Shown here: positions 1-38,803 of the stretch, in pieces
Numbering within the stretch: position 1 is the stretch's first letter
How the letters are laid out: the number at the start of each line of letters is the position of its first letter
Assembly (NCBI GenBank): GCA_032718475.1
Contig: JAUCBJ010006877.1
Coordinates: 1-38,803 of the forward strand
Direction of reading: 5' to 3'
Length of the DNA stretch: 38,803 nucleotides
Origin: Nemertoderma westbladi
Taxonomy: Eukaryota > Animalia > Xenacoelomorpha
Made by a program: the position numbers and the translations under genes
The notes under the pieces: generated by a model
What the model saw: the letters and a program-made list of their open reading frames with translations, nothing else
Database searches by the model: none
Told to the model about the DNA's origin: nothing

Positions 1-3000
1 GGAAGGGTTTATGTGGAAGAACACCCGTGGTGGTGAACAGGCATTCCTTTAGGAAACAACGTAGAAGGGATTACTGTGCAAGATCACCCATGGTGGCGAA
101 CAGGCATTCCTTTAGGAAACAAAGTTGAAGGGTTTACTGTGGAAGATCACCCATGGTGGTGAACAGGCATTCCTTTAGGAAACAGAGTGGAAGGGTTTAC
201 TGTGGACGATCACCCATGGTGGTGAACAGGCATTCCTTTAGGAAACAAAGTAGAAGGGTTTACTGTGCAAGATCACCCATGGTGGTGAACAGGCATTCCT
301 TTAGGAACCAGAGTGGAAGGGTTTACTGTGGAAGATCACCCATGGTGGTGAACAGGCATTCCTTTAGGAAACAAAGTTGAAGGGTTTACTGTGGAAGATC
401 ATCCATGGTGGTGAACAGGCATTCCTTTAGGAACCAGAGTGGAAGGGTTTACTGTGGAAGATCACCCATGGTGGTGAACAGGCATTCCTTTAGGAAACAA
501 AGTTGAAGGGTTTACTGTGGAAGATCACCCATGGTGGTGAACAGGCATTCCTTTAAGGGTTTACTGTGCAAGATCACCCATGGTGGTGAACAGGCATTCC
601 TTTAGGAACCAGAGTGGAAGGGTTTACTGGGGAAGATCATCCAAGGTGGTGAACAGGCATTCCTTTAGGAAACAGTGCGGAAGGGTTTACTGTGGAAGAT
701 CACCCGTGGTGGCTAGCAGGCATTCCTTTAGGAAACAGAGTGGAAGGGTTTACTGTGGAAGATCACCCATGGTGGTGAACAGGCATTCCTTTAGGAAACA
801 AAGTAGAAGGGTTTACTGGGGAAGATCATCCAAGGTGGTGAACAGGCATTCCTTTAGGAAACAGTGCGGAAGGGTTTACTGTGGAAGATCACCCGTGGTG
901 GAGAGCAGGCATTCCTTTAGGAAACAGAGTGGAAGGGTTTACTGTGGAAGATCACCCATGGTGGTGAACAGGCATTCCTTTAGGAAACAAAGTATAAGGG
1001 TATACTGGGGAAGATCATCCAAGGTGATGAACAGGCATTCCTTTAGTTAAACATAGTGGAAGGGTTTACTGTGGAAGATCACCCATGGTGGTGAACAGGC
1101 ATTCCTTTAGGAAACAAAGTGGAAGGGTTTACTGTGGAAGATCATCCATGGTGGTGAACAAGCATTCCTTTAGGAAACAGAGTGGAAGGGTTTAATATGG
1201 AAGATCGCCCATGGTGATCTAGTGGATTTCCTTTAGGAAACAGAGTGGAAGGGTTTACTGTGGAAGATCATCCATGGTGGTGAACAGGCATTCCTTTAGG
1301 AAACAAAGTAGAAGGGTTTACTGTGGAAAATCATCCATGGTGGTGAACAGGCATTCCTTTAGGAAACAGAGTGGAAGGGTTTACTGTGGAAGATATACCC
1401 ATGATGGTGGTGAACAGGCATTTCTTTAGGAAACCGAGTGGAAGGGTTTACAGTGGAAGATCACCCATGGTGGTGAACAGGCATTCCTTTAGAAAACAGA
1501 GTGGAAGGGTTTAATGTGGAAGATCACCCATGGTGGTGAACAGGCATTCCTTTAGGAAACAGAGTGGAAGGGTTTACTGTGGAAGATCATCCATGGTGGT
1601 GAACAGGCATTCCTTTAGGAAACACAGTGGGAGGGTTTACTGTGGAAGATCACCCATGGTGGTGAACAAGCATTCCTTTAGGAAACAGAGTGGAAGGGTT
1701 TAATGTGGAAGATCACCCATGGTGGTGAACAGGCATTCCTTTAGGAAACAGAGTGGAAGGGTTTACCGTGGAAGATCACTCATTGTGATCTACTGGCTTT
1801 CCTTTAGGTAACAGAGTGGAAGGGTTTACTGTGGAAGATCGCCCATGGTTATCTACTGGCTTTCCTTTAGGAAACAGAGTGGAAGGGTTTAATGTGGAAG
1901 ATCACCCATGGTGATCTACTGGATTTCCTTTAGGAAACAGAGTGGAAGGGTTTACCGTGGAAGATCACCAATGGTGATCTACTGGCTTTCCTTTAGGTAA
2001 CAGAGTGGAAGGGTATACTGTGGAAGATCACCCATGGTGGTGAACAGGCATTCCTTTAGGAAACAGAGTGGGAGGGTTTCCTGTGGAAGATCACCCATGG
2101 TGGTGAACAAGCATTCCTTTAGGAAACAGAGTGGAAGGGTTTAATGTGGAAGATCACCCATGGTGATCTACTGGATTTCCTTTAGGAAACAGAGTGGAAG
2201 GATTTACCGTGGAAGATCACCCATGGTTATCTACTGGCTTTCCTTTAGGTAACAGAGTGGAAGGGTATACTGTGGAAGATCACCCATGGTGGTGAACAGG
2301 CATTCCTTTAGGAAACAGAGTGGAAGGGTTTACTGTGGAAGATCATCCATGGTGGTGAACAGGCATTCCTTTAGGAAACAGAGTGGGAGGGTTTACTGTG
2401 GAAGATCACCCATGGTGGTGAACAAGCATTCCTTTAGGAAACAGAGTGGAAGGGTTTAATGTGGAAGATCGCCCATGGTGGTGAACAGGCATTCCTTTAG
2501 GAAACAGAGTGGAAGGGTTTACTGTGGAAGATATACCCATGATGGTGGTGAACAGGCATTCCTTTAGGAAACAGAGTGGAAGGGTTTACTGTGGAAGATC
2601 ATCCATGGTGATCTACTGGATTTCCTTTAGGAAACAGAGTGGAAGGGTTTACCGTGGAAGATCACTCATTGTGATCTACTGGCTTTCCTTTGGGAAACAG
2701 AGTGGAAGGGTTTACTGTGGAAGATCGCCCATGGTCTACTGGCATTCCTTTGGGAAACAAAGTGGAAGGGTTAACTGTGGAAGATCACCCTTGGTGATGA
2801 ACAGGCATACCTTTAGGAAACAGAGTGGAAGAGGTTTACTGTGAAAGATCACCCATGGTGATCTACTGGATTTCCTTTAGGAAACAGAGTGGAAGGGTTT
2901 ACCGTGGAAGATCACTCATTGTGATCTACTGGCTTTCCTTTGGGAAACAGAGTGGAAGGGTTTACTGTGGAAGATCGCCCATGGTCTACTGGCATTCCTT

Positions 3001-5555
3001 TGGGAAACAAAGTGGAAGGGTTAACTGTGGAAGATCACCCTTGGTGATGAACAGGCATACCTTTAGGAAACAGAGTGGAAGAGGTTTACTGTGAAAGATC
3101 ACCCATGGTGATCTACTGGATTTCCTTTAGGAAACAGAGTGGAAGAGTTAACTGTGGAAGATCGCCCATGGTGGTGAACAGGCATTCCTTTAGGAAACAG
3201 AGTGGAAGGCTTTACTGTGGAAGATCACCCATGGTGGTGAACAAGCATTCCTTTAGGAAACAGAGTGGAAGGGTTTATGTGGAAGAACACCCATGGTGGT
3301 GAACAAGCATTCCTTTAGGAAACAGAGTGGAAGGGTTTACTGTGGAAGATATACCCATGATGGTGGTGAACAGGCATTTCTTTAGGAAACCGAGTGGAAT
3401 GGTTTACAGTGGAAGATCACCCATGGTGGTGAACAGGCATTCCTTTAGAAAACAGAGTGGAAGGGTTTACTGTGGAAGATCATCCATGGTGGTGAACAGG
3501 CATTCCTTTAGGAAACACAGTGGGAGGGTTTACTGTGGAAGATCACCCATGGTGGTGAACAAGCATTCCTTTAGGAAACAGAGTGGAAGGGTTTAATGTG
3601 GAAGATCACTCATTGTGATCTACTGGCTTTCCTTTAGGTAACAAAGTGGAAGGGTTTACTGTGGAAGATCGCCCATGGTTATCTACTGGCTTTCCTTTAG
3701 GAAACAGAGTGGAAGGGTTTAATGTGGAAGATCACCCATGGTGATCTACTGGATTTCCTTTAGGAAACAGAGTGGAAGGGTTTACCGTGGAAGATCACTC
3801 ATGGTGATCTACTGGCTTTCATTTAGGTAACAGAGTGGAAGGGTATACTGTGGAAGATCACCCATGGTGGTGAACAGGCATTCCTTTAGGAAACAGAGTG
3901 GGAGGGTTTACTGTGGAAGATCACCCATGGTGGTGAACAAGCATTCCTTTAGGAAACAGAGTGGAAGGGTTTAATGTGGAAGATCACCCATGGTGATCTA
4001 CTGGATTTCCTTTAGGAAACAGAGTGGAAGGATTTACCGTGGAAGATCACCCATGGTTATCTACTGGCTTTCCTTTAGGTAACAGAGTGGAAGGGTATAC
4101 TGTGGAAGATCACCCATGGTGGTGAACAGGCATTCCTTTAGGAAACAGAGTGGAAGGGTTTACTGTGGAAGATCATCCATGGTGGTGAACAGGCATTCCT
4201 TTAGGAAACAGAGTGGGAGGGTTTACTGTGGAAGATCACCCATGGTGGTGAACAAGCATTCCTTTAGGAAACAGAGTGGAAGGGTTTAATGTGGAAGATC
4301 ACCCATGGTGATCTACTGGATTTCCTTTAGGAAACAGAGTGGAAGGGTTTACCGTGGAAGATCACTCATTGTGATCTACTGGCTTTCCTTTGGGAAACAG
4401 AGTGGAAGGGTTTACTGTGGAAGATCGCCCATGGTCTACTGGCATTCCTTTGGGAAACAAAGTGGAAGGGTTAATTGTGGAAGATCACCCTTGGTGATGA
4501 ACAGGCATACCTTTAGGAAACAGAGTGGAAGAGGTTTACTGTGAAAGATCACCCATGGTGATCTACTGGATTTCCTTTAGGAAACAGAGTGGAAGAGTTA
4601 ACTGTGGAAGATCGCCCATGGTGGTGAACAGGCATTCCTTTAGGAAACAGAGTGGAAGGCTTTACTGTGGAAGATCACCCATGGTGGTGAACAAGCATTC
4701 CTTTAGGAAACAGAGTGGAAGGGTTTATGTGGAAGAACACCCATGGTGGTGAACAAGCATTCCTTTAGGAAACAGAGTGGAAGGGTTTACCGTGGAAGAT
4801 CACTCATGGTGATCTACTGGCTTTCCTTTAGGTAACAGAGTGGAACGGTTTACCGTGGAAGATCACTCATGGTGATCTACTGGATTTCCTTTAGGAAACA
4901 GAGTGGAAGGGTTTACTGTGGAATATCACTCATCGTGATCTACTGGCTTTCCTTTAGGTAACATAGTGGAAGGGTTTACTGTGGAAGATCGCCCATGGTT
5001 ATCTACTGGCTTTCCTTTAGGAAACAGAGTGGAGGGTTTACTGTGGAAGATCACCCATGGTGATGAACAGGCATTCCTTTAGGAAACAGAGTGGAAGGGT
5101 TTACTGTGGAAGATCAACCATGGTGATCTACTGGCTTTCCTTTAGAAAACAGAGTGGAAGGGTTTACCGTGGAAGATCACTCATGGTGATCTACTGGCTT
5201 TCCTTTAGGTAACAGAGTGGAAGGGTTTACTGTGGAAGATCGCCCATGGTTATCTACTGACATTCCTTTAGGAAACAAAATGGAAGGGTTAACTGTGGAA
5301 GATCATCCATGGTGATGAACAGGCATACCTTTAGGAAACAGAGTGGAAGGGTTAACTGTGGAAGATCACCCATGGTCTACTGGCTTTCCTTTAGGTAACA
5401 GAGTGGAAGGGTTTACTGTGGAAGATCATTCATGGTGATCTACTGGCTTTCCTTTAGGAAACATAGTGGAAGGATTTACTGTGGAAGATCACCCATGGTG
5501 GTGAACAGAGTGGAAGGGTTAACTGTGGAAGATCGCCCATGGTGGTGAACAGGCA
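1..5555. repeat. Satellite/minisatellite array, 63-bp unit (about 88 copies, truncated at window start)
   Basis: Consensus GGAAGGGTTTACTGTGGAAGATCACCCATGGTGGTGAACAGGCATTCCTTTAGGAAACAGAGT repeated head to tail. Variant units of 60, 64 and 67 bp occur. The array ends abruptly at ...GAACAGGCA (5555) before AT-rich DNA. Confidence 0.98.
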
Positions 5556-5941
5556 CACTTGGGCTAATTAAATAATATTACTAATGCGTAGAATTAGATA
5601 AAGTGAAACGATTATTTATAATATTAATTAACTTAATTATTTATAATATAATATGTGTATAGTATTTGATATTATGACTATGATAAATTATTTGTTTTAT
5701 ATGATAAATTTAAAAACATAATGACATTCTAATATATTATATATCACATTAATTCCATATTAAACCGGGTAAATTTATTTTTTTAATACCCATCTGGGAG
5801 ATCGGCTCCTCTCAGTCCAGCCCCATCTCCGAAATCTCACGCCCTCCACGACGGCCTCCGACCACCGCGCAAACAGAGCGAGTTTGAGCGGAGTAACGAT
5901 ATTATTTGATATTATTAATTATCCGATTTGATCAATTGAAT

Positions 5942-6257
5942 ATGGAAGGGAAATCACCAAAAGCGTCCTACAGACTTGACCCGGAATCGCAAGAAAACTT
6001 AATCCCAAAACATTCTTCTGGACAAAAGCTCAAGTTATTCTTGAAAAATAATCTTCTGCTATTCCTCACTATTTTGGCCATTATTGTCGGAATTCTTTTG
6101 GGAGTTTTTCTGAGAGACTACGAATTAACTAAAAGTCAAATCGCTTATATATCATTCCCAGGGGAGATGCTAGTTCGAGCATTAAAGTTGTTAGTGCTCC
6201 CTCTTGTAGCGACGAGTATGATCGCTTCCTGTGCCAGTTTGGACGCCACAACATCAG
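5942..6257 (+). CDS. SLC1A: Excitatory amino acid transporter (SLC1/EAAT family), exon 1 of 9
   Basis: ATG at 5942; MEGKSPK...KNNLLLFLTILAIIVGILLG...ISFPGEMLVRALKLLVLPLV...SLDATTSG (TM1-TM2, FPGE motif); donor G|GTAAGT, phase 1. Confidence 0.93.
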
Positions 6258-6319
6258 GTAAGTTTGTTGGTTTCATATTCACTCATTAGATATATTTATA
6301 TATATGGGCGGGAACTATG

Positions 6320-6860
6320 GCAATTGTCCCTTGGACAATTATTCCACCCGCACTATTCACCCCATAGATAATAGTACGTAGTCCATTTCCAAACATAGAA
6401 AATGACCCACCAATGACAAGTGTCACTCGAGGACAATTGCAGCCCCCATGCGACAAACAATTAACTCGTAGAAAAAATTGTCGCCCCGGACTATTGTCTC
6501 TGGACAATTGCACCCTGGACAATGGCTCCTGGACAATTGCACCCCGGACAATTTCCCTTAGGATAATTGTCCCCCGAAAACAATTATGCCATATTTTCGA
6601 AAACACAAAATACAATATTGAAGTAATATTTAAATGAAAACAAACGAATGTTAAAGATGATTGCCAATCAAAATAATTACTTAGCTTTTCAAAAAGATTC
6701 CGTTTTTCCACATGACAAGTAAGAAATTAAAAGTAAAGTTTTAAAAGTAAAAATAAATGGGTAATTATATATGTCTTCCGTATTTATACTCGGGAAGCAT
6801 TTTCACCTGGAGAGATAATTATCCCCGAAGGTAGGCTGGGGGCATAATGGTCCAGGTCTC
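6320..6860. repeat. Intronic non-autonomous element with about 15-bp GGACAATTGCACCCC-type subrepeats
   Basis: Tandem degenerate copies of GGACAATTG(C/T)NNCC at about 6430-6580, with related motifs near 6320 and 6800-6860. Boundaries are approximate. Confidence 0.5.
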
Positions 6861-6915
6861 AATAGTTTTGAAACGATTCGAATATTCGTTACTAATATTG
6901 TGTAATTTTCTTTAG

Positions 6916-7127
6916 GTAAGATTGGTGGTCGAGTTATTGCTTACTACATGGGTACTACCTTTATTGCTATCATACTTGGAATAGTTCTAGTAGTGAGTAT
7001 AAGACCCGGGGACCTTCAGGAAAGAACCGATGAAACTTACTCCAACACAAAGGACGTAGGTGATACAATAATGGACCTAATTCGCAATATGGTACCAGAT
7101 AATATTGTATCAGCTTGTTTCTCATTG
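6916..7127 (+). CDS. SLC1A: EAAT exon 2
   Basis: Acceptor TTTTCTTTAG|; (G)KIGGRVIAYYMGTTFIAIILGIVLVVSIRPG...DLIRNMVPDNIVSACFSL; donor |GTTAGT, phase 0. Confidence 0.93.
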
Positions 7128-8029
7128 GTTAGTTAGTGCTACTATACCAGATGTTTATTTAATTAGTGGTCATATGTATCATCATTGTATTAGAGCCTGT
7201 TTCTCATTGCCAAGTAATCTAGCAATAACATATCATCCTTTATTGGGAAATTTTTTAATATTACTTATTATTATTATTTTATCTTGGTCAATGAGATATA
7301 AGAACAACAATACATATATTTTACAAATACTTGACTATTTTCTTAGCGCGAGTCTAATTTATTATTATTTGTAATAAATATAAATAATTAATATCAGCAG
7401 CCTCAATGATTTCTATCAATTTACACTAATCAGATCTCAGTAACTAATAGAAGGGGTGGAAGTAGGTTCCATCGACTGCAACTCTATAAATGATCCATAA
7501 TAATGATCCCACTGCTATAAAGCAAGCCGATGTTGCTCTCAATATTCCGAATTATAGCCTCTTGAACGGACGAAAATGCAACAATATCCTCCAGAATGAA
7601 ATGTATTGTAGTAAACACTGGAGATAATTAGACATGTCTTTGCCTACAGCTTTACGAAATTTAGGAATGATGTGATGGTCCTGGAACTCCTTGATAATCG
7701 TCAGCCACCCAGATTATGGGCGCTACTTCAACTGTCACACTTTGTAAAGCCGGATAAATGAGTCCACCCTGGGTATGTCGTATCGCATTGTGGTGCAACG
7801 TAACCAGACCACGTTCTTGCAATCAAGGGTGTAAACGGTTCAACAAATCCTATCACACATTCTTTTTACATTGACCATCATTGTCTACCCACTCCACAAA
7901 GGCTCTCTATCTAAATATGGTGACATAAATACGATGTAAAGATAGCATTAAAATATAATGTATACCTTTAGCAAGTTACCATGGGCTCAGTCCATTTCCA
8001 ATAATAAAAAAAGGGTCAAGAATTGGTGA

Positions 8030-8165
8030 ACATGAGAGCTAGGAAACACAGGAGGCAACCCAAAAGATCCTCTCTCTTGGCTTACGAAATTGTAACTGGT
8101 TCGGCACGGGATCGAATCACATGCCGAAACAGTTAGAAGCGAAGCGAGTGATCACTCAACCAACT
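8030..8165 (-). mobile_element. Degenerate tRNA-derived SINE head
   Basis: Minus strand shows an A-box-like TGGTTGAGTGA and a B-box-like GATTCGATCCC at tRNA-like spacing. Degraded. Confidence 0.35.
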
Positions 8166-8988
8166 TGTGTAGCTGGTAGAATCTGCTTGATTGATAGATT
8201 TACTGGGTATAGACAGACATCTTAAAACTAGAGTGGGTTATGTTAGCCTCCACCTTTTATACTATTTCTCAACAACTTTCAATTTACTGTTGACTACTAC
8301 TACAACATTGACTACCCCACCCCACAAATCGATTATTGCGAACAAATTAGCCTTAAAATCACTGCAAAATTAGTACTAGAAGTTACTCATGACCACAATA
8401 GGTGAAAGGCGAAACGTGTGTCACATTATTTAAAGTTAGCGAATTTTGGGCTTTTCATGATTTGTTACTTGAAACCAACGTTTTACGCGACTACCCAATT
8501 CTAAAAAATATACTTTATTATTTTTCAAAGTAAAAATGAAAAATTTGAGAATATGTTAATATGATATTGCTCATTTATCTAGCGTCTTCTGAATAATGGC
8601 TCCCAAAGCCCCTACCCCACCCCCCACTGCTCGCCCAAATTCCTTTATAATAACAGTGTTGTACCAGATATGCGATGCGACTGCTTTTCACGTATCCCAC
8701 TACAAGTAGGTACATCAACTTCCAACATTTCTGCACCATTCCCTGGCTTTCCTATTTACTCAGTGCTACCTACTCCGTCTGGAGCTAGAGGGAGCGAGAG
8801 GTATGGTACGGGGTACTAGTGGCTATTGGGAACATCCGGGTTCCAAAATAGACCGAAACAATCTATCGAGTTATATAGGGGTCCTTATTCACTATTTTTA
8901 TTATCAAATTGAAAAAAAATTTCATAATCCATAAAAAAAAACTATATCGGTAGTGTAAAATATAATTGCTTATGTTTTTTAATTTTAG

Positions 8989-9064
8989 TACATTACCAAA
9001 TATAACAACGTTTCTTATACTGATGCTTATGGAAAGACGAAATACAGAATGGAAGGATACAAGA
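8989..9064 (+). CDS. SLC1A: EAAT exon 3 (extracellular TM3-4 loop)
   Basis: Acceptor AATTTTAG|; YITKYNNVSYTDAYGKTKYRMEGYK with an N-glycosylation sequon NVS; donor A|GTGAGT. Phase 0 in and phase 1 out exactly bridges exons 2 and 4. Not in the ORF track. Confidence 0.85.
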
Positions 9065-9357
9065 GTGAGTTAAATTATATAAGAATATATAACACAATTA
9101 TATATTTATGAGAACACTCTCCTCCTGTTCCACCATTATTGGTAAATTACCATCTATGCCTGGTCAGCCCACCGCAGCTGATTATGAGTTCTTAACCTAG
9201 AAACAAGGAGGTCCTAATTACGAGACAAGATCGGCCTTTGTAACAACATGGCCTGTGCATTTAGAGAGTCTGTTGCACCTTCTGTATTCAGAAAGATATG
9301 CACAGAATTGCACAATGTAGGGATGCTAATTATACTTGCTGCTTACTTAACTTTTAG

Positions 9358-9511
9358 GTTCTGCGAATGGAACGAACATACTGGGTGTGATGGTATTCTC
9401 GTTGGCCCTCGGTATATTCATTGCTCGACTGAAGGAAAAGGGCCATCCAGCCAAACTATTTTTTGTGTCAATAAACGAGGCTTTTATGTCACTTGTTTAT
9501 ATTGTTATGTG
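9358..9511 (+). CDS. SLC1A: EAAT exon 4
   Basis: Acceptor CTTTTAG|; SSANGTNILGVMVFSLALGIFIARLKEKG...FFVSINEAFMSLVYIVMW; donor TG|GTGAGT, phase 2. Confidence 0.92.
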
Positions 9512-10322
9512 GTGAGTGCAAACAATATTAATAAAACGTTTCAATAATTATAATGAAGTTGAACATAATTTAAAAACACATACTGGAAGTCAGTACATCA
9601 GCCAACACTACAAGTTTTCCTCTGTAATCTAATACTAATTTACTCAATTATTAAGTTAATTAAAGTATAAAATCCTTCAATTTTAAAACACATTACAAAT
9701 ATGAGAAAAACTATTTCACCAACTGACTGTAAATTGAGGTACAGTGGGGGAAATTCAAAGTTGTGCAGTTGCAGTCATCACGATTACAACTACGGTTCTG
9801 TGATTGCATTGGCCAGACAGATGGATACATCGGCCACAAAACACCATCAGGCGTTTTGAGGCTCTTCGGCAACCCCTAAGGCACAGCAGTGAAGAGCGCA
9901 ACATCGCGAAGCTGACTTTTCGCCGTGTCACAAGCCACACACAACGAATACCGAACGTCCCTTCGCGCATATCACCCAGTTTCATTGTCTTCAGTTATTG
10001 TTATAGCCCCACCCAGTAAGGTAATTAAAACTATTTGTATAGTGAAAATGTTGTAGTAAATCAATTGTGTATAATTTTTGCCCGTAATAAAATTTGGAAA
10101 TTTAAAGCATAATGTTCAAAATAATGATACAATAATTATTATTATTATTATTATCTTTTAATCCACGCCATTAAGGCACATAGTAAAAATAAGTACATAA
10201 TTAAATTGGACAATATTGAATACACAGGTAGATGAGTCTAAATAATATGGAGTACATGAAAAGCATAAGTAAGTAATATTATTAACTATTAGCACAGCAC
10301 AACTATATTACAGTAATTAGTG

Positions 10323-13190
10323 TTATTTTACGTAATTTAAGTTCAACATTTCACGAATACGCGAAACGCCATGTTGGCGACAGATAACAGACACACCCCG
10401 TAGGATGCTATTGTCAATGTTGTCAACCCTGTTGAACAAACTCGTAATCGATTTATAACGTAAGTGAATGAATAAAGGTATATTCAGTAGACCAAATGTC
10501 AGAGAAATACTAGTGGATTCTCCATCAGTTATACGGGGTATTTTAAATAGAAATCTAGCACAATTATTGTATGCTACTCGTAGTTTATTATGTGCACTGT
10601 CAGAATAGCTGCGCTTTGCCCAGAGCGAGTTGCAATATATGGGGGTGCAATAGGCTCGGAATAAAGCAAGCTTAACTGGTCGGCTGCAATTGCCAAACTT
10701 GCGTAGCAACATATTACCACGTGCGTATAAGCTATTAGTCTGCTTACGGATATCAAAATCGTCATCTAACGTACAATGTATTAAATGTCCTAAGTAGTTA
10801 AATTTATCAACAATATCAAGTTTCACATCATAAAGAAATACTGCGGACTTAGCGCTGCAGCTTATATCTCTTGGTAAAAAATACATACATTTAGATTTCT
10901 TCTTATTGAAAGTCATAGAGTTATTAGAGGCGTAACTAACAGCAACATCTATTAACTTTTGTAACCCGTAAATTGAGTTTGACAGCAAACAGATATCATC
11001 AGCATAACCCAAGTGATTTACCCTGATATTACCCATATAACATCCAACCCCGCTTAATGTTAATTGAATGCTTAAATCATCTAAATAAACATTGAAAAAC
11101 AGGGGAGACAGAATGCCACCCTGTTTTGTACCATTAGTCACCGTAAATTTCGGTGAGACTATACCCGCCCAAACAACACACATCAACTGCGACCTATACC
11201 AATAAATAATCAGACGCACAATATATAGGGGAATATTTCGATCAATAAGTTTGCGAAAAAGTACAAAGTGGTTAACTTTGTCAAAAGCTTTGCTGGCGTC
11301 TAGCATACACACATAAACGGGTGTGTTCTTACTTAAATAATAATTGAGAATCTCTTTTAGGGCATATACGCAGGTTTCAGTGCCAAGCTTCGACTTGAAG
11401 CCAAACTGGTTATCGGTAGTGTACAGAAGGGAAAGACACCTATGTAAGATAACATTTTCTAAAATTTTACTGAGCACTGTAGCAATTGAAATACCTCTAT
11501 AATTATCCTTAGACGTGTGGTCATCATTCTTATCCTTAATTAACGGAATTATAATAGATTCCATCATACCAATCGGCATGTAACCGTGGACAAAAATACC
11601 AGTAAAAATAATAGATAGAATATTTAACAAAGAAACACAACAGCCATTTATAAAGTGTTCCGCCAGAAGGCCATCTGGGCCGACGGCCTTGCCACGAGAC
11701 AGATTATTAATCGCCATAAATGTTTCAACAGGAGATACAATATTATCAGCACCAAAAACGGTTTCCTTCAAACGACTGTGTACAAACTCTCGACTGGAGT
11801 CGTCTTTTACACTATTTAGTAGATCATCAAAATGTGATTTCCACATATCGCAGATTTCCCCTGGCCCATTTGCATCACCTACCCTGCTAGGGAGTGGAGC
11901 AAAATCGCACGCTTGTTTATGAACCCCAGACCAAAATTCATTACTGCTAGTGCCTTTAATAAGGGCATTTGCGAGTTTTTCCTCTCGAAATTTTTGTTCA
12001 TTACGTTTACATTCCCGAAGAGAACGTTTAAATTGTGCTTTGCTGCACAGGTATTTCCTATGAATTTCACCATCCCTTGGAGATCCAATAGACCGCCAAG
12101 TTTTAAGCCATTTTCTGGACTCCTCGTATTTATCTTTTACAATATCATTCCAGCCAGGAATGTGGGGGGCAGTGTTACTTTTAGTTTTCCGTGGACTAAT
12201 AGTAGCATTACCACATGTTAGCAAAATATGCACCAGGTTATTATACAATTCATCTATATACTTCTTATGAGTTTCACAGTTTGTATCATTGCACACAATA
12301 AATGACTCATCAATTGGAAAAAATTCTAAAAGTTGACGAGCCTTAATGAGATAGTTATTAATTTGCAAAGGTGTGGCGTGTTCCCAATCCAGAGTATTAC
12401 ACGATTTATGTTGCTGAGCAGGAGTGCCGCCAGCACTTTGTCCATTAACTGTGCCACATATAGACACACTGATAGGAATATGGTCCCTAACACTAATATC
12501 GTAGTTCACATTGATGTTTTTTATCAGCTCAATAGCAGATTGGGAACATACAACATGATCCAACCACGATGTTGACGAATGTGCGTCACTCACGTAAGTA
12601 AACGTATTGGCTGGCAATAACACTGTATCAATGATAGACAGATTTAACTCACTGCACCATTCAGATAGATAATTATAGAATAATCTGCCTGGGTTGGCGT
12701 TAAAATCACCGAAAATCAACAAATGAGAATGAGGTACAGATTCATAAATGGCCTTTAGGCTCCCAAGACAATTACTATAAAGGTCATCATTATCAGGGCA
12801 TTCATATGGCATATAAACATTAAGAATTAATAAAATATCATTATTATTCAACTTAACAGTTATCCCAAAAACCCTATCATTACCTGTTTTAATTATAGCG
12901 GTAGAGTGCGCTATGGATTTTTTCCAAAGTATACCGATACCCCCAAAGGGCCTGCCAACTAATATCTGACTAGATAGATCAACGGGTGACGTACCAAAAG
13001 CATTGTAATTAGGGTGTATATTAGACAAAAATGACAACTCCTGCTTAGGGAGCATTAGTTCTTGCAGTAATAACAAGTCACACCCATTATTACAAGCATC
13101 ATTAATTACATGTAGTGAGTGCAAATTTCTAACAGACCCACAGTTATACGAAACAAAACTTAGGTTGAGGTTAAAGCTTTCATCCGCCAT
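10323..13190 (-). CDS. LINE ORF2: AP-endonuclease plus reverse transcriptase, 955 aa, uninterrupted
   Basis: EN motifs SYNC, LLQE, GGIGI, NVYMP, GDFNA, WLDHV and DH. RT motifs YRGIS, NQFGF, DASKAFD, GTKQGGILSPLFF, YADD and YLG. Confidence 0.96.
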   Translation of the reverse strand: MADESFNLNLSFVSYNCGSVRNLHSLHVINDACNNGCDLLLLQELMLPKQELSFLSNIHPNYNAFGTSPVDLSSQILVGRPFGGIGILWKKSIAHSTAIIKTGNDRVFGITVKLNNNDILLILNVYMPYECPDNDDLYSNCLGSLKAIYESVPHSHLLIFGDFNANPGRLFYNYLSEWCSELNLSIIDTVLLPANTFTYVSDAHSSTSWLDHVVCSQSAIELIKNINVNYDISVRDHIPISVSICGTVNGQSAGGTPAQQHKSCNTLDWEHATPLQINNYLIKARQLLEFFPIDESFIVCNDTNCETHKKYIDELYNNLVHILLTCGNATISPRKTKSNTAPHIPGWNDIVKDKYEESRKWLKTWRSIGSPRDGEIHRKYLCSKAQFKRSLRECKRNEQKFREEKLANALIKGTSSNEFWSGVHKQACDFAPLPSRVGDANGPGEICDMWKSHFDDLLNSVKDDSSREFVHSRLKETVFGADNIVSPVETFMAINNLSRGKAVGPDGLLAEHFINGCCVSLLNILSIIFTGIFVHGYMPIGMMESIIIPLIKDKNDDHTSKDNYRGISIATVLSKILENVILHRCLSLLYTTDNQFGFKSKLGTETCVYALKEILNYYLSKNTPVYVCMLDASKAFDKVNHFVLFRKLIDRNIPLYIVRLIIYWYRSQLMCVVWAGIVSPKFTVTNGTKQGGILSPLFFNVYLDDLSIQLTLSGVGCYMGNIRVNHLGYADDICLLSNSIYGLQKLIDVAVSYASNNSMTFNKKKSKCMYFLPRDISCSAKSAVFLYDVKLDIVDKFNYLGHLIHCTLDDDFDIRKQTNSLYARGNMLLRKFGNCSRPVKLALFRAYCTPIYCNSLWAKRSYSDSAHNKLRVAYNNCARFLFKIPRITDGESTSISLTFGLLNIPLFIHLRYKSITSLFNRVDNIDNSILRGVSVICRQHGVSRIREMLNLNYVK

Positions 13191-13310
13191 TGTTAAGGTT
13201 GGAAAGTTTCAGAATAAGACATTGATTAAAGAAAGAAATATAAACATTTTATAAAAAAAAAATATATATATTTATACATAAAATAATACAAATGATACAA
13301 AAATTATAGT

Positions 13311-13520
13311 TCAAACATCAACCGGAACACTACCGGTTTGATCACTATTCGAAATGCCTACCATTCCACCTCGGGAGTTGACGACAGCAGCGGAGTTATC
13401 ACGCAAGTAGCCAACAAAGTCCGTGATGCGAGTATACATTGGCCACACTGTGGGGTCGAGAAGTTGTTCCCTCTCACCAGACTTGCATGATATGTATATT
13501 GACAATGATTTATGACAATG
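13311..13520 (-). pseudogene. C-terminal fragment of LINE ORF1
   Basis: SIYISC...LLDPTVWP...ITDF resembles the LxxxxWP C-terminal motif of LINE ORF1 proteins. It lies about 120 bp upstream of ORF2 on the same strand. Confidence 0.6.
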
Positions 13521-13571
13521 TATATTTAATTAATAAGAAGGGGTGAGGGTCTGTCTTACAATCTATTGGTT

Positions 13572-13730
13572 GTAGGTTCAGCCCCGCCAGGGTCCACTCA
13601 GCCTTTCATGCATTGAATTACTAGGAACTAAACTTGGAATAGGAGTAACGCCCACCATTACGTTATGGTAGCAGCTATCGAATAAAGAGCCTTGGGGTTA
13701 CCTCCAGATTCGGCCGACTGTTTGCTTGCT
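13572..13730 (+). mobile_element. SINE body fragment
   Basis: GGTTCAGCCCC (B-box remnant) followed by GGTCCACTCAGCCTTTCAT, which resembles a central domain shared by many metazoan SINEs, and a TTGC-repeat tail. Confidence 0.35.
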
Positions 13731-13841
13731 TTTTTGTAAATTAAATTATTTTTTATTCCTACTTGTTCAATTATTTTCCCCCTATTGAGTTGAGAGTATC
13801 TACTAAATTAGTTATAAAAGTTAACTATCTACTTATTTTAG

Positions 13842-14075
13842 GTACATGCCGATAGGAATTATGTTTCTAATTGCTGGAAAGCTTCTAGCTAGTGAAAGTC
13901 TGGCTGATTTATTTAATGTTTTATGGAAATACATGCTGACAGTGTTGGCTGGACTAGCTATCCACGGATTTATTATACTTCCTGTTATTTACACTATATT
14001 CGCGCGAAGTAATCCCTTCAAATTCATATTTGGAATTCTGGAACCGATTCTGACAGCTTTCGGTACTGCATCAAG
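13842..14075 (+). CDS. SLC1A: EAAT exon 5
   Basis: Acceptor ATTTTAG|; (W)YMPIGIMFLIAGKLL...YMLTVLAGLAIHG...NPFKF...TAFGTAS; donor AG|GTAGGT, phase 2. Confidence 0.94.
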
Positions 14076-14224
14076 GTAGGTCTATCAAAATTACTATATT
14101 TGACCATCAATATAAAATTTGAGACCAAATTTATAATTTCCTTATATTTTAGGTTGTCGTTTAATGATACTTAACAAAAATTACCCTTATCTCTTCTTCA
14201 AAACAATGCATAATACTATTTCAG

Positions 14225-14419
14225 CTCTGCAACAATGCCCGTTACAATACGATGTCTAGAAGAGAAAAATGACCTTCTCCCCTCGGTGGTTCGATTTACC
14301 ATCCCTATTGGAGCTACAATAAATATGGATGGTACTGCACTGTACGAGGCTGTTGCTTCGATATTCATCGCCCAATATGAAGGAATGTCTTTGGATTTTG
14401 GACAAATTGTTGTAGTCAG
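14225..14419 (+). CDS. SLC1A: EAAT exon 6 (HP1 serine motif, TM7 NMDGT)
   Basis: Acceptor TTTCAG|; the splice completes ASSSAT; contains [24 protein letters not shown]; donor AG|GTTAGT, phase 2. Confidence 0.96.
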
Positions 14420-14473
14420 GTTAGTTCCTAATATTGTTATAAATCATTATTATGTTATATATTATATTACTTT

Positions 14474-14606
14474 ATAATTAAATATTATATTATTTTATAT
14501 TTTTGATAGACCACAAAATAATGAATGGATCGATACACTCCGTATCTATACGTTCATTTCTTTTGTGGTCTACAGAGAAATATAAAATAATATAATATTT
14601 AATTAT
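14474..14606. mobile_element. Palindromic MITE-like hairpin
   Basis: Near-perfect inverted arms of about 52 bp: ATAATTAAATATTATATTATTTTATATTT...TAGACCACAAAA..AATGAA and its reverse complement. Confidence 0.75.
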
Positions 14607-14609
14607 CCT

Positions 14610-14890
14610 AGTTAGTGTGGCGCCGTCCAGGCCTCACAAGTAGCCGCAAAGAGAAAGGAGCCCGCCGACGGGGTTCCCTGTAGAATGGCGATCCCAGTTC
14701 TCACATACACTTTCCCAGTTCATCCATATTCTTAAGTTCCGTGTGTCCTTGAGAATGAGCAGTCATTTGAGGAAAGGGTGGGCTGTCCGTCTACCACCAT
14801 GCATATTCTCACCAGCACTCTGCCACAGCACAAGGTTGTGTATAGAATAAGGTTGATCCAGCCGCTGTAAACTGGCCGAGCCGAGCAAGC
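14610..14890 (-). mobile_element. Decayed RTE-clade LINE 3' fragment
   Basis: Minus-strand translation DQP..IHNLVLWQ..GENMHGG...ILKDT aligns by eye with the C-terminus of the RTE at 22660-23559 (DQPVHNRVLWQPHGVNKHGG...ILKDT). Confidence 0.65.
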
Positions 14891-14926
14891 TTCAGGTGGT
14901 GGTTCTACATTTATTTTTTTACTTAT

Positions 14927-14928
<2 letters not shown>

Positions 14929-14979
<51 letters not shown>

Positions 14980-15978
14980 GGTCGAGCGAACTCGGACAGT
15001 GGAAATGAGATCCTTCCAGGCTTCCCGATTCTCCATAGTTGTCGCAATTTCGTTTCTCCCAAGTTCAGTATCCCTTTCAAGTTGATCTATATATTTTATG
15101 GCCGGTCGTCCACTACGCTTTCCATGAGTTTGTTGCCAGAGAAGTAGATCTGGTATGACCTCGTCTTTACTTCGCCAGCAGTGTCCACTGACTCTTAATC
15201 TGCTTTCACGGAGGGTGGTTGATACAGGTGGTATTGTTCCATAAAGCTCGGCGTTTGTCATGTGTTGTCTCCAGATGATGTTTAGGACTGCCCTTAGTAG
15301 TCTTTTGTAGCAACCATCAATTCGTTGTTCAAGTGATTTAGTCAGTGTCCCGGTCTCACCCCCGTATAAAAATACACTTTCCACTGTGGCTCGAAAGAAC
15401 TTAGTCTTCAGGTGCCTGGAGAGACCTGATTTCCAGATGGTATTCATTTTTGATAGAGCTACCCAAGCCTTTGCTTTCCTCAACTTCTATGTCCTTTTCT
15501 GCTACTCTCTATCCATGATCCAAGGTACTGGAAGTCATCGACCATCCTTAGTTTATTATTATCAATGGTTGTCAAGTTTCCATCAACATTAAAGGTCATG
15601 AATTCGGTCTTTGTAGCATTTATATGCAATCCAACCTCCTTAGCAGCCCTCTCCACTTTATTGCCGGATATCTACTACTTCTGCGTTCTTGAAGTGTGAA
15701 TCCCAGATCTTCACCCTTTGTGGCCGTCCTCATTGCGTAATCTAGCACAATTACAAATAGCAATGGTGCTAATGTGTCACCTTGCAGTACGCCAGCCAGA
15801 ATTGAGAAAAACTCAGTTTCACCATCTGGTGAGAGTACCTGCACTTCTGTGTCACAATATAACAATCCAATGCCAGCATCAATTACTTCTGGTATTCAAT
15901 AAGAAAGCTCTTAGGATTTCAAGCATTTTACCTCTATGGATGGAGTCGAATGCCTTCTTGAAGTCCACAAAAGTCATG
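14929..15978 (-). mobile_element. 5'-truncated, internally deleted RTE-clade LINE with (TAG)17 tail
   Basis: Fragments FVDFKKAFDSIHR, GVLQGDTLAPLLF, FQYLGS, RATVESVFLYG.ET and RLR..GHCWR, with frameshifts. The YADD region is missing. The ORF stop is the first unit of the (TAG)n tail at 14929-14979. Confidence 0.9.
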
Positions 15979-16591
15979 TTTGATTTAATCACAATTTAAA
16001 AAAAAATATAATTTATCCAGCGTTAGACATCAGCTTTGCAGGTTGCAGCCCTGTTTAAACAGTTATTACTGCCTGACTTTTGCTGTATTGCAATATATTA
16101 CAGTATTCAGTTACCGGTATTAGTGCTTCTTTATTAATTTTACTGAATTAGGCCTAACAGAAGTAATTAAAATGACAAGTTCCAGTGCAATCTTCAATGA
16201 TTCTGAAGAAAAACGTATGGTTGACAGGTTCAGAGATGTTACTTTTAGAGAGGGTCGTGATTCTGTGGCATAATCAAACTGAACTCAAACCAAAACAGCC
16301 CTTTTAAGGGCCAGCATCCTTTGCCACTATCGAGGAGCTCCCTGTGCTGCAAAGGGGAAACATGGCTGTAAAGCTGATGACTAACGCTGGATAAATTATA
16401 TTTTTTTAATTGTGATTAAATCAAAAATATTGAAAAATAAGATTGTTTTAAAGAATAGCCTATACAATTTTTATACTTTGCATGCAAGCTCAGAATTAAA
16501 TTCTCATTCAAATGGTATATTACACTAAGGTTTATGTATGGCAGTTTTGGCTGGCCAGGGGGGGTGGGGGCAATCATTTTGGAACACCCGG
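15979..16591 (+). mobile_element. Internally deleted Tc1/mariner-type DNA transposon lacking its outer left TIR
   Basis: Inverted repeat 15979-16037 / 16370-16425. The right end is GGAACACCCGG|TA. An internal short ORF at 16172 (MTSSSAIFNDSEEKRMVDRFRDVTFREGRD) resembles a transposase N-terminus as I recall it. Confidence 0.65.
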
Positions 16592-16906
16592 TACTAATTC
16601 GTTTATTGTTTTGGTTAGATTCAGCCCTTCTGTAGCCGATGTTTTTGGTGAAAACCTATGGTATTATTCTGTTTGCCCTAACTGAAAAGTGAAATATAAC
16701 GGCAGAAGTTTGGTATTCTTCACATGGGCCGAATATTTTCCAATGCTTTTTCCGAGAATGCAAACTTCAGGACAAATATGAGTCACTGAATCGGTTTGTA
16801 TTTATTTATGTAACGCTTTGTTTATTCATGTACTGGTAACACAAACCACCATTCATATATGATGCTCTTGTATTGTACCTATAAACATATTATATTTTTT
16901 ATGTAG

Positions 16907-17041
16907 TTTGACAGCTACACTGGCTAGCATTGGAGCAGCAGGTATACCTTCTGCTGGTCTGGTAACCATGGTTATAATATTGAACGCTTTGGGTCTCCCA
17001 GTAGAAGACATTGCTTTAATTATCCCGATTGACTGGTTGCT
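16907..17041 (+). CDS. SLC1A: EAAT exon 7 (HP2)
   Basis: Acceptor TTTTTTATGTAG|; [46 protein letters not shown]; donor CT|GTAAGT, phase 2. Not in the ORF track. Confidence 0.95.
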
Positions 17042-17225
17042 GTAAGTAGTAACTTGTTATGTTCTAAAATGTTTTATTTGTTCCAATCAATTGTAATTTT
17101 AAATCTGTAATGATAATTTTGACTCATTATGTAAAACAATTTATTTTTAGAATATAATGGATTGGTTTACATTTTTTTTAGAAATTTGAAAATTCTAAAC
17201 ATTTATAAACTAATTGATTTTATAG

Positions 17226-17385
17226 GGACCGATTTCGAACTGCAGTAAATGTTCTTGGAGATTCGATCGGGGCAGGAATAATTAATAAATACGTAAAGAC
17301 TGCAGACGATATCTGTATTGATGAGGAATTGGGCGCTGCTGGAGGTACTGGGATGGGCAGAAAATCATTAATTGGAGTCTATGAG
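17226..17385 (+). CDS. SLC1A: EAAT exon 8 (TM8)
   Basis: Acceptor TTTTATAG|; DRFRTAVNVLGDSIGAGII... The second Arg of DRFRT is the acidic-substrate determinant. The 3' boundary relies on a weak donor GAG|GTCAAG (phase 0). Confidence 0.85.
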
Positions 17386-18520
17386 GTCAAGTTATATTTT
17401 ATTTACATAATATATATTTATAATAAGCAGAAAAATTTTTTTTTTACCAAATTTGTTAGATTTACAGTTGATTGAAGTTCTAACTTGTACAAACAGTACC
17501 TTTCTTTCATCATCTGTTTTGAAAGAAGAGCTCTGAAAAAGGTCTTCGAGTTTAATAGCTTATTATTATATAATAAATAAAATAGAACTATATTATAATA
17601 ACTAATAGTTTATTCAGCGGTATATGGGCCATGCTATTTTGTAGCACCCCCCCCCCCCCCCCCCCCCCCCCGATCATAATATTTTATTTAGAAAGAAAAC
17701 GTATTTTCACGACCATTCTCAGAATGGTTACACAGAATTCAAAATTATATTTCTAGAAAAAAAAACATGTAATTTTGCACAGCATCGTGGTGTTCGTAAC
17801 ACATTTGATCATTTCGATGTTACGATCTGTACATACTGTGATAAGAAAGTTAGAAATGCATGTGCCTGCATTGTGAGGATCAGCACCCAAACAAGCAATA
17901 GCTGCGCTTGTTTATATATGGTCGAAAATTTCCACCCAATTTTTTAAGGTGGAGCAACACTATTGGGTACATAGAACACAATCAGAACAACCTTAGGGAA
18001 TTTCTTAGCCAGTTGTCCAGAATATGAGAAGTGGCAACGGATGATGCTACGGTTGGAGATATGTGCCATTTTATCTGAATGTGCAGTTCAGTATGTTCAG
18101 TATGTGTTTCAAATTTCAAACAATATGATTAAGATTTGTAGAAAAAATCTGGGGGAGGGGGGGGGGGGTGGCGTGTCATCAGAAAATGACACTATATTAC
18201 GGGACATGGTGTTTAATGTACTATTTCATGACAGTGATTGCAAAAAAGATGTATCTTTTCTACTTTTCAAAATTGTTTACAATAATAAAGTTGAATATTT
18301 ATTATTTCACTTAAAACCCCCGAAAAGAGCTGAGTCATATGTAACCTGAGTTCCAATCTCGAGCTTTTCTTCATGTCTCGATATTTTTTAATATAACATG
18401 GGAGTGCATGTGTGGGATAAGTGATAGTAAGTATGTGCAAGTTAACTAAAGGATCAGCTTTACATGGTTTATCAATTAAATAACTAACAATTTAAATCGG
18501 ATATTTTAATATTATTTCAG

Positions 18521-18631
18521 GGTATTGAATTGAAATCCAATCAAGATGTCCCAGCTGGTAAGCAATCACCACTCAACTACTCAGATGATACCCAATCTCC
18601 AGATGACTTACAAATCATTTCTCACCTCTAG
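18521..18631 (+). CDS. SLC1A: EAAT exon 9 (cytoplasmic tail and stop)
   Basis: Acceptor TTATTTCAG|; GIELKSNQDVP...DDLQIISHL-TAG; AATAAA downstream. The spliced CDS is 1593 nt, or 530 aa. Confidence 0.72.
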   Translation, partial: GIELKSNQDVPAGKQSPLNYSDDTQSPDDLQIISHL

Positions 18632-18715
18632 AAATACATTTTAATATGTATAATGTATTAATACATACATAATATTATTAAAGGTGTTGTAACCTATAAT
18701 CTTATCTGTTTTTGC

Positions 18716-18721
18716 AATAAA
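18716..18721 (+). terminator. Candidate polyadenylation signal of the EAAT gene
   Basis: AATAAA about 85 nt after the stop codon. Confidence 0.5.
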
Positions 18722-18727
18722 TGTTAA

Positions 18728-18781
<54 letters not shown>
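18728..18781. repeat. Poly-G homopolymer (54 nt)
   Basis: Directly visible. Shorter G/C tracts occur at 17647-17671 and near 18900-18950, 22490-22509 and 23605-23618. Confidence 0.9.
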
Positions 18782-18850
18782 CTTTGGTCAAAAATATGTC
18801 GAAATTATTTTTATGATCTACATGTATTATGATTGTATTATAATGAACGA

Positions 18851-19942
18851 TTAACCGCCCTAATACTCCCGGGCTATAAAATGTTGTACAAAAAACGGGG
18901 GGGGGGGGGTGTCATATTGACCCCCCCTCCCCCCCCCCCCCCCCCCTCCCCCCTCTAAAATCTACAAATTTTTACGAAAACGTCTGATTTTTTGTTTGTA
19001 CGTAGGTATCACTAGATCTGAATCCGACCGAAAAAAAATTTCGAAAAAATGTACTGGGATGGTGGTTATATTGCAGAACCAAAATTACAAGTAGTGCACA
19101 GTTTTCACAAAATTTGAAAGTTACATTTTTCGGCTAATTGTTTTTCAATACAGGTTTTCTGGGGCGCAAAATACATTGGAAAATATTTAAAAATGATATG
19201 ATTGCTATAAATAGCTGTTTAGTCCTCTCTGCGTAGGAAAAAAATGAAAAAAACAAGTAACTAGCACTTTTCAGTTAGAACACAAAATTTTTGATTCACT
19301 TATACGATGCTATAAATTCACATTTTCAGGATTTCGAGGGCGCTGTTTCTAATGGAATACATTTCTAATATGCCAGATCATTGCTACTTTTATTTTTTGG
19401 CGTAATTTGGAAAATTTTGGTGCAAACACCAAATTTCGTACCCATCACCAAAAAGTACAAGTTTGCGATGTCCATTGCTGTTTTTATTGATTCCATCGGA
19501 TTCAGGACCCTCATAAACTCGTATAACGCAAGAAACAAGATAATACTATTATCTACTGATCAATTTTCTTATTTTCCAAAATTTGGTGCTGGAACAACAA
19601 TTTTCACCCACCGGCGAAAAATACAAGTTTGAAAACTCCTATGAAATTTTTACTGATTCCATTGAATTTAGAACCCTCACAAACCCGAATAACGCAAGAA
19701 ACAAGGTGACACAATCAATTGATATATTTGATGGTTTTCTAAATTTGGTGCTAGCACCACATTTTGCACCCACTTCTGAAAAATACAAGTTTGAGATGTC
19801 TAGTTCTATAATTATATATTTCATTGAATTCAGAACAGCCATAAACCTCTACAATGCAAGAAATAAATTGTCACAAGCAATTTTATCTATTGAATGTAAT
19901 TTTCAAAAAACGTCTCAAAAAATGTGCCAAAAGTAGGGTTAA
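18851..19942. mobile_element. TTAA-flanked (piggyBac-like) non-autonomous element with about 165-bp internal repeats
   Basis: Starts TTAACC and ends AGGGTTAA. It has a subterminal G-tract-TCATATTGA-C-tract, three tandem repeats at about 19411, 19579 and 19741, and inverted partial copies near 19150 and 19330. Confidence 0.55.
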
Positions 19943-20054
19943 AAAATGGTGCTATAACTCGCTATATATATTATATTATATTGTTTTAATTCCTGTACAT
20001 AGATAAAATGTAAATGGGAATAGTAAAACCAAATGCATCATTAAAACATGCTAA

Positions 20055-22340
20055 ATAAGTAAGTAAGTAATAAGTATAAAGTCTTTGACAAATTAAATAA
20101 AATTACATTAAGTATAGATGATATAAGAAATTAAATAATAAACATTGGACATTAACTCAGTCGAAAAATAACGGCATCTCATTACTAATAAGGTATCGTA
20201 TGGCCATAGGTGCAAATGAGTTCTGAAATAATTTCGTACGAACGTTTGGCATTGTGTATTTGCTGCGAGTTGAGGTGGACGTTGACTTGGAGGCCATGAT
20301 AAAATCATGTAAGGGGTGTCGGGGTGTGGCCACAATCTTGTTAACCATGTTGACAAATTGAGTGGAGAATGCGTCATTAATATATTTTAAGTACACATGT
20401 CTCTTAGAGTGCCTTGCGTACAGTGATATTGGTTTACGCAGCTTCTTTCTTAGACTGGATGGTGTAAGAGGGACCCAAGCCACAGAACAGTACAAATAGT
20501 GTGGTGCAATGTACGTTTGGAATAGAAATATTTTAGTCTTTTTACTCGCAAACCGAATGAAGAAGCTGAACTGGCGGACTATGTAGTTAACGTTTTTTAT
20601 TAAGTTAGAGACATGGATTTTCCATGACATATTATCTGATATCCACACTGCTCCCAGATGTTTCACCACAGCTGGTCGTGGTACGACATTACCCCCAATT
20701 GTAATCCTTTCCTCTGCAATATCTACGATTTTAGAGTCTTTGAAATTTATTGGAATGAAGCACAGTTCCTCAGACTTCTTTGTGTTCAGCTTCAAGTTTT
20801 TCTTTAATGACAAATCTACAATTTTCTTAATACTTAGCTCATATTTATCATTATCTTTTGAACAACTAATAGAGTACAAGCAACGAGAATCGTCAGAATA
20901 CTTGGCAAGGGAACCATCTTCTTCTCTAATTTCATCTGTATCTTTCGTAAACAATGGACCGCTTAGAGGACCACCTTGAGGAAATCCAACTTTTAGAGTT
21001 ATTGTAGGAGATATAATTCTACCAGATTTAACGCATTGAGAGAAGTTACTCATATAAGACTGTAACCAAGTCACCAACCAGCGCATATCTGTAGGCAGTT
21101 CGTCTAACAGTTTGTTCAAGAATCTGTTCTGCAGTACAGTATTAAAAGCAGAGGAGTAATCTATGAATAGGCATTTTACGATTGTGTGCCTTTTGTCTAG
21201 TGCTCCCGTAATTTGGTGTAATAAATAAAGCACTGCATCCGCAGTTGAATAATCCTTTTTGTACGCAAATTGGAAGATGTCATCGCTATCTACTGTTGCA
21301 GTACGGAAAATTTATAGTGCAATCCTGTCGAGGATCCTTGAGCTTAGTGGAGTAACACATACAGGCCTGAAACTCGTTTTATCTGAGATAGATGAGTTGT
21401 GTCTTTTGGGTAAAGCAGATGTTAGCGCAGAGTTCCAATTTTGAGGATATTTTTGGAGTTGAAAGCTGCCATTAAAAAGGGAGGCATATGGTATTGAAAG
21501 TTCCCTAGCGAATGTTTTATAGCAAGTTGATGATATAATGCTACTTCCTTGGGCAGTATTTGATTTCAATTTACGGATTTGATGTTCAACTTCAAGAGGC
21601 TCAATGACTTTCACATTATTCTCATAGCTAACTCCTTTGTACGTTGGTTCATCTTTGTCCACGTCTTCATTAAACCTAGTAAAGAACTCATTTAGACTCT
21701 CAACTTCTTTCGCATCAAATGTATGAATTTTATGTTTGTTATTGAGGCAGTTGCTTGATAGCTTATATAGTTGATCTTTTGACATACTGCTAAAATCTGA
21801 TTGACGTTTGTTAAATATTAATTTATTAATCTTTCTCTGGCACTCATTTCGCTTGGCATTATCTCTATTCACAATAGCAAGCCTTTTTTCTTCCATTAGT
21901 TCCCTAATACCCTTGATCGGCTGCCGCATATTAAACTTCCTGGTTTTAATCTTTGTCAAGGGTAAGTGTCGATCAATTACATACTTTATGTAGCTTTCAG
22001 TTGTTTCTACATTTTCATCTAGACTCTGGGTTTCATCATAGAAAATATTCCAGTCTGTCTCTTGAAACACTTGTCGCACTTCAGCAACTTTGTCCGAACT
22101 AAAAACCTGAATTCTTTTGTAACATGATTTTGGTTTATAGATGTTCCTACAGTCAATTTTAGGCTTAAGTAGAATAGTCTTATGGCCATGGTCTGAGTTA
22201 CCAATAGGAGCAATTATTAAACATTTGTAAGGGGATGCTGCAGTGACGTAAGCGACATCCAACTGAGATTCTGAGTGAGTGAAAGTGAAAGTGGGTTCAT
22301 CAATCATATTCACTAAATTAAGGGAGTCTAAGTAGTTCAA
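20055..22340 (-). mobile_element. 5'-truncated LINE (Rex1/Babar- or CR1-group-like) with one premature stop in ORF2
   Basis: The two track ORFs share one frame and are separated by a single TAA (21312-21314), after which it reads IFRTATVDSDDIFQFAYKKDYSTADAV. Motifs: EN end (LD..Y, GNSDH), FRPV, FIDYSSAFNT, GFPQG, KYSDD. (CTTA)n tail at about 20055-20070. Confidence 0.9.
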
Positions 22341-22518
22341 TATAAACTATAAACTACCCAATATTTTTAAAACGGTTTTCACTACTAGGAAGACAATAGA
22401 TTTTTAGGAAAAGTCATACAATTTCAGATTCCCAACTGCGTTTTTTTTCAGAATTATAATAAAAACACCACGGGGGGGTGATATTGAACCCCCCCCCCCC
22501 CCCCCCCCCGTCTATTAA

Positions 22519-23597
22519 TCATCCCAGGCATGGAAATCGATCAATCTGCTTACTGGGCGGAAAAGCCAACCAACCACCAAGGTTAAGGCAGAATCACCAG
22601 CCGATCGCCTCAATGGTTGGAAAGCCCACTTTGAAAAACTCCTCAATAATGACAGGGTATTGCCTGATAACTTTATAGAAGTAAAAGTGTCTGAGTCTGT
22701 ACTCCCAGATTTTCCCATTGGCGATATCTCCTTTGCAGAAGTGAAGGCTGCTGCAAAGAGCATTAAGACCAATCGTGCCAGTGGAGTATATGGTGTTCCC
22801 CCTGAGGTCTTTAAAATACCTGAGTGTTTAAAGCTCATCTATCCCATCATAGTAGACATGTACCGAACAACAAGAGTCCCACAAGAAATGAAAACAAATA
22901 AGTTGGTGCCAGTTCCCAAGAAGGGCAACCTAACACTCTATGGTTCTTTTCGGGGAATCTCATTGACCTCGATTGCTGCAAAGCTATACAATAGGATTCT
23001 ATTAAATCGCATCAGGGATCCCATTGAGAGACTGCTCCGTGGAAATCAGAATGGGTTCCGTAAAGGTCGTGGGACCATGGAGCCCATTTTGGCACTTAGA
23101 AGGATAATTGAAGAGTTATCAAAAAAGAAAGACAGGCATCTGGCTGTTATCTTTGTTGACTTCTTCAAGGCCTTTGATCAACAAAAGGACACCAAATCTC
23201 TGGATGGCACATTCACAAGAATGCTACGCCGGGTTCATTGTGTCAAGTACAATGCACACATCTCCAACCAGACACTATATAACATTGGAGGTGTCTCATT
23301 GGTTCCCCCAAGCTTGACACTAGAACAAAATCGCCTCCGCTTTGCAGGACATTGCTTTGGCCGTGAGGACCAGCCAGTGCATAATCGTGTACTTTGGCAG
23401 CCTCATGGAGTGAATAAGCATGGTGGACAGCCCATGACTTTCTTGAGTCGCATCTTAAAGGACACTGGCCTTAAAGATGCGGATGATCTAGCAAATGTCA
23501 TGGGTGATAGGGAGTTGTGGCGGTGCAATTTTGTTGACAAGCCGGCACAGCATTCTTAAAAATGCAGCTGCAATGCAGCATGCCGATCCTAGTAGTA
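22519..23597 (+). mobile_element. RTE-clade LINE fragment with in-frame deletion of the RT core
   Basis: PVPKKG, FRGISL, NQNGFR and FVDFFKAFD are fused directly to LDG.FTRMLR and RLRFAGHC. The QG, YADD and YLG motifs are absent. Short TAGTAG tail. Confidence 0.88.
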
Positions 23598-23725
23598 TTG
23601 ACCACCCCCCCCCCCCCCGGGTTTAATACTGGTTAATGCCGCACAGCTTGTTCCTTCGAAGTTATAACAAATTTTGATATTGAGATTGTGATATTGACCC
23701 CACCCCCCGGGTTTAATACGGTTAA
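23597..23725. repeat. Two copies of a piggyBac-like right end
   Basis: TATTGACC-C-tract-GGGTTTAATAC(T)GGTTAA ends at about 23636 and again at about 23725. A related motif lies at 22470-22518. Confidence 0.5.
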
Positions 23726-25849
23726 ATGGTGTTTCTAAATCTGAAAACCGCTACTTAATACCTCTTTTATTTTTCAAGTTATAATAACAATTTCCATTTA
23801 TGATTCCTATTGAAATTACTATCACTATGTATAATGAAAGGCCGATTATCTCCAAATATTTTTTTATGAAATTCTCATCTTCAAAACCCTACTACTTCTA
23901 CAATTTTTGAGCAATTAGTCTGAAAATATATGTAGGTGTCTAAATAGGCAGCCACCCTGCATAAAAGTATCAGACAACTTTACGAAATTTTTTGTTAATA
24001 AAATTTAATGCTATTTATATAACAAACCTAAAAATATGCATATAAATTTACAGCGCCACCTAGCGGTGCAGAATTATTTTCACAAAATTTGCCTGATAGT
24101 AATGTTTCCCCATCTTTGCTCTATCATATAATTAGATTCAAAACTGTAAAACAATTCGATCAGATTTGGGACTAATTCTATTGTATTGTAGCGCTATACA
24201 AATGTCATCAAACCTGAAAGAGGGAAACAAACTGATAGTTTTAGATCCCTATAAGGCGGACAGCTAGCCTAACTATACTGCAGCATGTATCCATACCGGT
24301 TCAGGTAGTGAGATTCTACAGTACAGCAGTACTATGGTACATCTCAGTCAGCAAGTATTTTTATATACTCCACCGAGTATACACATACATGGTGACATGG
24401 ACTTACGCGAACGCATTTCGTGTAGGCCTATGAACTGCTTATATTTGCTCTATTATAATTGCTGCATTATAGTTAAGAAAAAAAGAAACTGCTCTGCCGC
24501 AACACACTGATGGCTACTGGTACCAGTAATGACATCAACATGGTCGCTATCAAGCTGCTCCTGTTCTGGGCATATAACCCATGTGTGATTCACACAGGCA
24601 AAGGTGTAGTTTCACCTCTCGGGGATTGTCAATGACTTGACAAAATACTTCCACATCGTTGCGTCCCTCGACCAGCCAACCGCCACCCACCTCCACCCTC
24701 CCTGCCCGCCCACCACCACCAGGCGGTACGAGGGACTCATTGTTTGTCGCAGTGGCATCAACAAAGTGGCAAGCGGCTGCCACAAGTGGTAGGCAGCACT
24801 CCGCTGGTCATACAGTAGCAATAGAGTCTTAGGTTGAGTTAATAGATTGGCTTGTTATTGGTTGTGGCAAGATCCAGCCAGATTTATTAATATATTGACT
24901 GTGTTGTAGTGAGTGTTAAGTTTACAATAATATTTAAGGAATGGATGAATGAACTGATGAATGACGGTTATTGAAAATAATATATAATTGGTTGTATCAA
25001 ACACATATCTCATTGTATTATACTACAGGCCTACTATTTTAAAACATGTACAAACATGTAATATATTACGTATTACGTATAAATGGGGTAAAAAGTTGGG
25101 GCATAGCGAAATGAAATAAAAAAAACAAATTAGAATAAAATAAATTCGGAGTTTTTTATTTAAAACAAAAAAATTAAATTAAAAAAAATATAAAAACTAT
25201 TTAATAAACTAATTACTTATTTTTGTTTTACTAGATGAACCAGTTGTAAAACCATTTACCCCGCTGGGGGTATAGATTATTTTTACTGTATTATATGTAA
25301 TATTGTTTATTTGGTCTACCATGATCCGTTTTTATTTTTATTTCTGTTTTATTTTGAAGTGTTTACGTATCAAGGTCCATTTTTTTACATTTTAAACTTG
25401 AATTATGTATAGCCTATTTGCAGTACAATTCCTATTGTTTATGTGTGGCCTATTTACAGTACAATTTTAATAGAGTGTAATAATATTAATAATAATTTTA
25501 AAATAATCCCGGCATTTAATTCGACAGAATTAGATCTCATTTTTAATAATCTTCCCAGTTTAGTTCTACGAAACATTTTGGACAGTGCCATTCTTCTAAC
25601 AGGGTTAGTGTATATGCGTCTCTAGTTAAATCTCTGAAAAACTCTGAAGTTAAATATAGATGAAGGTTGATGGGAGGGCGGAGCCATTAGTGGAACAAGT
25701 GAGCTACGATTGGATGATTAATTACTGTTTTCCTATTGGTTCTGGCAGATCTGTTAAGGCTGTCACTAATGTTTTCAGTGCACAGTACCAGTGCCGCACC
25801 GGTATGTCATTACTTCGAAGTCTCTTGCTATGATTCTCTATAAGCAAAC

Positions 25850-26160
25850 ATAATTTCAAATCTGGAAGTGAGGCGTTCCCGAGAATTTTAACTTTACTTC
25901 TTAACCTTTGAGCCCTTAAAGCACTTCTCTCTCGTAGCAGACGTCAGACTGCATGATTATTTACAAAACGTTATAAAAAATTTTACTAAACTTTCCCTCT
26001 ACTCCTTACCTACTAAGTTTGCTTCAATTCCGAACCAGCGATGCGGAGAAATTCGCGTTCAAAAATTTAGCAGACAGACATACGGACGGACGGACGGGCA
26101 GACAGACGGACATGCCACATTTATACCAAAGCTCGCCGACTACATGTCTCGCCCCCCATA
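25850..26160 (+). mobile_element. HINE/DINE-1-like (Helentron-associated) non-autonomous element
   Basis: Mixed (GACA/GACG)n microsatellite at about 26071-26111 followed by a short 3' segment, an architecture typical of this class. Boundaries are approximate. Confidence 0.45.
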
Positions 26161-26187
26161 CAATACATTAATATTATGCATTAATAT

Positions 26188-26825
26188 CTGCATTAATATT
26201 ATGCTCATTAGAACCGCAATGGCCGATTTAGTGGGGGTAGACAACTTCAAAACAAACGCAGAGCGAATAGTTCTTGAGATATCGCAGAAAATGTGAAGTC
26301 CGGCACAAGTCTACACTACCGCCTTGATGCAATATGGAAAAATCCTCAAAAAATTTTATTTTGAATTATCTCAAGGAACCAAGAATAGACACATCACAGA
26401 AGTGATCGATGTAGTGGGTATAGATAGACACCTTTAAAATAAGAGTAGAGTCATTAGTTCTTGAGTTATTTTACAAAATGTCAAGACTATATCCACCAAT
26501 TAATACTTGATATTGAGTTGACCCATTCAACACATTTTGTACAAAAACTATAGTGAATTAATGACTACTCTTTCATTATGAAGGTGTCTGTATACACTAA
26601 ATCAATTTGTTGCAGTGATGTGTCTATTCTTGATTCTTTGAGATAATTCAAAATAAAATTTTTTGAGGATTTTGCCATATTGCATCAAAGCGGTAGTGTA
26701 GACTTGTGCCGGACTTCACAATTTCTGCAATATCTCAAGAACTATTCGCCCTATGTTTGTTTTGAAGTTGGTCTACCCCCACTAAATCGGCCATTGCGGT
26801 TCTAATGAGCATAATATTAATGCAG
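26188..26825. mobile_element. Foldback/MITE with about 295-bp terminal inverted repeats
   Basis: CTGCATTAATATTATGCTCATTAGAACCGCAATGGCCGATTTAGTGGGGGTAGAC... matches the reverse complement of the right end. The arms run to about 26482 and 26533, with a spacer of about 50 bp. Confidence 0.92.
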
Positions 26826-28221
26826 TAGGAGAACTCAAAGTTGGCCATCGCGAAAATTTAGAAATATCATCACTTTGCGCCAAATGGTAGGTTCTGTCCA
26901 TGTGCCTGTGGCACTACTTCCCTTGATCCAAAAATTAAAATTTTTGGTTCTAACTAAGTTTGGACCCAATTGATGACATTTGATGCAAGCAGGAAGTTCT
27001 TTCTTGAGTCATTGATCTTTCATCAATGTGTTATATTGTTATAAATTTCATTATGGTGCATCGTGGCGGCACAAAATTTCAACCCTCTTGGGATCCGTGA
27101 AGATATAGACGAAATTTAATGAAATTTTTTTGCCTTACTTTTTTACCATTTGGCAACTTTTGTGCACCGGTAGAACAATGAAATCGAAAAAAAGTAAAAA
27201 ACGCACCACCCTACAGTACAGTAGGTCATGCAATATTAATCAAGGAATTCATAATTATTATGTAGGCTATACTGTATTAAAACCGAACCACTACAGGCGC
27301 CAACAATAAGCCTTCTGATTTTATATCTAATCCAAGAAATTAAAACCAAAACTAAAGTGGTGGGAATTAAAAAACCACAGGGTAACCATGAATGACAACA
27401 AAACAAAAGTAATTAGTCATGCCCAATCATTTAGTCATAAACATATTACAGTACAAAGTTGAAATTTTTCGCCAATCAGTTCAAGCATATCATTGTTAAA
27501 ATCTATCTTACCATTTCCTCTCTTTATAGCTGCTCGTGATAACAATAATGGAATATCGCAATCTACAATATTAACAAATAAATATAAGCGTTTATTACCA
27601 AGTTGTATTGGTAATATTGCCTTCTTGCTGGACAAATGCCGATTTCCATCACCGAAATGAAACCAAACATTACTCTTTTCCCAGTAAATATCTCTTTGAT
27701 CACTACAACTCAGGGAATCAATGTAACATTCCAACCAAACCTTCCCAGCAACGGTAGTGACACAACCGGTGTCAAGAGCAGCATAATTTAATGTTTCTGA
27801 CAATGACTGATCTTCTGTAACAATATCAACATCCGTATAAAGATTTATATGAACATCTTCCATTTCTGTATATAGCTGTAAATTATCAGCAGCTTGTTTT
27901 TATTGACAATCAGATTCATAATATATCGACAAACAAACTCCACAATGTGTTGGTCGTCCATATTGATCAGATGGATTCAATCGCGATGTAGCGTCGGTCC
28001 CACCCCCCCCCCCCCCCCGGTTGAACTCGAGAGTAATGAGACCGGGTTGATTCATCTGATTGAAATTACCACCTTGTCTTCTAAAACCTCCTCCATAATT
28101 CCGAAATCCTTGGCGTCCAGTTCTTAAATTTCCTCGGTTATGATTAAATCAACGATGTCGAAATCTTCCTCGACTGAAATAACCATAGTAACATTCATTA
28201 TCCTCCACATATCCATCATTG

Positions 28222-28479
28222 TGAATAAGACAATATGATAATCATGATAATCATCAATATGATAACGAACTTGTACTTTCCTTTACTTTCCTTTGAGTGA
28301 GTAGTTGGCCTTAATATGATCTCCCACTCCACAGCGAAATATTCATCCGGTCTGGTAGCTCAGTACACTCACCCGGCTGATGATAACCAGAAGTTTGAAA
28401 CCTAGGTACCGGGTTCGAGCCCCAATAGGGCCGGTTGATATTTTTCGCTATGGAGAGCATTATCATATTGTCTTATTCA
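28222..28479 (+). mobile_element. 258-bp inverted-repeat-bounded element carrying a tRNA-like unit with an embedded hammerhead ribozyme
   Basis: Perfect 21-bp IR TGAATAAGACAATATGATAAT (28222-28242 / 28459-28479). An inner imperfect IR spans about 28327-28350 / 28431-28455. A-box-like TAGCTCAGT, B-box GGTTCGAGCCC, and T5 at 28441. Confidence 0.8.
28371..28414 (+). ncRNA. Minimal type-I hammerhead ribozyme
   Basis: Stem I ACCCGG/CCGGGT; core CTGATGA; stem II (T)AAC-CAGAA-GTT(T); core GAAA; stem III C-CTAG-G with a palindromic loop; cleavage triplet GTA (predicted cut after 28408). Confidence 0.82.
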
Positions 28480-28993
28480 ATTCTAGTGGGTTTGGTTTTA
28501 ATCTTTATCTCGGTTTCTTTAGTACTAGACGTATACCGCCGTCAATTATTTGGTAACTGAGGTCGTTATGGACATTTTACTAATAGAGACAAATGTTGCA
28601 CATATGGAATTATATGCCTCGTTTTAAAATTAATAAAAAACTTATTAATTATATATTATTTTTAAAATCAATGTAGTTTCCAATAATGGAGCTTGAACAA
28701 CTGAATCATATTTTGGCCTCATACAGTTACTCAAAGGAAAGTACAGCGTTATTCCCGTGCTCTGCTCATTATCCCTCTGGTAACTCTGTTGTCTTAAGAC
28801 ATGGTTTTTTAAGGGGATTAGGCTACCTACAAATAGCTATTTATTTCAAAATATAATAAAATGATTTATTTTTTCTCCCTTCAGCAAAGCCATTATATCA
28901 GACCATGGCCCCCAAATGTTTCAGCTGTGATTTTCCATAATATAATTTTTCAATATTTACTTTCATGAAAACTGTTAAAGCTGTCTATTGCAG

Positions 28994-29868
28994 GAAGTGA
29001 CGTCCCGAACAATCACTACTCCTACTCCATTGTCGACGTCCCAAGCACCCACTACTCCTCCAAATGTTTTACCAACTACTCCTACTACAACTACTTTTCC
29101 ATATTACGAAAAAAGATGCCGTGACAAATTCAATAGAGAATGCCCTAACCTTAATAAATACCTATATTATACCTATACCTTAATTCTTTTGGACAAAGGG
29201 TGGTGAGATGCAAGGCCGATAATGTTGCAATACAAATGCAATTGAGAACCGACAATGTCAACTTTAAGCGGAGTTGGGCTGTATACATTAATGGATTTGG
29301 TAGAATTGGTGGAAGTTATTGGCTGGGCTTAAAAAACATACAAAGTCTAACAAATGCTCATAGAGTAATATGGCGCTTAGGTATTAGAATTGATTATAAT
29401 GGATTTTACTATTGCAGCTCATATGAAAGTTTCAAAGTTATTGGATCCGATTCCAAACTTTCTATCTCTGGCTACAGTAAACCCGATTACTACCATGGTG
29501 TAGAAGATGTAGACATTTTAGACAAGTCCCGTCTTTGCATACGAAACTTATGATTCCTTAACGCCTTTGAATGGAATGGGTTTCAGCACAAAAGATCGTG
29601 ATCGTGTTGAATGGACGTCTGGAAGTATGGCGGTGGTGGAAGTTGGTGGTATAAGTACTATTCGGTTAGTAATGTTAATGGCCAGAAATACAGTACGAAA
29701 TTCAAGACATATCTATCAATAGGAATCTTTTGGTCTCAGGGTAACTTATACAGGGCGCAAGGATCGGAAATGTGGCTTGGTTTCAATGGTCGCACAACCG
29801 ATTGGCACAAACGATTCAAATATCCACACATTCCTCATTTTCAAACTGTTATAAGTGACGGTTTATAG
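28994..29868 (+). pseudogene. Fibrinogen-related domain (FReD) exon with Thr/Pro-rich linker, frameshifted
   Basis: NFKRSW..YINGFG...YWLGL..I..LT, DSL...NGMGFSTKDRD, SWWY....SNVNG, GIFW and SEM fall in successive different frames (shifts near 29190, 29530 and 29610). Possible acceptor TTGCAG| at 28993. Confidence 0.78.
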
Positions 29869-30899
29869 GTTGCGGTTATTATTATATATTATTTTCTATT
29901 CTACATAAACCTGAAAACGCTACGAATACATCTACACATGCCTACACTTACACCTACTTAGGTAGGCAGGTTAGTAAAGAAGCAGGTTACAGAGGTAGGC
30001 GCATTGAAAGGAATCAAAACAATAAACGATAGGTAGGAAACATTTTCTATTGAAAATCAACATTTTGAGGATTCAAATTCAGATATATTGGTTTACCGGC
30101 AGGCTGTTACATGTATCTGTAAGAGTGTGTAAGCGTGTCTAGGTATCTGTAGGTCTTACAGGACTATCCTTATATCAACTTCGGAGACCCAGAAACCAAT
30201 ATATCGCCTTATTAGCCGATAGCTGAATAACGGCATTAATTATCACCCCATGGTTGTACAACCTACTGTAATATTCATTATAATATTTAAATGATACATC
30301 AATCTACACTGGCTAGGCCTATAATTACTTATTGCATGGTAAATAATGTAGACTTTATTTTCTTTATACTCTAGATATTTTATTCACCGGGAGTACCGAG
30401 GTTAGTAAAGAATCGAGAGCATAGTGAAAATATGGTCATGTTGTTTATCGTGCATTATACTGACGATATGTATTAAAAGTAAATAAAGAAATAAAATATC
30501 TTTGGGTAAGTTTTGGTACTTTTATACTAATACACAGTTCCTCCGAAATAGGATGCTTAACGACCCTGCCACTGAAATTTTATTGAATTATTCTTATTAT
30601 TATTATTCTAGAAGGTTTCTGCCTAAAAATGTCAGCGAATTTTAGAGGCGAATATACACTTTTCAAGCTGAATATACTATATTTGCAGAAATATATATAG
30701 ACATATACAGACATATAATTATTGTCAGTTCGAGAATAGAATAGATGGATATAATAGCTGATGCAAATTAATTTGTATAACTACTGAGGTTGTAGGCCGA
30801 AGTAATTATCACCAGAGACATGAACACAGACCTCCTAAACTAATCAAAACTAATCGGTACCTACACCGACTATCCTAAATGCAAGAAAAGACTCCAACG

Positions 30900-32021
30900 T
30901 ACGAATACCACCTCAAGCACCCTGCTACGCAGTCGAACGATAAATTCTCCAGTGTGATGTTCGACGGCCTATTCAGAGTGGGAGGTAGACTCACAAACGC
31001 TCCCCTTTCCCGCGACACGATATTTCCCATTATTATCTACGATCCCGCCATACAATGAAAGATAATACTGGATGTACACAATCAGTTGTTGCACGCTGGG
31101 AGGGAACACATACTTAGTGAAGTACGCACTAGGTATTACTTTGTAAAACCCAGGAAAGCCTTAAATAAAGTTCTGCGCAGCTGTTTACCCTGTAAGAATC
31201 TGTATTGCCAACCCATGACTCAGTTAGAAGCACCCTTACCTAAGGAACTCGTTAGCTGCTACGAGCCTCCCTTTACACATACGGGTGTAGACTTATTTGG
31301 GCCGATAGAGGTCAAGAGGGCTCGAACCATGGTTAAAAGATGGTGCGTTATCTTCATCTGCATGACATGCCGCGCAGTACATCTGGACATGGTTAACGAC
31401 ATCCCCATGAATAGCTTTATCCTGTGCTTACATAGACAAATCAGTAGATACGGCACCAGCAATACAATGAAGTCAGATAAAGGGACTAACTTTATAGGGG
31501 CAAACAACGAGATAGCACGCTCTATAGACAAAGCGCCAGAGGCACTCACATGAGCCCACTTTCTGATGAAAAAGAAAGTAGTGTTGTTACCAGTCTCGAC
31601 ACCCGAGTACGGTGACGAGCTATTGCGACAAACCTGGAAGATGACTCAACTGATTCCAAGCCGATTCGCAAACTACTTTGAGCGATTTTATCTTCCCAGC
31701 ATACAACTCAGGAACAAATGGTTTTCCGTGAAAGAAAACGCCAGGGTAGGAGACATGGTATTAGTAGTGGATCCTGATCTCCCGCAGAAATATTGGCAGA
31801 CAGCGTGCATAATAGAAACACACGTCAGCGTGGATAGCCTGGTAAGATCAGTGGATCTAGTAGTTCTGAGGGAAAAGGGCAAGCTAAACTTCGTTCCCCA
31901 GAGACTCAACAGTCCTATAGGCCGCCTCTGCCTGCTTGAAATGGCACGCAAAGAATCTGGCAACTACGGCAAGCAAGAAGTCAAGCCAACAGATTTGAGA
32001 TATTTTTATTGGATTAGTTAA
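30900..32021 (+). mobile_element. BEL/Pao pol 3' remnant (integrase Zn finger, partial DDE core, C-terminal domain)
   Basis: RVGGRL, H...HAG...C..C, PPFTHTGVDLFGP, RAVHLD, SDKGTNF.GA, PEALT*AHFL, YLP.IQ.R.KW, GDMVLV, D.LVRSV and RLCLLE. It has premature stops, and the segment holding the catalytic E is deleted. A possible 3' LTR starts at TGTTG (32078). Confidence 0.9.
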
Positions 32022-32186
32022 CTCCCTTGGAACATTTGAGTGCGCTGCATATCACACTCAAGCGTAGGAACGGGTTATGTTGCGTCGTTAACAACTGACC
32101 CATATGTTTTTAAAAATATGACATATATTCAGCTTGACAGGCTAACATAATTTATCCTTACATCGCCTCCGTCCCAAATAACAATA

Positions 32187-32720
32187 TGACTATGGGATGT
32201 TTCATGATAAATCGTTTTATACATAGTGCATGAAACTTGAGCTTAGTTCTAGAACAATTACGAATAAAATGACATAAACAATAGGACTGTGGGATGTTTC
32301 ATGATAAACTGTTTTATACACAGTGCATGAAACTTGATCTCAGTTCTAGAACATTCTAGAATATTATTAAGAAAAGTGGGAGGTTTCATGATAAGTCGTT
32401 ATACATACGACGCATGAAACCTGACCCAACTCTTGACAACATGTTGCGATAAGTCATTATTAAACATGACGTGCAGCCAACCAAAACCCTTAATAATCGT
32501 ATGATGATGGTGATAATACAATTGAATGCGGTATCCATATCCTTTATTTCGTTTAAACCAAACTCTGGGTAAATTCTGGAGACAGCCCGCCACTTCTTGT
32601 ATAACCCGAGTACATAAGGGAGTAACAAATAAAATTATAATAAACTACACTAGTGACTATGATAAGTCATTATTAAACATGATGCATGACAATAACAAAT
32701 CTTGGTCTTGCGGTAATATG
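32187..32720. repeat. Degenerate repeats of about 95 bp, each with an internal GTTTCATG...CATGAAAC inverted pair
   Basis: Three clear copies (about 32188, 32286, 32377) plus two partial GATAAGTCATTATTAAACATGA copies (32448, 32661). Confidence 0.8.
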
Positions 32721-34419
32721 ACGGCCCAATAACACTTGAATGCAGAGTCTTAATTACTACTCCCGCTTTTTGTCAATTGCCAGAGCACAGTAAAATATGT
32801 CAATTATTAGTTGGCTTGAAACTTCAAGAACCAACATAGCTTGATATTGATTAATACAATATCATATTCATAAATCCATCCAAGTCACTGTAATAATAAG
32901 CATTATGGGAATGGTCGCGGTCCACTTACTGGCTCTCTCCCAAGGGATGATGTAAAAGCTTTTGTGGGATAACTGATACGTTTGCCTTTGCTGGCCAGTT
33001 CCCCCCCAGTCGCTAGAATACTCTCAAAGGGATTTATAACTAAAATAGTGCAAGCTACCAGCTTATTGGCTGATGTGCTGTACGGAGATATCTGGGCTCA
33101 GTTTAATCGGCCAACTAGCTTAGAGAGGTTGCCTTAGCCTTGCTGTTCGTGTCGGCCAATAGAATTTGCGTAGGCGTTGATTTCGACCTATCCCAGCGCT
33201 ACTGAACTGAATTTCCTATCTCTATGCTCATCCTCTGTGTTGAACGGGGCTTCGTGGAATAAGAGTTTTTGGTATACTCGTATAGTGGTAGTAGTCATAT
33301 GATTTTATATGATTCTGTTGTTGTGTTCCCATATTTCGCCATAACACCGGCTTTTTGGGAAGAACTCTAGTAAAACTGCTTAAATTATCGAAAGTATAAA
33401 CTGTTACCCTAACTCACGAATCCCACCGAATCTTAACTCACTATTAATCATATTGTTTGTACTGTTATTTACCGTCAGTTATTAATTGTACCTATTTGTT
33501 GATGGAAATATTGCTCTTTGGATAATACGGATAAATCACCCAAATTTCCCAATTTTCTTGATACACTACAGGTTAGAGAGACCGGCTATACATAACAATT
33601 GCGATTTATATTAATGTGGTGTGTATTAAATCTAATGTTATTTAGCAGACCCTACATGAGTCAATTACTGCTCTCTTTATGTGTGATCAAATATACTGAC
33701 GGTCGGCAGAATAGTGTGCATGATTGTGATTGGTAACAAAGTATTTCCTAAAGAATACGCTTTATACTTTAATCATAAGCAGTATCGTTGCGTTTAGTAT
33801 AAGTCCTAGTTCTGTTTAAATAGATAGAGCGCCACGTCCTAAAGGAACTGTTAATATTTCCCGAAAGCCAATAATATCTGTCAGGAATTAATTATTAACG
33901 ATCTATCGAATAATACAGTAAGTTTACGCTGCAACCTTACACTGCAATAATAAAATTTAAGCATCCGAATTCAGCCTCCCGGGTGTAGATCCATCGGGTG
34001 AATGATCGCGCATGGGCTGACTTCGGCTAATGTTTTGTGTATTAGCATAAAATATTGTAGTATGCTAAATGTGTTTTAATTAACTAAAAGACATATAAAT
34101 TTTGGCAGGTTAAACTGCTAAAGGTCTTCAAAAGCGCGAACAGTAACAGTTTATGATCTTATTGCAGTAGGCAATAAGGTTGCAAAATACCGTAGTAACC
34201 GGTATTTCTGTAGGTCTGTAGGCCCAACTGTCCTAACCGGTACTGCTGTACAAATACATTTAGTATTATTCGATTTTGATTATTGTATACCGGTAGGTCT
34301 CGATATTAAATCGGGGACGCCTGGTTTTTATTGGGATTTTACTTAGGTCTATTTCTGTCAGTTTTATTTACTAGTAGGCTAATATTGAGCAGAAGGCGTG
34401 TGACCCTGCTCAGATTGTC

Positions 34420-34998
34420 CAGATAATTGTAGGCTGAGCTGCTGTCTGACTGTTGTTGAGTTTGGAGAGATTACGGCGTGTGTAGAGTTTGTCTGATCAA
34501 GTGCCGTTAGTAAGTTGGGGCAGCCATATGCGGTAAGGTCAATCCCCTCTTAAAGAATAAGTCGTACTACCGTGTTAGAACGCATACTAACTAACAGTTT
34601 CAGAATCTGCATATACTGTAGTTTATCTAGGCTTGATCGTAGTCTGCCAGTGTTTTGGCCTGTGTTTGTTTGTGTGGTCTGTTCAGGTACCGTAATAGTT
34701 ATTACTCAGATATTTTGTAGGCTGGATTGTTGTCTAACTATTCTTAGGCCTGAAGGGATTGCTGCGTGTGTAGAGTTGGTCTGATAAAGTGCCGTTAGTA
34801 AGTTGGGGCAGCCATATGCGGTAAGGTCAATCCCCTCTTAAAGAATAAGTCGTCCTACCGTGTTAGAACGCATACTAACTAACAGTTTCAGAATCTGCAC
34901 ATACTGTAGTTTGTTTAGGCTTGATAGTAGTTTGCCAGCGTTTGGTTTGTATTTTGTTTGAGTATTCTGTACGGGTAGCGTAATATTTATTATTCAGA
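34420..34998. repeat. Tandem duplication with 288-bp period in the presumed BEL/Pao leader
   Basis: GTGCCGTTAGTAAGTTGGGGCAGCCATATGCGG... occurs at 34501 and 34789. The core is nearly identical and the edges are diverged. Confidence 0.9.
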
Positions 34999-36198
34999 GT
35001 TTATGCGATTATTCGCAACATTCATGTCCCCAAGTTTATTCCTACAGTAATTGTGCTTGTTATACATACCGTTATAGTTAAACTAACCCCGGTACTACAT
35101 CAGGGCTGCTCGGCGTAGGTAAAGACTGGAGATTTTGTGCTTCGGTCACTCCAGCAGATGCCGTGGTTCTTTTAACTGTTCAAGTTTATTTAACTACTGA
35201 TTATTTGTTATACCGGTACTTGTACCTAATTTAGGGTTTAGTGTACAGTGCTTTCCGAAGTAATTAGTGTGTAGGCAGTATAATTGTGTTGTAAAGTGGT
35301 TGATAGGCACATTCGTTAGCTCTATTAACTTCTAGGTAGGAACAATCCGTGATACATAATGTAGTACCTATAGCGATACGGTTATAGGTCGTCAGGCGGT
35401 GGTATTTTCCTATCTGGACAACGCAGTATATTTACTACTACTTATTATTTAAATACCGTAGTACCCTGTCCGTTGTAATAACCAGAAATCTAACCCTTTG
35501 TTAGGCTGGTTTGTAGACTTCCTGTAAAATTACCCTAAAAATCTCGTACGTAATATTTTCGTTGTGTTTTAATTAGAGAATTAATCTCACCCATATCGTA
35601 AGTAATTTGTAGTATTAAGTAACTTAGTTAAATTAGAATTATCAGTTTTAGTGTCTCAATAAGTAACACTTCACTGAGAGCGCACAGCTTTTGTGTAGTG
35701 ATTCCCCCAGAAATAATAACATTTATTTCAAATATTGACAAAAACCCTTTAAACGGGTATATATCTATTATAAATCAACTCAAACGATTTATAAATAGTA
35801 GGCCTGCCAGACAATAACTAGGTCTCACTATCAGTTGGACTACTGCTTAAATAACGGTAATAAAGTAAGTTAAAGTAACCAAGTAACCCTAAAATATTCA
35901 GAAATTCAATTATTCTAAAAAAAAAATAATTGACATACCGGTACTTACCATAGGCTTATTATATATATTTATATATATTTGTGCTAAAATTATATACCGG
36001 TACTCTGTGACAAATCTAGTCTGTAATAATACTTATATATATACTATAAGCATACCGGTATTCTAATATATTATATATATATCACGCTACACTGAGTAGC
36101 AGTATCGGTAATTAATTGTTAGGCTAACGGTGATACTGAATTACTAGACTTACTTTGACTGTATTTATAGCCGTAGGCATTCAACTGTGTAAACAAAC

Positions 36199-38802
36199 AT
36201 GTCAGACGCAACCCAATCACTGTCAGATAGTGTCTTAGAAAGTGTTAGAATGAGTATTAGACTTAGACAGCGTATTAAAAGGATCTGTGACCAAGATCAA
36301 AGTATAGAACATCCCAGATCCAAGTCTAAGTCACCTACTATTGAAAGAAAGGCCACCCCTACAGTAGTAGTGTCAGACCCTAGGCTAGTAGAACAGCGTA
36401 GGTCTATCATCGGCACTTGCGCCCAAGTCAAGCGGGATCAAGAAGCAGCTGTCAAACCGCAGCAACATCCTAGCCAAGAACCTAGTTCTCAGCGTCCCGA
36501 TAGCTCCAGTAGTTCGGATACTGCTGAGCGGACACCCGAACGCGGAGCGAAGATGGCGGATACGGTTTATGATGAGCGGCCAACCTATGAAGAATCAGCC
36601 GACGCCACTTCTTCTCAAGTGGAAAGCGAAGTGGAAAGCGAATTAACGGCCGCAGAGAAGCTGCGAACTAGAGACGCCATTGACATATATCTGTCAGACT
36701 ATCAGCGATTCATAGGAGACGAAGAGTTGAGGAGACGACTGTCTGGACTTCGCCCTAATAGTGAAGGAACCAAGCTTGTGTTGGACGCAATCGATGCGGA
36801 AATGTTAGCTGCAGAACAAGCTAAATGTGATGAAAAACTCCGCCTCGTTAGAGTCCAAGAAGAACAAATAAAGAAAAAACAGATAGAGAACCGAAAGGCA
36901 GCAGCAGTAAAGGCGGCAGAAGCAGAAGCAGCAAAGGCGGCGGCAGAAGTAGAAGCAGAAAGAAAGGCAGCGGATGTAGAAGCAAAAGGAAAGGCAGCGG
37001 TAGCAGAAGCAGAACGGAGAGCGTCTGAGGAGACTGCCCAACTGGAGTTGGAAAATCTGCAAGAGACGCAAGACTACGTAAATAAACATCTAACTGCTAG
37101 TCGAATGCAGAGGATGAGACGATCTACTCCAAAACGCCAAGGATACACATCATCGGAGGAAAGCGAAACCACCGATCCTGAAAGCGGAGGAAATAGATCT
37201 CGTCTAAGCAGGCGTAGAAAAACATCTCACCGTCATAAACTGCCTGATTTGCCCCCAGCTGTCAGAAGACAACTAGCTAGCACAGACTTAGGTAGTACAG
37301 AACCTACAGCCCAAAGTATTAAGGTTCAAAGACTCCCTACAATAGTTGATGAGCCTGAGATAATTAGGCCTGTCGTTCCCAAAATCACTTCTGTGTTAGA
37401 GACCCCTGTACTTCCAGAGCTTAACTCTAAATTCCCTTTACATAGTACTACACTGCCTGTACCCGGTGGAGCAGTCCAAGAGAATATCCCTGTCCAGATA
37501 GCAGAGAGAGAAATCAAAAATTTGTCTCCCGTCGTCCCGCGTCAGCCCGCTACTATGTTGGCGACTCCCGCTTCGGCGGTTGAGTGGGTGGAAGAGGGAC
37601 GGCGGGGGATGAATCTCCTGCTAGGACAGATGCAGGAGACTGTCCACCAACTTAAGGGAACAGTGAGGGAAGGTAGAGCAGAGTTGCAAGAAGTGCAGCA
37701 AAGTATCGCGCTAGAACGCGACAAATTAGTCAATATACAAAAGGGCATACCAATACCCCCTGTAACATTGTGTCAACCTGTTAGGTCTGAAGTATTACAT
37801 GCGCAAGGTGTGGAGCCTACACGCATCTATACTGCTAGTGAAGTTGAAACTCCTATAGCAAACCCTATTAAGGGTGATTATAGACCTGTTATTAATGATA
37901 TTCCCTATAGACCTGATAATGATCCGAGAAATTTATATACCGATAATTCGATATTAAATAACACGATGGCCCAAGAAAGCTTCACGCGTCAGATGGCTAG
38001 AACAGAAGCCCGCCAAGCGGTCAAAGTGGGAGAGATCGTCAAATTCAATGGAGATGAGATGAAATGGTTACCTTTCAACGAATATTACAAAGATAGCATA
38101 CAGAACTCTGTACTATCTAATGGAGAGAAACTTAGATTCCTCATCAAGTGCTTGGAAGGACCTCCCAAGTTAATGGCGTTAAAGTTTATTGGACATCCAG
38201 ATGGATTAAGACAAGTTTGGGATACACTAAACATCAGGTATGGTAACAAGGATAACATAGCTAAGTATTTGTATGCAAAATTAGTAGCCCCCCGACACTT
38301 CCTTAGTAGCGGAATTATAGAGTTTTCCGATGAAATTCAAGAGATCTGTAGACAACTGGACTGGTTAGGTAAGTCGCATGAATATCAGAGTTCCATGGTT
38401 ATTGGAGCCGTAGTCTCTACTTTACCAAAGGGTGGAGTATGTACACGCTGGGACAAGAAAGTGTTGTACATGAATGAACAACAACGACGAAGTCCTACCA
38501 TGGCTGATCTCATGTCTTTCTTAGATAGTGAAGTAAAATTACAACTCATAAGGCAGTCCAGAGAGAAAACATCGGAAAATAAGGTAAGTGAGAAACCCGT
38601 TTCTAGGAGAAGGATAATACCAGTGTGTTATACTGACGACGGCGAAAGCCAAGCTTCTCAAGAAGAGGACAGCGGGAAAGACACAGCAAAATCTTACTAT
38701 GACAACAAGACCTATAAAGACGTAAGTAAATACAAGTCTCGAACCAGTGACAGGAGAGAACAGGTAACAACAACTCCTCCTACGTCTCCTAAGAGAATTC
38801 AC
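36199..38802 (+). CDS. BEL/Pao LTR retrotransposon gag(-pol) ORF, partial (at least 868 aa, runs off the window)
   Basis: ATG at 36199 and no stop to the window end (read codon by codon). From 38041 the BEL gag core reads KFNGDEMKWLPF...LSNGEKLRFL...LEG...WDTL..RYG...LP......W...PTMADLMSFL. Absent from the ORF track. Confidence 0.88.
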   Translation, partial: MSDATQSLSDSVLESVRMSIRLRQRIKRICDQDQSIEHPRSKSKSPTIERKATPTVVVSDPRLVEQRRSIIGTCAQVKRDQEAAVKPQQHPSQEPSSQRPDSSSSSDTAERTPERGAKMADTVYDERPTYEESADATSSQVESEVESELTAAEKLRTRDAIDIYLSDYQRFIGDEELRRRLSGLRPNSEGTKLVLDAIDAEMLAAEQAKCDEKLRLVRVQEEQIKKKQIENRKAAAVKAAEAEAAKAAAEVEAERKAADVEAKGKAAVAEAERRASEETAQLELENLQETQDYVNKHLTASRMQRMRRSTPKRQGYTSSEESETTDPESGGNRSRLSRRRKTSHRHKLPDLPPAVRRQLASTDLGSTEPTAQSIKVQRLPTIVDEPEIIRPVVPKITSVLETPVLPELNSKFPLHSTTLPVPGGAVQENIPVQIAEREIKNLSPVVPRQPATMLATPASAVEWVEEGRRGMNLLLGQMQETVHQLKGTVREGRAELQEVQQSIALERDKLVNIQKGIPIPPVTLCQPVRSEVLHAQGVEPTRIYTASEVETPIANPIKGDYRPVINDIPYRPDNDPRNLYTDNSILNNTMAQESFTRQMARTEARQAVKVGEIVKFNGDEMKWLPFNEYYKDSIQNSVLSNGEKLRFLIKCLEGPPKLMALKFIGHPDGLRQVWDTLNIRYGNKDNIAKYLYAKLVAPRHFLSSGIIEFSDEIQEICRQLDWLGKSHEYQSSMVIGAVVSTLPKGGVCTRWDKKVLYMNEQQRRSPTMADLMSFLDSEVKLQLIRQSREKTSENKVSEKPVSRRRIIPVCYTDDGESQASQEEDSGKDTAKSYYDNKTYKDVSKYKSRTSDRREQVTTTPPTSPKRIH

Positions 38803-38803
38803 G

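Follow-up and report, generated by a model that had tools for sequence, protein, structure and literature searches.

The window considered here is the whole 38,803-nucleotide stretch of contig JAUCBJ010006877.1 from Nemertoderma westbladi (assembly GCA_032718475.1), which consists of repeat-rich animal DNA with exon-like pieces of an SDF-family transporter and a fibrinogen-C domain. A descriptor scan of the whole window returned only one site that matches a type I hammerhead ribozyme, at 28377. The A box, hammerhead, B box and T5 run that the initial annotation had listed from the sequence alone all lie where it had placed them (Table 1), and the A- and B-box pair at the hammerhead is the sole such pair in the window.

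Table 1. Features of the hammerhead-bearing repeat and its surroundings, in window coordinates
Feature	Position	Strand	Basis or remark
Host region: decayed, multi-copy, gag/protease-like; likely LTR retrotransposon	27435-28221	-	DTG motif and Cys cluster
Inverted 21-nt copy of the element 3' end	28222-28242	-	21/21 identity to 28459-28479; at the 5' junction
Short duplicated filler	28243-28281		After the inverted 21-nt piece
Forward repeat copy, 5'-truncated	28282-28479	+	Contig depth; family unit continues further upstream
Outer stem enclosing the tRNA-like unit (predicted)	28327-28339/28443-28455	+	13 positions; z about -3.3, 0/200 shuffles
tRNA-derived unit, positions 1-73 in register	28349-28433	+	Register table and alignments to natural tRNAs
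Acceptor stem	28349-28355/28426-28432	+	tRNA register
A-box-like motif	28356-28364	+	tRNA positions 8-16; G18-G19 missing
Shortened D loop and 3' D strand, 6 nt left	28365-28370	+	tRNA register
Minimal type I hammerhead	28371-28414	+	Descriptor and Rfam HH9 alignment; flanked by A- and B-box-like motifs
Stem I	28371-28376/28409-28414	+	6 Watson-Crick pairs
Former anticodon arm (27-43)	28372-28391	+	Triplet 34-36 doubled at 28379-28384
Anticodon stem 5' strand (27-31)	28372-28376	+	Same as stem I 5' strand
Positions 32-36	28377-28381	+	With the second triplet copy (doubled GAT) form the CUGAUGA core; followed by 37-38
Hammerhead core	28377-28383 and 28397-28400	+	CUGAUGA and GAAA
Stem II	28384-28387/28393-28396	+	3 bp plus U.U at base
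Positions 39-43	28387-28391	+	Anticodon stem 3' strand
12-nt insert and variable loop	28392-28408	+	17 nt, versus 5 in a class I tRNA
Palindromic stem III	28400-28407	+	8-nt palindrome
Predicted cut	28408/28409, after A28408	+	Behind the UH cleavage triplet
T arm (49-65)	28409-28425	+	17 nt; 5' strand doubles as stem I 3' strand
B box	28412-28422	+	Within the T arm
T5 run	28441-28445	+	8 nt behind position 73; candidate Pol III terminator inside the mobile unit
Second, inverted family fragment (upstream part)	28705-28765	-	Matches 28281-28320 at 79% over 42 nt; three runs, depth 5.8e3-1.6e4

The motif carries CUGANGA, GAAA and UH around three stems, as expected of type I hammerheads (Rfam clan CL00010), with stem II being weak. 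When the same descriptor was applied to 1000 dinucleotide shuffles of positions 5601-38803, any hammerhead site occurred in 11 and a stem I of at least 6 bp in one, whereas none combined a stem I of at least 6 bp with a palindromic loop and none had A and B boxes on either side, and a chance artefact is rejected on this basis. Comparison with hammerhead and tRNA models, which the initial annotation had proposed, gave a mixed outcome. Rfam reported neither a hammerhead nor a tRNA at E<=1 on the whole window; on 28300-28500, Hammerhead_HH9 aligned to 28371-28415 with every core letter matched, at a score (19.7 bits, E 0.012) far short of the gathering threshold, which is 52. The stem III palindrome of 8 nt has a computed self-duplex energy of -11.4 kcal/mol, and a dimer design that works through a palindromic stem III has been described for animal hammerheads (PMC4209133). 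Judged by these sequence criteria, the motif is a real and complete minimal type I hammerhead of the dimer type, with predicted cleavage.

Several other repeats share the window. A 63-bp satellite (1-5508; about 87 copies at about 88% identity) runs off the window start and contains no hammerhead by descriptor. On the minus strand, a LINE at 10323-13208 has an uninterrupted 961-codon frame with AP endonuclease and RT domains and looks young. Two MITE-like elements are present, one at 26188-26825 with terminal inverted repeats of 55 nt at 100% plus 156 nt at 94%, and the other at 16000-16407 with 42-nt arms at 95%. Remains of BEL/Pao-type gag (DUF1759) and integrase lie on the plus strand at 36193-38802 and 31059-32021. 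Long G and C homopolymer tracts (17647-17671, 18728-18781, 18921-18953 and 22472-22509), some of them in inverted pairs, gave rise to spurious Rfam miRNA matches.

A dispersed mobile repeat and its insertion site

Four DNA runs that carry the same organism label and come from three samples, possibly including the source of the window, were aligned to 28100-28850, and 701, 1300, 889 and 82 contigs were placed from them. In the flanks the summed contig depth is 0-235; inside the repeat it climbs to 1e4-4e5, reaching 1.2e5-3.9e5 over 28386-28463 in three runs and 8e3-2.3e4 in the fourth. Single listed contigs mostly have depths of 8-70, and the summed depth is not a copy number, meaning only that there are very many copies. 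Depth declines toward the 5' side yet stays high to 28282, which is 67 nt upstream of the tRNA-like start. The repeated unit is thus at least 28282-28479 by contig depth, longer than the 28345-28445 proposed by the initial annotation. The opposite end is ragged: many contigs end at 28467-28479 and then enter unrelated AT-rich DNA, and the consensuses of the loose ends behind these positions are AT-rich, agree poorly and lack poly(A). As read from the contigs, this is a dispersed, very high-copy non-coding repeat with a unit of more than 200 nt.

The copy in the window was inserted into another repeat. A host contig (depth 128-235 in three runs) links 28222 to 28487 and represents the empty site. 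The host ORF matched no Pfam family or homologue, and the Atlas gave only unnamed eukaryotic clusters for it. Immediately after the right junction stands ATT at 28480-28482, a motif cut in vitro by the anole Penelope endonuclease (PMC11167929); this is a single, weak instance. An imperfect 46-nt AT-rich palindrome (28622-28667) lies between the two fragments of the family.

Only a single direct copy of the repeat is present at the locus, and neither a second direct copy, as the two direct LTRs of a Helenus-type TRIM would require, nor the family's upstream continuation was found elsewhere in the window. The 15 joints listed from a total of 23 include six strand-switches inside the forward copy and two equivalent ones; no head-to-tail joint occurs among these 15, the far end of the unit lying outside the window. 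Two inverted joints begin at 28408 and 28410, adjoining the predicted cut, which we offer as a post-hoc hint only.

These features agree with two classes of mobile elements. Like non-autonomous Penelope-like elements, the repeat is 5'-truncated, carries an inverted piece and varies in its 3' ends; 5'-truncated pieces in inverted orientation, together with 3' extensions that vary, are described as typical of Penelope-like elements (PMC8557442). Like non-LTR retrozymes, it is a non-coding, high-copy repeat with a type I hammerhead. A tRNA-derived SINE fits in part. The A and B boxes do lie in a tRNA-derived region, with an A box that lacks G18-G19, but the element does not start at the tRNA 5' end, given that repeat depth reaches at least 67 nt upstream of position 1. 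Moreover, this insertion has neither an A-rich or simple-repeat tail nor a target-site duplication.

A tRNA register beneath the ribozyme

The unit was numbered as a tRNA with position 1 at 28349 and position 26 at 28371, and the segment lengths from 26 to 73 fit a class I tRNA plus two insertions. The scaffold described by the initial annotation is therefore upheld as a tRNA-derived unit in register, although its T stem forms only three of five pairs, C28409.A28425 and C28410.A28424 being mismatched. A functional tRNA gene is ruled out by the lost D arm, a 10-nt anticodon loop and this broken T stem, and ARAGORN made no tRNA call on the window. The short D region is a trait of the family, since 7 of 16 spanning pieces among those listed are gap-free across 28356-28371. 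Many contigs cease to match upstream of 28365, with loose ends there from 17, 15 and 2 contigs at agreements of 0.42-0.55, and these ends may hint at a subfamily with a longer D region.

The hammerhead and the tRNA use the same letters. The former anticodon arm supplies the 5' strand of stem I, the CUGAUGA core and the 5' strand of stem II. In the best register, the insert occupies 28392-28403 and variable-loop positions 44-48 fall at 28404-28408; an alternative register puts the insert at 28397-28408. Among 473 natural (viral) tRNAs, 84 have the letters of 28404-28407 at positions 44-47, the commonest variable loop opens with them, and 230 have G46-U47. Because these letters fit natural variable loops, the cleavage triplet would map to tRNA positions 46-48, with the predicted cut between positions 48 and 49. 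The palindrome of stem III looks like an inverted copy of the variable loop, which we take as a suggestion about how it arose. In a giant-virus tRNA-Asn with an identical 61-65 strand, positions 49-50 pair with 64-65, whereas in the repeat they pair with stem I.

The likeness to an anticodon arm was assessed in several ways. A pattern taken from 28374-28395, in which two letters had been loosened in the light of a known tRNA and which is thus not a blind test, fell on the anticodon arm of tRNA-Asn(GTT) in 98 and of tRNA-Ile(GAT) in 8 of 120 viral loci (the tally adds to 121, one locus having two matches). An unbiased set was therefore formed of 692-693 viral tRNAs, which are not host tRNAs, were not picked by their anticodon arm and exclude those matching the pattern. 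With only the core held fixed, the best match was reached by 6 of 300 shuffles for the window copy and by 1 of 300 for a copy carrying the allele at 28389 (see below). A stricter control held stem I and the core fixed and reshuffled stem II while keeping it paired. On this viral tRNA set, 10 of 1000 such controls equalled the best-match score of the window copy and 1 of 1000 that of the 28389 allele; the anticodon-stem pairs in exact register were equalled by 13 and 1 of 1000, respectively. The isotype depends on the comparison, with Arg(ACG) giving the best single unbiased arm, Ile(GAT) the best mean, and Met and Asn the best match over the whole unit. ARAGORN called the trimmed unit at an 85% threshold only, not at 90%; it likewise called 55 of 520 arbitrary two-cut products and is so non-specific here that it lends no support to a tRNA origin.

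We also considered whether a tRNA-derived head received a hammerhead that was already complete, taken from the pLTR of a Penelope element or from a different retrozyme, in which case the resemblance to an anticodon arm would be chance or later adjustment. Minimal hammerheads with a palindromic stem III are reported to be very common in animal genomes (PMC4209133), the best isotype differs by score, the first pattern was loosened in the light of a known tRNA, and the window copy alone reaches only about 1% significance. Nevertheless, one and the same stretch serves as the 3' strand of stem I and the 5' strand of the T stem, and the ribozyme is therefore no independent cassette; the anticodon-stem pairing falls in the exact tRNA register, as the control counts above indicate; and the letters before the T stem match the commonest natural variable loop. 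We consider such an import unlikely. Read in tRNA register, the anticodon arm is reused under the ribozyme and not replaced. The initial annotation had placed the hammerhead instead of this arm, a description we revise, as arm and variable loop persist beneath it. The ribozyme probably evolved out of the tRNA gene itself.

Alleles and predicted folding

Alleles were scored, unphased, as sites reaching at least 5% of depth in at least one of the four runs, and 15 such sites lie in 28282-28479. None falls in the 45 positions of the core, stems I and III and the boxes (hypergeometric P 0.018). Taken separately, neither the 30 core and stem I/III positions (P 0.077, not significant alone) nor the 18 box positions (P 0.23) carry any, and the T5 run is also free of alleles at this threshold.

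Four alleles add pairs. The allele at 28389 (51, 41, 46 and 26% of depth by run) completes four anticodon-stem pairs, that at 28332 (33-100% of depth) closes the single mismatch of the outer stem, and those at 28351 and 28426 each add an acceptor-stem pair. Another allele, at 28381, occupies the free N7 position of the core, and that at 28384 turns the U.U of stem II into A-U. A gap-free contig of depth 932 carries the changes at 28323, 28332, 28351, 28381 and 28384, as inferred from distances to the contig ends. The U.U pair that the initial annotation had singled out as a departure is thus present in the window copy and replaced by A-U in one deep contig, and it is not unprecedented, given that the axolotl hammerhead HHR_Amex2 is described with U.U at the base of helix II as well (PMC7229834). 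Two other alleles weaken pairing: 28431G (17-27%) breaks an acceptor pair, and the allele at 28369 (about 25% of depth in all four runs) breaks the CTC/GAG pairing by which stem I had been proposed to extend into the B box.

Under a fold model that has no tertiary terms, the 100-nt unit is no stabler than its shuffles (z -0.27), and the outer stem, whose 3' arm includes the T5 run, is the sole fold that exceeds them. For all allele sets tested, the hammerhead fold is 6.9-8.7 kcal/mol less favourable than the predicted ensemble, and dimers left to fold freely are not predicted to adopt the active structure. The T-arm fold lies 6.0-7.1 kcal/mol above the ensemble, with a T-arm pairing probability of at most 0.01. 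In nascent RNA that carries the 28389 allele, the predicted probability of the anticodon arm is 0.99 when transcription has reached 28415 and 0.83 at 28433. These predictions lend no support either to fast cleavage or to a two-state switch.

Such a switch had been put forward by the initial annotation; on this reading, a 100-nt Pol III RNA ending at T5 would alternate between tRNA-like and hammerhead folds, and its cut would serve regulation. The competition between stem I and the T stem on which the idea depends is real, both using 28409-28413, and the two folds also share 28372-28376. The anticodon arm predicted in the nascent RNA of the 28389 allele would block stem I, and the A box, the B box and T5 have no common alleles. 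Yet the predicted ground state is neither of these folds, two of the five T-stem pairs are already disrupted, the D arm is lost, the mobile unit runs both beyond T5 and upstream of position 1, and no trigger is apparent. A and B boxes act as DNA, and a cut in the RNA would therefore affect the promoter only after reverse transcription. We regard a regulatory switch as very improbable.

A different concern is that the locus is a plain repeat of tRNA origin, resembling a SINE or carried by a DNA transposon, whose hammerhead is dead or irrelevant to spread while selection acts on the outer stem. The fold predictions described above suit this explanation, as do the many copies that span the cut site and the finding that anole Penelope ribozyme mutants insert normally in vitro (PMC11167929). 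It does not account well for the lack of any allele of at least 5% in the core or stems I and III, for the fact that the two ribozyme alleles outside loop II sit at N7 or repair stem II, or for a depth that drops toward the 5' side and 3' ends that are ragged, unlike the fixed ends of DNA transposons. We judge this explanation to be quite unlikely, somewhat more so than import of a ready-made ribozyme.

Proposed origin and relation to known systems

The central proposal of the initial annotation, a minimal dimer-type hammerhead within a tRNA-derived, Pol III-type unit, is borne out at the sequence level and now extends to a mobile repeat. The reading we favour, and hold to be reasonably probable, is that of a retrozyme-type repeat whose ribozyme was built from a tRNA gene and which likely spreads through the enzymes of a Penelope-like retrotransposon. 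Its origin would have required three steps: doubling of triplet 34-36 to create CUGAUGA; insertion of 12 nt beside the variable loop to provide the 3' strand of stem II, GAAA and the palindrome; and alteration of T-stem positions 49-50 so that they pair with the old anticodon stem.

Propagation might then proceed as follows. A tandem master copy would attract Pol III through its A and B boxes, and transcripts reading through T5 would reach the next unit. Two ribozymes would pair via the 8-nt palindrome and cut slowly after A28408, releasing a permuted monomer, which would be circularised by RtcB, a step shown in other retrozymes (PMC7229834). On RNA that is uncut or has been re-ligated, a Penelope-type RT would start at 28467-28479, some 60-70 nt downstream of the cut; Penelope-like RT is described as starting internally, downstream of the hammerhead, on uncut RNA (PMC11167929). 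Since the cut lies between the boxes, the whole promoter would be kept only in cDNA that crosses the cut site. Because 67 nt or more of the unit precede tRNA position 1, and a transcript beginning there could not provide them, we infer that the template would have to be tandem, circular or read-through. The weak points of this mechanism are the conserved T5 within the unit, at which a Pol III transcript would stop 22-34 nt short of the mobile 3' ends, and the lack of a tandem joint among the 15 of 23 joints listed. Of nine predicted retrozyme dimers in a recent preprint, eight failed to cleave (10.64898/2026.07.22.740005).

It has long been asked whether genomic hammerheads go back to a single origin or emerged more than once. 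We advance more tentatively, as a possibility that falls somewhat short of the favoured reading in likelihood, that an active hammerhead arose anew in a eukaryotic tRNA gene through a doubled triplet, a 12-nt insertion with an end that mirrors the variable loop and two T-stem changes, with G46-U47 entering the cleavage triplet, and that the gene thereby became a Penelope-mobilised retrozyme whose promoter survives only via uncut or circularised RNA. If this is true, a ribozyme whose parts carry tRNA numbers would offer an example from nature in which the ancestor can be traced and the few mutations leading away from it can be reconstructed, and it would be a rare natural instance of a ribozyme arising anew. 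The retrozyme would have obtained both promoter and ribozyme from one host gene. A copy-control rule is also predicted, in that a linear cut-to-cut monomer would end up integrated with misordered promoter boxes.

Searches for the same layout returned no matches in prokaryote genomes or in viral contigs, where another pattern scan gave seven matches, none with stem pairing, and 13 matches in metagenome contigs, all without stem I, palindrome or tRNA and read as chance. These collections hold little animal DNA and are therefore uninformative on the range of the layout among animals. BLASTN with 28345-28440 found nothing in phages and, in plasmids, only fragments with E about 9. The initial annotation had known of no account of the nested arrangement, and we likewise found no description of a hammerhead overlapping a tRNA arm in a full-text literature search judged by titles, abstracts and selected passages, which covered few subscription papers and neither Repbase nor supplements. 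Elements that combine a promoter with a hammerhead are already known, and it is the in-register overlap of ribozyme and tRNA arms that appears to be new.

Four known systems resemble parts of the repeat. Helenus TRIMs with tRNA-like LTRs (PMC10886601) also have their Pol III promoter, derived from tRNA, within a longer mobile unit and not at its 5' end. Unlike Helenus, which that account presents without a ribozyme, the repeat has ragged ends and no second direct copy in the window. The pLTRs of Penelope-like elements, as described in PMC4209133, PMC8557442 and PMC11167929, are alike in their ribozyme of the dimer type, truncation at the 5' end, an inverted piece at the 5' junction, AT-rich flanks and 3' ends some tens of nucleotides downstream of the cut site. 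The repeat differs from them in having no linked RT or GIY-YIG ORF, a tRNA-derived body, and a stem II that is shorter than the 7-8 bp of their hammerheads and lacks G10.1-C11.1.

Animal non-LTR retrozymes (PMC7229834; 10.64898/2026.07.22.740005) share a type I hammerhead with a short palindromic helix III, the absence of an ORF, many monomer copies and a proposed dependence on Penelope. Their tandem arrays and circles are, for the present repeat, a proposal, and the portions of these two sources drawn on here describe no tRNA scaffold or Pol III boxes. The closest parallel in composition is found in Schistosoma's Sm-alpha and Sj-alpha repeats, which are likewise high-copy non-coding repeats that combine a type I hammerhead with a Pol III promoter derived from tRNA, and whose multimeric transcripts are cut to monomers (PMC6765202, PMC2770079 and PMC8490949). 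According to these reports, the tRNA-derived promoter of Sm-alpha comes first and the hammerhead follows; the legend to Fig. 6G of PMC6765202 likewise places it behind the promoter, and our comparison is by description only. In the Nemertoderma repeat, by contrast, the ribozyme lies between the boxes and shares its letters with the anticodon arm and T stem, and the predicted cut falls inside the promoter region.

Follow-up and report, generated by a model that had tools for sequence, protein, structure and literature searches.

Repeats that carry a hammerhead ribozyme have already been published as non-autonomous derivatives of Penelope-like elements (PLEs) (PMC7229834; bioRxiv 10.64898/2026.07.22.740005, as far as the available text of each goes). 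For the PLEs themselves, the accessible parts of the literature describe a 5'-truncated copy that lies inverted at the 5' end and so yields flanking inverted repeats (PMC8557442), insertions without a target-site duplication (TSD) and with microhomology junctions (PMC3846280), and the extension of both target strands from the same RNA start sites, 85–92 nt past the hammerhead cut (PMC11167929). In the SINE-like Sm-alpha and Sj-alpha repeats of schistosomes, according to the accessible part of PMC6765202, Pol III-type promoter motifs and a hammerhead are united in one short repeat, and the promoter lies away from the 5' end of the propagated RNA.

The window, by which we mean the whole stretch of 38,803 nucleotides of Nemertoderma westbladi DNA that was analysed, carries an insertion that compares with each of these systems. 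With moderate confidence, it is explained as a 5'-truncated copy of an abundant hammerhead-in-tRNA repeat, inserted into a decayed Copia gag by Penelope-like enzymes acting in trans. With the animal non-LTR retrozymes, as presented in the available text of PMC7229834, it shares a short, non-coding, low-GC and abundant unit, a type I hammerhead of canonical shape and a self-paired predicted RNA, and those repeats are likewise proposed to be non-autonomous PLE derivatives; it differs from them, as far as described there, in that the copy described here is monomeric, has one end inverted and carries its hammerhead fused into tRNA-derived sequence. With the EN+ PLEs and their pLTRs, as covered in the accessible sections, it shares the inverted 5'-truncated copy with flanking inverted repeats, the optional TSD and the microhomology junction (PMC8557442, PMC3846280) as well as a hammerhead situated 70–90 nt from the 3' end (PMC4209133, PMC11167929), whereas here the body is tRNA-derived and lacks an RT-GIY-YIG ORF. 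The order of parts distinguishes it from Sm-alpha and Sj-alpha, in which the promoter is followed by the hammerhead (PMC6765202, accessible part), while the present hammerhead is placed between A box and B box and has bases in common with the T arm. The features of the locus, in coordinates of the window, are as follows.

27435 to 28222, minus strand: host left of the insertion, a decayed Copia gag C-terminus and protease (HMMER, domain scan, tblastn)
28222 to 28242, minus strand: left arm, an inverted copy of the family 3' end, of which the first base is possibly the host's (relatives keep 28222)
28243 to 28265, minus strand: stuttered re-copies of the inverted 3' end, 28255–28265 being the exact reverse complement of 28460–28470
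28262 to 28312, plus strand: beginning of the forward family copy (contig 11 of run X2 aligns from 28262, with 10 gap letters)
28313 to 28350, plus strand: inner left arm, which pairs with 28431–28469 and prolongs the tRNA acceptor stem; a family-level feature
28349 to 28364, plus strand: tRNA-derived 5' part in tRNA register, with the acceptor strand at 28349–28355 and an A-box-like start of the D arm at 28356–28364
28371 to 28414, plus strand: type I hammerhead (Rfam HH9 at 19.7 bits; descriptor; palindrome and cofold)
28404 to 28433, plus strand: tRNA-derived 3' part shared with the hammerhead, comprising variable loop, 5' strand of the T-stem, B box (28412–28422) and acceptor (28426–28432)
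28431 to 28479, plus strand: 3' trailer and family 3' end (loose ends behind 28467–28479 in all four runs)
28441 to 28445, plus strand: run of five T resembling a Pol III terminator, located 8 nt past the tRNA and 32 nt ahead of the 3' end
28480 to 28486, plus strand: seven extra bases without counterpart in uninterrupted host relatives (joint of 28222 to 28487)
28487 to 28531, minus strand: host right of the insertion, the final ~44 bases belonging to the Copia fragment (the joint's short side in X1, X2 and X3)
28705 to 28765, minus strand: second, inverted piece of the family 5' part (78.6% over 42 columns), without tRNA or hammerhead

Four DNA runs (X1–X4) of one organism, from three studies and each containing part of the stretch, provided the other copies of the family. 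The contigs aligned on 1.3 kb at 80% likeness numbered 710, 1302, 899 and 82 in the four runs; hundreds of contigs from three studies bear out the claim in the preliminary description that the element is multi-copy, and the family is a very abundant short repeat. Run X1 matched both flanks without any difference and may be the source sample, and is for this reason not regarded as independent. Summed contig depth at 28404–28447 exceeded that of a unique flank about 7,000-fold in X1 and 14,000-fold in X2 and dropped toward the 5' side, to near zero at 28228–28271, values that are to be read with the limits that contig depth cannot rank parts, that holes in it prove nothing and that the drop at 28365 coincides with a subfamily indel. 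Contig depth, being unfit for such uses, was rejected as copy number and as proof of 5' truncation or of a unique left arm. Scanning for the family gave 0 matches in viral contigs and 0 in prokaryote genomes, and 15 matches in metagenome contigs were rejected as chance, none of them having 5/5 stem I pairs, a blastn match or a tRNA.

The host sequence was characterized through its relatives. The protease frame (27438–27899) has 1704 relatives at E 0.001 or better in a full HMMER search; of ten long relatives scanned, out of 150 matches listed, nine carry an integrase before RVT_2, and the tenth (610 aa) gave a weak Copia gag match. The tblastn matches extend above 27905, as far as 28220, from 50 of the 68 relatives of at least 400 aa. 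The order gag-protease-integrase-RVT_2 is kept in the relatives, and the fragment in the window holds the gag end and the protease. As judged from the domain order of the relatives and the reach of tblastn to 28220, the host is a decayed Ty1/Copia gag-protease fragment, in line with the decayed Copia gag that had been claimed. The host fragments gave no match in Pfam, the host protease none in word-based protein searches, and an Atlas search of the fragments returned unnamed clusters with weak leads only. On the right side, tblastn with host relatives gave no minus-strand protein match at 28487–28531.

An empty site was identified in uninterrupted host relatives, which connect 28222 to 28487, the shorter side of the joint being 44 letters long (X1, X2 and X3; two studies); the letters between the two joint ends are marked as not known by the alignment. 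The number of bases missing from these relatives is 264 (28223–28486). A clean insertion of exactly 28222–28479, or 258 bp, had been proposed on the basis of a rejoined reading frame: the insertion and the empty site stand, and the exact boundaries do not; the frame cannot place the boundary, since 258 and 264 are both multiples of 3. Comparison of the flanks found no copy of the left flank in the seven additional bases, which may be filler, a decayed TSD or an indel of the host lineage.

The inverted repeats described beforehand are all present at this locus. The terminal arms, 28222–28242 and 28459–28479, are complementary at 21/21 positions, while the longest perfect inverted repeat arising by chance was 11–16 nt for arms at most 400 nt apart (40 dinucleotide shuffles of the 33-kb non-satellite window). 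The inner repeat is real and longer than first given, with 77% complementarity of 28313–28350 and 28431–28469 over 39 columns, and the threefold recurrence of AATATGAT was seen at start positions 28232, 28256 and 28313. The entire element is predicted to fold at -79.7 kcal/mol (z -5.4). The reported lack of a TSD also stood: over 81 shifts of the boundary the flanks gave 2 matches of 3 nt, where random pairs of flanks give 1.6 on average, and the best longer candidates at the boundaries reached 5/8 and 6/9 matches. The three letters ATT, found on both flanks, resemble the PAc cut motif and were rejected as a candidate, being at chance level. Behind the left arm and the stutter, the forward copy overlaps the inverted sequence by 4 nt (28262–28265) and contains near its start a 10-nt tandem duplication (28274–28293). 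The left arm rests on the assembly of the window, 28228–28261 being covered by no listed contig; X2 contig 11 carries 24 non-fitting letters ahead of 28262, and X4 contig 25 covers 28316–28414 with 5 differences. Two other self-complementary segments occur in the window, a 640-bp foldback at 26188–26825 (85% self-complementary), whose left end has AT-rich stutters and whose sequence bears no relation to the element, and an AT-rich palindrome of 133 bp at 14474–14606 (83% self-complementary).

The two ends of the family behave differently among the other copies. At the 3' side, loose ends behind 28467–28479 were found in 16, 34, 7 and 26 contigs of X1, 36, 31 and 4 of X2, and 28, 32 and 2 of X3 (counts drawn from 24 of 450 rows), and beyond the main end positions the contigs enter mixed flanks (agreement about 0.5). 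The family thus has a near-fixed 3' end at about 28477. The loose-end cluster at 28471 opens with an identical five letters in X1–X3, a variant of the last six bases, and is on this account read as a subfamily with the same end. A target preference, suggested by the AT-rich consensus of the 3' flanks, was rejected, as a majority vote in an AT-rich genome is expected to look so. At the 5' side, other copies enter family sequence that is unlike the left arm of the window. The proposal that the unit is packaged as a foldback element is accordingly not upheld: the 21-bp inverted repeat belongs to this insertion event, and other copies run 5' into other family sequence.

Part of this 5' sequence is present in the window as the inverted fragment at 28705–28765, so that the window contains one full copy of the family and one inverted fragment. 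The fragment is taken as the family's own 5' part because X1 contig 7 holds 28729–28765 on the opposite strand together with 28340–28471; 14 and 11 contigs go on behind 28765 with common sequence. The region 28705–28801, located 225 nt from the insertion, is a copy without the 3' end, which is odd for a 3'-primed insertion, and may be a deletion remnant; one X2 contig shares 28766–28801 and connects it to 28370.

Five joints link the inverted family 5' part to a forward piece starting from 28370, 28379, 28391, 28413 or 28440. Provided that the pieces reach the 3' end, these imply inverted arms of ~108, ~99, ~87, ~65 and ~38 nt, as against 21 nt here. Among the five, the label 'goes back' stands on the 28413 joint (X2, X3), and the other four were taken as same-strand from the order of their coordinates, higher to lower; joints at 80% likeness often stem from other repeats, and the five are among 15 of 26 joints listed. 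An inverted, 5'-truncated copy of variable length beside the 5' end is thus present at this locus and at five joints, four of them read from coordinates. Variable length of the left inverted repeat had been set beforehand as the test that would favor a Penelope mechanism, and the result falls on that side.

It also bears on the idea that a tRNA-hammerhead unit was captured by a DNA transposon of MITE or foldback type whose 21-bp terminal inverted repeats are fixed, an idea that we regard as highly improbable. DNA transposons with terminal inverted repeats leave a TSD of fixed length. The perfect 21-bp repeat at both ends of the insertion and the fixed right end agree with this idea, and it is contradicted by the lack of a TSD, by the stutter copies of the same 3' end that follow the left arm, and by the other copies, which run 5' into family sequence without terminal inverted repeats and vary in arm length. 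Least probable of all the readings weighed is a non-autonomous Helitron-like, rolling-circle element. Helitrons make no TSD and possibly have one fixed and one variable end; their marks are an A|TC start, a CTRR|T end and a subterminal hairpin. Compared with the empty site, the extra segment does end with CTAG before T (28483–28487) and lies between two T, but most other copies end at ~28477, ahead of the CTAG, the left end has no A|TC start, and hammerheads and head-to-head arms are PLE features in the accessible sections of PMC4209133 and PMC8557442.

Insertion by Penelope-like enzymes, the preferred explanation, would proceed as follows. A Penelope-like element would supply its reverse transcriptase and GIY-YIG endonuclease in trans, and reverse transcription would be primed by both cut ends of the target at one 3' site of the RNA. 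From one end a long cDNA of about 215 nt would be made, reaching 28262, and from the other a short cDNA of about 20 nt, with slippage and re-priming; the short cDNA would then anneal to the long one across 4 nt. The terminal inverted repeat would be a by-product, its length varying between copies. The 3' end of the copy lies ~70 nt past the predicted hammerhead cut. Mobilization by a Penelope-like element had been suggested at the outset, and the part of this suggestion that concerns the ends stood, as they look Penelope-type and not DDE-type; a partner ORF was not found, neither a Penelope RT nor a GIY-YIG domain being present among the ORFs of the window that were scanned. Within the insertion of 258–264 bp itself there is no ORF with telomerase-like RT and GIY-YIG, as an autonomous EN+ PLE would have.

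The hammerhead is of type I and lies near the 3' end of the repeat. Stem I is perfect with 6 bp (28371–28376 with 28409–28414), the core at 28377–28383 is intact, stem II consists of three pairs and has U.U at its base, stem III is an 8-nt perfect palindrome (28400–28407), and the cut is predicted after 28408. The Rfam score of 19.7 bits, obtained in a search at relaxed E-value, is below the HH9 gathering score of 52, and at gathering score Rfam gave no match in the window. The hammerhead descriptor found one site, and 2 of 200 shuffles contained one. The unit is non-coding and measures at least 216 nt in this copy and more in others, and a canonical-shaped type I hammerhead in a non-coding unit of 150–450 bp is what is found here. 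The axolotl HHR_Amex2 likewise has a 2-bp stem III closed by a tetraloop and a U.U pair at the base of stem II, and its monomer cleaves 22% in an hour and its dimer much better (PMC7229834, available text). A dimer of the present hammerhead, cofolded through the palindrome, is predicted at -33.4 kcal/mol versus -9.0 per single copy. Two predictions speak against hammerhead activity, in that the motif is missing from the minimum-energy fold and enforcing stem I costs about 4 kcal/mol; under the preferred explanation the hammerhead would cleave as a dimer only.

The hammerhead and tRNA motifs announced in the preliminary description are both present, though both below curated thresholds. ARAGORN called no tRNA in the window, and the Rfam search at relaxed E-value returned the weak HH9 and chance matches, with no tRNA model. 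The register of the tRNA-derived sequence was set by reference to 124 ARAGORN tRNA genes from viral contigs. In this register the acceptor strands 28349–28355 and 28426–28432 form 6/7 pairs, for which the random chance is about 0.013, a pairing that is not independent of the inner inverted repeat, which prolongs the same stem. The A-box-like and B-box motifs were observed once, against 3 of 300 shuffles. All 123 loci in viral contigs that have the element's two motifs are ARAGORN tRNA genes; as the motifs were derived from the element itself, this shows only that they are typical of tRNA. The A-to-B box spacing is 56 in the element and 44–45 in 109/123 tRNAs. This copy has only the first half of the D arm, and many contig alignments break at 28365; the consensus of the X1 loose ends continues past the A box with nine extra letters (17 contigs, agreement 0.48), and a length of nine letters after the A box was found in 67/106 distinct tRNAs.

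By this register the hammerhead is in the place of the tRNA anticodon arm. The cleavage triplet (28406–28408) falls on the variable loop of the tRNA, where the element has GTA and 109/124 tRNAs have GTC, and the 5' strand of the T-stem doubles as the 3' strand of stem I. Stem I is perfect and the T-stem is left with 3/5 pairs, and the ribozyme pairing would have been retained at the expense of the T-stem. The 3' half of the ribozyme would be the tRNA's own sequence, joined to the 5' half of a hammerhead.

Whether such a unit behaves as a SINE depends on its promoter and its ends. Runs of T act as Pol III terminators, and tRNA-derived SINEs have an A-rich or simple-repeat 3' tail and a TSD. The T5 run behind the tRNA is the sole run of four or more T on the plus strand of the element, and no A-rich or simple-repeat tail and no TSD were found at this copy. 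The tRNA-derived A and B boxes of a SINE2 are present, the D arm being incomplete in this copy. In SINEs the distance between promoter and 5' end is 10–15 nt (PMC8969392), while the family sequence ahead of the tRNA measures at least 87 nt here. The position of the tRNA away from the 5' end and the T5 run after it argue that the element is not a plain SINE, and the SINE label originally attached to it is weak. For the same two reasons, at least 87 nt of upstream sequence and a predicted stop 32 nt early, a transcript started at the tRNA could not template this copy. We infer that the template starts upstream, in a tandem copy, at a pLTR promoter or in flanking DNA; in the mechanism above it would be a long read-through or tandem transcript, and not a Pol III transcript from the tRNA.

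A reading that we consider very unlikely is that of an ordinary Pol III tRNA SINE which carries a hammerhead and is mobilized by a LINE, in the manner of Sm-alpha, its inverted end being a repair accident. Such a SINE would account for the box motifs, it would find LINE-type RT genes in the window, one with a 961-aa open frame, and Sm-alpha does unite a Pol III promoter with a hammerhead (PMC6765202, accessible part). It leaves unexplained the copied sequence 5' of the tRNA, the early T5 run and the missing tail and TSD, and inverted 3' arms recur among other copies.

The main alternative, which we consider rather unlikely, is that the unit represents the pLTR of an autonomous Penelope-like element of which solo and inverted copies remain, with a tRNA remnant in the pLTR and the same mechanism of insertion. 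Most PLE hammerheads are solo motifs from truncated copies, as stated in the available part of PMC4209133. In PAc, as far as the source describes it, the ORF begins at the hammerhead; here an ATG in the core opens a frame of 33 codons to the element end, giving a 48-aa peptide, but 281 of 2000 shuffles also yield an open frame of 33 codons, and Pfam gave no match for the peptide. Beyond 28479 continue 2–4 contigs per run, and the first 7 letters are the same in X2 (4 contigs) and X4 (3 contigs), which could be a tail. PLEs form partial tandems and may have a tail of 30–40 bp in the accessible descriptions. No head-to-tail tandem joint was found among the 15 of 26 joints listed; the locus is a monomer of the unit, and the contigs are too short to reveal arrays. 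The 6-bp stem I and short stem II are nearer to a retrozyme than to the minimal motifs of PLEs, which have a stem II of 7–8 bp in the source as available.

A more far-reaching interpretation is put forward tentatively and is itself doubtful. It takes the unit as a functional hammerhead built on a tRNA gene and dependent on Penelope, which would cut between its own A and B boxes and whose RNA would switch between tRNA-like and ribozyme folds. If this is true, two parts of the ribozyme came from the variable loop, namely the cleavage triplet and one of the two stem III strands, and a strand of stem I came from the T-stem; a copy whose Pol III promoter is complete would then be seeded by uncut or tandem RNA only. 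A similar dependence on tandem copies is described for Sm-alpha in the accessible part of PMC6765202.

The remainder of the window contains other repeats and gene pieces. A tandem satellite with a 63-bp unit in about 87 copies, strongly G-skewed, occupies 1–5508. An apparently intact LINE-type ORF of 961 aa with endonuclease and RVT_1 domains is open at 10323–13208 on the minus strand. A remnant with Integrase_H2C2 and DUF5641 (31059–32021) and an 870-aa open frame with DUF1759 that runs off the window (36193–38803) are, judged from their domains, presumably of BEL/Pao type. At 34420–34998 and 19412–19882 there are tandem duplications, about 288 bp and 166 bp long, respectively, and the hammerhead descriptor gave no match in either. 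Exon-like pieces of a sodium:dicarboxylate symporter and of a fibrinogen C domain are located at 5897–6289 and 29158–29553, respectively; together with the LINE and BEL-type remnants, they are indicative of an animal genome.

Penelope-type ends, hammerhead-bearing non-autonomous repeats and repeats with Pol III motifs plus a hammerhead are each known singly. The literature searched, which excludes most subscription papers, Repbase and the primary Sm-alpha papers, yielded no hammerhead that sits inside a tRNA body and has the variable loop and T-stem in common with it; the supplementary alignments of PMC4209133 and of the preprint could hold a similar motif. The word tRNA occurs nowhere in the available text of bioRxiv 10.64898/2026.07.22.740005, and in that of PMC7229834 only for tRNA ligase and tRNA processing. 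The hammerhead inside tRNA-derived sequence is thus likely a new variant among ribozyme-bearing jumping elements. For annotation, the locus is a warning that single copies of the family pass for MITEs. If the ribozyme is active, the family would show a tRNA gene donating half a hammerhead, and would offer thousands of natural insertions for studying two-ended Penelope priming.
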